This document shows positions 1 to 64,000 of a stretch of 64,000 nucleotides of DNA, one piece after another. The notes under the pieces were generated by a model. The model ran no database searches. It was not told the DNA's origin and was given only the letters and a program-made list of their open reading frames with translations. The stretch is taken from contig OY776562.1 in NCBI GenBank assembly GCA_963675785.1, positions 288,001 to 352,000 on the forward strand. The letters are read 5' to 3'. Source of the DNA: Anaerolineae bacterium. Lineage in GTDB: Bacteria; Chloroflexota; Anaerolineae; UBA1429. Every line of letters begins with the position of its first letter. Position 1 is the stretch's first letter. The translations under genes were made by a program, and so were the position numbers.

Positions 1-67
1 TATAGTCAGAGAGCATATCGCCTCCATAGAAAAAGAGGGCGGAGTTCATCCGCCCTCACGGTTGGAC

Positions 68-274
68 CTAGTTTTCTTCGGGGGTTACGGCAGCGTTTAG
101 ATCTGTCAACATGGCGTCGACATCTATGCCGTGGGCCATAGCACCCTGCTCGAGGTTCTCAAAGCGTGCGGCTGCACAGCCAAAGCACATCAGCCCGTGC
201 TTTAAAAAGACCTCGATCGTCTCTGGCCACTGTCGTACGATATCCGAAACCAGCATATCTTTGGTAATAACCAT
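68..274 (-). CDS. DUF1858 / hybrid-cluster-protein-associated redox disulfide domain protein
   Basis: ITKDM..V.DIV..WPET..VF..HGL.CFGC..A..E.LEQGA..HGID pattern with CxxC; RBS AAGGA; TTGCAA-N17-CATAAT promoter at 313-341 (minus); terminator hairpin 35-57. Confidence 0.85.
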   Translation of the reverse strand: MVITKDMLVSDIVRQWPETIEVFLKHGLMCFGCAAARFENLEQGAMAHGIDVDAMLTDLNAAVTPEEN

Positions 275-360
275 AGCTGACTCTTTCCTTTGTAATCATT
301 AACCTATCTGCTATTATGCCTCGTGTTGACGCTCTTTGCAAGAACTGTTGTAATAGGCAC

Positions 361-375
361 TACCGGTATGGGGTA
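361..375. promoter_or_regulatory. CsoR/RcnR-family-like operator TACC-N5-GGGGTA
   Basis: TACCGGTATGGGGTA just downstream of TTGACG-N17-TGTAAT (326-354). Confidence 0.4.
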
Positions 376-428
376 GTCCTAAAATCGAGACGTTTTGAAT
401 CAACTATGGGTAAGAGTATGATGTTCGC

Positions 429-1178
429 ATGAAAAAGAGCACTATATTCGATGATAGAGCAATCACATTAGGGCACCCCAGTTATGTGTGGCGTGAGGGC
501 CAAGAACGCCGGCTGGCCATGATTCGCGAGGTGGTGTCACTAGAAGGCGCGCGCATTCTCGATTTGGGTTGCGGTCTGGGTATGTATGTGCTCAAGTTCC
601 GTGAATTCAGCGATGAGGTGTACGGCGTGGATGTGGACGCGGAACGTGTGCAAGAGGCTTTGCGTACGTTACCCAATATTTATGAATCTACTGCCGAACA
701 ACTCCCTTTTGATTCGAATTTCTTTGATCTCGTGCTCTCCAACGAAGTGTTCGAGCATGTAACCGACGATCGCCAGGCAGTGAGAGAAGCAGTACGCGTG
801 CTGCGCCCTGGAGGGTCGTTGGTGGTGTTTGTTCCCAATAGGGGCTATTTCTTTGAGACACATGGCTTCTATTGGCGAGGCAAGTACCATTTCGGCAATA
901 TTCCCTTGATCAATTATCTGCCTACCAAACTGCGGAACAAGCTTTGCCCTCACGTACGTGCCTACAAGCGAGCCGATCTGCGGGCTCTCTTCGAGGGCCT
1001 TGATGGTGAGATCGTGGTGCATCGCTGCATTTTCGCTGGCTATGACAATATTGTGGCGCGTCACCCCCGGCTTGGGCGGTTCATTCGGTGCTTTTCGTAT
1101 GCCATGGAACCTTCCTTCTTACAGTGGTTGGGGCTGTCCCATTTTCTCGTTTTTCGCAAGAGTGATAAGGCGGAATGA
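429..1178 (+). CDS. class I SAM-dependent methyltransferase
   Basis: ILDLGCGLG motif I, LPFDSNFFDLV, VLRPGG. Confidence 0.9.
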   Translation: MKKSTIFDDRAITLGHPSYVWREGQERRLAMIREVVSLEGARILDLGCGLGMYVLKFREFSDEVYGVDVDAERVQEALRTLPNIYESTAEQLPFDSNFFDLVLSNEVFEHVTDDRQAVREAVRVLRPGGSLVVFVPNRGYFFETHGFYWRGKYHFGNIPLINYLPTKLRNKLCPHVRAYKRADLRALFEGLDGEIVVHRCIFAGYDNIVARHPRLGRFIRCFSYAMEPSFLQWLGLSHFLVFRKSDKAE

Positions 1179-1182
1179 TACA

Positions 1183-3012
1183 GTGATTGTACGTTTTGAA
1201 CCGTCGGGTAAAAGGGCCGAGGCTCGGGCTGGCCAAACCATTTTGGAAGTAGCCCGTGAGGTTGGTGTGGATATCGAGGCTGTTTGCGGTGGACGAGGCA
1301 CCTGTGGCAAGTGCAAGGTGATCGTCGCCGATGGCCTTTCTCCACTTACAGATCAAGAGAAAAAGCTTATCAGCGAAGATGAGATTCGCAGAGGGTATCG
1401 TCTGGCTTGCCAGACGGTAGTGCTCGCGGATACGGATGTGGTTGTGCCCGACGAGTCGACGGTTTCTCGCGTGAGCATTCTTTCAGATGCTAGTGGTGGA
1501 GAGGTCGAACTCGATGCCTGGGTCAAACACTATACAGTGATGGTTCCTGATTCCACCTTGGCTGACCAAACGCCCGACTGGGAGAATGTTCAGGATGTGC
1601 TCTATCGCCAGTATGCCATCAAACCTGGTGTTACCCTGGGCGCCCTGAGAGAACTTCCTTCCGTATTGCGTGAGAATGAGCGGAACCTCGATGTCGTTCT
1701 GGTGGATGATACGGTTGTACGCTTTCGAGCGAGCGATTGCGATATCCCGTTACTGGGCATTGCCTTTGATATCGGTACGACGACGGTGGTGGGCTATCTA
1801 CTGGATTTGGAGCATGGCAACCAGCTAGCCGTGGCTTCTCGACTCAATCCGCAAACGCGCTATGGTGATGATGTCATCTCGCGCATCGGTTATGTAAGCG
1901 CTGCTGCTGATGGGTTGCTTACCTTGCAAAAGACAATTCTTGGGGCGCTCAACGAGATAACGCGAGAATTGCTAGAGCATTCTGGCTATTCTACAAACGA
2001 TGTTTACGCCTCGACTATTGTTTGCAATACAACCATGCATCATCTCCTGCTCGGCTTGGACCCCACCTGGCTGGCTCAGGCACCTTATGTGCCCGTTACC
2101 AGCCAGATGCAAGAGCTTCGGGCGAGCCAATTAGGTTTGGATATTCACCCAATGGGGTTGGTGGTAGTGCTGCCCAATATCGCGGGTTGGGTGGGGGCCG
2201 ACACAGTGGGCGTCATCCTGGCGACGCGGCTTTATGAACAGGATGAACCGGCCTTGGCCATCGACATTGGCACCAACGGCGAGATGGCGCTGGGTACGCG
2301 GGAGCGTGTGGTGACTTGCTCTACAGCAGCAGGCCCGGCCTTTGAGGGCGCCCACCTGAGTTGCGGTATGCGTGCCGCCGATGGGGCCATTGAGGGCGTG
2401 ACCATGGATGACGATGTGGCTCTTCGCGTTATTGGTGGAACGGCGCCTCGCGGCGTCTGCGGTTCAGGGTTGGTTGACCTGGTAGCGGCCATGTTGCAGT
2501 CGGGCGTGCTGACATCTACGGGGCGCTATGCCTCCGCCGAACGTTTGCGGCAGGAGGGCTCGATTCGGTTGGCGGATCGCTTAATTGGTAGTGGGCGCAA
2601 TCTGGAATTCGTGCTGGTTTCTGCAGAGGAAGGAGCCGGAGGGCGTCCAGTGATGATCACTCAACGGGATATTCGCGAACTGCAACTGGCCAAAGGCGCT
2701 ATTCGGGCAGGCATCGAGATCCTCTTGAACGAACTGAATCTGTGCCATGAGGATGTCCGCAAGGTGTATTTGGCCGGCGCTTTTGGTAACTATATCGATC
2801 CTGATTCAGCATTGGCCATTGGGTTGATGCCTCATTTCGAGAATGCCCAGGTGATCCCGGTGGGAAATGCGGCTGGTGCCGGCGCACGTATGGTGCTTCT
2901 TTCGAATGCACTGCGCCAGCGTACGCCCGGACTTGTCAACACATTGGAATACATCGAGCTGTCGGCTGTCAAGACATTTCAGGAACGCTTCGCCGAAGCG
3001 ATGACTTTTTAG
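1183..3012 (+). CDS. ASKHA/DUF4445 ATP-dependent reductive activator of corrinoid proteins (RACo/RamA-like) with N-terminal 2Fe-2S domain
   Basis: CGGRGTCGKC...RLACQ 2Fe-2S; DIGTTT, DIGTNGE, AAGPAFEG, GVCGSG, LAGAFG motifs; start moved to in-frame GTG 1183, just after the upstream stop. Confidence 0.9.
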   Translation: MIVRFEPSGKRAEARAGQTILEVAREVGVDIEAVCGGRGTCGKCKVIVADGLSPLTDQEKKLISEDEIRRGYRLACQTVVLADTDVVVPDESTVSRVSILSDASGGEVELDAWVKHYTVMVPDSTLADQTPDWENVQDVLYRQYAIKPGVTLGALRELPSVLRENERNLDVVLVDDTVVRFRASDCDIPLLGIAFDIGTTTVVGYLLDLEHGNQLAVASRLNPQTRYGDDVISRIGYVSAAADGLLTLQKTILGALNEITRELLEHSGYSTNDVYASTIVCNTTMHHLLLGLDPTWLAQAPYVPVTSQMQELRASQLGLDIHPMGLVVVLPNIAGWVGADTVGVILATRLYEQDEPALAIDIGTNGEMALGTRERVVTCSTAAGPAFEGAHLSCGMRAADGAIEGVTMDDDVALRVIGGTAPRGVCGSGLVDLVAAMLQSGVLTSTGRYASAERLRQEGSIRLADRLIGSGRNLEFVLVSAEEGAGGRPVMITQRDIRELQLAKGAIRAGIEILLNELNLCHEDVRKVYLAGAFGNYIDPDSALAIGLMPHFENAQVIPVGNAAGAGARMVLLSNALRQRTPGLVNTLEYIELSAVKTFQERFAEAMTF

Positions 3013-3033
3013 CAATGTCAAAAGGCCTTTGAC

Positions 3034-4035
3034 ATGCACAAAAGCATTGGCTATACTGACAATGGCGTGTTGAGCAAAGATCATGTGCCGTCTCGTGTGG
3101 TAGCATTGGGCGGGGGACATGGTTTGTCGACACTGCTCAGGGGCTTGAAGGATCGAGTTCCCGATTTAACAGCAATTGTCTCGGTGGCCGATGACGGTGG
3201 CAGTTCGGGATTGCTTCGCCAGGAGCTGGGGCTTCCTCCTCCGGGTGATTTGCGAGATTGCATTGCCGCAATGGCTGAAGCAGAGCCGCTCATGCAGCTC
3301 TTGTTTCAATATCGTTTCGGTCGAGACTCTCATTTAGAAGGGCATTCGTTCGGGAATTTGCTCATTGCCGCGATGAGCGGCATTACGGGCGATTTCGAGA
3401 ATGCCATTGCCGCCGTGAATCAGGTGCTAGCCGTCAAAGGCCGCATCCTGCCATCGAGCCTTGATGATTTGGTACTGTGTGCTGAAAGTGCTGCACCTGA
3501 AGAAGTCAATGGCTCTCGCCTTCTTGAAGGCGAAGCGTGCATCGGCACGAGCGCGGGGCGTATCGAGCGGGTTTACATCAGACCCGAGAGGGCACGTGGA
3601 TATCCCCAGGCGATTCAGGCCATCCTTGCGTCCGATTTGGTGATTCTGGGGCCGGGCAGCCTTTATACGAGTGTTATCCCGAATCTGCTGATTCGGGATA
3701 TTCGCGAGGCGATCATTGCCAGCGGGGTTCCCGTGTTTTACATCTGCAATGTAGCAACGCAGATGGGTGAGACCAGCGGCTACAATGTGGGCGATCATTT
3801 GTGTGCACTTGAAGAGCACACACTGCCGGGTCTGGTCACTCGGGTTCTAGCCAATGGCAATCTTTCGGTTGACCTGACAGGCGACGAGATCACGCGTTTT
3901 GTAGAGCCCGTGACTGGTGAGTATGCAAAGCGCACGTCTTTTTATGATCTCGTTGATGAGCAAATGCCCTGGCGACATGGCGCCCAGAAACTAGCGGAGG
4001 CCGTTTTGATAGAGTATCACGCCCTGATGGGCTGA
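3034..4035 (+). CDS. yvcK: YvcK/CofD-family gluconeogenesis factor (UDP-GlcNAc-binding)
   Basis: [41 protein letters not shown]. Confidence 0.9.
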
Positions 4036-4118
4036 TATCATATGTGCACGGGCTGTATTGTGGAAATGCGGCTAGAGCACGGATGTGGCAGCAACGTTGG
4101 TGTAAAAAGGAGTTCAAA

Positions 4119-5132
4119 ATGACCATTCGTGTAGGTATCAACGGTTTCGGTCGTATCGGCCGTCAGTCTTTCAAGGCTATGGTTAGTCGCTATGGCGACG
4201 AGATTGACGTTGTAGGCGTCAATGACCTGTATCCCCCTTCAACTTTTGATCTGCTCCTTCGCTACGACTCGGTTTATGGCAAGTTTGACGCCGACGTCGA
4301 AGTGATTGATGGCGGCCTCAAAGTCAACGGCAAGACGACCAAGTTCTTTGCCGAGCGCAACCCATCTGACATCCCCTGGGGCGACCTGGATGTAGACGTT
4401 GTGGTCGAATCCACTGGCTTTTTCACCAAGGCCGATGGCGCTCGTGGCCATGTGGCTGGCGGCGCCAAAAAGGTGCTCATCAGCGCCCCGGCTTCTGGTG
4501 AGGATATCACCATTGTGATGGGTGTGAACGAAGAAGATTACGATCCCGCCAAGCACACCATTCTTTCGAACGCTTCTTGTACCACCAACTGCCTTGCTCC
4601 TGCTGCCAAGGTTGTCAACGACAACTGGGGTATCGTTCGCGGTCTCATGACCACCGTGCACTCTTACACCGGTGATCAGCGCATCGTCGACACACCGCAC
4701 AAGGATCCCCGTCGCGCTCGCGCTGGCGCCTTGAACATTATCCCGACCACCACTGGCGCCGCTAAGGCAGTCGCGTTGGTTATTCCTTCGCTCAAGGGCA
4801 AGTTCGATGGTATGGCCATGCGAGTCCCGACACCGACCGTCTCCATTGTCGACTTTGTTGCCGAGCTCGAAAAGCCCGCCAAGATCGAGGAAGTCATCGC
4901 TGCTTTCAAGGCCGCAGAGGCTGGCTCGATGGCCGGGTTCCTTGGCGTTAGCGAAGAGCCCCTCGTTTCCATGGACTTTCGTGGCGACCCCCGCTCTTCC
5001 ATCATTGATGCTGCTTCGTGCATGATGGTTGGCGATAACATGCTCAAGGTTGTTAGCTGGTACGATAATGAGTGGGGCTACTCGAACCGCGTGGCCGATC
5101 TCATCGCCTACATGGGCAACAAGGGCTTCTAA
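4119..5132 (+). CDS. gap: type I glyceraldehyde-3-phosphate dehydrogenase
   Basis: [29 protein letters not shown]; ATG 4119 with AAGGAG RBS; strongly biased codon usage. Confidence 0.97.
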
Positions 5133-5148
5133 GTCCGGACGTACAATT

Positions 5149-5184
5149 AAGCGGGGAGGATATTCATCCTCCCCGCTTTTTCTT
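5149..5184. terminator. intrinsic terminator between convergent gap and femX
   Basis: GCGGGGAGGAT-ATTC-ATCCTCCCCGC followed by T tract. Confidence 0.85.
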
Positions 5185-6200
5185 TAATGAAGGCGCTTTC
5201 TCAATGAGATGGCCGCCTTGATTAGCTTGTCTACGGCTGGACGATAGATGTATTCATAGGCCCCGGCATAGCGTTCGGTCCATCCACCAAATCCCGCTTT
5301 GAATCTCCCCACGCCGCCCAGGTCGTGTTCCTCCGCATCGATATCCACATCAGGAATACCCCAGAGATCATAGCGCGTACAGCCCTGTTCGTGGGCCCAC
5401 ACCATGGCTTCATATTGCAGCTGGTGATTGGGCATGAGTTCGCGATGTTCATTCAACGAGCCGCCGTACATATAGATGGCTTCCTCTCCAAAGGCGGGTA
5501 CCATAATACCAGCGATGGGCTTTTCTTCCAGGTAGGCCATTATCAGAACGGCTTGGCCTTCGCGCTCAAATTCCTCAAAGGCCTGGGTGTAATAGGCCTG
5601 GCTGTGTATGCCAAATTCGTCACGCTCGCCAGTAACTTGCATGATCTGGTAAAAAGCATCGAGGGCTTCAGCACCCTGCCGCCGCACCTCTACGCCGCGC
5701 TTGGCCGAAAGACGAGTGTTATAGCGCCACTTGGATTTGAAGGAAGCCAAAATCTCTTCGGGCTCATAAGAAACATCAATGACGATAGTGCGGCGAGGCT
5801 GGATCTCTTGTGCGTTGGGGACGAAACCAGCAGCTTCTAACCAATCCCAGGTGGTGCGTTCAGCATCCAGAGTGTTAGGCTCGATCTTGAGGCTGATAGC
5901 GCGCATTTGCCGGGCCGTTGTGTGGAGTGCTTGCAGCAAGAGGGATCGCGTTTCATCAGTTTCCTGCAAAAAGAGAGGGCCTTTGGGGATATAGCCGATG
6001 CTCAAGGGGCCCGCTTTGCGAAAGAGAACTTGGACTCCAGCGACGGGGTGCCCCTCATGATCGACGATGAGCCGCACGGCTTGCCAGCCAAATTGTGATT
6101 TGAGATCACCCCAGCCCCAGCTTTGCAGAAGGTGTGGGCAATGTGCATGGGCAAGAAAACCAGACCACTCGGCAGGGTGGTTGCATACATGAAAGGACAT
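5184..6200 (-). CDS. FemABX-family peptidoglycan bridge aminoacyltransferase (FemX-like)
   Basis: HLLQSWGWG, YIPKGP, KWRYNTR, YMYGGS, YDLWGI, FKAGFGG; start 6200 or 6218. Confidence 0.88.
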   Translation of the reverse strand: MSFHVCNHPAEWSGFLAHAHCPHLLQSWGWGDLKSQFGWQAVRLIVDHEGHPVAGVQVLFRKAGPLSIGYIPKGPLFLQETDETRSLLLQALHTTARQMRAISLKIEPNTLDAERTTWDWLEAAGFVPNAQEIQPRRTIVIDVSYEPEEILASFKSKWRYNTRLSAKRGVEVRRQGAEALDAFYQIMQVTGERDEFGIHSQAYYTQAFEEFEREGQAVLIMAYLEEKPIAGIMVPAFGEEAIYMYGGSLNEHRELMPNHQLQYEAMVWAHEQGCTRYDLWGIPDVDIDAEEHDLGGVGRFKAGFGGWTERYAGAYEYIYRPAVDKLIKAAISLRKRLH

Positions 6201-6229
6201 AAAAGCCCCCGTTGGCAAGATAATAGGAT

Positions 6230-7813
6230 TTAGAGTGGCACGATCAAATTGAACTGAGACCCAGCCCCAACGGTGCTTTCGACCGTGATTGTTCCACCGA
6301 TCAGTTCGGCCATCTCTCTGGCAATAGAAAGCCCCAGGCCGAGGCCACCATGTCGCCTTCGCAACGAATCTTCCACTTGGTAGAAACGATCAAAGATACG
6401 TTCGAGCTGTTCAGGTGCAATGCCAATGCCCGTGTCTACAACAGCGATCGTCAGGTCGCCATGATCCTCTGAGGCGGAGACCGTAATCGTGCCCCGATCC
6501 GGTGTGAATTTGACGGCGTTGGAGAGCAGACTCGCCAGAATGAGGTGCAGAATTTCCTGATCGGTATTGATCTCGATATCGCCTTTTGGGAGTTTGACCT
6601 GCACAAGCTGTTGTTTTTTTTCGGTGAGTAGTTGGATATCCCGAACGGCATCGGCAACGGTGTCGGCGACGCTAAAAATTGTCATCGAGATTTGTGCTTG
6701 TCCGGTATCGATGCGTTGCAGGCTGATCATCTCGTCAATGATAGAGCGGAGTTGCATGGCTGCCTGGGTAACCTGGCCGAGATGTTCGGCTACTTGGCCG
6801 GTAGCTTCATCCTCTAGCAGGGCAGCATAGGCCAGCACTACGGCCAGCGGCGAACGCAATTCGTGGGCGGCGATATTGATGAATTCGCTCTTGAGATGAT
6901 CCAATTCGGCAAGCCGCTCATAGGCATCGCTGATCTCACGAAAGAGGCGGGCGTTTTCGATGGCGATAGCCGCCTGGCTGCCCAGCACTGAGAGCAGCTC
7001 AATATCGCTTTGGTTAAAGGGGGTTGTCTGATTAATACGGGCGACGTTCAATACACCAATGGGCTGATCTTTGAGAACAAGCGGTAGGGAGATAGCTGTA
7101 GAGACCCTGGACGCGCCAAAAGTCAGCTCGGTCCACTCGTCTATTTCAAATTCGCCTTGCAATACTAGGGGTTCTCGTGTCTCCAACGCTCGCCCTGCAT
7201 GTCCTTGGCCGAGCTTGGGGCCCTTGGTGTTCGAGATGTGTTCTGGTAATCCTTCATTGGCAAGAAGATGTAATCGCTCATCTTTGCCAAGCAGCATGAG
7301 CGTAGCGGTTTCGGCGTTCATTTCTTGTTGGGCAATTTGTACCACATGCTGGGGGGCATCTTCGGCTTCGGCAGCGCTCATGAAAACCTGGCTGAGATTC
7401 AAGAGGGGAATGAGCGCGCGCAGGCGAGCCGTTTCGTCCTGGTTGCGTTTGCGCTCCAGGGCGCGATCTACCGCAGCGGCGAGCTCGCGTGGGCGGAAGG
7501 GCTTGAGCACGAATTCATAGACGCCAAGTTGAATCGCCTCAATGGCGGTCTCCAAGGTGCCGTATCCGGTCATCACTACAGCTACAATGCCGGGTTGCAG
7601 CTCGCGGATAGCCTTGTAGGCATCGAGGCCGCTCATACCGGGCATTTTGATGTCAGTAATAAGGACGTCAAAGGGTTGTTGTTCTGCCAATTCCAGTGCT
7701 TCTTGGCCTGAAGACGCCTCGATTGGATCATACCCCGCAACTTGAAGGACGCGCGTACACATGACGCGCAGATCGGTTTGATCTTCGGTTACTAGTATTC
7801 TTGGATTGGGCAT
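6230..7813 (-). CDS. hybrid sensor histidine kinase (REC-GAF-HisKA-HATPase)
   Basis: N-terminal receiver (ITDIKMPG), GAF, AAHELRSPL, NAVKFT, DTGIGI, GLGLGL; no transmembrane segment. Confidence 0.92.
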   Translation of the reverse strand: MPNPRILVTEDQTDLRVMCTRVLQVAGYDPIEASSGQEALELAEQQPFDVLITDIKMPGMSGLDAYKAIRELQPGIVAVVMTGYGTLETAIEAIQLGVYEFVLKPFRPRELAAAVDRALERKRNQDETARLRALIPLLNLSQVFMSAAEAEDAPQHVVQIAQQEMNAETATLMLLGKDERLHLLANEGLPEHISNTKGPKLGQGHAGRALETREPLVLQGEFEIDEWTELTFGASRVSTAISLPLVLKDQPIGVLNVARINQTTPFNQSDIELLSVLGSQAAIAIENARLFREISDAYERLAELDHLKSEFINIAAHELRSPLAVVLAYAALLEDEATGQVAEHLGQVTQAAMQLRSIIDEMISLQRIDTGQAQISMTIFSVADTVADAVRDIQLLTEKKQQLVQVKLPKGDIEINTDQEILHLILASLLSNAVKFTPDRGTITVSASEDHGDLTIAVVDTGIGIAPEQLERIFDRFYQVEDSLRRRHGGLGLGLSIAREMAELIGGTITVESTVGAGSQFNLIVPL

Positions 7814-7857
7814 TTAGTGAACCTCAATACATGCAGCAGCAATAATAGGGTGTGTTT

Positions 7858-8568
7858 TTAACTGGGCTCGTTGCCCGAGACAAGATAGCCGCGCCGCAGG
7901 ATATTCTTGAGATAAATCGGATTACGCGGATCGGGTTCGATTTTATCTCGAACATTCTTGACATGTACGCGCACCAAATCGGGCATACCGGTTCCCGCCG
8001 GATACCCCCAAACTTGCTGCAAGAGCGCGTCTGTAGAATATACTTGATTTGGGTGATTGATCATGAAAAAGATGAGTTCGAACTCGACGGGCGTCAACAA
8101 GACGATACGATCAGGTGTGGCAAGTTCATAAGTCTTGCAGTTCAGTACGAGATTACCAACTTCAATAAGTTCAGACATGGAACCATCGAGCCCGGCACTA
8201 GAGCGGCGTAACAGCGCTTTGACGCGCAATTGCAGCTCGCGCAGCTCAAATGGTTTGGTGACATAATCGTCGGCGCCAGCTTCAAAGCCATCGATTTTGT
8301 CCTCAATGTCGCTCTTGGCCGTCAGAAAAAGGATGGGGATGTCGCGCAAGTCAGGATTGGCGCGCATATGGCGGCATACGTCAATCCCATTCATGCCAGG
8401 CATCATGATGTCCAAAACGACGACATCAGGTTTGCGTTGGCGAGCGATTTCAAGCGCATCGGCACCGCGATTGGCGACAATGATTTCATGCTCCAAACGT
8501 CGTAAGGTACGCGCTATCGTCTCGGCCACGGCCACTTCATCATCGACCACTAGGATCCGCTTTGCCAT
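7858..8568 (-). CDS. OmpR/PhoB-family response regulator
   Basis: ILVVDD, LDIMMPG, GADDYVTKPF, winged helix (LTPVEF...VRVHVKNVRDKIE); ATG 8568 with GGGAG RBS. Confidence 0.92.
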   Translation of the reverse strand: MAKRILVVDDEVAVAETIARTLRRLEHEIIVANRGADALEIARQRKPDVVVLDIMMPGMNGIDVCRHMRANPDLRDIPILFLTAKSDIEDKIDGFEAGADDYVTKPFELRELQLRVKALLRRSSAGLDGSMSELIEVGNLVLNCKTYELATPDRIVLLTPVEFELIFFMINHPNQVYSTDALLQQVWGYPAGTGMPDLVRVHVKNVRDKIEPDPRNPIYLKNILRRGYLVSGNEPS

Positions 8569-8695
8569 GGGTTCACTCCCTGATCCGTCTCCGTTAGCAC
8601 AACTAGTCAGGATTATACCAGCTTGACACGTGCTTAACAACACAAACGTTTGACCTGATCCCTCAGGTGCGATAACATAATGTTGAGGTGGCAAT

Positions 8696-9127
8696 ATGAC
8701 AAACCGTTTCAAGCTCCCTGGCAAGTTACAGCTAGCCGCTACGATATGCGGCACATTTGCTGTGATCTTTGTGGTTTCATTTGCAGAAAAGGCCGTACAA
8801 GCCCGTGAGTTGTTGGCCTGGCGCAGCGAGCTAGAAGACGAGCTTGCTCAGCTCGAGCGGGAAAAAGTGAATTTGCAGACTGAACTTGCTCAGCGACAGC
8901 AGCCCGAGTGGTACGATCAGGTTCTGCGTGACGCTGGCTATGTGAACGACGGCGATGTGCGTGTAGTAGTTACTTTGCAAGAGGCAGATGAGACGGCGGC
9001 AGTGGCGGAAGATTCAGAGACGGTGAATGTTGCTTCTGAAGAGACAGTTACCAGCGGTGGTTGGTTCTCGAACGATAATTGGCAAGCCTGGCAGATGCTT
9101 TTGTGGGGAAACGAAAAGGACTCCTGA
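8696..9127 (+). CDS. septum formation initiator (FtsB/DivIC-like) protein
   Basis: single TM helix followed by coiled coil and R..GYV..GD motif. Confidence 0.6.
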   Translation: MTNRFKLPGKLQLAATICGTFAVIFVVSFAEKAVQARELLAWRSELEDELAQLEREKVNLQTELAQRQQPEWYDQVLRDAGYVNDGDVRVVVTLQEADETAAVAEDSETVNVASEETVTSGGWFSNDNWQAWQMLLWGNEKDS

Positions 9128-9134
9128 CCGCGAT

Positions 9135-9163
9135 TTGACAAACATAGTCTCTGCCAGTATAAT
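9135..9163 (+). promoter_or_regulatory. consensus sigma70 promoter of the tRNA operon
   Basis: TTGACA-N17-TATAAT, 11 nt before the first tRNA. Confidence 0.9.
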
Positions 9164-9174
9164 CTCCTTCACGA

Positions 9175-9246
9175 TGCGGGGTGGAGCAGTGGCAGCTCGT
9201 TGGGCTCATAACCCAAAGGTCCCAGGTTCGAATCCTGGCCCCGCTA
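9175..9246 (+). tRNA. initiator tRNA-fMet (CAT)
   Basis: cloverleaf; anticodon arm TTGGG-CTCATAA-CCCAA with 3 G-C pairs; mismatched 1:72; GGTTCGAATCC; CCA not encoded. Confidence 0.95.
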
Positions 9247-9251
9247 CTTTT

Positions 9252-9323
9252 GGCGACGTAGCTCAGTGGTAGAGCAGGGGACTCATAAGCCCTTGGTCAC
9301 TAGTTCAAATCTAGTCGTCGCCA
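9252..9323 (+). tRNA. tRNA-Met (CAT), probably elongator
   Basis: acceptor GGCGACG/CGTCGCC, anticodon loop CTCATAA, T arm ACTAG-TTCAAAT-CTAGT; CCA not encoded. Confidence 0.9.
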
Positions 9324-9330
9324 CACCCTG

Positions 9331-9363
9331 AGGCCCCTTTCCCGATGAGGAGAGGGCCTTTTT
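9331..9363 (+). terminator. intrinsic terminator of the tRNA operon
   Basis: AGGCCC...GGGCCT hairpin followed by T tract. Confidence 0.75.
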
Positions 9364-9897
9364 CGTTTATAGAACCGAATAGAAACAGCAAAAACGGGCC
9401 TCAACGCAGGTTTCAGAGTGCGTTCGAGACCCGTCTTTTTGTGCGTCAAACACGCCGCGAATAGCTAGGGCGAAAGTGTCCCTTGGTCAGGGCTTGTCTC
9501 CTTTTGTACTTGTGAGAATCAGTTTCATCTTTCTGCAGTATACTGATTATGCGGCAGGTGATTGTATTATTAGTATAATTAATAATACATTAGGAGATAT
9601 ATCTACACTCTTGATAGTGGGCGTCACAGTGTAAGCGATATACAAAAGCTTTCCAAGTGGATGCGGCGCAATTGCTGATTTTGGCCAAGACACCCCTGCA
9701 TTTTCGGGAATGCCATAAACGACTGTGGCACATGTGCTACGGTTATCAAGGGCCCGGAAAGTGCGAATCTGGTGTCAGCCTTGCCTGGGCATGGACGTCG
9801 TAAGTGTGGTAATTGAACACAACGAGAGATCCTGCTGGCATCTACATCAAAGCCCTTTTGCATAGACCGATGTGGGATTGGGAAAAGACGGATAAAA

Positions 9898-10905
9898 ATG
9901 AATAGAGACATTTATTTACTAACCGGTGCTGCCGGAAATCTGGGAAGTAATATTTGCCGCGAGTTAATCGCTACTGGCAAAACCGTACGTGCTCTGGTAC
10001 TGAACGGTGATCCCGCGATTGTGCATGTGCCCGAGGAGGCAGACGTCTACTTGGGAGATGTGTTGGATGTCGTTTCGCTAGATGGATTCTTTGCCGTGCC
10101 GGAGGATGCGAACATTATTGTAATCCACTGTGCTAGTATCGTCTCACTGACCCCGAGATATAGCCAGAAAGTCCATGATGTGAACATTACGGGTACACAG
10201 AATATCCTCGACCAATGCGTCAAACATGGGGTTAAAAAGCTGGTTTACATCAGTTCCACCAGTGCGATCCCCGAACTGCCAGGCAATCAGCTCATTGTTG
10301 AGGTAAACCACTACGATCCGGACCCTATCGTCGGTTATTATGGCAAGTCTAAAGCTGAGGCTTCGCAGTTGGTGATGAACGCCGTCACTCAACATGATCT
10401 AGACGCTTCGCTTGTGTTTCCTACCGGTATCTTTGGTCCCTACGATTACGGATTTGGTCTGGTTACCAGTAATATCATCAATATGGTGCAGGGAAAGATA
10501 CCTGTTGGCATAGCTGGTTCCTTCAATGCTGCGGATGTGCGTGATCTTGCCGCGGGAGTGCTCTCTTGTTGCGATAAGGGGCGAAAGGGAGAGGGCTATA
10601 TCATGGGTAACGAGACCTTGACGATGCAGGATCTGTTTGACGCGATAGCTGAAGCCAGTGGTTGCAAGAGGATAACGACAATCTTGCCCATAGGCCTAGC
10701 CAAAGTACTTGCAGTTATCGTCGAGACGGCGAGCAAGATTATCAATAAACCCACCATATTGACGAAATTCACGATCTACAATCTCGCCCGCAATAACAAC
10801 TTTAGCAGTAAGAAGGCTGTTAATGAACTGGGATATCAATTTCGCCCCTTTTCAGATACTATCCGCGATGAGGTCCATTGGTTGCGCGAACAAGGTAGAA
10901 TCTGA
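9898..10905 (+). CDS. NAD-dependent epimerase/dehydratase (dihydroflavonol-reductase-like extended SDR)
   Basis: TGAAGNLG, YGKSK, PTGIFGP. Confidence 0.9.
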   Translation: MNRDIYLLTGAAGNLGSNICRELIATGKTVRALVLNGDPAIVHVPEEADVYLGDVLDVVSLDGFFAVPEDANIIVIHCASIVSLTPRYSQKVHDVNITGTQNILDQCVKHGVKKLVYISSTSAIPELPGNQLIVEVNHYDPDPIVGYYGKSKAEASQLVMNAVTQHDLDASLVFPTGIFGPYDYGFGLVTSNIINMVQGKIPVGIAGSFNAADVRDLAAGVLSCCDKGRKGEGYIMGNETLTMQDLFDAIAEASGCKRITTILPIGLAKVLAVIVETASKIINKPTILTKFTIYNLARNNNFSSKKAVNELGYQFRPFSDTIRDEVHWLREQGRI

Positions 10906-10920
10906 GAGGAATTCCTCTCA

Positions 10921-11196
10921 ATCGCTCAAACAGGATCTCGAAGCCGTCCCCGCGAAACTGCGAGATTTGCTGTCCTTTGCGCTTACGTGGGGCATTGGCG
11001 ATGATGTCATTCGCGACGATTGGCACCAAAAGGCTGGCGAAGCGGACAAGGAAGCGTTGGTTCAAGGCTGACGGGGAAAACGGCGGCAATCAACGCCTGG
11101 CTGGATTCGTTCGGTGTGGGTGATATGTCCGCAGAGGCAGGAGCCTTTATGTACATGATGCTCGGTTTGGACGAGATGGGGCTTTATGGGGTGTGA
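10921..11196 (+). pseudogene. 5'-truncated, frameshifted hypothetical gene
   Basis: one frame gives ...VPAKLRDLLSFALTWGIGDDVIRDD...EALVQ; a shift near 11066 continues LTGKTAAINAWLDSFGVGDMSAEAGAFMYMMLGLDEMGLYGV*; no start codon/RBS found. Confidence 0.55.
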
Positions 11197-11357
11197 GCAC
11201 AGCGATTTACAATCGAGTTGGGGTCAGCTAACCCTCTTCCTGTATGGAAGGGGGCGTTTTTAACGCTCATGCTTTCTGCCTCGATGGATTGGCTTGTTTC
11301 ATATATAATCGTGGTTATGGTTTCAAATCATCTGAATGCGAGAAAAAAAGTATACTC

Positions 11358-12293
11358 ATGTCGCCTCGATGCCAGATCTGGCAATCCCCAACTCACTCCT
11401 CATCTGCGCGCCTGGCTGGGCAAGCCCTTGTTGCCTCGGCGGAGCGGGCTGTCACTGAGTACACAGGGCGGCAGTGGCTGGTTCAAGAGGCCAAGGATGT
11501 CTCCGACCTGGCGTCTCACCCCGCCGCCATTCTCTCGAACGGCTCTTATGCTGTGTTTGCCAAGTTTAGCGATGCGCCGAACGGATACGAGCAATTTGAG
11601 ATCGAGATGGCAGGGCTGCGTCTTCTTTCTGAGCGCGCAGGTGTGCTGGTGCCAGTGCCCATCGGCATTATCCCAGTCAATGGTGGAAGTGTCTTCCTTC
11701 TTGAAGCTGTGCAAGCTGTTCATAGGACGCCGCACCACTGGCGGCAAGTTGGTCAGACATTGGCCCGCATCCACCAGATCAAAGGGGAGCGGTTTGGCCT
11801 GGAAACGCACAGCTACTTTGGGGCTCTCTATCAAGATAATACGCTGATGAACGATTGGCCGACATTCTATGCGGAACGCCGGCTTGTACCTGGGTTGAGG
11901 GTAGCTATCGACTCTGGCAACATGCCTGCTGATGTGGCAGCACAGGTCGAGCAGTTGATTGCACGTCTCCCTTTGGTTTGCGGCCCCAATGTTGCGCCTG
12001 CGCTCCTCCATGGCGATGCCCAGCAGAACAATTTCATTAGCAGCGAAAAGGGTGCCTACGTTATCGATCCAGCGGTGTACTATGGCACCCCGGAGATGGA
12101 TTTGGCTAGCGTCGATTTCTTTCAAGCGGTGCCGGAGGATCTTTTCGAAGGGTATCGCGAGGTGCTGCCCATTGCTCCGGGTTTCGAAGAGCGGCGTGAT
12201 TTGTGGCGTGTGTGGGGATATCTCGGCTGCGTAGCTCTTGCTGGCGAGAGTTATTTGGCCAAGTTAATCAGGGCTGTTCGTCGCTATTTGTAG
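11358..12293 (+). CDS. fructosamine kinase family protein
   Basis: VFAK, LLHGD, IDPAVYYG..EMDLA; start uncertain (11244-11400). Confidence 0.85.
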   Translation: MSPRCQIWQSPTHSSSARLAGQALVASAERAVTEYTGRQWLVQEAKDVSDLASHPAAILSNGSYAVFAKFSDAPNGYEQFEIEMAGLRLLSERAGVLVPVPIGIIPVNGGSVFLLEAVQAVHRTPHHWRQVGQTLARIHQIKGERFGLETHSYFGALYQDNTLMNDWPTFYAERRLVPGLRVAIDSGNMPADVAAQVEQLIARLPLVCGPNVAPALLHGDAQQNNFISSEKGAYVIDPAVYYGTPEMDLASVDFFQAVPEDLFEGYREVLPIAPGFEERRDLWRVWGYLGCVALAGESYLAKLIRAVRRYL

Positions 12294-12426
12294 CGTTACT
12301 ATCTATTACTCTGTATTGCATTGACGCATGCCTTTGAAGTGGGCTCTATCTAGGTTGCACTCCACTCTCTTTTCGCTTATTGTATCTCCTGTATCTCCAC
12401 GCAAATTCTTATCAGGAGCTGCCTTT

Positions 12427-13206
12427 ATGGATCCGCTTTTTTCTGTTATTTTGCCCACCTACAACCGCGCCTATGTGCTGTGGCGTGCCATACAGAGCGT
12501 CATTGCCCAAACCGAGCCACGCTGGGAGCTGATGGTAGTCGACGATGGCTCTACCGACGACACACTGCGCCTGCTAGAGGAATTTCGCGATCCACGTATT
12601 TGCACCTTTAGTATTACCAATGGCGGAGCTTCGGCGGCGCGCAACTATGGCGCACGTCAGACCCAGGCTCCTTATCTTGCTTATATCGATTCGGATAATA
12701 CATGGCACGCAGAGTACCTCGCTACCATGCTGCGAGCAATTGAAAGGCACCCCGATGGCGTGCTCTGGTATTGCGGGCAGAACACAAGCCTCTGGCAGCG
12801 CAATGCTGCTCGCACCTGGATGTTGGAGCATGTGCTGGTCGAGCCTCGTGCTCAGTATAGTCCGGAGGATGTGTTGCAATTATGCGGTGCAGATACCAAC
12901 TGCATTGTGCATACACGTCCTTTGCTTAAAGAATTGGGAGGGTGGGATGAGGCCTGTTCTTTCTTGGAGGATTGGGACTTGTTTGCCCGTTGTGTACAGC
13001 GCTATCCCAGTCGAATCTACTGGGTGCCCAAGATTCTGGTGGAGTACCGACAGGTTTACGGCGCGGCAGCCGATGGCTTGTGCGCTTCTGCCGTGCAGGA
13101 CCCCGCCCGCAAACGCGCCCAATGGCGTTATCTCGTTGAAAAGTGGCGCTCTCAGCCCGGTTTTGAAGCTACAGCGCAGCTTCTGACGGAAAAACACCTC
13201 AGTTAG
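12427..13206 (+). CDS. glycosyltransferase family 2
   Basis: SVILPTYNR, VVDDGSTD, ARNYG, IDSD, LEDWDL; ATG 12427 with AGGAG RBS. Confidence 0.9.
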   Translation: MDPLFSVILPTYNRAYVLWRAIQSVIAQTEPRWELMVVDDGSTDDTLRLLEEFRDPRICTFSITNGGASAARNYGARQTQAPYLAYIDSDNTWHAEYLATMLRAIERHPDGVLWYCGQNTSLWQRNAARTWMLEHVLVEPRAQYSPEDVLQLCGADTNCIVHTRPLLKELGGWDEACSFLEDWDLFARCVQRYPSRIYWVPKILVEYRQVYGAAADGLCASAVQDPARKRAQWRYLVEKWRSQPGFEATAQLLTEKHLS

Positions 13207-13725
13207 TTTGTCTTAAAGCTATTCAGCTTCTGTTGCGATTGTGGTACTGATCAATAGGGTATCAAGTGCGTATTCGCAATATTGGCAGGTGCACACTTGG
13301 AAAATCTGAAATCACCCACGAGTGTTCATCCATAGAGGGGGCCTTTTGTCCCGCTGCCAAAGACTTTTCGATCAAGCGATATCCCAAATGTTACAAAAGG
13401 GCATCATTCCCTCATCGAGATTTCGAAAATGGGAGTATAAAGCGGTTCCAGGTATAGATGCAGGCCTTTTTCCTGCTAATACTTGCGCTATGGCTTGAAG
13501 AATGACCCTCACTAAAGTATGATAGAGGTACTTTGAACAGACTCCCCGTATTGACTCCAAACTCACCCCTTTGTTACGGCAAATGCTGGCACTGAAGGTA
13601 TGATGAAAGAGCTAGAGTAGGAGACGGCTCAAAGTGCGAGAGCGGGGCGGAATCCGACGACGGCAAACTTTTGGCCGAGAGTCGAGCCGAACAGGTGTCA
13701 TCGAGAGAAACAGGAGGATCACACC

Positions 13726-13926
13726 ATGAGCAAGAAAGAAGATCGACCTGTAGAAAAGTCCAAGGACAAGTCTAAAGACAAGCCAGTGGAAGAGCCGACC
13801 AAGAAGGCCACGGGTAAGTCCGAGGAAGAACCGACCAAAAAGTCCAAGGACAAGTCGGGCGATAAGAAGGACAAAAAGTCCAAGAAAGACAAGAAAGATA
13901 AAAAATCCAAGAAGGACAAAAAGTAA
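13726..13926 (+). CDS. small Lys-rich low-complexity protein
   Basis: CAGGAGG RBS, 66 aa, repeats EEPTKK x2, KSKDKS x2, KKDKK x3. Confidence 0.7.
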   Translation: MSKKEDRPVEKSKDKSKDKPVEEPTKKATGKSEEEPTKKSKDKSGDKKDKKSKKDKKDKKSKKDKK

Positions 13927-14191
13927 TCTGCTGAGAGCGAAAACTGCGTAAGAGAGCAGATTGAATAAGAGCTAGACAAGGGCAAGTATATTAGTACGAG
14001 GGGCCTACTTGGACGAAACCCTGGTTGAGATTGCCTTTGGGCTCGGGGTTGTGTATGGCGAGTTTTATCATCAAACGGCGAGGTTATCTGCTTGGGTACG
14101 AGTGTTCAACGGCAGATGCCTCGCTTGTTTGTAGTAATACAATAGATCGCAAGAACTATGAGATTTTGGACAAAGGTGGAAAGCACATCCT

Positions 14192-15679
14192 ATGGAAACG
14201 AATGAAAGACGGCATCGTGATATTCTGCGGCGTATCGCCTACAAGGTGATGGTTGAGCGGGGACTGCTCCCCGATTTTTCCACCAGGGCACTCGCCGAAC
14301 TCGACCGAATTCAGGCACCGGTGACCGAGAGCGCCGGCCCCATTCGTGACTTGGCAGATCTTTTGTGGGCTTCCATCGACAACGATGATTCACTCGACCT
14401 GGACCAATTGACTGTGGCCGAGGCACTGCCAGAAGACAAAGCGCGCATTTTCGTTGCTGTGGCTGATGTGGATTCGCTGGTTAAGGATGAATCTGGTCTC
14501 GACCTACACGCTCGCCACAACACTTCTTCCGTCTATACCGCCGGCGGGATATTCCCCATGCTCCCCGAAAGGCTCTCCACCGACCTGACCTCTCTGGGAT
14601 TGAATGAAAACCGTCTGGCCATTGTCATCGAGATGGTGATTGGGCCGGACGGATCCCTTCAGAGCTCAGATATCTATATGGCGCGGGTGCGCAATCATGC
14701 CAAGCTTGTTTACAGCAGCGTTGCTGCCTGGCTGGAAGGGCGGGGAGTGATGCCCGAGGCTATCGCTGAGGTCGACGGTTTGGAGGAAAACCTGCGTCTT
14801 CAGGATGTAACAGCGCAAAAGATGAAAAACCTCCGGCATACGCATGGCGCCCTTACGTTGGAGACCATTGAGGTCAGCCCTGTGTTCGAAGGCGACGAAA
14901 TCCGCGACCTTGTCGTGGAGGAAAAGAACCGTGCGACAGAGATCATTGAGGATTTCATGATTGCGGCAAATGGCGTCACCGCGCGCTTTCTTACCGCTAA
15001 GGGATTTCCCTCCATTCGGCGCGTGGTGCGCATTCCCAAGCGCTGGGAGCGGATCGTCGAGATTGCCGACGAACACGGGTTCGAGCTCCCCAGCACTGCG
15101 GACTCAAAGGCGCTGGAAGCGTTTCTGACGCAGCAAAGAGCGGCGGATCCCACTGGGTTTCCCGATCTCTCCCTGACCGTTATCAAGCTCCTGGGTTCTG
15201 GTGAGTATGTTGCCGAAGCCCCACAAGGCACAGCCCCTGGGCATTTTGGCCTTGCCGTGAAGGACTATACCCACTCGACGGCCCCTAATCGCCGCTACAC
15301 CGATCTCATAACTCAGCGCCTTTTGAAGGCCGTCCTGGCAAAGCAGCCCTTATCTTACAGCCTTGATGAATTACAGGCCCTCGCCAAACATTGTACAGAG
15401 CAAGAAGACGTGGTAAACAAGGTTGAGAGGCAGGTTGGTAAATCCGCCGCTGCGCTGCTGCTCGAGGATAGGATTGGCGAGGAATTCGATGCCGTTGTGA
15501 CGGGTGCCTCTATCAAGGGCACCTGGGTTCGACTTTTCAGTATGCCCATCGAGGGCAAGCTAGTGCAGGGTTATGAGGGCGCAGACGTGGCCGACCGGAT
15601 GCGTGTCAAACTGGTCTCGGTTAGCGTCGAGCGAGGGTTCATCGATTTTGTGGGCCTATCTGCTCCGCACCGCAGCTGA
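14192..15679 (+). CDS. RNB-domain 3'-5' exoribonuclease (RNase II/R family, compact)
   Basis: SIDNDDSLDLDQ catalytic Asp cluster, HFGLA, YTHSTAPNRRYTDL, C-terminal S1-like region. Confidence 0.92.
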   Translation: METNERRHRDILRRIAYKVMVERGLLPDFSTRALAELDRIQAPVTESAGPIRDLADLLWASIDNDDSLDLDQLTVAEALPEDKARIFVAVADVDSLVKDESGLDLHARHNTSSVYTAGGIFPMLPERLSTDLTSLGLNENRLAIVIEMVIGPDGSLQSSDIYMARVRNHAKLVYSSVAAWLEGRGVMPEAIAEVDGLEENLRLQDVTAQKMKNLRHTHGALTLETIEVSPVFEGDEIRDLVVEEKNRATEIIEDFMIAANGVTARFLTAKGFPSIRRVVRIPKRWERIVEIADEHGFELPSTADSKALEAFLTQQRAADPTGFPDLSLTVIKLLGSGEYVAEAPQGTAPGHFGLAVKDYTHSTAPNRRYTDLITQRLLKAVLAKQPLSYSLDELQALAKHCTEQEDVVNKVERQVGKSAAALLLEDRIGEEFDAVVTGASIKGTWVRLFSMPIEGKLVQGYEGADVADRMRVKLVSVSVERGFIDFVGLSAPHRS

Positions 15680-15782
15680 TATCCGTCACGGTCTGCGTTA
15701 TGCTTGCTTTTTGAACGTTGTCCTGGTTGCTACTTGGCTTGTGTTAGGATTGATCAGAGACCCCACGAATGGGAGGCTGACC

Positions 15783-16661
15783 ATGATGCGAACACTGGAA
15801 GGCAAGATCGCTCTGGTGGCAGGGGCTACACGCGGTGCTGGCCGAGGTATCGCTGTGGAATTGGGCGCCGCTGGTGCGACGGTCTATGTGACTGGGCGTA
15901 CCACGCGCACGCACCGCTCAGAATATAATCGCCCCGAGACAATCGAAGAGACAGCCGAATTAGTGAACGCCGCTGGAGGAGTAGGTATCGCTGTGCCCAC
16001 AGATCATCTCCAACCAGAACAGGTCAAGGAACTGGTGGAGTTGATCGACACACAACACGGTCGGCTGGATATCCTGGTCAATGATATTTGGGGTGGAGAG
16101 CAGCTTGCGGAATGGTTCAAGCCAGTTTGGGAGCATTCACTGGAAAATGGGCTGCATATTCTGCGGTTGGCCGTCGATACACATATCATTACCAGTCATT
16201 TTGCACTACCGTTGCTCATTCGTAACAAGAGCGGTTTAGTGATCGAGATGACCGACGGTACCGCCGACTATAACAACGCCCATTACCGTCTGTGCATGTA
16301 CTATGATCAGGCGAAAACTTCGGTGATCCGTATGGCTTGGGCCTTGGCTCAAGAGCTCAAACCTTATGCGTGCACTGCTGTAGCATTGACGCCGGGGTGG
16401 ATGCGTTCCGAGATGATGCTAGAGAATTTCGGAGTGACCGAGGCCAACTGGCGCGATGGCGCTGCCAAGGATCCCGGGTTTATCAATTCTGAGACGCCAC
16501 ATTTTGTGGGACGGGCCGTAGCCGCGCTGGCTGCTGATGCCGACCATGGGCGCTTCACTGGGCAGTCGCTTTCCAGTATTCAATTGGCGCACGTTTATGG
16601 CTTTACCGATCTTGATGGGCGTCAGCCCGATTGTTGGAAGCACATTGAGGAAGAGGACTGA
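15783..16661 (+). CDS. SDR family oxidoreductase
   Basis: GATRGAGRG, LVNDIWGG, YDQAK; ATG 15783 with GGGAGG RBS. Confidence 0.9.
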   Translation: MMRTLEGKIALVAGATRGAGRGIAVELGAAGATVYVTGRTTRTHRSEYNRPETIEETAELVNAAGGVGIAVPTDHLQPEQVKELVELIDTQHGRLDILVNDIWGGEQLAEWFKPVWEHSLENGLHILRLAVDTHIITSHFALPLLIRNKSGLVIEMTDGTADYNNAHYRLCMYYDQAKTSVIRMAWALAQELKPYACTAVALTPGWMRSEMMLENFGVTEANWRDGAAKDPGFINSETPHFVGRAVAALAADADHGRFTGQSLSSIQLAHVYGFTDLDGRQPDCWKHIEEED

Positions 16662-16694
16662 CGTTTTGCAGGGAGATGCCATTCAAAGGAGAGA

Positions 16695-17426
16695 ATGATG
16701 CAATGTGAAGGGAAGGTGGCGCTGGTTACAGGCGCTGCGGGCAATGGCATGGGACGCAGTATCGCGTTGACGTTGGCTCGCGAAGGGGCCAGCGTGGTAG
16801 TGAATTATCTCACCAGCAAGGCTTCGGCTGAGGCCATTGTGGCGCACATCGAGGCGCAGGGCGGTAGTGCCATGGCGGTGCAGGCGGACATTTGCAAGCA
16901 GGATGACTGCAAACAGCTGGTGGACGCTGTTATTGCGTGCTATGGCCAAGTGGACATTTGCATTGTGGGCCCTGGTGCTGGTTGGAATGCTGAACCCATC
17001 GACCAGCTCGATCCCGCTAACGCCCTGGATGACCTGCATCGTGAGGTAGCGCCGCTCTATTACCTGATGCCGCTGGTGCTTCCGGGCATGGCCGAACGCC
17101 ACTGGGGGCGGATTATGGCTATTGGCATCAACCCCACCAAGCCATCGCCAGCGCTTTCGTACAATGCTTCCAAAGCGGCGCGAGCACAGACTTTGCTGAT
17201 GACCGAAAAGACGGCCTGGAAACAGGGTGTGACGGTGAATGTGATTGGACCGGCGCCGGTGGAGGGCATCGAGAGTCTGGAAAAGGCAGTGGAACTGTGT
17301 GAGCATGGCCCTGCCTGGCAGGAACGAAGCAATGTTACACCGCAGGATATGGCCGAGGGCGTGGCTTTTCTCTGTTCGGATGCGGGGCGTTATGTGACGG
17401 GTTGCGTGCTACCTTATTCATTCTAG
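16695..17426 (+). CDS. SDR family oxidoreductase (FabG-like)
   Basis: TGAAGNGMGR, YNASK, AFLCSD..YVTG. Confidence 0.88.
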   Translation: MMQCEGKVALVTGAAGNGMGRSIALTLAREGASVVVNYLTSKASAEAIVAHIEAQGGSAMAVQADICKQDDCKQLVDAVIACYGQVDICIVGPGAGWNAEPIDQLDPANALDDLHREVAPLYYLMPLVLPGMAERHWGRIMAIGINPTKPSPALSYNASKAARAQTLLMTEKTAWKQGVTVNVIGPAPVEGIESLEKAVELCEHGPAWQERSNVTPQDMAEGVAFLCSDAGRYVTGCVLPYSF

Positions 17427-17445
17427 GAGTAGGAGCACTGGCACT

Positions 17446-17474
17446 AAGCCTTCTCAGTAAGTGAAGGCTTTTTC
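17446..17474 (+). terminator. intrinsic terminator
   Basis: AAGCCTTC-N9-GAAGGCTT then T tract. Confidence 0.7.
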
Positions 17475-17561
17475 TTGTTTGTCTTTCCTAGTAGTCTGAT
17501 ATCGCGAGTAGCAGTCGAGTAGGAATCGATAGGTCAAGCACTAAGGTTTATATAGGCGGTT

Positions 17562-17607
17562 TTGGTATAAGCGGCAAAACTGTATAGAATGTTAGCTAGC
17601 TAACATT
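17562..17607 (+). promoter_or_regulatory. promoter overlapped by a perfect 20-bp palindromic operator
   Basis: TTGGTA-N17-TAGAAT; AATGTTAGCTAGCTAACATT at 17588-17607. Confidence 0.65.
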
Positions 17608-17863
17608 TAAATATTGTGTGGCCGAGCGATTGATCGTATAGGCTGTCTCAGAGCGGAGTGACGCTTGATGCAGCCTATCTCAATCATTGGCAGTAGTGAA
17701 AGAGGAGGTGCTGGAAAAATACTAGGCGACGGGCTTTTTTTATGGCTGCTTGAAGTGTTCGTGATTCCGATTCAAATTTCGCCACGACTTGTGGCTGAGA
17801 AAGTAGAAAATTGCCGTTCAATGAGGCCATTTTACGATAACGATAGATATTCAGAGGACGACG

Positions 17864-19603
17864 ATGATCAAACGATTATTAGCTAGTGTTAGAGAATACA
17901 AAAAAGATTCGATTCTTGCGCCGGTTTCGGTGACCCTCGAAGTGGTTTTGGAGGTCATCATCCCGTTGGTGATGGCCAACCTGATCGATTATGGCATCAA
18001 CGCAGGCAATCTGAACTATATCTGGCGAACCGGTGGCTTATTGGTCTTAGCTGCCATGTTCTCGCTGCTTTTTGGCGCACTGGCGGGGAATTTCGCCGCC
18101 AAAGCCGCTGCGGGCTTTGCCAAGAACCTGCGGCAAGACATGTACTATAATGTGCAGAATTTCTCGTTTTCCAACATTGACAAATTCTCCACAGCAAGCC
18201 TGGTTACACGCTTGACGACTGATGTGACCAACGTGCAGAACGCCTACATGATGATTGTCCGCGTGGCGGTGCGCAGCCCAGTCATGCTGATTTTCTCGCT
18301 TATCATGGCGTTCAGTATCAACAAAGAGCTTTCATTGATCTATCTCGCCGCTATCCCCTTTTTGGGCTTTGGTTTGTATCTTATTATGAGCCATGCGCAT
18401 CCCATCTTTGAGCGTGTGTTTCGTACATACGACAAGCTAAACAACATGGTCCAAGAGAACCTACGCGGCATTCGCGTGGTCAAATCTTTCGTAAGAGAAG
18501 ATCACGAAGAGAAAAAGTTTGGCGATATTTCAGAGAGAATCTACAACGACTTTTCCAAGGCCGAGAAACTGCTTTCCTTCAATATGCCGCTGATGCAGTT
18601 CTGCATGTATGCCTGTACACTGCTGGTCTCGTGGTTTGGGGCCAAATTGATCGTTGGCGGATCGATGAGCACTGGCCAGTTGATCAGCCTCATCTATTAT
18701 GCGATGCAAATCCTGATGAGCCTGATGATGCTCTCCTTTGTGTTCGTGATGATTACGATTTCGCGGGCCTCGGCAGAAAGAATCTGTGAGGTGCTCGCAG
18801 AAGTGCCTGATCTGCACGATAACGACGCCCCGAATTTTCATATTGCGGATGGCTCGATTCGGTTTCGGGATGTGGATTTCAGCTATGCCAAGGATAAAAA
18901 CAGGTTGTGTCTCCGTCGGGTGAATCTGGATATCGAATCGGGGCAGACCATTGGCATTATCGGGGGAACGGGTAGCTCCAAAACAACGCTGGTGCAGCTC
19001 ATCCCGCGCCTCTACGATGTGACGGATGGTGCTGTGCTGGTGGGCGGCGTGAATGTGCGCGATTACGATATCGAGGCACTGCGCCAGCAGGTGGCCATGG
19101 TGCTGCAAAAGAACACGCTGTTTTCTGGCACGATCAAGGAAAACCTTCGATGGGGTGATGAGGATGCCTCGGATGAAGAGTTGGTGCGCGTTTGCAAGCT
19201 GGCTCAGGCGGATGATTTCATTCGCAGCTTCCCGGATGGATACGATACCCATATCGAACAGGGTGGCACGAACGTATCTGGTGGGCAAAAGCAACGATTG
19301 TGTATCGCCCGGGCGTTGCTGAAAAAGCCCAAGATATTGATTTTGGATGATTCGACCAGTGCCGTGGATACCAAGACGGACGCCCAGATTCGCAAGGCGT
19401 TCCGCGAGGAAATACCGGATACGACCAAGCTGATCATCGCACAGCGCGTGGCCTCGATCGAGGATGCTGACAAGATCATTGTGATGGAAGATGGTCGGAT
19501 TGACGCTGTGGGAACACACCAAGAGCTTTTGGCGCATAACCCGATCTACCAAGAGGTCTATCATTCACAGGTACGGGGCGCGAGCTTGAATGGGGCGGCA
19601 TGA
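17864..19603 (+). CDS. heterodimeric ABC exporter, subunit 1 (TMD+NBD, degenerate site)
   Basis: TM domain, GGTGSSKT, VSGGQKQR, ILDD Walker B and IAQR switch (degenerate). Confidence 0.93.
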   Translation: MIKRLLASVREYKKDSILAPVSVTLEVVLEVIIPLVMANLIDYGINAGNLNYIWRTGGLLVLAAMFSLLFGALAGNFAAKAAAGFAKNLRQDMYYNVQNFSFSNIDKFSTASLVTRLTTDVTNVQNAYMMIVRVAVRSPVMLIFSLIMAFSINKELSLIYLAAIPFLGFGLYLIMSHAHPIFERVFRTYDKLNNMVQENLRGIRVVKSFVREDHEEKKFGDISERIYNDFSKAEKLLSFNMPLMQFCMYACTLLVSWFGAKLIVGGSMSTGQLISLIYYAMQILMSLMMLSFVFVMITISRASAERICEVLAEVPDLHDNDAPNFHIADGSIRFRDVDFSYAKDKNRLCLRRVNLDIESGQTIGIIGGTGSSKTTLVQLIPRLYDVTDGAVLVGGVNVRDYDIEALRQQVAMVLQKNTLFSGTIKENLRWGDEDASDEELVRVCKLAQADDFIRSFPDGYDTHIEQGGTNVSGGQKQRLCIARALLKKPKILILDDSTSAVDTKTDAQIRKAFREEIPDTTKLIIAQRVASIEDADKIIVMEDGRIDAVGTHQELLAHNPIYQEVYHSQVRGASLNGAA

Positions 19604-21503
19604 TATGAAAAAGAACACTGTAAACAACATGCAAAAAGGCAGAGGGCCCGTTAGCTGGAAGGCGACAGGGCGCTTACTTGCTTATATCATCAGGGACTAC
19701 AAGCCCCAGTTCATCATCGTGGTGATCTGCATTCTGGCCAGCACTTTGGCGGGTGTGGCGGGCTCCCTATTTCTGCAAGTCTTGATCGATGACTATATCA
19801 CGCCACTGCTAAAGGCGGCTAACCCAATATTCTCGGGGCTGCTGCGGGCTATTGCGATCATGGCCGGGATCTATTTGGTGGGGGTTGTGACGTCACTGTT
19901 TTACAACCGCACCATGGTCACCATCTCGCAAGGCATTTTGAAGAAAATACGCGACGAGATGTTTGCCCATATGCAGGCGCTGCCCATCAAGTATTTCGAT
20001 ACGCATACCCACGGCGACGTAATGAGCCGCTATACGAATGACACCGACGCGTTGCGAATGATGATCTCGCAAAGCGTTCCGCAGGTACTAGCGGCTTTGA
20101 TAACGGTCATCTCGGTGTTCTTTGCCATGCTGTTCCTTAGCCCTTTGCTGACACTGTTGGTGGTGATTTGGGCGGGGCTGATGCTGACCATTGCCAGCAA
20201 AATCGGCGGCAATTCAGCGACCTATTTTGTCGCACAGCAGAGCTCGATTGGCGTGGTCAATGGCTATATCGAGGAGATGATCAACGGGCAAAAAGTTGTC
20301 AAGGTATTCTGCCACGAGGATGAGGCCAAAGAGGGATTCAATGTGCGCAACGAACAGTTGTGCGAAAACTCTACTCAGGCCAATAAGTTCGCCAACATCC
20401 TGATGCCTATTATGGGCAACATGGGGCACTTGTTGTACGTACTCGTTGCCATTGCCGGCGGCGCCCTGGCGATCGAGGGGATTGGTGGATTGACGTTGGG
20501 CGCCATTGCCTCGTTCTTGACGCTGGCACAGAACTTTACGCGGCCCATCAGCCAGATTTCACAGCAGGTGAACTCGATTGTGATGGCGTTGGCGGGCGCA
20601 GAGCGCATCTTTAACCTGATGGATGAACAATCAGAGCAGGACGATGGCTATGTGACGCTGGTGAACGCCAAGCGCGAGGGCGACGAACTGGTGGAGAGTG
20701 TAGAAATGACCGGCCTGTGGGCCTGGAAACACCCGCACAAGGCCGACGGCACGGTGACCTATACCGAGTTGGCTGGCGACGTACGCCTTTTCGATGTGGA
20801 TTTCAGCTACGAGCCCAACAAGCCGGTACTGAAGGATATCTCGCTCTATGCCAAGCCGGGGCAAAAGATCGCCTTTGTGGGGGCTACGGGCGCGGGCAAG
20901 ACGACTATCACCAACCTCATCAACCGCTTTTACGACATCGAGGATGGCAAGATTCGCTACGACGGCATCAATATCAACAAGATCAAAAAAGATGACTTGC
21001 GCCGCTCGCTGGCCATGGTGCTGCAGGATACCAACTTGTTCAGCGGCACGGTGATGGAGAACATCCGCTACGGACGGCTGGATGCGACCGACGATGAGGT
21101 GATCCACGCGGCGCAGTTGGCCAATGCCCATGATTTCATCATGCGGCTGCCCAATGGCTACCAGACGATGCTTTCGGGCGACGGCAGCCAGCTCTCGCAG
21201 GGGCAGCGGCAGTTGCTCTCCATTGCGCGGGCGGCGGTGGCCGATCCGCCGGTGATGATTTTGGACGAGGCCACCTCCAGCATTGATACGCGTACCGAGG
21301 CGCTGGTGCAGCAGGGCATGGACAGCCTGATGGAGGGTCGCACGGTGTTCGTCATCGCCCACCGGCTCTCCACCGTGCAAAACTCTCAGGCCATTATGGT
21401 GCTGGACCACGGGCGCATCATCGAGCGCGGCGACCACGAGTCGCTGATTGCCCAAAAGGGCGAGTACTATCAGCTCTATACGGGTGCTTTAGAGTTAGAA
21501 TAG
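19590..21503 (+). CDS. heterodimeric ABC exporter, subunit 2 (TMD+NBD)
   Basis: GATGAGKT, LSQGQRQ, ILDEAT, IAHRL. Confidence 0.93.
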   Translation: MGRHDMKKNTVNNMQKGRGPVSWKATGRLLAYIIRDYKPQFIIVVICILASTLAGVAGSLFLQVLIDDYITPLLKAANPIFSGLLRAIAIMAGIYLVGVVTSLFYNRTMVTISQGILKKIRDEMFAHMQALPIKYFDTHTHGDVMSRYTNDTDALRMMISQSVPQVLAALITVISVFFAMLFLSPLLTLLVVIWAGLMLTIASKIGGNSATYFVAQQSSIGVVNGYIEEMINGQKVVKVFCHEDEAKEGFNVRNEQLCENSTQANKFANILMPIMGNMGHLLYVLVAIAGGALAIEGIGGLTLGAIASFLTLAQNFTRPISQISQQVNSIVMALAGAERIFNLMDEQSEQDDGYVTLVNAKREGDELVESVEMTGLWAWKHPHKADGTVTYTELAGDVRLFDVDFSYEPNKPVLKDISLYAKPGQKIAFVGATGAGKTTITNLINRFYDIEDGKIRYDGININKIKKDDLRRSLAMVLQDTNLFSGTVMENIRYGRLDATDDEVIHAAQLANAHDFIMRLPNGYQTMLSGDGSQLSQGQRQLLSIARAAVADPPVMILDEATSSIDTRTEALVQQGMDSLMEGRTVFVIAHRLSTVQNSQAIMVLDHGRIIERGDHESLIAQKGEYYQLYTGALELE

Positions 21504-21551
21504 GGTTTAATGCGAACGGCCTTCTTCCCGTCAGGGAAGGAGGCCGTTTTT
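21396..21551 (+). repeat. direct repeat copy 1 (ABC gene 3' end + terminator; attL-like)
   Basis: aligns with 22690-22833; identical 28-bp core AAAAGGGCGAGTACTATCAGCTCTATAC at 21454-21481. Confidence 0.92.
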
Positions 21552-22763
21552 ATGTTGTTGCTATTGATTGACCCAAGGGTATCTGGCATCAATATAAGCC
21601 AGCCAGTCGCTCATGCCGCAGAGTTGATGAGGCGATAGATGACCAAAGAGTTGCTCAGTGCTGATGCTGATGAATCGATCTTGAGGCTGCACCAGCCGTT
21701 TCCACACATCAGTTGCCTTGTCGCCTAGATTTCTCAAATCCGGTGAAGTTACAGTGTCAAAATCTTTGTTATGCGCTGGCGAGATGTGTAACACACTGAC
21801 TTGATTAGCCCCTAATTCGTGAGCGAGTTCCATCTCATGAGCGAGGAACTGCTGGCGCATGAGTTGGTAAAACGGTTCGTAGAACTGGGATTCAAAACAG
21901 GCAAGTAAGCCTTTGTTAATAGGACAATCATTGCGTTCGAAAAGAGGCTTGTAGATGAGCGTACGGTCAGTACCACTCTTGGCGTAGTGAAGGGAATTGC
22001 TGCTGTAGGATTCTGTGTATTTCCATTCGATGAGCACAGCTTGACGCATTCCATCCGTGCGTTCAAAGAGGACAATTGCATCAGCACTGGTAAAATTGGC
22101 TCCACGGGTCCGCTTGCTGCCTTTGCGTACCCGTTCTCCTAAATAGTTCTCTGCGCCAATCCATTCAAAGGCTACATATTGTCCGTCTTCTACTGGCAGC
22201 ATTTGTTTAATTGTGGGAAAGACGCACTGTAATATCGTTCTTAGAGCTGTAGGCTCATGGGCAAAGGGGAATAGAAAATTCACACAGCAGACCTGAGAGT
22301 CGCATAAATGATTGCTGGGCTTGTAGTCTTGCCCATCATGCCATTTGATTTTATTCGCAGCAAAGTAGGCTGGCGCGCTTTGACGGATGCAGGGAAAGAG
22401 ATTCTCCTCGGCGCAGTCACGGGGTAGGCAGAATGAGCGAAGTTTGCCGCGATAGCTGCCGTCGGCTCTGGCCGCATCAGAGAAATACGGTGAACTGGCG
22501 CGAAAAGCGGTAAGGCGAACTTTTTCCTGTTCTAAAAAGATACCCATTGATTCCTCCAGCCAGATTTGACTCTTATATAGTAGCTACAAGATATCGCTCT
22601 TTCTATTTAACAGTACAGAACTATTATCGTAAACTATTAATTTGTACCTATTATAGATTACGATATTTCATATACAACTAGTTATCAGCATGGTGCCGAC
22701 CACCGAGTGCGGCGACCACGAATCGCTGATTGCTGAAAAGGGCGAGTACTATCAGCTCTATAC
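21454..22763. mobile_element. putative 1,282-bp integrated mini-cassette carrying one nuclease gene, no integrase
   Basis: bounded by direct repeats of the target-gene 3' end; AT-richer cargo on the opposite strand. Confidence 0.7.
21561..22547 (-). CDS. PD-(D/E)XK nuclease-like protein (PGN_0703-like putative restriction endonuclease)
   Basis: NHLCDSQVCCVNF, TSADA...LIEWKYTE, YQLMRQQFLA; GGAGG RBS. Confidence 0.7.
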   Translation of the reverse strand: MGIFLEQEKVRLTAFRASSPYFSDAARADGSYRGKLRSFCLPRDCAEENLFPCIRQSAPAYFAANKIKWHDGQDYKPSNHLCDSQVCCVNFLFPFAHEPTALRTILQCVFPTIKQMLPVEDGQYVAFEWIGAENYLGERVRKGSKRTRGANFTSADAIVLFERTDGMRQAVLIEWKYTESYSSNSLHYAKSGTDRTLIYKPLFERNDCPINKGLLACFESQFYEPFYQLMRQQFLAHEMELAHELGANQVSVLHISPAHNKDFDTVTSPDLRNLGDKATDVWKRLVQPQDRFISISTEQLFGHLSPHQLCGMSDWLAYIDARYPWVNQ

Positions 22764-22833
22764 CGGCGCTTTGGAGCTAGAATAGGACTTGGTGCAAAGG
22801 GTCTCCTTCCCGTGAGGGGAGGAGACCCTTTTT
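22690..22833 (+). repeat. direct repeat copy 2 (orphan ABC 3' end + terminator; attR-like)
   Basis: encodes ECGDHESLIAEKGEYYQLYTGALELE* versus ERGDHESLIAQKGEYYQLYTGALELE*; core 22736-22763; terminator 22796-22833. Confidence 0.92.
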
Positions 22834-23005
22834 GTTGTTTCATCATTTCGAAAAATTCTTCTGTTATATATTGACATAAGTCTGTGTCTGGTGGTAATAT
22901 TACTTAGGTATAAAAGCCTATTAAAGTGGCTTGGATAACTAGTGGGCTGTTTTGCTCCTGTCAAATTGCCTCTAATTCTCCATCTATAGATGGTAGGAGA
23001 ATAAA

Positions 23006-24598
23006 ATGAAATTTACTTTTTATTTGTTCAATGAGAGCGTTACAGAATTCGACAAGGCTATCAGAACAGGAAAAATTGAAGGAACTGAACCTTTTCTTCT
23101 AGTAGTTCCTAATCATGAATTACCTTTTGACTGTCAAGCTTATTTTCAGCAAAACAAAGCGACACCGCCGCGATGGTATGGTTATATTTCGGGTGCATTC
23201 AAGTTTGATCAGGCGGTCATGAATCAAGCTAATTCATTTCTATTGCTCATTAGGGTTAAAAGTAGAATATTTGCAATTACAATGGGGTATGGTTTTGCAG
23301 CTATTGATCGTGATTTTCTCGAACGCGGTTTTGGACTAAAAGTAGTCCTAAATGAAATAGATCCATCCCGCATCAAAAGCATTGACACGCGAGTAATAGA
23401 TACGACCACGAAGCAGAAACGGGTGCTTCTGAATAAAGATAGTGAATTGTACGATTTCGATTTTGACATGGAAGAAGAATTGTTAAGTGTAATCTCTGGT
23501 GTGCCAAGCAATATTGATCTGGCCAATAAGTTGACAGGGGCTGATTCTTTGAGTGTTACCTGTGATGTTCCACTAGAGGATCTGGGTAAGAAGTGTGAAC
23601 AGTTACTTACGTCATTCTATAAGGAAAATTACAAAGAGTCTTTCGGATTTATTGATAATCTTAGAGTTATAAAGGTTCCGTCACTATGTGAACAACTTGA
23701 TAAATTGCTATTACAGGCAATTGAAAATCGCATTGAAACAAAGCTTATGGTGGCATATCCGGAAATTGATACTCCTTCTCGTGTTGATGAATATCGCATT
23801 TCGACGACTAGTAGACGTACGCGGTCGGCAGATGAGCTTGATGTTAAGGCAATATACAGTTTTTTGGACGAGTTCTATTCCGAAAGGCAGATTCCTGATC
23901 TGCAAAAGATAACTGTCCAAGGTTTTGATTCAGAAGGCAATGTGGTTACAGGTAAGTATAAACTGAGAGACTACTTGACTTTTGAAACAGAACTGGACGA
24001 AGGCAGATATGTTTTCACTTTGAATAGATGGTTTCAGATAGATAGCAACTATAACGATGAAGTAAGTCGTTACATGAGTAACATAGGAATTATCCCTAAC
24101 CTAGATGGTATCTACTTGCCTCCAATTGTGTCTGGCGACCCGGAAGGGGATTATAATGAAAAAGTATCAAACGATCTCGGTTATTTGCTCTTAGACAAAA
24201 AGAATTATCCGGCTGGAGGAAGAAGCAAGATCGAAATTTGTGATCTCTATACTCCAGAAGGAGATTTAATCTGTGTAAAAAAATACAACGGGTCATCTAC
24301 TTTGAGTCATCTATTCAGTCAAGGTCTAGTATCAGCAAGATGTCTGGTTGATTTGGAAAGGTATAGACAGTTTTTCCGCACCAAGATACCTGAGAATTGG
24401 GATAGTACTCGGATAAGTGAAACTGATTTTGATCCTAAAAAAGTGCGCATTGTGTTTGCAGTTGCTTGTGCAAAAAAAGGTAGTATTATCGACTCTCTAC
24501 CTTTCTTTAGCAAAGTGAATCTTCTTCATGCACTTAGAGAGATTGAAAGACTAGGTATAGCTGTTTGTTTGTGTAAAATCGAGTTTATTGATTCTTGA
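23006..24598 (+). CDS. DUF6119 / TIGR04141-like sporadically distributed protein
   Basis: FAITMGYG, ERGFGLKVVLN, EGDYN, IEICDL, VKK...SSTLSHLFSQG.VS, LPFFSKVNL; AT-rich; own TTGACA promoter at 22871. Confidence 0.8.
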   Translation: MKFTFYLFNESVTEFDKAIRTGKIEGTEPFLLVVPNHELPFDCQAYFQQNKATPPRWYGYISGAFKFDQAVMNQANSFLLLIRVKSRIFAITMGYGFAAIDRDFLERGFGLKVVLNEIDPSRIKSIDTRVIDTTTKQKRVLLNKDSELYDFDFDMEEELLSVISGVPSNIDLANKLTGADSLSVTCDVPLEDLGKKCEQLLTSFYKENYKESFGFIDNLRVIKVPSLCEQLDKLLLQAIENRIETKLMVAYPEIDTPSRVDEYRISTTSRRTRSADELDVKAIYSFLDEFYSERQIPDLQKITVQGFDSEGNVVTGKYKLRDYLTFETELDEGRYVFTLNRWFQIDSNYNDEVSRYMSNIGIIPNLDGIYLPPIVSGDPEGDYNEKVSNDLGYLLLDKKNYPAGGRSKIEICDLYTPEGDLICVKKYNGSSTLSHLFSQGLVSARCLVDLERYRQFFRTKIPENWDSTRISETDFDPKKVRIVFAVACAKKGSIIDSLPFFSKVNLLHALREIERLGIAVCLCKIEFIDS

Positions 24599-24676
24599 TT
24601 CTTTTTATGGTTAGGCATATATCTTGAAAATTGACCCTCTCTCCTTCCTTTCCAACTGCCATCAAGATAGCACGTC

Positions 24677-24712
24677 AAGGGGCTAAAGTTTGTCGGCTTT
24701 AGCCCCTTTTTT
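24677..24712 (+). terminator. intrinsic terminator after the DUF6119 gene
   Basis: AAGGGGCTAAAG-N8-CTTTAGCCCCTT followed by T tract. Confidence 0.8.
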
Positions 24713-24917
24713 CTGCCCGGAATTTCGGGTGCAAGTGCAATCTCTATGAAATTGATGCAAAATGACGGTAGTCTATCAAATATCCTGTTAAGCGATATGC
24801 GAGCAGCAAGGTTCATTACGATACTTGGTGCGATTGAGGATGGGATGGTTCATTCAGAGCATTCACTAGAGCCAAGTCTTCTCAAGTTGTATTTTATTCA
24901 TCACTCTGGAGGTATCT

Positions 24918-25913
24918 TTGCAAACCAACACTCTTTTCTCTTCCCTTTCTTTCAACCTGCCCATCGAGGCCGTGCTGAGCGGTTTGGCCGAGGGCACCGT
25001 ACACCGCGGTCAGAGCGGCATAGCGGTGCGCTGTGGCCATCGGCATTACCTGGCGGGCGAGGACCCCGCTTTTGAGGCTGCCTACTGCGCCGAGTTCTTG
25101 GTGGGCCTGGGCAGCAGCATGTTCGTGCTCTGCGGCGAGGAGGCCCTGCTGCAGCGCCTGGCCCAGGGGCCGTTGGCCGAGCGTTACCCTCTGCTAGACT
25201 GGCGCGGCTATTACGCGTTGGATACGGCCGACGCGCCCCCGCCCCAACCTCTGCTCGCTGGTTATGCCCTCGTGCCGGTAGATGCGGCGCTGCTGGCGCG
25301 GCAAGAGCTGGCTGGTCTGGATGATCTGCGCGAAGAGATGGTCTCGGAGCGGGTCAGCGTGGCGGACTTTTTGGCGCGCAGCTTTGGCCTGGCCTTGCTG
25401 CATGGCGATGAGTTGGTGGGCTGGTGCCTCTCCGAATACAACACCGCCACCCGTTGCGAGGTGGGCATTGGTGTGGCGGAAGGGCACCGTCGCCAGGGAT
25501 TGGCCACTTGTATGGCCCGTACCTTTGGCCAGTTGGCTCGCCAACGGGGCATCGAGCACATCGGTTGGCATTGCTGGAGGAGCAACCAGGCTTCAGCGAA
25601 CACGGCGCTGGCTGCCGGTTACCAATCAGTTTGTGCGTATCCGGTACTGTTTGGCTATGGCGATAATACCCTCAATTTGGCGGTCAATGGCAATATGTGC
25701 CTGCGGCGCGGAGAAGCTGAGGCTGCCGTATCCTGGTTCGGGCGGGCTTTTGCGGCGGGTAACCCGGTCTGGGCATTGCTGCCTGCGACACGGGCCTGTT
25801 TGCGATCCGGCGACGCCGAGCAGGCGCGCGTTTATTTACAGCGGGCCCTGGATAGTGGGGCGGTCGACGGTAAGACACTGGCGGACGATCCCGAGTTGGC
25901 CGATCTCCTCTAA
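24918..25913 (+). CDS. GNAT family N-acetyltransferase with C-terminal TPR-like helices
   Basis: EVGIGV..HRRQGLA, WHCWRSNQAS; GGAGG RBS; GC-rich. Confidence 0.8.
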   Translation: MQTNTLFSSLSFNLPIEAVLSGLAEGTVHRGQSGIAVRCGHRHYLAGEDPAFEAAYCAEFLVGLGSSMFVLCGEEALLQRLAQGPLAERYPLLDWRGYYALDTADAPPPQPLLAGYALVPVDAALLARQELAGLDDLREEMVSERVSVADFLARSFGLALLHGDELVGWCLSEYNTATRCEVGIGVAEGHRRQGLATCMARTFGQLARQRGIEHIGWHCWRSNQASANTALAAGYQSVCAYPVLFGYGDNTLNLAVNGNMCLRRGEAEAAVSWFGRAFAAGNPVWALLPATRACLRSGDAEQARVYLQRALDSGAVDGKTLADDPELADLL

Positions 25914-26008
25914 CCGGCTGCTACTCTCCTCAAAGACGGGCTTGCCAATCCTCAATTTCCAGCTAGCATGTGCACAGTCTGATATATGTATGAAAAGGGG
26001 GGTGGCCT

Positions 26009-27025
26009 ATGTCGAGCATAAACGAGACGACCCGGCGCGAACGCGTTTTGTGTGCACTGCATCATCAACAACCCGATGTCTGTCCCTGGCAAATCAACCC
26101 GACGGTGGATGCCTATGCTCGGGTGGCCGAGTACCTGGGCGATGAGGACTGGATTGAGGGCGTGGGCAATCACCTGGTTTCTTATGAGGATGGTTGCTTT
26201 ATCGAAGAACGTACCGGCTTTTGGCGTGACCAGTTTGGCATCCTTTGGAATCGCACCATCGACAAGGACATTGGCAACGTCGACCAGTTACTGCTGCCCG
26301 AGGCTAGCCTGCAGGGTTACGCATTCCCTCGGCCAGATTATGCGCGAAATGCTGCCCACTTGCAGTGCCTGGTGGACGAGCACCCCGATCGTTTTCGTAT
26401 AGCCAGCATTGGGTTTTCCATGTTCGAACGCGCCTGGACGTTGCGCGGCATGGAGAACCTGCTCATGGATATGGTATTGCAGCCCCAGTTCGTCGATGCC
26501 TTGCTGGATCGCATCCTCGAATATGACTTGGCGGTGCTGGAGCACATGCTCACCTACGACGTAGACTGCATCCGTTTTGGCGATGACTGGGGCCAGCAAA
26601 AGGGGCTGATCATGGGGCCCAAGCTGTGGCATCGCTTCATCAAGCCGCGTATGGCTGCGCTCTATGGGCGGGTCAAGTCGGCCGGGCTGTATGTCATGCA
26701 GCATTCTTGTGGTGATATACAGGGCCTCTTCCCCGATCTCATCGACATGGGCTTGGACATCTTTGAGACATTCCAGCCCGAGGTGATGGACGTGGATTTC
26801 TGCAAGCGAGAGTATGGCCAGCACCTCACCTTTTATGGCGGCATCAGCACTCAGCAGGTAATGCCGCGGGTTAGCCCTGTGGAGCTGTACGCCCACGTGC
26901 ACGACATGATCCGGCGCATGGGTGTGGATGGCGGCTATATTGTGGCACCCACTCATGGCGTGCCCCGCGATGTATCGCCAGAGAACATCCTGGCCTTTGT
27001 GGATGCCGTGCAGAATCAACCCTGA
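26009..27025 (+). CDS. uroporphyrinogen decarboxylase-like / MtaA-CmuA family protein
   Basis: FERAWTLRGMEN, GDDWG.Q, HSCG, GGISTQ, GGYIVAPTH. Confidence 0.88.
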   Translation: MSSINETTRRERVLCALHHQQPDVCPWQINPTVDAYARVAEYLGDEDWIEGVGNHLVSYEDGCFIEERTGFWRDQFGILWNRTIDKDIGNVDQLLLPEASLQGYAFPRPDYARNAAHLQCLVDEHPDRFRIASIGFSMFERAWTLRGMENLLMDMVLQPQFVDALLDRILEYDLAVLEHMLTYDVDCIRFGDDWGQQKGLIMGPKLWHRFIKPRMAALYGRVKSAGLYVMQHSCGDIQGLFPDLIDMGLDIFETFQPEVMDVDFCKREYGQHLTFYGGISTQQVMPRVSPVELYAHVHDMIRRMGVDGGYIVAPTHGVPRDVSPENILAFVDAVQNQP

Positions 27026-27070
27026 GCACGGGATTATTCTACCGATAGACTTTTGCCATGAGAGGCTGCC

Positions 27071-27253
27071 ATGCTAGCGGTGTTACGCAAAGGATTCATC
27101 CTTGGCTTGTCGATAGCTGCTCCAGTGGGGCCTGTCGGCGTGCTGTGTATGCGCCGCTCCATTGCCCAAGGGTGGCGCTGGGTTCAGGGATCGTTTCTTG
27201 TTTCTAATATGCCTGGGCCCAGTTCTTTAAAGGGCGAGACAATGCAAGGCTAA
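27071..27253 (+). pseudogene. truncated LysE/RhtB translocator (N-terminal fragment only)
   Basis: GFILGLSIAAPVGPVGVLCMRRS..QG is the LysE N-terminus; similarity ends after ~37 aa. Confidence 0.75.
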
Positions 27254-27287
27254 GGTGAGCTTTTCCTTATGCGAAGGCGGTGTGAGG

Positions 27288-28412
27288 ATGAGTGATGATC
27301 AATACGATTCGCTTGATGATGAACACCGATTGCTTGAGGAAGGTGTTTTTTGCATCAAGTATTCCCGTTACGTGCAGCTAACACGCCAAAACGGCTCGCC
27401 AGTCTGTGCGGAATTTGATTGCCCTGAGCACCGCAAGTGTCTATGGGGTATCGGACTGGAAAAAGCAGAGAGGATAAGGCAAGAAGATCGAATCTGGCTC
27501 TTTGTGCTCATCGGAGTAATCATCCTTGCAGTGTCTCTTGTAGTTGGTTTCAGCCCGCGCTTGATGTCCAATGAAAGACTGCTCAAACGTTTGAGCAGCG
27601 AGGATGAAGGCGTTCAGTTAAATGCTGCTGTCGAATTAGCAGATAGAGGGAATCCTATAGCACTAGAGATATTAGAGGCCTTTCTTGATTCAGATTCGTG
27701 GGAAGAGCGTCGCGATGCTGCTGAGGCGTTGGGACATCTTGGTGATAAACAGGTGACCCCCGCTCTATGTGAACTCCTCAATGACAGCAATACGGATGTT
27801 CTAGAGGCTGTGTCCACAGCACTTGCAGAACTCGAAGATGAGACAGCCTTCGAACCACTTTTGCAGGCATTGAATGAAAGCCCTCTCAAAGATCGTTGGG
27901 CGATTGCAAGCGCATATAGCCAGATTCAAGATGAAAGAGCTATACCCGCTCTCATCGATGCGCTAGGCAGTGACGATCTCGTGACACATCATCGTGAGTG
28001 TCTGCGGGATGCTCTGTCCAATCAGGGGGAAAAGGCGATTGAAGCCCTTGTCGATTCTGTTTTAGCCGGCGGCACAGGTGCTTGGGTATTGGCACAAATC
28101 GAGTTGCAGACCGATAGTGAGATCGCGCAGATGCATGAAGCGATTACGAACCGAGATCTGGAAACGTTGGCTATTATTTATCCTTTCTTTCTGTATCTCG
28201 ATCAGGATAATGACGGGGATGATATCGACGAGAGCCTTAGTGCAGCTGAGCAAGAGATTCTGGCAGAAGCGCTTCTTGCTTGTGGGGATAAAGAGATGGC
28301 AGAGTCTTTTGCCAATTTTCACAACGAAATCTTTGGGGGAGGCAAAATCTTGCAAGATGCAGCAGACGAATGGGCAGATCAGCATGGATATATTTTCATA
28401 TTGAGTGATTGA
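27288..28412 (+). CDS. membrane-anchored HEAT/PBS-lyase repeat protein
   Basis: repeated R..AAEALG.LGD / A.PALIDAL units; one TM; N-terminal Cys cluster. Confidence 0.8.
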   Translation: MSDDQYDSLDDEHRLLEEGVFCIKYSRYVQLTRQNGSPVCAEFDCPEHRKCLWGIGLEKAERIRQEDRIWLFVLIGVIILAVSLVVGFSPRLMSNERLLKRLSSEDEGVQLNAAVELADRGNPIALEILEAFLDSDSWEERRDAAEALGHLGDKQVTPALCELLNDSNTDVLEAVSTALAELEDETAFEPLLQALNESPLKDRWAIASAYSQIQDERAIPALIDALGSDDLVTHHRECLRDALSNQGEKAIEALVDSVLAGGTGAWVLAQIELQTDSEIAQMHEAITNRDLETLAIIYPFFLYLDQDNDGDDIDESLSAAEQEILAEALLACGDKEMAESFANFHNEIFGGGKILQDAADEWADQHGYIFILSD

Positions 28413-28584
28413 TTGTCTGTCTTCAGCATGAGTGAGATGCTGTAAAAATGCAATAAGAACATCCTTGTTATTTTTTACACTTGTAGTATAAAAGCTAGAG
28501 TCTAGTCAATGTGTTGACGTTTGGCCGCTGCTGGTATAGCCTTGGTCGGACGTGCATGAATCGGGCCTAGATAGTGAGAGAGTG

Positions 28585-29781
28585 ATGATTAGCGAACGCG
28601 TAACCGGCCACCCCGAATGTAACGAACAGCTCTTGTATTTTACCTCCAATAGCCTGTTGGCTGACGACCAGCGACTGGTGATCATCAGTGACCGCACCGG
28701 CGATGTGAATTTGTTCGTGCGCGATATGGCTACTGGCGACGAGTGCCAACTGACGGATAACGCCGAGGGTTTCCTCAAATCCTATGTTTATTTTGAGGGC
28801 CGACCCTATCAGGGCTTGGGTCGGGCCAGTGTTAGCCTGGATGCCCAGCGTGGCATCGTCTATTACCTGCAGGGCCGCGAGATTCGCGCGACTGATATGG
28901 CCGGTAATACGCATACGTTGGCGCTCACGCCGGCGGGGCAGATGACGGCCTTTACCCACATCTCGGAGGATGGCACGCGACTGGTGGTGCCCACCACGGA
29001 CGCTTATGCTCTCGATGGCGAGGTGCAGTTGGCCGGTAAGCCTGAATACGACATTGACGAGCGCGTGCAGATGAACGGTCTCTCTTCCTATTTGCATGTA
29101 TATGATACCGCGTCGGGGCATGAGGTGGCCTGCGAAGCCGTACCGCGAAGTTGGATTACCCATGTGCAGTTTGCCCCGCTCGACCGTCACACCATTCTTT
29201 ATAATCACGAGTGGCCGGCTGATTGCGGAGTGCGCCGTGTGTGGTTGTGGGATGGTGCCACCCATCACATGCTTCGCCCAGAGAATGTGGCTGAGAGCCG
29301 CAGTCGCGAGGACTGGACCTGCCACGAAATGTGGGAGCGTGACGGCAGTTGGGTCATCTATCATGGCTCTTACGCTGGCGGTAGCGAATACGAGGACCGG
29401 ATCAGGCCCAACAGCGGCCGGGGATATTTGGGTCGTGTTCGCCCCGATGGCAGTGGTTTGCGCGAGATCGCCTTTCCCGAAGGGTGGACGCAGTATGGCC
29501 ACTTTACAGTAGGTCAACCCAATTGGTTGGTCAGCGATGGCTATTACCGGCAGGGTGAGAGCGCGGCGCATCAGGGTGAATGGATCTCACTATTGCACAT
29601 GGATTGGGAGGCCGGCGAGATCGAGTGGATCCCGCTGGAGAAGAGCGGCTCGAGCTGGGATTCGCAGGATTCTCACCCGCATCCGATATTCGACCATGCT
29701 GGTCGGGCGGTGTATTTCACCTCGGATCGCGAGGGCAAGCGGGCGGTCTATCGCATTGATGTCTCGCAGTACATAGATTGA
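28585..29781 (+). CDS. oligogalacturonate-lyase-like beta-propeller protein, paralog 1
   Basis: LLYFTSNS, HVQF, YNHE, CHEMW, HPHPIF...VYFTSDREG. Confidence 0.75.
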   Translation: MISERVTGHPECNEQLLYFTSNSLLADDQRLVIISDRTGDVNLFVRDMATGDECQLTDNAEGFLKSYVYFEGRPYQGLGRASVSLDAQRGIVYYLQGREIRATDMAGNTHTLALTPAGQMTAFTHISEDGTRLVVPTTDAYALDGEVQLAGKPEYDIDERVQMNGLSSYLHVYDTASGHEVACEAVPRSWITHVQFAPLDRHTILYNHEWPADCGVRRVWLWDGATHHMLRPENVAESRSREDWTCHEMWERDGSWVIYHGSYAGGSEYEDRIRPNSGRGYLGRVRPDGSGLREIAFPEGWTQYGHFTVGQPNWLVSDGYYRQGESAAHQGEWISLLHMDWEAGEIEWIPLEKSGSSWDSQDSHPHPIFDHAGRAVYFTSDREGKRAVYRIDVSQYID

Positions 29782-29870
29782 GGCAAGTACAGACGTTTGA
29801 CGTGCGTATAGCGCTTGGTTAGTCTGACGACAGTACACAGAATAGCCTGTGCCGTCATAGAGGGGAAAGT

Positions 29871-31034
29871 ATGAAAAGCGAACGCGTTAGTGGACATCCG
29901 GAATCCAATGAGCAGCTCTTGTATTTCACATCCAACAGTCTGTTGGCCGACGACCGGCGCATTGTGCTGATCAGCGACCGTACCGGCGACTATAATCTGT
30001 TTTTACGCGATATGATCACCGGTGATGAATGTCAGCTTACCGATAATCGTGAGGGGTTCCTCAAGTCGCATGTCTATTTTGACGGCCAACCCTACAGGGG
30101 GCTAGGGAGAGCCAGCGTCAGCCTGGATGGAGAGCGAGGCGTAGCCTATTACATCCAGGGGCGCGAGATTCGCGTGGTGGATATGCAGGGGAATATGCGT
30201 CCGTTCGCGCTGTTGCCAACTGAGCAAATGACTACCTTTACCCACGTCTCGGAGGACGGCACACGCCTGGTTGTGCCCACCACCGACGCCTATGCTCTGG
30301 ATGGCGATAATCTACTTGCTGGCAAGCCCGAATACGACATTGATGATCGTGTGCAGATGAACGGCCTTTCCTCTTATCTGCATATCTATGATACTGCGAC
30401 GGGGCGAGAAGTAGATTGCGTGATTGTGCCACGATGCTGGATCAGCCACGCTCAGTTTGCCCCGCTCGACCGAGGAACGCTGCTCTATAACCATGAGTGG
30501 CCTTCGGATTGTGGCGTACGGCGCATGTGGTTATGGGATGGTGCCAAGCATCTTATGCTTCGCCCAGAGAATCTGGCGGAGGGGCGCAGTCGTGGAGATT
30601 GGACTTGCCACGAAATGTGGGAGCGCGATGGTCTATCAATCATTTACCACGGCACCTATGTAGATGGGCGAGGCTATGTGGGGCGAGTGCGCCCCGATGG
30701 CAGCGATCTGCGCGAGATCACTTTCCCCGATGGTTGGACGCAGTATGGTCACTTTACGGTGGGTCAGCCTAATTGGCTGGTTACCGATGGCTATTATCGG
30801 CAAGAGGGCGATGGCACTGGTGAACATGGCGAATGGATTGCCCTATTGCACATGGATTGGGATGCTGGCAAAATCGACTGGATCCCCCTGGAAAAGAGCG
30901 GCTCGAGCTGGGGTTCGCAGGATGCCCATCCGCATCCCATTTTCGATCATGCCGGTCGGGCGGTATATTTCACCTCAGACCGCGGGGGCAAACGGGCGGC
31001 CTACCGTATCGATATTTCTCAATACGTCGGCTAG
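29871..31034 (+). CDS. oligogalacturonate-lyase-like beta-propeller protein, paralog 2
   Basis: colinear, highly similar tandem copy of the previous gene. Confidence 0.75.
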   Translation: MKSERVSGHPESNEQLLYFTSNSLLADDRRIVLISDRTGDYNLFLRDMITGDECQLTDNREGFLKSHVYFDGQPYRGLGRASVSLDGERGVAYYIQGREIRVVDMQGNMRPFALLPTEQMTTFTHVSEDGTRLVVPTTDAYALDGDNLLAGKPEYDIDDRVQMNGLSSYLHIYDTATGREVDCVIVPRCWISHAQFAPLDRGTLLYNHEWPSDCGVRRMWLWDGAKHLMLRPENLAEGRSRGDWTCHEMWERDGLSIIYHGTYVDGRGYVGRVRPDGSDLREITFPDGWTQYGHFTVGQPNWLVTDGYYRQEGDGTGEHGEWIALLHMDWDAGKIDWIPLEKSGSSWGSQDAHPHPIFDHAGRAVYFTSDRGGKRAAYRIDISQYVG

Positions 31035-31092
31035 GGTGTTTGGGCTAACAAAAAGGGCGGCATTTTGTCGCCCTTTCTTTTTGCATTAGAAC

Positions 31093-31120
31093 TTGATACC
31101 TGTACGGGGTATGGTATAAT
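31093..31120 (+). promoter_or_regulatory. promoter with CsoR-like operator between -35 and -10
   Basis: TTGATA-N16-TATAAT overlapping ATACCTGTACGGGGTAT. Confidence 0.65.
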
Positions 31121-31153
31121 AGATCGGTTGTGTTTTTTGATGGAGGTGAACCG

Positions 31154-31336
31154 TTGAGCGTTTCAATTGCGAGCAATCGTTGTCCTCAGGACCATCGTTG
31201 TCCTTCTGTTCGCGTTTGCCCGGTAGGGGCCTTAAGTCAGGCGGGGAATGCAGCCCCTGTCGTCGATGAGGAAAAGTGTATCGACTGCAAGCGCTGTGTC
31301 ATGACTTGCCCTTACGGTGTGTTTCGTGAACGTTAG
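31154..31336 (+). CDS. small 4Fe-4S ferredoxin
   Basis: CPQDHRCP....CP and CIDCKRC...CP; GGAGGTG RBS before TTG. Confidence 0.85.
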   Translation: MSVSIASNRCPQDHRCPSVRVCPVGALSQAGNAAPVVDEEKCIDCKRCVMTCPYGVFRER

Positions 31337-32343
31337 GCTTCGTCCAGCGCTGTGGAATCTTTGATGTAGGCTCCCATCTGCTCGACGGCTTTGCGAGCTT
31401 CAGGCACCAGCAAGGCATAGGCAGGCCACACGTGCCACATGCCTTTGCCGACGATGAAATGTGTTTTTACGCCTTCAGCGCGTAGCTGCTCGACGAGCCG
31501 CCGTGAGTCATCAAAGAGGATGCCTTCGGTACCAGCCAGCACCAATGTCGGCGGCAGGTTATTCAGGTCGGCATACAAGGGCGAGATGAGTGGATTCCAG
31601 ACCGGCAAGCCATCAGCATAAATCTGGCCCCGTTTTAGTAGGTCGTCACCTGATAAAACGGGGTCGCGCTGCCTCATCGTAGTATAGGTGGAGCCCGTGC
31701 CCAGCAGATCAGTCCATGGGGACATGAGCACGGCTTTAGAAGGTAGGGGCAGATCAGCTTCTTTACAGGCTACCAAAAGTGCAAGTGAGAGCCCGCCGCC
31801 AGCCGAATCGCCCACCAGGCTGATATTTTCGGGTTTGTAACCCAGATCCAACAGCCAGCCATAGGCGTAAATAGCGTCACTAAGCCCAGCGGGGAAGGGG
31901 TGTTCGGGAGCCAACGAATACTCTACAAACAAAGCGCGGCAACCTGAGGCTTCACAAATACGCGGCACCAAGTCGGTGTACATCTGCATACTGCCAGCGC
32001 TATAAGCGCCGCCATGTAAATAAAGGATGACGCGCTCTTCGCAGGGCTTGCCCCTGGGCACCACCCAGTAACAACGGGGCTGCTCCAAAGAGCTTCGGCG
32101 GATTTCACCACTTGTGGGAATGAGGTATTGCACAGTACTGCTGAGCTGTCGTTTGGTGCGGATCGAAGTGCTGGCCAGCGGCCGATAGAGATAACGCAAT
32201 AAGGCATAGACGATGCGTGCCCTGAGACTGGGACGTAGGGCGCCAAGCGCCTCTAGCACAAACAACCCTAATCCAATGCGGGTAGCATAGCGCCCCATAT
32301 CGGCAGAACGTCCCTCGGCCCCGGCGGCATTATCCAAGGCCAT
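31333..32343 (-). CDS. alpha/beta hydrolase (HSL-family esterase/lipase)
   Basis: HGGAY, LAPEHPFPA, GDSAGG, GMWHVW. Confidence 0.9.
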   Translation of the reverse strand: MALDNAAGAEGRSADMGRYATRIGLGLFVLEALGALRPSLRARIVYALLRYLYRPLASTSIRTKRQLSSTVQYLIPTSGEIRRSSLEQPRCYWVVPRGKPCEERVILYLHGGAYSAGSMQMYTDLVPRICEASGCRALFVEYSLAPEHPFPAGLSDAIYAYGWLLDLGYKPENISLVGDSAGGGLSLALLVACKEADLPLPSKAVLMSPWTDLLGTGSTYTTMRQRDPVLSGDDLLKRGQIYADGLPVWNPLISPLYADLNNLPPTLVLAGTEGILFDDSRRLVEQLRAEGVKTHFIVGKGMWHVWPAYALLVPEARKAVEQMGAYIKDSTALDEA

Positions 32344-32977
32344 GGCGTATGGCGTAGAGTGCGGCCTGGACGCGGTCGCGCAGGCCTAGCTGGCTGAGGA
32401 TGCTGGAAACGTGATTCTTGACGGTGCCTTCGCTCAAGTAAAGTTCTTGGGCGATCTCTTTGTTCGAGGCGCCGGTGCCCAGTAATCTCAACACCTGCAG
32501 CTCGCGATCGGTAAGGCTTGTCGGAATGTCTTCAGGACGTTGATCACTGCTGGCTGGCGTCAATCTATCTATCAACATACCAGCGATAGAAGGGGCCAAC
32601 TGGGAGATGCCCGCATAGGTGAGCCGCACAGCCTGGGCAAGCTCAGCAACGGGAATGTCTTTGAGAAGATAGCCGTTGGCTCCAGCGCGCAGAGAACGTA
32701 CGATGTATTCCTCATCGTCGAACGTTGTCAGCATGAGGATTTTGCAATCGGGCAATATAACCTGGATGCGCTCTGTTGCCTGGATGCCATCCATTTTGGG
32801 CATGCGAATATCCATCAGGATGACGTCGGGGCGTTGCTTTGCAGCTTGATTGACGGCTTGTTGACCATCCGCTGCTGTGCCAATGACACTGACGCCCTCT
32901 TGGATATCCAAAAGGGAGGCAATGCCTTCGCGCACGAGCTGTTGATCGTCGACGATCAAAACACGGATGTCTGTCAT
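32330..32977 (-). CDS. NarL/LuxR-family response regulator
   Basis: receiver + LTDRE..VL..L..GASNKEIA..LYLSEGTVKNHVS. Confidence 0.93.
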   Translation of the reverse strand: MTDIRVLIVDDQQLVREGIASLLDIQEGVSVIGTAADGQQAVNQAAKQRPDVILMDIRMPKMDGIQATERIQVILPDCKILMLTTFDDEEYIVRSLRAGANGYLLKDIPVAELAQAVRLTYAGISQLAPSIAGMLIDRLTPASSDQRPEDIPTSLTDRELQVLRLLGTGASNKEIAQELYLSEGTVKNHVSSILSQLGLRDRVQAALYAIRHGLG

Positions 32978-32999
32978 GGTTTTCCCTGGGGGAATGTGG

Positions 33000-34247
33000 C
33001 TACGGATGAGTCACTCTGGGTATGGTGGCGGTGATTGTGCTGCCTTTGGGGGAACTCTGAATATCCAACTTACCCTGCAGCAATTCTACTCGCTCTTTGA
33101 TTCCTCGCAACCCAAAGCTACGATCCTGTGCACGCGCTTTTTGCGGATCAAAACCTTTGCCATCATCGGTAAGGCAGAGGTAGGCGTTTTCTTCGCCGAA
33201 TGTCACTGATAGAGAGATGTGATGAGCGTCGGCGTGTTTAAGGATGTTGGTAATGCCCTCTTGCGCCGCTCGGTAGAGCGTCATCAATACAGATTGGCTG
33301 TAGCGCGTTTCCTCACCTTTGATGGTAATCTGCGTGTCATATTGTTCCTGATCCAGAGCGCGCAACAGGTTCGTCAGCGATTCTTTGAAAGAGAATTGAT
33401 TTTCTGAATTACGCAGGGCACTCACGGATTCACGCACATCTTGCAACGCCTCCGATGCGGCCTGCCGGGCATCCTTGACAGCTTGCATAGCTTCGTCCAT
33501 ATCGCGATCTCGATAGACAAGGGCCTTTTCCAATTGGATGGAGATAGCTGTCAAATAGTGCCCCAGCGAATCGTGAATATCGCGAGCCATACGGTTTCGT
33601 TCTTCAGCAGCTGCCAACTCGACAACCTGTTCAGCATAGGCCTGCAAGGCCATGTTGGAGAGCTGCAGGTCATTGAGCAGGTGCTCGGTATAGCGTTGAT
33701 AGTGCTCGTTACGCTTGAGCAGATACCCCATCACCGTGGCAAAGCTCATGGCGTAGGCCAGGGTAATGAAATCGACAGGTGGCGGATTGAAGGATACTCC
33801 CAGTGTTGTGGCATAGATATACAGGTACCCCGCTGTCAGCAGGATGCCTGGGAGAAGACCGAGTGAAAAAACTGCTGAAAAAGGCACAATAGTCGCTAAA
33901 AAAAGCGAAGCGGTGCTCCCATCGAGAAATTGAATCACTTCGACGAAAATGATGCGTAACAAGAGATAACCCACACGTCCGCCAAAGGTAACACCATCAG
34001 GAGAGCGTTTGCGTTCATCGGTCTCAATGGCAACAAGGGGCACAAAGGCCAAAGCAAGGGCAATATCCCAAAGGATGCTTTCTTGGTTAATGGGGATGGT
34101 GACGTTTTGGATCATCGTAAGGAACCAGATGATGCCAATGATAGCCAGGGAGAACGCAAAACGAGTCGATCTGCCAAAAGAAGCTTTTCTATTCCACAAC
34201 AGGCGATTTTGTACTTTCATCCGTTCCGACCGATCTGCCATGCGCAC
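33000..34247 (-). CDS. membrane sensor histidine kinase (HisKA_3, DesK-like)
   Basis: multiple TMs, ERNRMARDIHDSLGH, QEGITNILKHA, DDGKGF. Confidence 0.92.
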   Translation of the reverse strand: MRMADRSERMKVQNRLLWNRKASFGRSTRFAFSLAIIGIIWFLTMIQNVTIPINQESILWDIALALAFVPLVAIETDERKRSPDGVTFGGRVGYLLLRIIFVEVIQFLDGSTASLFLATIVPFSAVFSLGLLPGILLTAGYLYIYATTLGVSFNPPPVDFITLAYAMSFATVMGYLLKRNEHYQRYTEHLLNDLQLSNMALQAYAEQVVELAAAEERNRMARDIHDSLGHYLTAISIQLEKALVYRDRDMDEAMQAVKDARQAASEALQDVRESVSALRNSENQFSFKESLTNLLRALDQEQYDTQITIKGEETRYSQSVLMTLYRAAQEGITNILKHADAHHISLSVTFGEENAYLCLTDDGKGFDPQKARAQDRSFGLRGIKERVELLQGKLDIQSSPKGSTITATIPRVTHP

Positions 34248-34310
34248 ATAAACCCATTATCCAGAGTTTAGTCTTTTGAGACAAGTATTTTCAAGGGGGT
34301 GTGCCCCGAA

Positions 34311-34340
34311 CATGACTAAAGACACGTGTCTTGAGTCATG
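34311..34340. promoter_or_regulatory. 30-bp near-perfect palindrome in the divergent HK/plsC intergenic region
   Basis: CATGACTAAAGACACGTGTCTTGAGTCATG. Confidence 0.6.
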
Positions 34341-34467
34341 AAGACAACTTGAGAACGTGACTCGACTGATGTCGATTGACACTATTGTTAAGGGCTCGGG
34401 TGCTTTATGCTTTGGGGGTGAGCGGTAACCGTTTTGTCCGGATCAAAGGACTGAAAGCAAGTTTGGA

Positions 34468-35208
34468 GTGAACATGACCGGAGAGGGTATGCTCTATCGC
34501 ATCACCAGAGTGTTAGCGAGGCTCTATACGCGCATCTTTCTCGATATGGATGTGGTTTGGGAAAGCAATGTTCCTCAGGGGCCGCGTATCTTTGTGGCTA
34601 ACCATCCCAGCACAACAGATCCCTTTTACCTGGCTATGTTGGTCAACAGCCCTTCCCATGTGTTGGTTTTCTCCAGCGCATTTGAGCTAAAATTCTGGGG
34701 CAAGCTCCTGCTCAAGTTGGGGCACATCCCGGTCTATAAAGATAACGGGCATGCGGCTTATGATGCTGCAATTCAGGCACTGAAACGAGGAGAGACCGTC
34801 ATTCTCTTCCCAGAAGGGCGTATCAGCCCCGTTGAGGGCGGCTTTTATTCATCCAAGAGCGGTGCGGCAAGAATGGCTCTCGAAACCGGCGCTCCGGTGA
34901 TCCCGGCAGGTATTGCTTTCCCTTGGGGAAATGTGCGTTCTTCACAGGCAGATATTGCGGGTACGTCATGTGAGGCCCGATTACTGCTTAAGGGGGCCTA
35001 CAACATGACCGTGGGGCAACCGCTTTATCTAAAGGGCAATGTGGATGACCGCGCTGATGTGGTTCGTGCCCGAGATGAGATTATGACACACATTGGGAGG
35101 CTCTCTGAGCAGAGCAGATGGCGCCTTGGCATGCGCCACATGCAGTGGGATGCCCTGCCCGGTGCCGAGTTCCTGCTTCGTTTTGTTACCAGACTTGCTT
35201 CACGCTAG
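34468..35208 (+). CDS. lysophospholipid / 1-acyl-sn-glycerol-3-phosphate acyltransferase (PlsC family)
   Basis: NHPSTTD, FPEGR, VIPAGI. Confidence 0.88.
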   Translation: MNMTGEGMLYRITRVLARLYTRIFLDMDVVWESNVPQGPRIFVANHPSTTDPFYLAMLVNSPSHVLVFSSAFELKFWGKLLLKLGHIPVYKDNGHAAYDAAIQALKRGETVILFPEGRISPVEGGFYSSKSGAARMALETGAPVIPAGIAFPWGNVRSSQADIAGTSCEARLLLKGAYNMTVGQPLYLKGNVDDRADVVRARDEIMTHIGRLSEQSRWRLGMRHMQWDALPGAEFLLRFVTRLASR

Positions 35209-35259
35209 CTTATAAGCAAAAGAGCCGCCCCCAAAAGGGCGGCTCTTTTTTGTTCTTGT

Positions 35260-36183
35260 CTATTTAAAGATGCTTTTGGGCATATAGAGGGAGACGCCAA
35301 AGTTGGGTGCATCTACAATCTGGCTGATCTTGAGATCAGCCGCCACGCTGCAAAGAGCATAGGCTTCGGCGGGTTCCAACTTGTGGTGCTCAACCAGATG
35401 ATCAATCATATATCGTACAGCATTCTGGGCTGCGGCAAAAAGGTCATTGCCGAGGGATGTCGTGCAATAATAACCAGCAGAGTCGGCTGCGGTCAGTGGC
35501 GAGGCGACTGTAAAACGCGGCTCGGCAAAATTAGCCTCTTTAAGAAGGGTGAACCTGAGTGTGACATCATAGTCAGATTCGATGCCTGTGCCACACACTT
35601 CGCCATCTCCTTGGGCAGCATGTGCATCACCGCAACAGAATAAGGCACCCTCTCTAAAAACAGGCAAATAGAGCGTTGAGCCCGCCTTGAGGCCGCGCGT
35701 ATCCAGATTGCCACCGTGCACATCAGGCACCGGTGTTGGCATAGGGCCATCGGTTGCTGGGGCGACGCCCATTTCGCCACAGAATGGTTCAACGGGTACG
35801 TGGATCCCCGACTTGAATTCGGTCCTTGCTCCACCCAGTTCCCAGATTTTGAGATAAGGATCGGCAAAGTCATCGGCCAACAAGCCAAAACCGGGAATAA
35901 TGCCGGTCCAGCCCCAGCCTTTATCGGCAAAACTCAGGATCTCGACCGCTAGTGCGTCACCTGGTTTGGCGCCTTTGACATAAACTGGGCCCGTTAGCGG
36001 GTTGACGCCAGCAAAGTCAAGTTTGCCAATCGCCTCTGCAGTATCCCCCGGTTTTACCTGGGCACCAGAGGCTTCGAGACATTCGATGGTCACCGTATCG
36101 CCTGGTTCAATTTCCAATCGTGGTTCATTGGCTGCATCCCAGGCATACTGCACTGTTTCTTTAGAGAGATAGTACTCGCTCAT
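35260..36183 (-). CDS. acetamidase/formamidase family protein
   Basis: NPLTGPVYV.GAKPGD, GGNLD, GDAHAAQGDGEVCG; ATG 36183 with GGGAGG RBS. Confidence 0.92.
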   Translation of the reverse strand: MSEYYLSKETVQYAWDAANEPRLEIEPGDTVTIECLEASGAQVKPGDTAEAIGKLDFAGVNPLTGPVYVKGAKPGDALAVEILSFADKGWGWTGIIPGFGLLADDFADPYLKIWELGGARTEFKSGIHVPVEPFCGEMGVAPATDGPMPTPVPDVHGGNLDTRGLKAGSTLYLPVFREGALFCCGDAHAAQGDGEVCGTGIESDYDVTLRFTLLKEANFAEPRFTVASPLTAADSAGYYCTTSLGNDLFAAAQNAVRYMIDHLVEHHKLEPAEAYALCSVAADLKISQIVDAPNFGVSLYMPKSIFK

Positions 36184-36185
36184 TG

Positions 36186-37118
36186 TCAGTTTCCTCCCTG
36201 CTGAGCGCGAATTCGAGGATCTACTAGGCCCTGGATGATATCGAGCATGATGCTGCTGATAACCACAAGTAGAGCAGTAAAGATCACAGTCCCCATAATT
36301 AGGGGAATATCTACTTGCATGATGGCCTGAACCGCCATACGTCCAATACCTGGCCAGGCAAACACTTGCTCCACCAGCACCACGCCACCGACGAACCATG
36401 GGATATCCATGCAGGCCATGGTGATGATGGGGTTGAGTGCGTTAGGGATGACGTGTCGTAAAAGCACAACCCTTTTGGATAGGCCCTTGGCGTGTGCAGT
36501 GCGCACATAGTGCGCCGTGATCACATCCAGTGTACTGGATCGGGCCATTCTTGCATACCAGGCGGCACCTCCCAGCCCGGCTGTAATTGCGGGAAGGACC
36601 AAATGCAGCACGGTGCCGGCACCGCCAATAGGAAAGATGGGTATCTTGAATGAGAACCAGTAGATGAGCATCAATCCAAGCCAAAAGGAGGGTGCGGACA
36701 CACCCAGCAGTGCAAAGAACATGCCAGCTCGATCAAAAAAGGAGTACTGTTTGATGGCGCTGATCATGCCAATGGGCACGCCGATGAGAATCTCGACTAG
36801 GATACCCCCAAGTATTAGCTCCAGCGTATAGGGCAGTCGCTCCAAAATGGCCTGTGTGACCGGCATCTGTAAATCGTACGAAAAGCCCAGATCTCCCTGC
36901 AAAGCCCGGCCCACATATCGGATATACTGCTCCCAAAGTGGATCGTTCAACCCCAGTTCCTCACGAATACTGGCTACTGTTTCAACAGAGGCATTTGGCC
37001 CGGCATACATGCGGGCGGGATCGGCTGGCAGGTAGTAAATTAGTATGAATGTGAGTAACGAGATACCAAATAGTACGGGCACCGCCTGTAGCAGGCGGCG
37101 TGCGATGAGTTTAAACAT
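36186..37118 (-). CDS. peptide/nickel-type ABC permease (DppB/OppB-like)
   Basis: GDLGFS, YVRTAHAKGL, VEQVFAWPGIG. Confidence 0.92.
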   Translation of the reverse strand: MFKLIARRLLQAVPVLFGISLLTFILIYYLPADPARMYAGPNASVETVASIREELGLNDPLWEQYIRYVGRALQGDLGFSYDLQMPVTQAILERLPYTLELILGGILVEILIGVPIGMISAIKQYSFFDRAGMFFALLGVSAPSFWLGLMLIYWFSFKIPIFPIGGAGTVLHLVLPAITAGLGGAAWYARMARSSTLDVITAHYVRTAHAKGLSKRVVLLRHVIPNALNPIITMACMDIPWFVGGVVLVEQVFAWPGIGRMAVQAIMQVDIPLIMGTVIFTALLVVISSIMLDIIQGLVDPRIRAQQGGN

Positions 37119-37126
37119 GGCGCCTC

Positions 37127-38050
37127 CTACTTGCGCTGAATGGGGTCAAGGGCGTCTCGCAGCCCATCACCAACGAGGTTAAAAGCAAATACCGTGATCA
37201 TGATGGCGATGCCTGGAAACAGGATCATCCATGGAGCGTAGCGATAATACGGCTGTCCCTGTTGGATCATCTGTCCCCACGATGGCGTTGGCGGCTGAAC
37301 CCCGATTCCTAGATAGCTCAAAGATGCTTCGAGCATGACATTTGTAGCGATGCCCAACGTGCCCCATACGATCATGGTACTGATAAGATGAGGCATGATG
37401 TGCTTGATGAGGATTCTACCCTTGCGCGCACCCAAGGATATGGCAGCCAGAACATATTCTTGCTCTTTGAGGGCAAGAACCTGGCCATAGACCACGCGGG
37501 CTATCCACGTCCAATAGACCAATCCAATCACCAGAATGATGATCCAAAGGCTGGGGCTGAGAATAGCCACCAGCGCGATCGCCAGAAGCAGTGTGGGAAA
37601 AGCCATCATGATGTCGGTAAAGCGCATCAGAATGATTTCGATCCACCCGCCAAAGAACGCTGCGCTGGCACCAATCAGGGTGCCAATGGCTACTGCAACC
37701 AGGTTTGCCAGCACGCCAACCATAATGCTGACCCGTGCACCATAGATGATCCGGCTCAACAGATCTCGTCCAAGAGCATCGGTGCCGAGAATGAACTGGG
37801 TGCTTTCTGGCAGTGTGCTTGATAAGGGCAACCCCATCTCAGAAAGGCCTTCAATGTATTGAGTGGTAGGATCGTGTGGGGCAATGAGTGGCGCCAGGAT
37901 GGCTGTAAGGGTCAGGATGATGACAAGAAAGGCGCCTACAAGGGCCATTTTGTCGCGTTTGAAACGACGCCAGGCAATAGCGGTTTGTGATTGTTGCTGC
38001 CGTTTGATTTTTGAGAACTCGTCTAGCTCTTTTGTTTCTGCTGCTACCAT
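37127..38050 (-). CDS. peptide/nickel-type ABC permease (DppC/OppC-like)
   Basis: LGTDALGRD, EASLSYLG.G.QPPTPSWG, GDGLRDALDP. Confidence 0.92.
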   Translation of the reverse strand: MVAAETKELDEFSKIKRQQQSQTAIAWRRFKRDKMALVGAFLVIILTLTAILAPLIAPHDPTTQYIEGLSEMGLPLSSTLPESTQFILGTDALGRDLLSRIIYGARVSIMVGVLANLVAVAIGTLIGASAAFFGGWIEIILMRFTDIMMAFPTLLLAIALVAILSPSLWIIILVIGLVYWTWIARVVYGQVLALKEQEYVLAAISLGARKGRILIKHIMPHLISTMIVWGTLGIATNVMLEASLSYLGIGVQPPTPSWGQMIQQGQPYYRYAPWMILFPGIAIMITVFAFNLVGDGLRDALDPIQRK

Positions 38051-38120
38051 ATATCACTCCAACTAGAACTAGAACGCGGGCGCCGTGGTGTTGATACGGC
38101 GCCCGCGCTTTGTGCGGCGT

Positions 38121-39830
38121 CTACTGACTCTTCCAGAGCCGCTCGTAGCGAATGGTGTGTTCCATATGAGCAAAGTCCGAGACTTCTCCACTCAATGATT
38201 CTGAATGAAGGATGTTATAGGTGCCGTTGTAAACGGGCACCCATACTGCATCGTCCATCAACTCACCAAATATGTTGGTGTATTCAGCCATGCGGGTTTC
38301 GCTATCCAGAATACCCAGGGCACTGATGGCGCGGTCATGGAGTTCTGTATTGCAGTACCAAGACCAGTTCCAACCACCAACGACGGCTGCATCACAGCCT
38401 AGAATTGGCGCGTAAAAATCGTCAGGATCAGGATAATCCTGAATCCAGGCTAGGCCGCCGGACCAAACCAGAGGTGCTGTGTTCGGCGTGCCGCCGTCTT
38501 CAATGACTGTTGAAGCTGCAACCTGCTTGATTTCGAGTTCGATGCCGACTTCGGCCAGATCCTGCTGGAACGATTCGCAAATCTTGGGCTCGGGATCGAT
38601 AGCGACACACTCGATGACAGTCGAAAAGCCATCAGGATAGCCAGCTTCTGCCAAGAGTTCACGAGCTTTTTCGGGATCATATTCGTAACCGGTAAAAGTA
38701 TCATCGTATCCCGGCATTTCTGGCGGGAGGATTTGATTGGCAGCTCGTACACGGCCATTGAGCAGTGTAACAATGCGATCTTTATTGATGGCATAGTTCA
38801 AGGCCTGGCGTACACGCACGTCATCAAAGGGGGCCATTTGTGTATTGATGGCGATATAGATGGTTGAAACCTGGGGTGCCTGAACCAACTGTCCTTCCCA
38901 TTCGGGATCCTGGAGGATGCTGACATAATCGGCTGCGGGAATTGGATCGCCCATCATGTCGATTTCGCCGCCTTCGAGGCGCAGGATCTGTACATCAGGG
39001 GTGACACCTACCTGGATGATAACGCCATCAAGATAGGGTAGTTCTTCGATAAAGTAATCGGCGTTCTTTTCGAATTCGATCTGCTGACCCGAATTCCATG
39101 ATTTGAATACAAAGGGCCCTGTGCCGACGGGGTGATGACCAAATTCGTCGCCCCATTCATCAACAGCTTCTTGAGGTACGATAAAGGCAAAGTTGAGGGC
39201 CATTTTGTTCAAAAAGGTAACGTCAGAGCTGACCAGCGTAAATTTGATAGTATAGGTGTCGATAACTTCAATGCCCGAAACAGAGTCTGCCTCGCCTGCC
39301 ATGAATGCTTCGGCGCCCAGAATGCCCGTGTAGAAACCAGCGCCGGGGCTCATAGTGGCAGGATCAAGCACACGCGTGATTGAGTATTCGACGTCAGAGG
39401 CAACAAGTTCGCGACCGTTATGGAATTTGACTCCCTGCCGCAGTGTAAAGGTGTACTCTGTGGCATCCTCGTTGATAACGGGCATCTCTGCCGCAAGCTG
39501 CGGCACGAGGTTTGTTGTGTCATCATAGTCGAGCAGCGCATCATAGAGCATCTTTTCCGCTGGCCAGTTAGTCCAGTCATAGCCAATGGCCGGGTCTAGC
39601 GTAGCTAGGTCATCATTGTAAGCGATGGTCATGATGCCGCCATACTGGGGCTCATCACTTGCAGTTTCGGTTGTAGGGGACGTAGACGCATCTGTCCCGG
39701 GCGTAGCAGTGGGATCAGGTGCAGTTGTGGGTGTGCCGCATCCGCTCAATACGAGCGAAGCCAGCATAACCGTCAATGCGGCCCATTTGGCTGCTCTGGA
39801 TAGAATACCGTGTGTGTGGGTGGTGTTCAT
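38121..39830 (-). CDS. family 5 ABC substrate-binding lipoprotein
   Basis: lipobox LSGC, Pro/Thr linker, YTFTLRQGVKFHNG, VGTGPF, RQALNYAIN. Confidence 0.92.
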   Translation of the reverse strand: MNTTHTHGILSRAAKWAALTVMLASLVLSGCGTPTTAPDPTATPGTDASTSPTTETASDEPQYGGIMTIAYNDDLATLDPAIGYDWTNWPAEKMLYDALLDYDDTTNLVPQLAAEMPVINEDATEYTFTLRQGVKFHNGRELVASDVEYSITRVLDPATMSPGAGFYTGILGAEAFMAGEADSVSGIEVIDTYTIKFTLVSSDVTFLNKMALNFAFIVPQEAVDEWGDEFGHHPVGTGPFVFKSWNSGQQIEFEKNADYFIEELPYLDGVIIQVGVTPDVQILRLEGGEIDMMGDPIPAADYVSILQDPEWEGQLVQAPQVSTIYIAINTQMAPFDDVRVRQALNYAINKDRIVTLLNGRVRAANQILPPEMPGYDDTFTGYEYDPEKARELLAEAGYPDGFSTVIECVAIDPEPKICESFQQDLAEVGIELEIKQVAASTVIEDGGTPNTAPLVWSGGLAWIQDYPDPDDFYAPILGCDAAVVGGWNWSWYCNTELHDRAISALGILDSETRMAEYTNIFGELMDDAVWVPVYNGTYNILHSESLSGEVSDFAHMEHTIRYERLWKSQ

Positions 39831-39876
39831 TCCAAATCTCCTGTGCCTAGAAAACGATAAACAACCCCCGGAGAAC

Positions 39877-39935
39877 AAAAAAACGGTGACCCCGGAGTAT
39901 CACTTGCATCACTGCAATCTCCGGCATCACCGCCG
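39877..39935 (-). promoter_or_regulatory. ANTAR-type dual-hairpin antiterminator with overlapping intrinsic terminator
   Basis: minus strand CGGC-GGTGAT-GCCG, GAGA, TTGC-AGTGAT-GCAA; alternative stem CGGTGA..CCGGAG / CTCCGG..TCACCG + U7. Confidence 0.7.
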
Positions 39936-39976
39936 AAAGCTATCATAACTCTAAATATTAACACGCTTCTTCATCG

Positions 39977-40014
39977 GAGACTAGTGCAATCTGCACAAAA
40001 TATGCACTAGTCTC
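39977..40014. promoter_or_regulatory. 12-bp inverted repeat (operator, or terminator of the rio gene)
   Basis: GAGACTAGTGCA-N14-TGCACTAGTCTC with internal GTGCAATCTGCAC. Confidence 0.45.
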
Positions 40015-40037
40015 ATTGTTCGTTTCTACAAGATCTC

Positions 40038-41024
40038 TTACTCGTTTGGGATGCCGATGTCGCCACTGATCACGGGTGTCTCAGTCTGGATGATATGCTT
40101 CTGCCACAACTCTTGAGCGAGTACTGCTGAATCCCTTTCAAGACCCTGCGAGGCAAAATACTCGCAGATGCGGGTAACATCTCTCTCAAAGAGCTGATAG
40201 GCTTGCCTGTTGTTGTAGCAATCCACCACTTGCGGAAAGTCAATCAACGTGATCTCTCCCCGCCAGTAGAGCACGTTATAGGCTGATAGATCGCCGTGAA
40301 TCATCTCCAGATCCAGCATGATGCGGATATTGCGTACGAGCTCTTCAAAGAGAAGTTCTACCTCTTTGTGTTCAAGATGCACACTGCGCAATATGGGAGC
40401 AGCGATTCCATCGTCGCCAATATAGTCCATGAGTATGACGTTCTCACTAACGGCCAGTGGTATTGGAACCGAGGCTCCCGCTTCATACAGGCGCTTTAGT
40501 GCATCGTATTCATGAGCTAGCCAGGAGACATGCCTCAGTTCTTCTCCAAAGGAGGTTTTCTTGCGTAAAGCCGTCTGGCTGCGTCGGTCATTCTCCTTAA
40601 TGGCCTCTCCCCCCAAATCGACGATGCTACGTCCCTCACGGTAGGCGGCATCGTTGCGTAGATTGCGAAACTGCTGGGGACGGTAGACTTTGGCGGCGAT
40701 GATGCGCCCGTTATGTGCAGGCCCGGCCACGCAACGATAAACCGAAGCCTCTTTTCCGCCCTTGATAACAGAAAGTACGTCGACAATGAGCTCTTCTTCG
40801 ATGAACCCGCGAAGCGATTCGCTCAGCCATTTGGCTTCGTAGAGCCCCGGCTGGTATGTGGTCACAAGAATGTCGAACTCGCGATCATTCTGTGGGTCGG
40901 CACTGATGGTCGCTTGAGGCTTTCTTTTATCATGGAGTTTGTGATGCGTTGGACGAAAACCCAACGCCTGGAGCTGTTCGTCTTCTTCGAGATAGTCAAG
41001 ATCATTCAAATAGTGGGTGTTCAA
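40038..41024 (-). CDS. RIO1-family atypical Ser/Thr kinase/ATPase
   Basis: GGKEASVY, AAKVYR, IHGDLSAYNVL, LIDFPQ, RDV; TTG start with GGGAG RBS. Confidence 0.9.
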   Translation of the reverse strand: MNTHYLNDLDYLEEDEQLQALGFRPTHHKLHDKRKPQATISADPQNDREFDILVTTYQPGLYEAKWLSESLRGFIEEELIVDVLSVIKGGKEASVYRCVAGPAHNGRIIAAKVYRPQQFRNLRNDAAYREGRSIVDLGGEAIKENDRRSQTALRKKTSFGEELRHVSWLAHEYDALKRLYEAGASVPIPLAVSENVILMDYIGDDGIAAPILRSVHLEHKEVELLFEELVRNIRIMLDLEMIHGDLSAYNVLYWRGEITLIDFPQVVDCYNNRQAYQLFERDVTRICEYFASQGLERDSAVLAQELWQKHIIQTETPVISGDIGIPNE

Positions 41025-41071
41025 CTCGTTCTCCCAATTGAAAAGGATATTTCCAGAGTTTGGCGACCCAC

Positions 41072-41106
41072 AAAAAAAGGGTCGCAGGGCATGCGCCTTG
41101 CGACCC
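41072..41106 (-). terminator. attenuator terminator in the rio leader
   Basis: GGGTCGCAAGG-CGCATG-CCCTGCGACCC + U7 on the minus strand. Confidence 0.85.
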
Positions 41107-41120
41107 GATCTCGAAAAGAA

Positions 41121-41174
41121 TCAGGATACCACAGGCAAGGCGCGATAAGCGATTTTTCTTACAATGGTTTGCAT
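41121..41174 (-). CDS. leader peptide MQTIVRKIAYRALPVVS (17 aa)
   Basis: AAGGAGG RBS (41184-41190), ATG 41174, TGA 41121-41123; contains GCGCCTTGC complementary to the terminator 5' arm/loop. Confidence 0.75.
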   Translation of the reverse strand: MQTIVRKIAYRALPVVS

Positions 41175-41215
41175 GTTTACGCGCCTCCTTTCAGAGTAAT
41201 ATCCTTTGTGGCATT

Positions 41216-41244
41216 AGAATAATAGACCTGAGCCATGCTGTCAA
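41216..41244 (-). promoter_or_regulatory. sigma70 promoter of the leader-rio transcript
   Basis: TTGACA-N17-TATTCT. Confidence 0.75.
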
Positions 41245-41363
41245 GTAGGAATGTCTACGAGCAGCTCATCTTTTCAGGATGGCTCGCTCTTATATACAAG
41301 AGCGTTGCACTTTGTACCTCAGAGGAATAAAATACTCTTTCCTGTCGAGGAGGGAAGAGTAAA

Positions 41364-42632
41364 ATGGATGATTTGAGTAACGAAAAAGAGCCCAAAGTAC
41401 CCCCTGAGAAGGGCTCACGTGGGATAGAAAAGGTCTTACAGTTCTTTGGCTTACAGAGGAACTTGGCAGCATTGCTGGCCATGGTGGTGTTGGTAGGTCT
41501 GGGCGAAAAGATGGCAGAACGCTTTCTTCCGCTCTACCTAGTAGCTTTGGGAGGTGGAACGCTCTCTGTGGGCCTCTTGAACGGCATGGATAATCTCTTG
41601 AGCGCTCTTTATTCATTCCCTGGAGGTTATCTCTCAGAGCGGCTGGGCTACAAAAAAGCACTCATCATTTTTAACCTTATCGCGTTATTTGGCTTTGCCA
41701 TCGTCATCATCTTTCCGTATTGGCAAATGGTGATTGTTGGCTCTGTTTTCTTTTTGTCTTGGACCGCCATATCTCTGCCGGCTACGATGGATATGGTCTC
41801 TAAAGCATTGCCCAAGAACAAGCGAACGATGGGCGTGTCAGTACATTCCTTAGTGCGGCGTATTCCCATGGCAGTTGGCCCCGTGCTCGGTGGCCTGTGT
41901 ATTGACCATTTCGGTTTGAACCTGGGCATCCGCATTGCCTTTGGGATTGCATTTGTTCTGGGCGTGGTTAGTTTGTTCCTACAGCAGGCCTTGATTGAGG
42001 ATGATGGCGCTGGCAAACAGGTTGCCGAAAAGAATCCCCTCAAGCAGTTCAAACTCATTACGCCCGATCTGCGAAATCTGTTGATCTCGGACATCCTGAT
42101 CCGCTTTTGTGAGCAGATTCCTTATGCTTTTATGGCCATCTGGGCCATTCAGACCATCCAGAATCCGATTACTTCGACCCAGTTTGGCCTTCTTACGACC
42201 ATTGAGATGGTAACCGCGATGTTGGTATACATCCCGGTGGCCTATTTTGCCGATAGGAATACCAAAAAGCCTTTTGTGGCGATGACATTTGTCTTTTTTA
42301 CACTATTCCCTCTCATACTTTTATTTAGTCAGTCCATGCCCATGTTGATTCTTGCCTTTATCATCCGCGGTCTCAAGGAATTTGGTGAGCCCACACGCAA
42401 GGCGTTGATCATGGATTTGGCACCAGAGGAACACAAGGCGGCAACTTTTGGTGTTTACTATCTCGTGCGTGATGTGATCGTTTCCATTGCGGCATTTGGC
42501 GGTGCTTTCCTCTGGAAGCTTTCCCCAGAAATCAACCTTCTTGTTGCCTTTGGTTTTGGCGTTCTGGGCACACTGGTATTCATCATCTTTGGCAAAGATC
42601 TTGGAGGACAAAAAGCAGCCTCCGAAGCTTAG
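41364..42632 (+). CDS. MFS transporter
   Basis: about 12 TMs, GYLSERLGYKK and ADRNTKK loop motifs. Confidence 0.88.
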   Translation: MDDLSNEKEPKVPPEKGSRGIEKVLQFFGLQRNLAALLAMVVLVGLGEKMAERFLPLYLVALGGGTLSVGLLNGMDNLLSALYSFPGGYLSERLGYKKALIIFNLIALFGFAIVIIFPYWQMVIVGSVFFLSWTAISLPATMDMVSKALPKNKRTMGVSVHSLVRRIPMAVGPVLGGLCIDHFGLNLGIRIAFGIAFVLGVVSLFLQQALIEDDGAGKQVAEKNPLKQFKLITPDLRNLLISDILIRFCEQIPYAFMAIWAIQTIQNPITSTQFGLLTTIEMVTAMLVYIPVAYFADRNTKKPFVAMTFVFFTLFPLILLFSQSMPMLILAFIIRGLKEFGEPTRKALIMDLAPEEHKAATFGVYYLVRDVIVSIAAFGGAFLWKLSPEINLLVAFGFGVLGTLVFIIFGKDLGGQKAASEA

Positions 42633-42774
42633 GCTTTTGACTCGAGCATAATGCATGATTAGCAGGCTGCGATTTATCGTAGCCTGCTTTAACTTTTGGG
42701 GTTGTTTTGTTATGATGCCATCAGGCATCAGGGAGGATGTTCGCAGGCGCGTTAAGAAAGGCAAAGGAGCGTCT

Positions 42775-44100
42775 ATGGAAGGCCAACAGCAGCTCGTTCC
42801 GGATGTTACACAAAAGGCAGTCAAGGGTTGGGTTATGTACGATTGGGCCAACTCTGCATTTGCCACAACCATTATGGCAGCCGTGCTGCCTGTCTACTAT
42901 TCAAGTGTAGCTAGCAAGGGATTGGATTCAGCAGAGGCTACGGCGAACTGGGCTTTTACCACCACCATTGCACTGGTCCTGGTGGCCTTTTTATCTCCGG
43001 TTCTTGGCGCTATGGCAGATTATGCCGGCTCTAAGAAGCGTTTTCTCACTCTATTTGTTATTATTGGTGTCTTAGGTACAGGGTTACTCTATTTTGTTGG
43101 AGAAGGAGACTGGAAGCTCGCCTCACTGCTTTATATCGTGGGAAGTGTGGGCTTTTCCGGCTCTATTGTTTTTTATGATTCACTGTTGCCGCACATTACC
43201 ACATCAGAGAATATAGATCAGGTTTCCAGCCGAGGATATGCCCTGGGTTACCTGGGCGGTGGACTCATGCTGGCGGTCAATCTGGCTATGATCATGTTTG
43301 CCCCCGATAGTTTGACCGAACTCATGTCACGCATCTCTTTTGCGATGGTGGCGGTGTGGTGGCTTGTTTTCACGCTCCCCCTCTTGCGCAATGTACCCGA
43401 GCCGCTGCGTCGCATTCGCCAGAGTGAAGAGGGACTCAGCCCCATTCGCGCTAGCTTTAACCGGTTGGGCAATACCTTTGGTGAGCTTCGCAGATATCGT
43501 CAATTGCTCAAGTTCATTATTGCCTTTTGGCTTTATAACAATGGTATTGGCACCATCATCTATATGGCTACGATCTATGGCACAGAGTTGGGATTCAGCA
43601 GCACAACCACTATTGGCACATTGCTAATGGTGCAGTTTGTGGCCATCCCCTTTGCTTACTTGTTTGGCTGGCTGGCCAAAAAGATTGGCACCAAGACATC
43701 CATCCTTGTCAGCCTCGGCATCTATTCTGTGATCGCTATTGCAGGCTATTTTCTTTATGAAGAATGGCAGTTTTGGGCACTAGGCTTTGCCGTGGCCATG
43801 GTGCAGGGCGGCAGTCAGGCTCTCAGTCGCTCATTGTGTGGGCGCATGATGCCCAAAAGCAAGTCAGCCGAGTTCTTTGGCTTTTTCAGTGTCAGCGAAA
43901 AGATCGCAGGAACTGTTGGTCCGCTGGTATTCGGCCTGGTTAGCACGCTTATGGGCGGCAGTCGCCTCAGCATTGTTTCTCTGATCATCTTTTTCATCTC
44001 GGGCGCTCTGTTGTTGTTGACTGTCGATGAAAAGGAAGGCATTCGGGTGGCTCAACAAGAAGAAGCCGAATTTATGGCCTCTACCGAGCTGATTGCTTAA
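42775..44100 (+). CDS. MFS transporter, UMF1/Atg22-like
   Basis: WVMYDWANSAF, FYDSLLP, SSRGYALGYLGG, QALSRS; ATG 42775 with AAGGAG RBS. Confidence 0.88.
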   Translation: MEGQQQLVPDVTQKAVKGWVMYDWANSAFATTIMAAVLPVYYSSVASKGLDSAEATANWAFTTTIALVLVAFLSPVLGAMADYAGSKKRFLTLFVIIGVLGTGLLYFVGEGDWKLASLLYIVGSVGFSGSIVFYDSLLPHITTSENIDQVSSRGYALGYLGGGLMLAVNLAMIMFAPDSLTELMSRISFAMVAVWWLVFTLPLLRNVPEPLRRIRQSEEGLSPIRASFNRLGNTFGELRRYRQLLKFIIAFWLYNNGIGTIIYMATIYGTELGFSSTTTIGTLLMVQFVAIPFAYLFGWLAKKIGTKTSILVSLGIYSVIAIAGYFLYEEWQFWALGFAVAMVQGGSQALSRSLCGRMMPKSKSAEFFGFFSVSEKIAGTVGPLVFGLVSTLMGGSRLSIVSLIIFFISGALLLLTVDEKEGIRVAQQEEAEFMASTELIA

Positions 44101-44197
44101 TCTAGAGCGTTATTCGGAAAATGCCGAGTCCCCCTATTCTTGAATAGGGGGACTCGCGCAAGGAGGAAGGTTGTTGCTCAAAGCTAGGCGTTGGCTG

Positions 44198-45427
44198 TTA
44201 TTCGACTGGTGTCGCACCTAGCTCTAGGGAAATGGTCATTTCTTGAGAATCACGCAGGATCAAAAGCTCTATTTCGTCTCCGACCTGGGTTTCAGTCTCC
44301 AGGTAGAGGGTAAGATCCTCAAAGTCTTCGATGGGGGTGTCGTTGATCCCAATAATGATGTCGCCACCTACTATAAACTGATAGCCGCTGATGCTGATTC
44401 GTTGATCGCCGCCGAGTATGCCGGCTTCATCTGCAGGCCCACCGGCCACAATACTGCTAATCAAAAGGCCACTATCTACAGAGATATCTGCACCGGCCTC
44501 GTTCAGTACTTCGGTCAGCGATTCTGATAATGTGAGCATGCTCGCACCGATATATGGATGTTCATAGGTTCCTTCTTCAATCAGAACGGGCACTACGCGC
44601 TTGATAGTTGCCGAAGATACTGCAAACCCGATACCCGATGAAGAACCGCTCTCACTGATGATTTGTGAGTTGATGCCGATGACTTCGCCGCTCAGATTGA
44701 TCAAGGGTCCACCCGAGTTACCGGGATTGATGGCGGCATCTGTCTGGATAGCTTCACCGATAAAACGATCGTCTTCCGGACTTTCAATCACGCGCCCAAG
44801 AGCACTAATAATGCCGGTGGTTAGCGTCTGATCCAAGCCATACGGGTTGCCAATGGCCAAGACGGTCTGTCCAACGCGCAGATTGTCTGAATCGCCAATG
44901 ACCAATGGATCGGGTAGAGAATCGCCTGCATCAATGTACAGCACAGCCAGATCGTTCACGGCGTCATACCCTACAACCTCGGCGGTGTAGCTCTCACCAT
45001 CCGATAGCGTTACAATCACTTCATCAGCATCTTCAACGACATGATAGTTGGTAAGGATATGGCCTTCGGTGTCATATACAAAGCCAGAACCGGTACCTTC
45101 TTCTGCCGTGCTCCCCATGAAACGGTCATAGTAATAGATGGTGACACTGATGTTTACAACCGAAGGGCTGAGCTCGTCATATAGGCTGATAAGCTGCTCT
45201 TCCTGCGTCGATTCGATGACGACAGTTTGTTGTGAAGACTCCTCGGCATTGTTGGCAACAACAGCCGTGGCCGTTGGCTCTGCCGTGGCTGCCTCTGTTA
45301 CCGAGGTTGCAGAAGAGGCATCGGCAACAGGTGTTGTTGTCAGGTTGCTTAGTTGGGGCGTGCAGCCTACTACAAATGCAAGAGTTGCTATCCCAACAAT
45401 CGACATACGTACATAATTCTTTTTCAT
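44198..45427 (-). CDS. HtrA/DegP-like trypsin serine protease with PDZ, lipoprotein
   Basis: lipobox VVGC, GSGF, TNYHVV, QTDAAINPGNSGG, C-terminal PDZ. Confidence 0.93.
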   Translation of the reverse strand: MKKNYVRMSIVGIATLAFVVGCTPQLSNLTTTPVADASSATSVTEAATAEPTATAVVANNAEESSQQTVVIESTQEEQLISLYDELSPSVVNISVTIYYYDRFMGSTAEEGTGSGFVYDTEGHILTNYHVVEDADEVIVTLSDGESYTAEVVGYDAVNDLAVLYIDAGDSLPDPLVIGDSDNLRVGQTVLAIGNPYGLDQTLTTGIISALGRVIESPEDDRFIGEAIQTDAAINPGNSGGPLINLSGEVIGINSQIISESGSSSGIGFAVSSATIKRVVPVLIEEGTYEHPYIGASMLTLSESLTEVLNEAGADISVDSGLLISSIVAGGPADEAGILGGDQRISISGYQFIVGGDIIIGINDTPIEDFEDLTLYLETETQVGDEIELLILRDSQEMTISLELGATPVE

Positions 45428-45601
45428 GTCTTCCCTCCGCGCCATAACTGCGGTAATGCGTTGTAGATATGTTAATCTCAAACTGTTAAGAAGCAGTTGA
45501 AGTGCAAATAAAGTTCAATGCAATGAAGAGACGAGTTGAACGAACAATGGTTCGTGATGGACGAGTGAAACCGAGGCGCCTTGTCTTTTTAGGAGGAATT
45601 T

Positions 45602-47059
45602 TTGAGTAAGAACAGATGCTTTGCGCCACTGCTTTTGATACTCCCACTACTTATCAGCATTGTCTTTTTGCATTGCTTTCTTATGCCCACTGACCCGGAT
45701 TACTGGTGGCATGTGACAGCCGGTCGTACCATCATCGAAACCGGCTCTATTCCTCATACCGATCCATTTTCGTACACCTCTTTTGGTAAGGAATGGGTAG
45801 CGCACGAATGGTTCTCCGAAGTCGTCTTTTACGGTGTGGAGCAGGCTTTTGGCTATGTTGGCAATGTCGTTCTGTTCGGCCTGATTCTCTGTCTCATCTG
45901 GTACATCGTCTATCGCATAACACGCGATCGTGGCATTGGTGAACTGGGGGCGGCTTTTTGTGCCACAATCTGGTTTGTCATGGCTCGCGGCTCGCTGAAT
46001 GTTCGCCCTCAGGTTTGGACGGTACTCTTGTTCAGTTTGACGGTATTCATTCTGCAGCGCCGCCTGCTGGATCATCGCGGAAGCCTTTGGCCGCTCGCGC
46101 CGATCATGCTTCTCTGGGTCAACTTGCACGGCGGCTATGTCATTGGCCTGGGCACGATGGGCGTCGCATCCGTTTGTGCTTTTATCATGGCCCAGCCCGG
46201 CACAAGGTGGCCCAGTGCCCGACCTTTTGTGTATATTTTGCTTGCATGTTTGGCCGCTACTCTCCTTAACCCTAACGGTATTGACGCTTTGTTATACCCT
46301 TTTTCTTACGCTGGTACGGGCAATGCCTCAATGCAATATGTCCAGGAATGGCAGTCTCCAAACTTTCATAATTCGGCGCTGCTTGTTTCTGCCGTTTTGC
46401 TGGGAATTCTTGTTGCGCTGCCTGGTAAGACAACCTGGTGGGATGCACTGATGGTGGGAGGGCTGGCCGTTATGGCGTTGGTATCGGCCCGGCATTTGCC
46501 GTTGTTTGGCATTGTGGCGGTGAGCCTGTTGGCTTTTCGTATGGTGGGGTTATTACCGGGGCTGATAGCATCGATCAAGGCTTGGCCGACATTGCGCTTG
46601 CTTTGGGTTCTCTGTCTGGTCTGGCCAATCGTGGGGATCAATAACATCTATCGCACCGTGCAGGCAGAGCAGCCGCTTCAGGTGGGGCGCATGGCCACCA
46701 CCTATGGCTATCCCTATGAGGCCGTAGAATTCTTGCGCGGAATGGATTATCAGGGCAACATTCTGAACCAATACGACTGGGGCGGCTATTTGATCTATGC
46801 CGCCTATCCAGAATCAGCTCGTTATGTCTTTATAGATGGACGTGCCGATGTGCATGGCGATGCGCTGATGAGCGATTATATGTTGGCGGTAGGGGCAGAG
46901 CCAGGTTGGGCCGAGGTGCTAGATAAATACGGAATTGGCGTTGTGCTGCTGGGCCCCAACAACGCCCTTGTCTCTGTATTAGATGTCAGTTCTGACTGGT
47001 CGCAGGCGTTCACAGACGAGCTCTCGGTGATCTACATTCGCAGTGGAGTAAGTAACTGA
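45602..47059 (+). CDS. polytopic membrane protein, probable GT-C-fold glycosyltransferase
   Basis: DPDYWWH in first loop, HEW, RPQ, WVNLHGG, EWQSP, WGGYLI, FIDGR. Confidence 0.55.
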   Translation: MSKNRCFAPLLLILPLLISIVFLHCFLMPTDPDYWWHVTAGRTIIETGSIPHTDPFSYTSFGKEWVAHEWFSEVVFYGVEQAFGYVGNVVLFGLILCLIWYIVYRITRDRGIGELGAAFCATIWFVMARGSLNVRPQVWTVLLFSLTVFILQRRLLDHRGSLWPLAPIMLLWVNLHGGYVIGLGTMGVASVCAFIMAQPGTRWPSARPFVYILLACLAATLLNPNGIDALLYPFSYAGTGNASMQYVQEWQSPNFHNSALLVSAVLLGILVALPGKTTWWDALMVGGLAVMALVSARHLPLFGIVAVSLLAFRMVGLLPGLIASIKAWPTLRLLWVLCLVWPIVGINNIYRTVQAEQPLQVGRMATTYGYPYEAVEFLRGMDYQGNILNQYDWGGYLIYAAYPESARYVFIDGRADVHGDALMSDYMLAVGAEPGWAEVLDKYGIGVVLLGPNNALVSVLDVSSDWSQAFTDELSVIYIRSGVSN

Positions 47060-47167
47060 TTCGTTTGCGAGATACAATCGCACTATTTAGAAATAGCTAT
47101 TCTGATAGGGCATCAATGTAAACGGGGGAGACATCAGCCGACGTCTCCCCCGTTTCATCTCTTTGCG

Positions 47168-48265
47168 CTAAATCTGATTGGCGATTCCCTCGCCCAGTTT
47201 GGCACTGGCGATGCGTGCCTTGCGAACCACATCAATGCCATATGGGCATCGTACTGCATTCGCTTCTTTGAGCAGGGCATCTGCATCAAACCCAGCGGCG
47301 GCATAGCGGCTCTTGGCCTCGTCAGCATAGTCGAACCAGCCACCCAGGCGTAGCCGTAAGGCATAATCCGCCGGATCATGTGGTAAATAGTCGATCATCT
47401 GCCGATCCAGATAACCCTCCAGGCGGAAAAGATGCATGAGCTCTTGGCTGCAGGCGCCGCACTGGCGGCAGACATAGTTGCCCAGTTCGGGCGCATTTTT
47501 CAGGATGGCGGCACGTTCTTCTGCGCTGGCCGGCCCCATTTCTAGGGCCTGAACGGCCTGCTGTACATGCTCTATCGTGTTCATGCCACAAACCATCACA
47601 TCGGCGCCAGAACCAAGGGCATAACGCATGGCCTGGATTGGCGAGCGGTAGAGGAATCCGTCGGCCAGAGGCTTCATGGCTGTGACGGTGACACCAGCAG
47701 CATGAGCCGCTGGAAAGACTTGCTCATGGAGTTCGGGAATCCACTGCTCTTCCAGATAGTTGCTCCAGGCGAGTATGAGCGACAGTGGCAAGCGGCGAAT
47801 ACCCTCCAGATAGAGCTCGGGTGGGCGATGAGTACTCAGCCCCATGCCGGTGATGACGCCCTGCTCTTTGGCTTCCAGTAGTGCTTCGAGAGCACCGCCA
47901 GAGCCCGAGATGGTGTCGAGATCATCCATAGTATTCACGCCGTGAAAAAAGTAGAAATCGATATGATCGGTCTGCAGGGCAGTCAGCGAGGCCTCTACAT
48001 CCCGCCGCATCTCATCGGCGGTGCGCGCGCTGCTTTTGCTGGCAAGCACTACCTGGTTGCGCCTTCCCTTGAGTAGGCGTCCCAACTTAACCTCTGAGGC
48101 ACCGCGTCCGTACGAACGAGCGGTTTCGATGTAATTGCCGCCAGCATTCACAAAGGTGTCTATCACTTGGGCAATAACGTCTGAGCTGATCTCTACCTGG
48201 TGAAAGCCGCCTAGTGCAAGCTGGCTGACACAAGTGCCCGTATTGCCGATTTCTATGCGTTTCAT
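47168..48265 (-). CDS. aldo/keto reductase with C-terminal Fe-S motif
   Basis: ETARSYG, LQTDHIDFYFFH, AMKPL, CRQCGAC...CPYGID. Confidence 0.85.
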   Translation of the reverse strand: MKRIEIGNTGTCVSQLALGGFHQVEISSDVIAQVIDTFVNAGGNYIETARSYGRGASEVKLGRLLKGRRNQVVLASKSSARTADEMRRDVEASLTALQTDHIDFYFFHGVNTMDDLDTISGSGGALEALLEAKEQGVITGMGLSTHRPPELYLEGIRRLPLSLILAWSNYLEEQWIPELHEQVFPAAHAAGVTVTAMKPLADGFLYRSPIQAMRYALGSGADVMVCGMNTIEHVQQAVQALEMGPASAEERAAILKNAPELGNYVCRQCGACSQELMHLFRLEGYLDRQMIDYLPHDPADYALRLRLGGWFDYADEAKSRYAAAGFDADALLKEANAVRCPYGIDVVRKARIASAKLGEGIANQI

Positions 48266-48314
48266 GCTTCCTCCACTGTCGCCATTATGTTCGGACTCAT
48301 CTGAAGCACGTCCT

Positions 48315-49034
48315 TTAGTAGGTCAAGGCGTTGATATAGATTTCACCCTCACCTTCGAAATTGTGCGTTGATTCCATATCATCACTCTTGCCTGTGGCCA
48401 CAATGATGGGGTAGGTCTCTCCCAGCGCCAGAGGCTTGTCATATTCATCCCCCGAGTCTAAGGGGATCTGGAACTCGAGGGTTGTTACGCCATCCAGCTC
48501 AATAGCAGCATAGTTGATCAAGTCATTGGTACCACCGAGATCGACATCGGAAAGATGGGTGCGGCCCGTAGGTTCTGTACCATACTGGTCATCTATGGTG
48601 GGCCCGGCATCATCTACATAGGCAAAGATATAGTTGGCACCTTCCATGCGATCCACGGGGTCCAGACCCACGGCAAGCCAACCTTCTGTCTCGGCTTGTA
48701 GGGCCATGTAGAGATAGCTGCCATCGCTGCTCCAAACTATGCGTACCGTGCCGATTGTGGTCTCATAGTCATACTCATTCTCGGTGATCCAGCCATCGGC
48801 GACAAAAGTTGCCTCCTGAACGGGTGTCTCGGTTAGCTCGACTGTTGGTGCAGCAGTGGCTCCGTCGGGTGCCGCCTCTGTAGCCGTGGGTTCTGGTTCA
48901 TTGGTCGCAGTTGGCGCTGTAGTGGCAGCAGGGGTAGCCGTATCACTCTGGCAGCCAGCCACAATGATCATGGCCAACGAAAGGATCAAGACGGATATGA
49001 TGGATAGAATTCGGCTATTCTTGTATGTGTTCAT
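48315..49034 (-). CDS. DOMON-domain lipoprotein
   Basis: lipobox VAGC, Pro/Thr linker, GWLAVG...M, TTLEF.IPL. Confidence 0.7.
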   Translation of the reverse strand: MNTYKNSRILSIISVLILSLAMIIVAGCQSDTATPAATTAPTATNEPEPTATEAAPDGATAAPTVELTETPVQEATFVADGWITENEYDYETTIGTVRIVWSSDGSYLYMALQAETEGWLAVGLDPVDRMEGANYIFAYVDDAGPTIDDQYGTEPTGRTHLSDVDLGGTNDLINYAAIELDGVTTLEFQIPLDSGDEYDKPLALGETYPIIVATGKSDDMESTHNFEGEGEIYINALTY

Positions 49035-49278
49035 GGTGTTCTCCCAAAATTGCTAATCTACATGGTTGCCCACAGCAACCACAATGTCATGCTTGCTGTT
49101 TCTACGTTATGACGATTATCAGGTGGGTGGCTCATCAAAAGGAATCACTTCTATCGTAATTGAGGGTGGTAACACAGTCAATGTGCTTTATGGCCAATCT
49201 ATTAGCAAAAAGGCCGGAGCAAGATTTTGCCCCGACCCTTTATTATGCCACTCATACAGAGTGGCAGGTATAGATACC

Positions 49279-51744
49279 TCAGCCCCGTGTGTAAAGCGGA
49301 CGGATGTCTGCTTTACGTAGCAAGTTGGCATTGGTGACGACAGTGATGCTGCTAAAGGCCATGGCTGTCTCTGCCAAGATGGGGTGCATCCAGCCGATAA
49401 AGGCCAACGGCATCATGATCAGGTTGTAGAAAAAGGCCCAGAATAGATTTTGGCGAATCTTTTTGAACGTTGCCTGGCTCAGATTGATAGCCTCAATGAC
49501 GCCGCGCAGTTCACTGTGCACAATGGTCACATCGGCCGATTCGATGGCAATATCGGTGCCTGCACCAATGGCAATACCCACATCGGCTTGCTTGAGAGCC
49601 GGGGCGTCGTTGATGCCGTCACCTACAAAAGCGATCTTGCCGAATTCAGCCTGTAATCGCTTGATCTCGGTGACCTTGCCCTCGGGCATAACACCCGCCA
49701 CCACATGATCGATACCCACTTTGCGGCCGATAGCTTCGGCAGTGGTTTGGTTGTCACCGGTAAGCATGGCTGTGGCAATGCCCATTCTTTGCAGCTCGTG
49801 TATAGCGTTGGCTGCATTGTCTTTGATCGCGTCGAGAAGGCCAATGGCAGCGGCGGCTGTTCCGTCTACTGCGATAACCATGATGCTCATGCCCCGGTTC
49901 TTGATGCTCTCGACAGATGTGGCAATATTGCCCAGATCGATGCCTTCCATGGTCATAAAATCCACTGATCCCACGATGACGCGCTTATTTTCTATAACCG
50001 TACGTACGCCTCGGCCACTTATGGCTTCAAAGCTCGATGGCGTGATGAGTTCGATCGAATTGGCCTTTGCCCGTTCGACGATGGCCCGTCCCAATGGGTG
50101 TTCAGATCCTGCTTCAGCACTCGCAGCGAGCTCGAGTATTTCGGCTATAGTCCATTCGGATTCAGGCATGATCTCAGCAACTTCGGGTTTTCCTTTGGTC
50201 AAAGTGCCGGTTTTATCAAATACTACCAGTTTGACGTCTTTGAGAACCTCGATGGCACGGCCAGAACGCAAGAGCACACCGCGTTCGGCACCCATGCCGA
50301 TACCTACCATCAGTGCTGTAGGTGTGGCTAGGCCCAACGCACAGGGGCAAGCAATAACTAAAATAGAAACGATTGACATAATAATAGCACTTGCACCAGT
50401 GACGTTTGTCGAAACCCAGGGCAAAAAGTTACCAGCATTGCGCAGGTTTACCATGGTCTCTGGAAAGATCAGCCAAGCTAACAAGGCAATGCCAGCCAAC
50501 CCCAGCACTATGGGTACAAACACGGCTGTCACACGGTCGGCCAGCTTTTGCACCGGCACGCGTGAGGCCTGTGCTTCTTCGACCAGACGGATGATCTGGG
50601 CGAGAAAAGTGTCTTTGCCGACATGCGTGGCCTCGATTTTGAGCAGGCCGTCATAGTTGATGGTGGCTCCCAGTACATCGTCTCCGGGCTGTTTGAGTAC
50701 GGGCACGCTTTCGCCAGTGGCCACAGATTCATCGATGCTGCCTAAGCCTGAGAGCACGCGCCCATCGGTGGGAATCTTTTCTCCGGGTCGGACGGTCATC
50801 ACATCGCCAAGGCGTATTTCAGAGGCGGATATTTCAAGTTCCTGGCCGTTTCGTTCAATGTGGGCGGTTTTGGCTCCCAGTTCGACCAGCTTTTTGACGG
50901 CTTGTGAGGCATTGCCACGCGCTTTGGCTTCGATATAGCGTCCTGTTAGGTGAATGGCCATGATCATGCCGGCAACGCCAGCGTAACTGGCTACCGACAT
51001 GAAAAAGGACAATGGGCCGGTGACAAAGGCTGTTATCGAACCCATCATGATCAGGCTGTCCATGTTGGCATTGCCGCTCCACAGTGCCTTCCAGCCACTC
51101 TTGAGCGTGGGCCAGCCGGGCCAGAACAACACGGGGACGGCCAGAACGATCATGCCGATTTCATAGATGACGCTGCTGACGATTTCTACGCCAAAGACCA
51201 TGCGTAACAGCATCCACAGCATGGCAGGGCCGCCAAAGGCCCAGGCGATCCACATTCTGCGCTTGGCTTCCTGCAATTGCTGTTCTGTGCGGGTGTAACG
51301 GTCTGGGGATGTAATGGTCTCAGCCGCTTGAAGCGTGGCTGAATAGCCGGCTGTTTCTACGGCGGCGAGAAGATCCTGCACTTTTACTATTTCAGCGATG
51401 GCTGTTACCTGGGCCGAATTGGCAGCCAGGTTGACCACGGCATCCATCACGCCGCCTACTTCCATCAACGCTGCCTGAACGTGTGCTGAGCACATGGCGC
51501 AGTGCATGCCGTCGATATTGAGCATGATGGTTTCAGTTGGCACATCATAACCGGCGTGCTGCACGGCCTCAATAATATCTTTGGCGACGAGTTTGTCGGT
51601 GGTGAGATCGACCTGAGCCGTGTTGGTGGCCAGATTCACGGTTACTTCACCTATGCCGCCGATTTCTGTAAGCGCATGTTCCACATGTAGGGCACATGCC
51701 GCACAGTGCATACCCGAGATGGGAATAGCAACCTTTTTAGGCAT
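49279..51744 (-). CDS. copA: Cu(I)-translocating P1B-type ATPase
   Basis: two GMHCxxC HMA domains, TGES, CPC, DKTGT, SEHP, GDGIND, YN and MxxSS. Confidence 0.93.
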
Positions 51745-51791
51745 ATTAGCTCCTCCGGATGTTTCCGGCCGATATATCGATTAGAGACTTT

Positions 51792-51815
51792 GGCATACCT
51801 CTTAGGGGGTATGCC
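51792..51815. promoter_or_regulatory. CsoR-like operator upstream of copA
   Basis: GGCATACCTCTTAGGGGGTATGCC pseudo-palindrome with G tract. Confidence 0.7.
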
Positions 51816-52041
51816 TATATTATATACCATCCTGCAAATTTCTGTTTCTGACGTTTATGATATCAACAGAAACAAAGTGGCGGATATTTTGAGTGTGTGC
51901 AACCTACAAAGCCCGAGGTGTCTTGAAGGGTGGCGAGCCGGCTGTATATAATAGTTTCCTCGATTGGCGCTCTTGCTGGGATCTGTTTTGTATTAGGTGT
52001 CGGGAAAACCGCAATGACCGCGTTATTTGCCTTGGTAGGGC

Positions 52042-52980
52042 TCAATCGCCGAAATTGGGTCGATCCGCTGAGCGGCTCATGCTACAGGTCTCGCCCACAT
52101 ACTCGACTTCGACGGTAGCATGGGAAAAGCCATGTTTTTGGGCAATATCTCGGGCGTCGCATTTGATATCGACCATCTGCTGGCGGCCAATACTTGAGTC
52201 GGCTACAAGATGCGTGGTAAAGACATTCTGTTCACCGTCCAGCGACCATACATGAGTATGGTGAACGTCCTGAACTGAGGGGATGGCACGCAGCTCGGCT
52301 TCCAGTTCATTGATGCTGATTTCATCGGGAACTGCCTGCAAAAAGAGCTGGCCGGTCTTGCGTAGAGCATGGTAAACGTTGTACAGTACCCAGGCTGTAA
52401 TACCCAACGAGAGTATGGGGTCGAGGATGGGAATGTCCCAGATGAGCAGGATGATGCTGACAATCAATACAGCCACCCAGCCAACGGCATCTTCCATCAG
52501 ATGGAGCATGGCCGTACGAGCGTTCAGACCGGATTCGCCGCGCAACCTGAGCACAGCAGCTCCGTTGACAGCCACACCAACGAGAGCCAACACAAGCATA
52601 CCGTTGGCGTTTGGGGGTGTGGGATTGGACAGAGCTGGTATGGCGCGATAGAGTACGAAAACTGAACCGCCCAACAATACCAGTAGATTGAGCAGGGCGC
52701 CCAGTAGCGAAAAGCGGCGATAACCGTACGAGTAGCGCGTATCGCCTTCGCGTTCGGCGAAATGCTGCAAATACCAGGATACGCCCAGCGAAAGACTATC
52801 GCCCAGGTCGTGTACGGCATCAGATATGATGGCAAGGCTGCCAGTCCACAATCCGCCGATGATCTCGATGATGGTAAAGCCGAGATTCAGGAAAAAGGCG
52901 GTTTGCAAGTTGCCCGAGGCGCCGTGGGCATGGCTATGCTCGTGTGTATGGTTGTGGTCGTGATGATGGTCATGTGTCAT
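52042..52980 (-). CDS. cation diffusion facilitator (CzcD/ZitB-like)
   Basis: His-rich N-terminus, SDAVHDLGD, YSYGYRR, HLMED, HVWSL; AGGAG RBS before ATG 52980. Confidence 0.92.
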   Translation of the reverse strand: MTHDHHHDHNHTHEHSHAHGASGNLQTAFFLNLGFTIIEIIGGLWTGSLAIISDAVHDLGDSLSLGVSWYLQHFAEREGDTRYSYGYRRFSLLGALLNLLVLLGGSVFVLYRAIPALSNPTPPNANGMLVLALVGVAVNGAAVLRLRGESGLNARTAMLHLMEDAVGWVAVLIVSIILLIWDIPILDPILSLGITAWVLYNVYHALRKTGQLFLQAVPDEISINELEAELRAIPSVQDVHHTHVWSLDGEQNVFTTHLVADSSIGRQQMVDIKCDARDIAQKHGFSHATVEVEYVGETCSMSRSADRPNFGD

Positions 52981-53070
52981 AATGCTATCTCCTAGCGGTG
53001 TTACAGTCATTGTAAACAGGGTTTAGTACGGCGCAAGTTTTCTTTCAATCAAATTGTAGAGGAGAACGAA

Positions 53071-53484
53071 ATGATCAAGGGAATTGCACATGCCTGTTAC
53101 ACAGTAAGTAACATGGATGCGACTCTGGCTTTTTATAGCAAGGGTTTGGGTCTGCCAATAGCCTTTGACTATCGTGACGAGCAGGACCACCTTTACGGCG
53201 CCTATGTGCACGTAGGGGCACGCACTTTTGTCGAGTTCTTTGAGGGACAGTTGGTAGAAAAGGCCGAAAAGCAGGCTTACAGCCACCTCTGCCTGGAAGT
53301 GGATGATCTGGAGGCTACAGTGGTCGAGCTAGAGGCCAAGGGCATCAGTACCACACCTATCAAGCGGGGTAAGGATCACAGCTATCAGTCATGGATCAAT
53401 GACCCCGATGGCAACCGCATCGAGCTGCATCAGTATACGCCAGAGAGCAAGCAAACACTTCATCTCAACTCGGTTGGCAAGTAA
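53071..53484 (+). CDS. VOC/glyoxalase family protein
   Basis: HACYTVS, HLCLEVDD, DPDGNRIEL. Confidence 0.9.
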   Translation: MIKGIAHACYTVSNMDATLAFYSKGLGLPIAFDYRDEQDHLYGAYVHVGARTFVEFFEGQLVEKAEKQAYSHLCLEVDDLEATVVELEAKGISTTPIKRGKDHSYQSWINDPDGNRIELHQYTPESKQTLHLNSVGK

Positions 53485-53524
53485 GAGAACAAAAGGCCCG
53501 CGGTACAAGCTGCGGGCCTTTTTC

Positions 53525-54997
53525 TTATTCTGGTAATACACTTTGGGCCTTGAGCTCCTCGTAAGGAGCGGGGCCGTGGGTAATGGGCGCTGGAGGCGTC
53601 GCCGCACCCTCTCGGGTGTAACCGCGGTCCCGATAGTCGATAAGCAGGGACATCAAATGGGCCACCATGTCAGGGCGTGTGGCCCAAAGATTATGCTCTT
53701 CTAGTGGATCACTCGCCAGGTTGTAAAGTTGTCCTTCAGGGCCGCCGGGAGTTGTTTCTATCCATACGGGGGCAGTGAATCCACCTGAGCCCAGGCCAGC
53801 GATCATCTTCCAAGAGCCCTCGCGCACGGCGTACATGCCTTCACCCGAATGGTGCACAAGCGTGTTGCGGCCAGGGGCTATCTGCGGACCGAGCAGTGCG
53901 GGCAGGATGTTGTAACTGTCAGGTGCGGCCTCTGGTGGCAGATCAAAGTCGGTGATGGCGGCCCATGTGGCCATCATGTCTACCAGGCTAACCAGGGCGT
54001 CGCACTGCCCACCGGCGGTGATTCTTGCCGGCCAGCGCATGATCAAGGGTTCGCGGTGTCCGCCATCCCAGATGTCGGCCTTTTGCCCGCGCAGGTTGCC
54101 ACAAGATTTATGTCCGTAATCCTTGCCATCGTAATCGGTGGCTCGGGCGCCATTGTCGCTGGTGATGATCAGCAGGGTGTTATCGGCGACGCCGTGGCGC
54201 TGCAGAGCTTCGTCTACTTGGCCCACCATCCAATCCACCATAGCCACCATATCGCCACGAGCACCGGCTAGGCTCTTGCCGCGCATGAATTCGGGAGGCA
54301 CACATGGGCGGTGGGGCGCCGAGGGCGTCAGATAGAGGAAAAAGGGCGTTTCGGGATCGGCGGCTTGCTGTTCGATAAAGGCTACGGCTTTTTCAGTAAA
54401 GCGGACGTCTACCTGATCGTCGCGCCAATCGGGCACCATCAGCCCTTTGCGCTGTTGCGGATAGTAAGGGTACTTTTCCAACGAGGGGATGCTCAAGGTA
54501 TGTTCATCTTTGATAAAGCAATAGGGTGCCATATCCAGGCTACCGGTGATGATGAAACAGGTATCAAAGCCATGATCCAGCGGACCGTCGCTGATGGGCG
54601 CCGCATAATCAATGTTCGAGCCATCGGGCAAGGGATCGAGACCATCGGAGGTAGTCCAACCCAGGCCCACATGCCATTTGCCTACCGCGGCTGTGGCATA
54701 GCCCTGATCCCGGAGCATATCGGCGATGGTCAGTTGGCCGCTTTCCAGCAGGGGATCTTCGAATCCCCATAATACCCACTTTTTGAGACGCGTACGCCAG
54801 CAATAGCGGCCGGTGAGCACACTGTAGCGACTGGGAGTACACACGGCTGAGGAAGAGTGAGCATCGGTAAAACGCAATCCTTGGCTGGCGATGCGATCGA
54901 TGTTGGGAGTGGGGATCTTGGTGGCACCATAGCAGCCCAAATCGCCATAGCCCATATCGTCGGCCATGATGTAGACGATGTTTGGTAGTACGCTCAT
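53525..54997 (-). CDS. arylsulfatase (Cys-type, formylglycine-dependent)
   Basis: PNIVYIMADDMG, CTPSRYSVLTGR, GKWH, SDNG; ATGA overlap with upstream gene; no signal peptide. Confidence 0.93.
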   Translation of the reverse strand: MSVLPNIVYIMADDMGYGDLGCYGATKIPTPNIDRIASQGLRFTDAHSSSAVCTPSRYSVLTGRYCWRTRLKKWVLWGFEDPLLESGQLTIADMLRDQGYATAAVGKWHVGLGWTTSDGLDPLPDGSNIDYAAPISDGPLDHGFDTCFIITGSLDMAPYCFIKDEHTLSIPSLEKYPYYPQQRKGLMVPDWRDDQVDVRFTEKAVAFIEQQAADPETPFFLYLTPSAPHRPCVPPEFMRGKSLAGARGDMVAMVDWMVGQVDEALQRHGVADNTLLIITSDNGARATDYDGKDYGHKSCGNLRGQKADIWDGGHREPLIMRWPARITAGGQCDALVSLVDMMATWAAITDFDLPPEAAPDSYNILPALLGPQIAPGRNTLVHHSGEGMYAVREGSWKMIAGLGSGGFTAPVWIETTPGGPEGQLYNLASDPLEEHNLWATRPDMVAHLMSLLIDYRDRGYTREGAATPPAPITHGPAPYEELKAQSVLPE

Positions 54998-55740
54998 TTG
55001 TCTGCTCCTTGCTTGCGACAAGCAGGAAAAAGTTCTTGAAAAAAGAGTCCCTCGCCATCCCCCAAATGCTCGACGTGTCCATCAGGCCAGCCCCAGGCCG
55101 AATTACCCTTGAACCCTTCGTTCCCTTGCCCCTTGATCTGGTTGGCCAGGATGCCATAGCAGTGATTGGCCTTGCAGATGTCGCCAAAGACGGTGAATGA
55201 AGTAGCGTCGTCATCACCAGCGATGAGGATAAAAAGGTCGAGATTTTCGCCGTTATAGACACTCCACCGGTCGGTTTTAGCGGTTTTGCAGATCATGAGC
55301 GCTGTGCGACCAAAAGGACTCGAAAAGACGCCCGGTTTGCCGGCCAAAGTCCAGGCCTCTTCGGCCAGAGAAGGCACGATCTTGTGTTGCTCGCGCAAGA
55401 GGGCACCGTTGGCTCCGAAAAAGAGGCCGGTGTTCCAAACCGGTCTCTGAATATCACCCGAGGGTTGACGCAGGCCAATGACTAGATTAATGTCCAGCTC
55501 GGCAGCCAACGCAGAAAAACGCTGCTTTAGGGCATCATAGTGTTCGGCTAGATCGCTCATCGTGACGCCGTTTTGCTCCCAGGGTTCATAACGGTAAAAG
55601 CAGGTTTCTGGCGCTACCACTAGCCATGCGCCTTGGCTTGCGGCCTGGCGCACGGCCTCTTCGATGATATCGGGATCACGCCCCAATGTATCGGGGTCTT
55701 GAACTCGATGTTGGATGAGGGCAACGCGTGTTGAAATCAT
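54994..55740 (-). CDS. carbon-nitrogen hydrolase (nitrilase superfamily)
   Basis: APE, HK, MIC catalytic Glu-Lys-Cys positions. Confidence 0.8.
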   Translation of the reverse strand: MISTRVALIQHRVQDPDTLGRDPDIIEEAVRQAASQGAWLVVAPETCFYRYEPWEQNGVTMSDLAEHYDALKQRFSALAAELDINLVIGLRQPSGDIQRPVWNTGLFFGANGALLREQHKIVPSLAEEAWTLAGKPGVFSSPFGRTALMICKTAKTDRWSVYNGENLDLFILIAGDDDATSFTVFGDICKANHCYGILANQIKGQGNEGFKGNSAWGWPDGHVEHLGDGEGLFFQELFPACRKQGADK

Positions 55741-58304
55741 TCACCAGTCTCCGGTGTAACTATCTTTCCGCCGACGGTGATGAGAACGGGCGCTATAGCA
55801 TAGGCGCAAAGCTCGGGCTGGCGTCGTACGAGAACTGCTCGACCCTTGAAAGTGATATCCCCCACCGTAACCGGACCAGTACCTTCTTCACACAAGATAA
55901 AGGTATCATCCATAGTCTCGTTGAAAACGTGCAACACGGTGGTGTTCTCATCGGACAAGAGCCGCTCGACGCTGGGGTAATCGCTCTGACCTGGGGTCAG
56001 AGGGTAGAGCACGGCATCCATGTGCGCTGGTAGGGTGGTCTCTGTTTTGAGGTTGGCCTCCCAGGCGGGATACTCGCCCTTGATACCCCACCAACCAGCG
56101 GCTGGCAACACCTCGCCCTTGTGCAGGCTTATTTGCAAAGGGCTATCGGCGAGGGGCAGGATGGCGAGGTTGCCCATACCAGCATCCGTGGTAACGATTG
56201 CTCTTTCATCGACTTTTATCTGCCCGGCGGTGTAAGGCGCCTCGGCCGTGGGTGTATCCAGCGGAGCGATATGGAAGATCTGTTCCAGCGTATGCCGAAC
56301 ATCATCACCACCCTTGATCAGGTCGCAAAGGATCCAATACCCTGGCTTGACGTAAAAAATGGCCCGGCGCTGGCTGAGACTGCTGTCGATCTCGTCGGCT
56401 GAGGCAACTTTGCCAAAGGGATCGCGAACATAGCCTTCCAGGTATTCGCTGCTGACGAAATCAAAGTGTGGTGCACTGACCCATTCGTTGCGACCGGTAC
56501 GATGGAGCTTAGCCTCTGGCAAAAAACGCCGAGCCTGTCCGCGGCCGTCGATTAATATGTCGTTGTGGGCCTGCGTCGAGCGGAAATAGTGGGTGAGTTC
56601 GGTGGCCGAATAGGAATAGATGTTGGGATCACCGATGAGCTGGCGTTCCTGGGCGTAGAGGCAGAAATTGAGCTTATCCTCGTGCTGGTGCGATGCACCC
56701 CAGGCTGCGCCATCAAAGAGCAAGTATTCGCCGTCCTCGCCCCATTTATCGCGCATCAAATAGTAACCAGCCGAAGGCCAGATATGAGAGCTATGATCGG
56801 GCTTGGTGCCCTCTGCGCCATAGGTGGCTCCCCACAGCAAATCCTGTCGGTCAAAGGTTTTGGCGGCAGCAGAGAGGTAACCTGCAGCATCTATGGGGTA
56901 GGGGTTGCTGTCGTTGAAGGTTGGCAAATAGTGGTCGGGCATGGCTGCATAGAGATACATCTCGTTGGCTTTGGCCACTACATCGACAAAATCTTGCGGC
57001 AGAGACACGCCGCGAGCTCGAGCCGTTTCCGCTGTACCGAACATGGCTGTGGTGGGGAACATGTGATAGCCGTGGGTCAGCTCGAACTGCTGGCCGTCAT
57101 CGTAATAGGCAAAGCTGTTGATCCAGCGCAGGCGGCGCATGGCTACCCGCAGGTAGGCATCAGCCTGGCGCAACTCGGGAGAAAAGAGGGCGGCTGTAGC
57201 CAAGCCAGCAGCTTCGACCTGATACCAGTTGTTGGGGCCGCCACAAAAGGCCGTGGCAAAACGCATGTGCTCCAAACGCGAGTGGGCTAACATTTCGTGG
57301 ATTTGAGGGCTGAAACTGGCCGACTTGCCCGCGGCGGCAATGATGGCCGGCCATTTGATTGCCTGGCGGTTACCTACTTCTAGGGTGCGCCAGGGGCCTA
57401 CAGGCTGACGGTGGTTGGGCACAGGCGCAAGTTTGCAAAAAGATTCCAATAGTCGAGCCGCACTCTCGGCGTATTTCTCCAGGCCGGTTTCAGCATAGGC
57501 TGCGGCCAAATTGGCGATAAAGGGTTGTGCCCCTAGACTGACTGTCGATTCGAGATCATCGAACAGTCGCAGGTTCCAATCGATCTCGGCGCCAAACTGA
57601 TGACGGACGAGCATGTGGGCATGAAAAGCGATCAGGTTATCGCAAGCCTCATCAGCTTCTTTTATGTTTAGATCCAGGCGTGCTTCAGGCATGTCGATAT
57701 CATATTGCCAATCGCGGTTGCGCAGCGTCTCGCCCAGATCGACAGCTTGAGCAGGATCGATCATGTGCTTGGGATAGTCTTTAGCGGGGACATGTAATCT
57801 TTCCGCCCGTGAATGATCAACGAGGCGACCCCACATGCGTTCTTGCAGAGTGAGCAGATCGGCGCAGATAGGCATCTGACGTTCCTGTGCTATGTCGCAC
57901 AAGGCCTTGACACAATCGGCTACAGGCAAGTCAGAAAGCGAGGCCTTACGCCAGTGGGCCTGACTGGCCACACGGGCACAGCCAGTGACGCGCCAAAGCT
58001 CTGCCTCGGGATGGTAGCCCTCGCAAAGGTAGCCGCAAATGGCTAGCGCAGCGCCATTCAACAATAGACCATCCGAAGGAGCAGGGGTGATGCTGTAGCT
58101 GCCACTGCAAAAGGTGAGCAAATAGTCTGCCACTTCGTACAAGCGTGGGCCGGGCTGCTCCCCCTCGGCTAAGAGCCCAAGGGCGATGCGTGCCGCACCT
58201 TCCAGGCTCCAAATATCGTTCGGGTTCCAAGGCAGAATGTCAGGTGGCGATCCGGCGGGTACAGAGGCGGCATATTTCTCGAGTGTTTCAATCTCTACAA
58301 CCAT
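55737..58304 (-). CDS. heparinase II/III-family polysaccharide lyase (PL12-like)
   Basis: WRTLEVG.R, NNW, DDGQQFEL..GYH, P.FND, H.HEDKL, AHNDILIDG. Confidence 0.82.
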   Translation of the reverse strand: MVVEIETLEKYAASVPAGSPPDILPWNPNDIWSLEGAARIALGLLAEGEQPGPRLYEVADYLLTFCSGSYSITPAPSDGLLLNGAALAICGYLCEGYHPEAELWRVTGCARVASQAHWRKASLSDLPVADCVKALCDIAQERQMPICADLLTLQERMWGRLVDHSRAERLHVPAKDYPKHMIDPAQAVDLGETLRNRDWQYDIDMPEARLDLNIKEADEACDNLIAFHAHMLVRHQFGAEIDWNLRLFDDLESTVSLGAQPFIANLAAAYAETGLEKYAESAARLLESFCKLAPVPNHRQPVGPWRTLEVGNRQAIKWPAIIAAAGKSASFSPQIHEMLAHSRLEHMRFATAFCGGPNNWYQVEAAGLATAALFSPELRQADAYLRVAMRRLRWINSFAYYDDGQQFELTHGYHMFPTTAMFGTAETARARGVSLPQDFVDVVAKANEMYLYAAMPDHYLPTFNDSNPYPIDAAGYLSAAAKTFDRQDLLWGATYGAEGTKPDHSSHIWPSAGYYLMRDKWGEDGEYLLFDGAAWGASHQHEDKLNFCLYAQERQLIGDPNIYSYSATELTHYFRSTQAHNDILIDGRGQARRFLPEAKLHRTGRNEWVSAPHFDFVSSEYLEGYVRDPFGKVASADEIDSSLSQRRAIFYVKPGYWILCDLIKGGDDVRHTLEQIFHIAPLDTPTAEAPYTAGQIKVDERAIVTTDAGMGNLAILPLADSPLQISLHKGEVLPAAGWWGIKGEYPAWEANLKTETTLPAHMDAVLYPLTPGQSDYPSVERLLSDENTTVLHVFNETMDDTFILCEEGTGPVTVGDITFKGRAVLVRRQPELCAYAIAPVLITVGGKIVTPETGE

Positions 58305-58678
58305 GCGTAATTCTCCTCATATGTCCTCACACTGGCACAAGCCTAGTTTGCAGTAGCGTGTCTGTCAATGATCCCAGAAGGGGTTTCTTTATCAATCAGC
58401 AATTTCGCAGGCACGAAACAAAGCCATCTTTTGAAATGCAAAAGGTATTTGGCGCGCAAAATGGCGCAACGGGGTTGTCTTGCTTTTGTTTTGTTCTGAT
58501 TCCGCCTATCATGTCACGGGATTTGTTGATCCAGCCAGGCACGAGAGCCGTAAATGCCTCAACTCAAAGCACAAGTTTTTTGTAGATGACTATCGGGCAC
58601 AGGTTTGGGAATGTGTTGGGGGACAAGGGATACTAGCAATTCGTTCGGGCTGTTTTTATCTAGCGTGTGGAGAAGAGC

Positions 58679-60565
58679 ATGGAACTGACTTATTCGGATT
58701 ATCTCGACAAAATTCTTGGTGGCTGGATAGGCAAATGCGCTGGTGGTGCCATAGGTGCGCGGTTTGAGGGCAACAAGAGCTGGATTGAGATCGCACCGGA
58801 GGAGATGTTTCCCGAGGTGATGCCGCCTAACGACGATCTCGACCTGCAGATCCTCTGGCTCAAAGTGCTGGAGGAAAAGGGCGCTGCCATCACCTCCGAC
58901 GACATGGCCCAGGCCTGGTTGGAGGGCTGCTGGTATCCTTTTAATGAGTACGGCATTTTTCGGCAGAACTGGCAATTGGGCATTCATCCGCCCATGAGCG
59001 GGCGCTATGCCAATCAGTTTTGGGAGACGGGAGAGGGTTGTCCCATCCGCTCCGAGATTTGGGGCTATGCGTTTCCTGGCGCGCCCGACTTGGCTGCCTA
59101 TTACGCTTCGCTCGATGGCACGCTGGACCACACCGAGCAGTCGGTAGGTGCCGAAATGATGCTGGCGGCTATGGCCTCAATGGCCTTTTTCGTGCCCGAT
59201 GTGCGTCGTCTGACCGAAATGTTTATCCATTACCTGCCCGAAGCCTCGCCCATCGAGCGGATGACCCGCGCGGCTTTTGATTTGTATGATCGCGGCGTGC
59301 CATTGCGCAAAGCCCGTGAGCGCATCATGCTGATGGCTGGCTACCCTGAAGCCTGCGATTCTCAGATCAATATTCCCTTTACCTTCTTGGGGTTGCTCTA
59401 TGGTGAAGGCGATATCGTCGAGACCATGCTGACGGCACTGCGTTGCGGCTATGATACCGACTGCACTCTGGCTACTGCTGCCGCGTTGGTGGGACAGATT
59501 TTGGGCGCCAGCCGCATTCCAGAGAGCATCAAGCGCGCTGTGGGTGAAGAGCTGGTGATGGGCATTCAGTACACACGCCCCGAGATGACCATTTCAGCCC
59601 TGGCCCGCGATACAGCCCGTATGGGCGTGCTGCTCAGTGAGCAATCTGAGACCGGTGTGGTGATTGTGGGTGCTCCCGTCTTTGAGCCTCTGCCTGAGGT
59701 GGAGGTAACGCCTGCTATTTCCATCGAGTACGATGACCTGCCGGCTGCTGCGCCAGGTGATATTGTGGGGATAACCGTCGTCATCGAAGGCGCCAAGGGA
59801 CGCGTGGCAACCCTTGCTGTGCCTGAGGGCTGGACGGCCATCCCTGCGCAATTTGCTGTGGATTGCGATTCGCTGGCCAAGCAGGTGTTGCTTTGTGCCG
59901 ATGCTGAGGCTACTGTGTGGCCCAAGCGTCACCTCTTTAAAGTGCGAGTCGATGATTGCGATCCCTATGCTTTTGGTATCGCCGGGGCCGACCTGTGGGC
60001 TCTGCTGGGCGTTGGTTATGATGCCGTGCCGCCTGAGGGGGATATAGTAGCCGAACAGCGCCGCTTCAATCAGCATTATATCTCGCTAAAGCGCGAATAC
60101 CTGGCCGAGCCGGTAACTGATATCGTCGCCAAGTTTGCGGACATGTCCGAGCGCTTGGGTATGCCCGCTCTTGTGCCTTCTTACGAGCGTGAAGTTGATC
60201 CCAGCGTAGCTGTTGGCTTGCGAGGGCCGCTGGTAGCCTACCTAGCGCGTACGGTGATCTCGCCTGACGAGCGCGACGTGTTCATAGGGGTGGGCAACAC
60301 CGATGGCTATCGCCTCTGGGTGAACGGTGAGCTAGTCGGCGAGGCCAATGAGACCGTGTGGTGGACGCCATTTAATGGTCAACATGCCGCTCATTTTGTG
60401 GCCGGCGACAACGAGATTGTGCTCAAGATGATGCGTCCGCGGGATGAGGTGCAGTTTACCTTGGCCATTCGCGAGGACAACCGCGCCTCGGACACCCCCT
60501 TCGCCAAGGGCTTTAACGCCGCCGATTGGTGTGTGGATTTGGCTGACCGCGTGCCGGGCAAGTAA
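58679..60565 (+). CDS. ADP-ribosylglycohydrolase-family protein with C-terminal beta-rich domains
   Basis: GWIGKCAG, PNDDLD, IRSEIWG..PG, CGYDTDC. Confidence 0.85.
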   Translation: MELTYSDYLDKILGGWIGKCAGGAIGARFEGNKSWIEIAPEEMFPEVMPPNDDLDLQILWLKVLEEKGAAITSDDMAQAWLEGCWYPFNEYGIFRQNWQLGIHPPMSGRYANQFWETGEGCPIRSEIWGYAFPGAPDLAAYYASLDGTLDHTEQSVGAEMMLAAMASMAFFVPDVRRLTEMFIHYLPEASPIERMTRAAFDLYDRGVPLRKARERIMLMAGYPEACDSQINIPFTFLGLLYGEGDIVETMLTALRCGYDTDCTLATAAALVGQILGASRIPESIKRAVGEELVMGIQYTRPEMTISALARDTARMGVLLSEQSETGVVIVGAPVFEPLPEVEVTPAISIEYDDLPAAAPGDIVGITVVIEGAKGRVATLAVPEGWTAIPAQFAVDCDSLAKQVLLCADAEATVWPKRHLFKVRVDDCDPYAFGIAGADLWALLGVGYDAVPPEGDIVAEQRRFNQHYISLKREYLAEPVTDIVAKFADMSERLGMPALVPSYEREVDPSVAVGLRGPLVAYLARTVISPDERDVFIGVGNTDGYRLWVNGELVGEANETVWWTPFNGQHAAHFVAGDNEIVLKMMRPRDEVQFTLAIREDNRASDTPFAKGFNAADWCVDLADRVPGK

Positions 60566-60660
60566 AGACCACTAATATTGACAACAGGCTCCGTATTCTG
60601 GGATTGGCTTTGCCTCCAGAATGCGGAGCCTGTTCTTGCTTTGGGATCTGGTTGTTTGAG

Positions 60661-61449
60661 CTAGATGCAGTCGATGACCCAACCAAGTCGCACCAAACGC
60701 TGTTTGAGTATCTCTAGCACTTTGGAACTCAGACCAAGCTCGTCTTCAATATTCTCCAGATCTTCTATGGTGCCATAGCCTCCTAAAAAGGCGTTAACAC
60801 GCATGACAGCCGTAGAGTTGATATAGTCCTGCAAATCAGGATAGATGGCCATGAATTCTGCATCTACAGGTCCTAGGTTTCGCAAACGGAACTTTTGGTG
60901 ATAACCCTCGGCCAGGTAAAAATGATCTAGTGGTTCGATAGCTGTGGCAAAGGATGCGCCTCGTAGCTCTTCTTGAGCCGCTAGGCTGTCCTTAGCAATT
61001 TGTCGCTGTTCCTCGTTAGAATAGAGGATGGCCGAGCGATATTGCACCGAACCGCTGGCGACAGTAGGGTCGTGCCCTTGCCAGAATACGTCCAGCAATT
61101 CCTCATAACTGATGACCGTCGGATCATAATCGATCTGGATCGTCTCCGAGTGATCCCCCAGGCTGTAATAAGTGGGGTCGATTGTTGTGCCGCCTGCATA
61201 GCCGACGCGCGTGCGGATGACCCCGTCGAGACTCCCGAACCGGGAGTCAGGCCCCCAGAATCAACCCATAGAAAAAGTAGCTGTCTCGTAATCAGCAGGC
61301 ATGTTACGATCGATTTCAGGTATTTCTCGTTCCGTATTCACTGATATCAACTCCTCATTAGACGAACAGCCACCAAGTGCCAGAGATGATATACCAAGGG
61401 CTGCAATGATGGCGATGATGTACCAGGGAAAACGTACTATGGATGCCAT
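60661..61449 (-). CDS. msrA: selenocysteine-containing peptide-methionine (S)-S-oxide reductase, lipoprotein (262 aa, Sec at TGA 61261-61263)
   Basis: reading through TGA gives ATFSMG-U-FWGPDSRFG..GVIRTRVGYAGG..PTY..GDHSETIQIDYDP..QYRSAI..FYLAEGYHQK; lipobox LGGC. Confidence 0.92.
61230..61248 (-). promoter_or_regulatory. candidate bacterial SECIS hairpin
   Basis: GACTCCCG-GTT-CGGGAGTC starting 13 nt 3' of the UGA. Confidence 0.75.
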
Positions 61450-61829
61450 ATCTCACCTCACTATCGGTATGGACTATCAAGTCTATTATTTTAATGATAC
61501 CACAGCTTGACATAAAAGTGAAGTAAGAATTTAGAGCGAAACTGAACAGACGCTTAACAAGACAGTGACTCAGCTTGAACTAGCCTGACCTACAATAATC
61601 GTGTGGGGTACTAGAGATTCGTGGAGAACTCGGTCGTGATTATAGATGTTGGTAGCGTGTATCTTTCGAGTCGACACGGTGAGATGCGCACAGTCTTGTT
61701 GTTGTCCTCGGCTGCCTTGGCTTGACACTCTTGCAGATATCGGCATTTTTGGGGATATCATGCGGTCAAACAAGCATTGCGGCTAGATCCGATTACCGCG
61801 CTGGGTTATAAATGGGGAGGAGGGTATAT

Positions 61830-62324
61830 ATGAAGAGACGGGTCGTTGTTATTGCTATTTGTATAATTGTTATTTTATTGGGTTTTTCTGCCTATTTTTT
61901 ATACGCCGATCTAATTTTTGGCGAATTGGGCACCACATCAACAACGACCGAGTTTTCCGACCTGGCCAAGTTAGCCTATGGTACTGTAGCACTGGGAGAG
62001 ACCGAGTACGCTGTAACCACAAAAGATGCCCAGAGTCTGCTAAATCTTTGGGAAATGACACAGGTACTTGCCTCGGATGACACAACAACTGAGGCCGAGA
62101 TTGAGGTAATGTGTCAATCGATCGAGTCGGCAATGACGGAAGAACAGCTGGCTGCTATTGAGGTTCTCAAGCTGGATTCTAGCACAGCTCAAGATTACAT
62201 CTTGAGTAATGGAACCACTGATACGAATGATCTTTTAGATGAAGAGAGTGCTGATTCGCAAGCTGTGAGTACTGTTATCTCTTACCTTCAAGGTATTCTG
62301 AGCATGGAAACTACGACTCCATAG
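61830..62324 (+). CDS. hypothetical membrane-anchored acidic protein
   Basis: GGAGG RBS, N-terminal TM, helical acidic domain. Confidence 0.65.
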   Translation: MKRRVVVIAICIIVILLGFSAYFLYADLIFGELGTTSTTTEFSDLAKLAYGTVALGETEYAVTTKDAQSLLNLWEMTQVLASDDTTTEAEIEVMCQSIESAMTEEQLAAIEVLKLDSSTAQDYILSNGTTDTNDLLDEESADSQAVSTVISYLQGILSMETTTP

Positions 62325-62487
62325 GAGAGCACCACGACCTATGCAGTGTGGCGATATAGCTTTATTAGGGAAAAAGTATTGCGATGGGCTGGTGGCATAA
62401 TTATGCCGAAATGCCAGCAAATTCGTTGTTTTTATGCGAGAACAAAATTGTGGGATTGTGGCCCGGCGACGTTGCCGGGCCGAGGAG

Positions 62488-62527
62488 AAAAGAGGAGCAG
62501 CACCTTGCCAGATGCTGCTCCTCTTTT
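62488..62527. terminator. bidirectional intrinsic terminator downstream of amt
   Basis: AAAAGAGGAGCAGCA-N10-TGCTGCTCCTCTTTT. Confidence 0.8.
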
Positions 62528-62530
62528 GTA

Positions 62531-63832
62531 CTATTCAACAAATTCGGGGTAAGACTCAATGCCGTGGTAGGCAATGTCGATACCGGATTCCTCAACCTCG
62601 GGGGCCACACGCAGGCGCATGGTCTTTTTGATGATGTAGAACATGAGGAAAGAGACCGGTAGTACAAAGCCCATGGCGGAGACGACGCCCAGTGCCTGGA
62701 CACCGAGCTGGTGCCAGCCGCCACCGTAAAATAGGCCGGTTTCAGTGTGGAAAAGGCCGATAGACAATGTTCCTAAAATGCCGTTGAGACCGTGAACTGG
62801 AAATGCGCCAACAGGATCGTCGACCTTGATGACTTCCATAAGTTGTACACCATAGTAGACAACAAAACCAGACATCACGCCGATGAGCAGAGATACTGCA
62901 GGGGTGACAAAGGCGCAGGGTGCGGTGATAGCAACCAGGCCAGCTAGAGAACCATTGAAGGCCATGCTAACATCCCACTTTTTGGTAAAGATGTAAGAGA
63001 GGAAAATGGCCGTAATAGCGCCCGTTGTCGCTGCAAAGTCCGTGTTGAGCGTAACCAAGGCGATGGCGTAGGGATCGTCTGCGCTGAGTGTGCTACCCGG
63101 GTTAAAGCCGAACCATCCGAGCCAGAGAATGAATGTGCCCAGTGCCGCGATGGTAATATTGTGACCTTTGATAGTTTCGCCAAAGACCTTATCCTTGCGC
63201 TTGCCGAGCATGATGGAACCGGCAAGGCCAATACAAGCACCGACGAGGTGAACGACTGTGGAACCGGCAAAGTCGAGCATGCCCAGCTCGGCAAGCCATC
63301 CACCATTACCCCAGATCCAGTGTCCGACGATTGGATAGATGAATGCACCTGTGACCAAACTGTAAACGAGGTCGGCTTTAAAGTCGGTACGTTCTGCCAT
63401 GAGACCAGAGGCGATAGTTGATGCTGCTGCCGAAAAAGCGAACTGGAAAAAGAAAAAGGCATAAGCGGGGAGACCGGAAACTTGTTCGGGCATACCTTGC
63501 AAGAAGAACCACTGATGGCCAGCGAAACCTGAACCTGCACTGAACATAATGCCAAACCCCACGGCCCAAAAGCCGATGGTGGTCATGGTCGTATCCAAAA
63601 AGTTCTCAGCCATAATGTTCACAGTGTTCTTGGAGCGCACGAATCCGGCTTCGAGAAAACCGAATCCACATTGCATAAAGAACACCAAGAACCCCGCGAT
63701 GATCACCCACACGGTGCTTATAGATAAGGACACATCAGCGAGCTCTGTCGCTGCACTTACTGCTAGGGGATTTAACATGGTAATAATCCCCATTATCAAA
63801 AGTGTGCGTTTCAGCCATGGCTTGTTTTTCAT
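62531..63832 (-). CDS. amt: ammonium transporter (Amt family)
   Basis: FMQCGF, DFAGSTVVH, WFGFNPGS, DDPVGAFPVHG; AGGAG RBS before ATG 63832. Confidence 0.95.
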   Translation of the reverse strand: MKNKPWLKRTLLIMGIITMLNPLAVSAATELADVSLSISTVWVIIAGFLVFFMQCGFGFLEAGFVRSKNTVNIMAENFLDTTMTTIGFWAVGFGIMFSAGSGFAGHQWFFLQGMPEQVSGLPAYAFFFFQFAFSAAASTIASGLMAERTDFKADLVYSLVTGAFIYPIVGHWIWGNGGWLAELGMLDFAGSTVVHLVGACIGLAGSIMLGKRKDKVFGETIKGHNITIAALGTFILWLGWFGFNPGSTLSADDPYAIALVTLNTDFAATTGAITAIFLSYIFTKKWDVSMAFNGSLAGLVAITAPCAFVTPAVSLLIGVMSGFVVYYGVQLMEVIKVDDPVGAFPVHGLNGILGTLSIGLFHTETGLFYGGGWHQLGVQALGVVSAMGFVLPVSFLMFYIIKKTMRLRVAPEVEESGIDIAYHGIESYPEFVE

Positions 63833-64000
63833 TCTGCGGCTCCTGTTTCTGATACCAACTGACAATCATCCGAGTTTTTTGGCGCCGTTGCCGCATTGAA
63901 CTGAACGCGGCGTTGATGCAGGACAAACATCCTGCGCCCAACGCCGCGCCCAGTTCACGTCTCTATGAACTACACGTTACCATAGTGTAGTTCCAGCCTG

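Follow-up and report, generated by a model that had tools for sequence, protein, structure and literature searches.

A relic of an ABC exporter gene end inside a strain-variable island of an Anaerolineae bacterium, read as a footprint of gene accretion

How does a gene come to have a second, shortened copy of its own 3′ end more than a kilobase downstream, on the far side of an unrelated nuclease gene? The question is raised by a 64,000-nt stretch of the genome of an Anaerolineae bacterium (contig OY776562.1, positions 288,001 to 352,000; hereafter, the window), which includes the two genes of an ABC exporter. An initial annotation of this DNA had reported that the 3′ end and terminator of the second exporter gene recur 1,282 nt further on, flanking one reverse-strand PD-(D/E)XK gene, and we recovered the repeat as described. 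Directly 3′ of the terminator of the second ABC gene lies a variable 3.18-kb island, in which two unrelated, low-GC, sporadic genes are arranged around a 150-nt relic of the ABC gene end. We infer that this relic is the footprint of accretion, i.e., of genes added by recombination with the ABC 3′ end as the sole homology; the repeat does not have the look of a self-mobile nuclease element, and the relic looks like the trace of gene stacking. Variable "hotspots" without mobile-element genes are common in bacteria, and the routes by which genes enter them are mostly guessed; here, the entry event appears to have left a readable scar, a diverged copy of the adjacent gene's end and terminator that can still fold.

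Divergence of the two gene ends

The exporter is encoded on the forward strand by a first subunit gene (17864..19603; membrane domain and ATPase, Pfam ABC_membrane 3.9e-44 and ABC_tran 8.2e-30) and by an intact second one, the target gene (19590..21503; ABC_membrane 1.1e-45, ABC_tran 2.1e-29). The latter is followed by terminator 1 (21514..21551, forward strand), a 16-pair stem with the loop GTCA and a T run that was recognized by folding and by a terminator scan. The gene end and its second copy form a direct repeat of 133 nt (21419-21551 / 22701-22833; identity 84%, spacing 1,282), with a BLAST E-value of 9e-32 in a 24-kb self-search and of 8.8e-35 against the whole genome. Homology reaches further on both sides: 5′ as far as 21396/22691, if a 12-nt gap in copy 2 is bridged, and 3′ to about 21559/22840. 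Copy 1 (21396..21559, forward strand) comprises the last 108 nt of the ABC gene, an intergenic stretch and terminator 1, while copy 2 (22691..22840, forward strand) represents a diverged ABC 3′ end in truncated form, a relic with its own terminator, terminator 2 (22796..22833, forward strand; a 16-pair stem, the loop GTGA and a T run, by the same two methods). No further copy of the cassette was found in the 3.2-Mb genome. GC content follows this layout, going from 0.555 in the ABC gene to 0.483 in the nuclease gene, 0.30 in the spacer upstream of it, 0.559 in the relic, 0.379 in a DUF6119 gene and a host-like 0.635 in the GNAT acetyltransferase gene of the right-hand flank (24918..25913, forward strand; profile match), which places copy 2 between two low-GC segments.

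Over the last 27 codons, the copies differ at 8 of 81 nt (C/T, G/A, C/T, C/G, G/C, T/C, A/G, T/C), and six of these eight differences are synonymous. The two residue changes, R>C at 21426 and Q>E at 21453, lie 5′ of a 28-nt identical block, as does the gap in copy 2, and all four coding differences 3′ of the block are silent. In the terminators, three stem pairs are altered on both sides with pairing kept, and both structures fold at -31.2 kcal/mol (z -6.7 and -5.5). Our recomparison thus bore out what the initial annotation had read here, namely the number of coding differences, the position of both residue changes and of a deletion of about 12 nt, and the preserved pairing of both terminators. 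Since the differences are synonymous and compensatory and the folding energies equal, each copy would have served as a working gene end in a lineage of its own while they diverged; as far as their letters tell, they show evolution in function and a parting of lineages, and not the decay of a local duplicate. Separately, a diversity-generating retroelement was considered and rejected, as the mismatches are not confined to the adenines of one copy; no reverse-transcriptase family was found among the window's ORFs.

A tandem duplication that diverged in place, or an artefact of assembling two strains, would bring similar copies close together, and several haplotypes do occur side by side in one of the two sequencing runs that cover the locus (X8). 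Both explanations are nevertheless hardly credible. A divergence of 16% made up of synonymous and compensatory changes sits badly with strains that are about 1% apart and yet differ in the presence of the island, and the junctions are crossed without a difference by single contigs from two studies: run X5, the probable source, has a contig of 52,701 nt that covers 18000-27000 with 0 differences, and in run X8, which belongs to the other study, a contig of 3,281 nt covers 21484-24764 with 0 differences at a depth of 11.4. A mixture of two strains in the assembly, which the initial annotation had wanted checked, is thereby refuted.

The 28-nt block itself (21454..21481, second copy 22736-22763, forward strand) had been proposed as the core of an attachment site. 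Its identity in the two copies stood; its special status did not, as an identical run of this length arises by chance with P 0.093 (the positions of the 21 mismatches among the 133 nt were shuffled 20,000 times) and the block encodes part of KGEYYQLYT, a widely conserved peptide motif that at least 119 stretches from other genomes contain. By itself, the block is statistically unexceptional, and similarity extends beyond it for about 45-60 nt on the 5′ side and also on the 3′ side; it is a possible crossover stretch.

The nuclease gene and its relatives

The gene between the copies (21561..22547, reverse strand) encodes a stand-alone PD-(D/E)XK nuclease of 328 aa. As initially annotated, its class is clear: it matches PF22558 (REase-ARP) at 161.1 bits (E 5.3e-47), far above the cut-off of 27, and also PDDEXK_13 at 55 bits. 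Residues D156, E174 and K176 are invariant in an alignment of 30 sequences and, judging by the motif that they make up, presumably form the catalytic triad. With a structure model of the protein (pLDDT 76.6, pTM 0.80), the top PDB representatives were nearly all PD-(D/E)XK nucleases, but at Z scores of only 4 to 5.9; the best matches included structures of CdiA-CT, N.BspD6I, Can2, FokI and a NucS-like protein. Upstream of the gene lies an AT-rich spacer (22548..22690), presumed to be its promoter region, in which we located all three of the CTATTA motifs previously noted (22621, 22634 and 22648) and in which a promoter scan of the minus strand returned none at threshold.

To judge from its relatives, this gene keeps no regular company. 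Among 333 adjoining ORFs from 80 metagenome loci there was no recurrent neighbour family, and the only neighbour clusters reaching four loci came from contigs (L071, L073, L074 and L080) with a common 86-nt flanking repeat and gene order. In five other genomes of the class that carry the nuclease gene, the neighbours are IMPDH, Fe-ADH or SocA genes. A partner, as implied by the "ARP" of the family name, showed no recurrent association in the 80 loci, and the term "REase-ARP" was not found in the literature searched. Flanking repeats are present in 11 of 76 testable loci and are mostly integron attC sites; attC-like sites (score of at least 8) were counted beside the relatives in 10/77 cases downstream and 10/75 upstream, as against 0/240 in control windows placed within genes. 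In part of the 80 loci, the relatives are thus integron cassettes. Given these varied neighbours and integron-cassette relatives, we take the nuclease to be cargo, with a probable role in conflict or defence, which corrects the idea that it drives mobility. Neither the nuclease nor the DUF6119 protein matched any anti-phage defence family of PADLOC-DB 2.0.

These observations bear on the earlier suggestion of a homing-type nuclease with a recoded target, whereby REase-ARP would cut empty ABC alleles and repair would copy in the gene together with the recoded target. The gene does adjoin a recoded copy of its neighbour's end, and other strains show raised divergence in their ABC 3′ end, such as co-conversion tracts would give. 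Homing should, however, leave no duplication, and here one of 150 nt is present; moreover, no neighbour family is common to the metagenome loci, the five class genomes also differ, the gene is found inside integron cassette arrays in part of the loci, and a like anatomy exists with cargo other than a nuclease. With the neighbours of its relatives unrelated and their few flanking repeats mostly attC sites, we did not retain homing, which is very improbable.

Like anatomy at other genes, and known systems

A full gene end, followed by one or two genes and a relic of that end, also occurs in the same genome at the genes for a tRNA U5-methyltransferase (unit of 1,431 nt), an M20 peptidase (1,258 nt) and a GH4 glycosidase (~1,851 nt), and the metagenome contigs L040 and L041 hold units of like anatomy (1,239 and 1,174 nt). 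At all of these, as at the ABC gene, an intact copy and a 5′-truncated copy bracket the insert, and the non-nuclease cargo found in this arrangement includes an EAL protein, a regulator with an acetyltransferase, and small ORFs. At the M20 locus, the relic retains its terminator and no second cargo gene stands behind it, as in the plain product of an insertion-duplication. A genome-wide scan returned nine genes with a downstream intergenic copy of their 3′ end, of which only three, perhaps four, are clean cases, against nine and eight in matching 5′-end scans, i.e., no formal enrichment.

Profile searches detected no recombinase or transposase family in the island or among the 43 large ORFs of the window, in agreement with the initial description of the cassette as integrase-less; two Xer-like tyrosine recombinases are encoded elsewhere in the genome. 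The best genomic match to the integron integrase TIGR02249 scored 77.8 bits (cut-off 265), a crude attC scan of the window peaked at 6.0 (control maximum 6.5), and the hairpins flanking the cassette are perfect terminators. Three of the genome's repeat pairs, when compared, shared no 10-mer, as would be expected if the events were homology-driven. One recombinase cannot then serve all three, which makes the single trans-acting, site-specific recombinase of the initial annotation unlikely.

The same result weighs on the reading of the 1,282-nt unit as a cis-mobilizable element, lying between attL and attR and moved by a recombinase encoded elsewhere. The unit is indeed integrase-free and sits between direct repeats of the target 3′ end that hold a 28-nt identical stretch. 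In this it resembles the tandem ssrA islands of Dehalococcoides, likewise in Chloroflexota, which the relevant passages of PMC3146451 describe as bounded by repeats of the gene's 3′ end and in some cases lacking an integration module. It also recalls the cis-mobilizable elements (CIMEs) and the tandem accretion at the 3′ end of a target gene that are defined and discussed in sections of PMC5704250; in both cases, modules are stacked behind one gene with 3′-end repeats between them, some without integration genes. The repeats described in those passages are, however, short conserved att cores (20 bp of ssrA) served by a known serine or tyrosine integrase, whereas the present repeat is about 150 nt long and 84% identical, an integrase was not found, and the sites have no common core. 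In addition, homology lies both 5′ and 3′ of the block, which a plain core with a rebuilt end would not show. The block lacks statistical significance and codes for a conserved motif; products of excision did not turn up, and the sole indel seen at the unit measures 3,183 nt. We consider a cis-mobilizable element improbable.

Other systems resemble the locus in part. Campbell-like insertion-duplication, in which circular DNA enters via one region of homology, is known from non-replicating plasmids; it likewise yields an intact gene copy, an insert and a truncated second copy with no dedicated recombinase, and it makes both copies hybrids, as they may be here, but the present case would be a natural one, with gene ends 16% diverged, one cargo gene and several genes hit. 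The prophage-like e14 and phage 21 enter a protein gene, icd of E. coli, and supply a substitute 3′ end; there, too, the surrogate end keeps the gene intact, the displaced end remains and the differences are mostly silent, yet these elements have their own integrase and span tens of kb, as opposed to 1.3 kb, one gene and no integrase here. Integron gene cassettes are single-gene modules of about 1 kb as well, and the nuclease relatives are partly flanked by attC; the window, in contrast, is without attC, the genome without an integron integrase above cut-off, and the flanks are copies of a gene end. Finally, orphan toxin-immunity modules are displaced behind cdiA and rhs genes, where old ends stack downstream: a new 3′ end with a partner gene arrives via a conserved stretch, and the stacked ends begin with a conserved fragment. 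In cdiA and rhs, what varies and forms the payload is the exchanged 3′ end itself, whereas at the present locus the last 15 residues are unchanged and the payload is a separate gene. The best reading is that the accretion behind the ABC gene is a variant of known processes.

Strain variation and the route of accretion

The second cargo gene (23006..24598, forward strand) encodes a 530-aa protein of DUF6119 / TIGR04141, a "sporadically distributed" family (profile E 9e-144, supported at E 1e-133 in a second search), and occurs in 1 of 42 genomes of the bacterial family, namely its own. It is preceded by a promoter-like site, TTGACA-18-TAATAT with TG (22871..22900, forward strand), a consensus match only, with 10 of 12 positions matching and the best of 8 sites where shuffles average 7.7. 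It is followed by terminator 3 (24677..24714, forward strand; -23.2 kcal/mol by folding), and a repeat search revealed no third copy of the repeat 3′ of the gene.

In run X8, the nuclease gene, the relic and the DUF6119 gene are present or absent together. The variable island of 3,183 nt (21552..24734) is delimited by the X8 joint 21551>24735 (depth 29.3), which is carried by one contig whose shorter side of 30 letters, placed at 88% likeness, calls for caution on both counts; the flanking X8 contigs (depth ~60-68) differ from the window by about 1%. The cassette-free allele that the initial annotation had called for was therefore found, but with a missing unit of 3,183 nt and not 1,282 nt. 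The X8 and X5 contigs, a type of data that drops rare forms, showed neither an allele with a length difference of exactly 1,282 nt nor a circle junction or back-joint.

The X8 contigs also speak to the origin of the copies. Contig 27 (21341-21496) has 11 differences and stops at 21496, and the window-like contig 28 starts at 21484; a patch of about 105 nt (21362-21466) is ~10% diverged in X8 and ends inside the 28-nt block. From these contig ends and a word length that we take to be 31 letters, the switch from unlike to like sequence would fall at 21466/21467, within the block, and the island-free X8 alleles would be identical to copy 1 over ~21467-21513, where the copies differ at eight positions. 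On this reading of contig ends, the copies may be hybrids. Since island-free alleles would carry a copy-1 type end, copy 1 would be the local type and copy 2 foreign, probably left over from a lineage at about 16% divergence, and the history would involve two lineages. This speaks against the earlier view of the "rebuilt" gene end as the incoming one.

We give about an even chance to a history in which genes accreted at a variable site through homologous insertion-duplication of the Campbell type. A small DNA, circular or looped out and made up of the ABC 3′ end, its terminator, the nuclease gene and the promoter spacer, would have undergone a single crossover, in or close to the 28-nt block and by host homologous recombination, with a chromosomal ABC 3′ end already preceding a DUF6119 gene. 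Copy 1 would then be an intact hybrid gene end and copy 2 the old end, displaced downstream, and the composite block would later have passed between strains via homologous recombination in its flanks. The Campbell-type anatomy recognized initially, with an intact gene end, cargo and a truncated, diverged copy, is what a single crossover gives. With a copy-1 end in the island-free alleles, the crossover would have occurred in another lineage and the composite would have been imported, one extra step; also counting against insertion-duplication, a repeat of 133 nt with 84% identity recombines inefficiently.

The copy-1 type of the island-free alleles may also suit a different origin, in which copy 1 would be native and copy 2 imported with the DUF6119 gene that it adjoins. 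Two occupied alleles would have been joined illegitimately, a resident one (ABC gene, terminator 1, nuclease gene) and a linear fragment (partial diverged ABC end, terminator 2, DUF6119 gene, right flank), by homology on the right side and by a left-end joint at 22690/22691, leaving copy 2 as the ragged end of the fragment. The lack of a third repeat behind the DUF6119 gene agrees with this, as does the low-GC DNA found 3′ of the relics at the tRNA-methyltransferase and GH4 loci as well. Such joining leaves the diverged patch at 21362-21466 unexplained, however, is a misfit with the M20 locus, and would require a nuclease-only allele; we regard it as a minority possibility.

If the scar does stem from one-sided homologous insertion-duplication, it would point to a concrete and testable way in which single conflict genes pile up behind housekeeping genes, and such events could be searched for by a simple signature, a remnant of the 3′ end of a gene lying 1-2 kb downstream of it. 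More speculatively, and with only a modest chance of being right, Anaerolineae-like bacteria may harbour integrase-less mini-cassettes of ~1.2-1.4 kb with one or two genes, whose sole "attachment site" is a surrogate for the last 60-190 nt of the host gene. These would loop out between flanking copies, travel among related genomes and re-insert by one crossover at the end of the same gene, which would stay intact as cassettes stack. Were such a class real, the gene pool typical of cassettes (nucleases, acetyltransferases, regulators, EAL proteins and small ORFs) would also be shuffled by a route that does not depend on integrons. Just beyond the island, a further 117 nt (24777..24893) are skipped by an X8 contig (joint 24776>24894, depth 30.8, side 35).

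The repeated end of the ABC gene

Gene calls and profile searches placed two ABC exporter genes on the forward strand (17864-19603 and 19590-21503), followed by a reverse-strand nuclease gene (21561-22547; Pfam REase-ARP PF22558, E 5e-47, and also PDDEXK_13), a forward DUF6119/TIGR04141 gene (23006-24598; full-length matches, E 9e-144 and 1e-133) and, by profile search, a forward GNAT acetyltransferase gene (24918-25913). Base composition varies along this order: the GC content is 0.555 in the ABC gene, 0.483 in the nuclease gene, 0.30 in the spacer upstream of the nuclease gene, 0.559 in the second copy of the ABC end, 0.379 in the DUF6119 gene and 0.635 in the GNAT gene, with a genome mean of 0.536.

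The end of the second ABC gene recurs at a spacing of 1,282 nt as a direct repeat of 133 nt (84% identity; E-value of 8.8e-35 against the whole genome), and its homology reaches 21396/22691, across a 12-nt gap, and about 21559/22840 at the other end. The cassette itself is single-copy in its genome. Within the coding part the two copies differ at 8 of 81 nt, six of these differences being synonymous; an identical 28-nt block has both replacements and the gap on its 5' side, and on its 3' side all four differences are silent. The terminators of both copies fold at -31.2 kcal/mol each, with three stem pairs altered on both sides, and the motif CTATTA is present three times. Every one of the sequence details that the initial annotation had given for this repeat was reproduced. 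The silent and stem-compensating changes imply that both copies were working gene ends, with working terminators, as they evolved, and, as judged by sequence, the two copies are alleles of two lineages and not a duplicate decaying in place. A local duplication, or an artefact of assembly, would be a far-fetched explanation of the layout; in sequencing run X5, probably the source of the window, a single 52.7-kb contig covers the whole stretch with zero differences.

The identical block might be taken for a recombination core. Given that shuffling the mismatch positions produced an identical run of 28 nt in 9.3% of cases, and that the peptide it encodes, KGEYYQLYTG, is widespread, the block would be a weak candidate for this role: a back-translated pattern, run on genome contigs, gave at least 119 matching stretches among the matches listed, in Bifidobacterium, Clostridia, Bacilli and other groups, and no alleles of this species were among these listed matches. 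Profile search of 43 large ORFs across the 64-kb window found no recombinase or transposase family. An element mobilizable in cis, served by a recombinase encoded elsewhere, would account for an integrase-less layout, and we consider it improbable.

Coexisting alleles in public sequencing runs

The stretch is matched by 10 public runs, six of which contain at least half of its words, and the contigs of four runs were compared with it. In run X8, from a separate study, the flanking contigs (depth 60-68) are ~1% different from the window. Here, a 3,281-nt contig at depth 11.4 equals the window over 21484-24764; in another contig (depth 29.3) position 21551 is followed at once by 24735, and in a further one (depth 30.8) 24776 is followed by 24894; a third form, at depth 26.2, has an extra base at 21532 and is unlike the window after 21555. 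At 21532 the three depths sum to the total, 66.9. Together, the depths and joints indicate three coexisting alleles, which appear to be one without all of 21552-24734, one with other content there, and one of the window's own form. The joint of 21551 to 24735 is probable, not certain, since it is seen in a single contig whose shorter side, of 30 letters, was aligned at 88% likeness. The unit that differs in X8 thus measures 3,183 nt and comprises the nuclease gene, the diverged second copy (hereafter, the relic) and the DUF6119 gene, which speaks against the 1,282-nt unit as a mobile element in its own right. The contigs compared showed neither a circle junction nor an allele that differs by exactly 1,282 nt.

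Logan contigs are assembled from 31-letter words, and our reading of the X8 contig ends presumes this word length. An X8 contig of depth 29 lies over 21341-21496, has 11 differences there and stops at 21496, so that its last private letter would be 21466; for the window-like contig starting at 21484, the first private letter would be 21514. The other X8 alleles would then equal the window over about 21467-21513, a segment in which copies 1 and 2 differ at 8 positions. As these alleles agree with the window where the copies differ, the alleles without the island would carry a copy-1 type gene end. The window and the other X8 alleles are ~10% different over 21362-21466 and ~0.8% farther left, and the switch from unlike to like, at 21466/21467, would fall inside the 28-nt block.

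Across the public runs, the 3' end of the ABC gene (21362-21513) is unusually polymorphic, the rest of the gene being ~1% different: at least three versions occur in X8 and another in X10, and around 21410-21416 GGG CGC stands against GGA GCG and GGC GCG. Contig 12 of X10 (1,219 nt) aligns to 21889-22662 only and then continues unlike the window. The groundwater metagenome X1, at a depth of 2-3, yielded pieces of 151 nt that equal the window's nuclease gene (21556-22371) and a piece at 21316-21466 with one difference, and no contig at 22515-26126. This hints at a nuclease-only allele, although absent contig cover counts for nothing.

A proposed single crossover and the same layout at other genes

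We give about an even chance to a single crossover of Campbell type, between the gene end and a diverged end bearing cargo, with later import of the composite. Circular or looped-out DNA with a diverged gene end and cargo would cross over once with the chromosomal end, leaving the gene whole and its old end displaced downstream, and such an event would require no special enzyme. The X8 data imply that, at the ABC locus, the crossover would have taken place in a lineage with its own copy-2 type end and the DUF6119 gene already behind it. The incoming piece (copy-1 type end, its terminator and the nuclease gene) would have come from the local type, and import of the composite as one block would have left a foreign patch of roughly 105 nt, 21362-21466. 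An illegitimate joining of two occupied alleles would likewise place two gene ends in a row; we hold it to be unlikely, if less so than the cis-mobilizable element. The Campbell-type architecture proposed in the initial annotation is retained, and the self-contained 1,282-nt mobile nuclease element and the homing nuclease that accompanied it are not.

A single homologous crossover would explain why the different sites have no core sequence in common, and why the homology in most cases ends at or just past the stop codon. We scanned the organism's own genome for further relics by self-comparison and with 2,516 crude gene ends, and found the same layout (a complete gene end, a single gene and a diverged intergenic relic) at two other genes. 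At a TRAM/tRNA U5-methyltransferase gene (L229, G000:C1:69753-72404 of the genome's own contig), the unit is 1,431 nt and the relic 72-74% identical; the cargo (GC 0.451) encodes 365 aa that match a nucleotidyltransferase weakly, and further low-GC DNA lies beyond the relic. At an M20 peptidase gene (L230 and L232, G000:C1:2100981-2103721), a unit of 1,258 nt carries a 343-aa protein of no family (GC 0.457), and the relic, 85-86% identical, has an in-frame stop, keeps its terminator hairpin and is followed by no second cargo gene. A single crossover would explain the M20 locus with no further event. No 10-mer is common to the three repeat pairs that were compared within this genome.

A protein-level scan, swamped by neighbouring paralogues, added only one more case, a weaker one, at a GH4 glycosidase gene (L234, G000:C1:2499701-2504665; unit about 1,851 nt). 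Its relic consists of the last ~57 nt of the gene, roughly 80% identical, its cargo pairs a reverse AraC/GyrI-like (Cass2) regulator with a hexapeptide acetyltransferase, and two genes at 38% GC come after the relic. Matches near 658 kb and near 1636 kb in the same scan were set aside, the former as an ABC paralogue and the latter as a 5' fragment.

The relic scan, when run on 176 loci of other organisms (1.22 Mb, 941 gene ends), gave two clean cases: a DeoC-family aldolase gene (L040:277-1605; unit 1,239 nt, relic 91% identical, two small ORFs as cargo), whose relic abuts, just upstream, that contig's own REase-ARP gene, and a SAM-dependent methyltransferase gene (L041:6761-8031; unit 1,174 nt, relic 75% identical, a reverse EAL-domain gene as cargo). 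Another three candidate loci were rejected, L140 for intergenic repeats, L054 as multi-copy, and L158. For the cargo of these additional relic cases, searches of Pfam, PADLOC and NCBIfam were uninformative. Genome-wide, relics of 3' ends were in no formal excess (9 genes, against 9 and 8 for the 5'-end scans), and most matches were multi-copy families or a CRISPR array, so that the case for recurrence rests on a few clean examples. We consider it doubtful that these loci form a recurrent class of integrase-less mini-cassettes using a surrogate gene end as attachment homology. The CRISPR array, which lies outside the window (G000:C1:1073435-1082810; at least 145 copies of a 29-nt repeat at a 61-nt period), flooded the repeat scans.

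Campbell-like insertion-duplication is among the closest described systems; in addition, e14 and phage 21 replace the 3' end of icd, and orphan modules stack behind cdiA and rhs genes. CIMEs, which accrete in tandem at their target gene's 3' end, are also close (PMC5704250). In Dehalococcoides, likewise of the Chloroflexota, ssrA islands stand in tandem with 20-bp ssrA-end repeats between them, and some have no integration module (PMC3146451). The ABC locus differs from these systems in that no integrase or conserved core was found at it, its gene-end repeat is long and diverged, and its modules are very small. A narrow literature search did not find this anatomy described among the papers listed, which is no claim of its absence from print, and returned no mention of REase-ARP and nothing relevant on DUF6119.

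The nuclease and DUF6119 genes as cargo

The nuclease is cargo. Its family is conserved and numbers 1,866 proteins at E <=1e-3 (of 2,665 candidates), the best non-self relatives being 69-71% identical. The gene is sporadic: among 401 genomes in the class, six have it, this one counted; in the five others the neighbours are unrelated and no gene end is repeated. The DUF6119 gene occurs in one of 42 genomes of the family, namely this one. A homing nuclease would place the gene at a target of its own; this account we hold to be highly improbable. When 333 ORFs neighbouring the nuclease gene at 80 metagenome loci were clustered, no neighbour family occurred in more than four loci, and the four-locus clusters all came from L071, L073, L074 and L080, which agree in gene order and in an 86-nt flanking repeat.

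In 11 of 76 testable loci the nuclease gene is bracketed by direct repeats, most of which proved on inspection to be integron attC sites. In a crude attC scan, 10 of 77 loci scored >=8 on the downstream side and 10 of 75 on the upstream side, compared with 0 of 240 in-gene windows, the only real control, as the scan is symmetric and opposite-strand controls are not independent. The best score in the window was 6.0, below the control maximum of 6.5, and no integron integrase lay above the cut-off in the organism's own genome.

Across 30 nuclease sequences, the presumed catalytic residues D156, E174 and K176 are invariant, as are H70, H80, C82, C87 and C88; the latter (residues 70-88) may form a metal-binding insert, a region that includes residues 71-84, where the structural model is of low confidence. 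The model (pLDDT 76.6) weakly resembles restriction-type nucleases (Z <=5.9). Neither cargo gene of the island matched a PADLOC model, and neither protein matched a solved structure searched by sequence; plasmids gave one distant match (40% identity) and phages none. The 40 nearest genomes held no close relative, the best match (74% identity) being confined to the ABC ATPase part, and the best named relatives of the window's GAPDH are Anaerolineae and Chloroflexi MAGs, at ~76% identity.

Some features were seen beside these genes. A HEAT/PBS-lyase repeat protein (27255-28412, GC about 0.48), with weak PADLOC matches (HEAT-ARM_XIII, E 2e-12), lies ~2.5 kb right of the island. REase-ARP relatives occur in integron-like cassette arrays at L055:40-2330, L035:6440-8085, L083:6760-9045 and L073:90-2600, where attC-type imperfect palindromes (e.g., GCCTAAC ... 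GTTAGCC) flank the nuclease gene, and at L055 two cassettes are bracketed by three copies. Finally, at L069:530-1630 the nuclease start codon is preceded by a 40-nt stretch that copies, at 82%, the downstream formyltransferase-like gene's leader and start, a 5'-side duplication beside an inserted nuclease gene.
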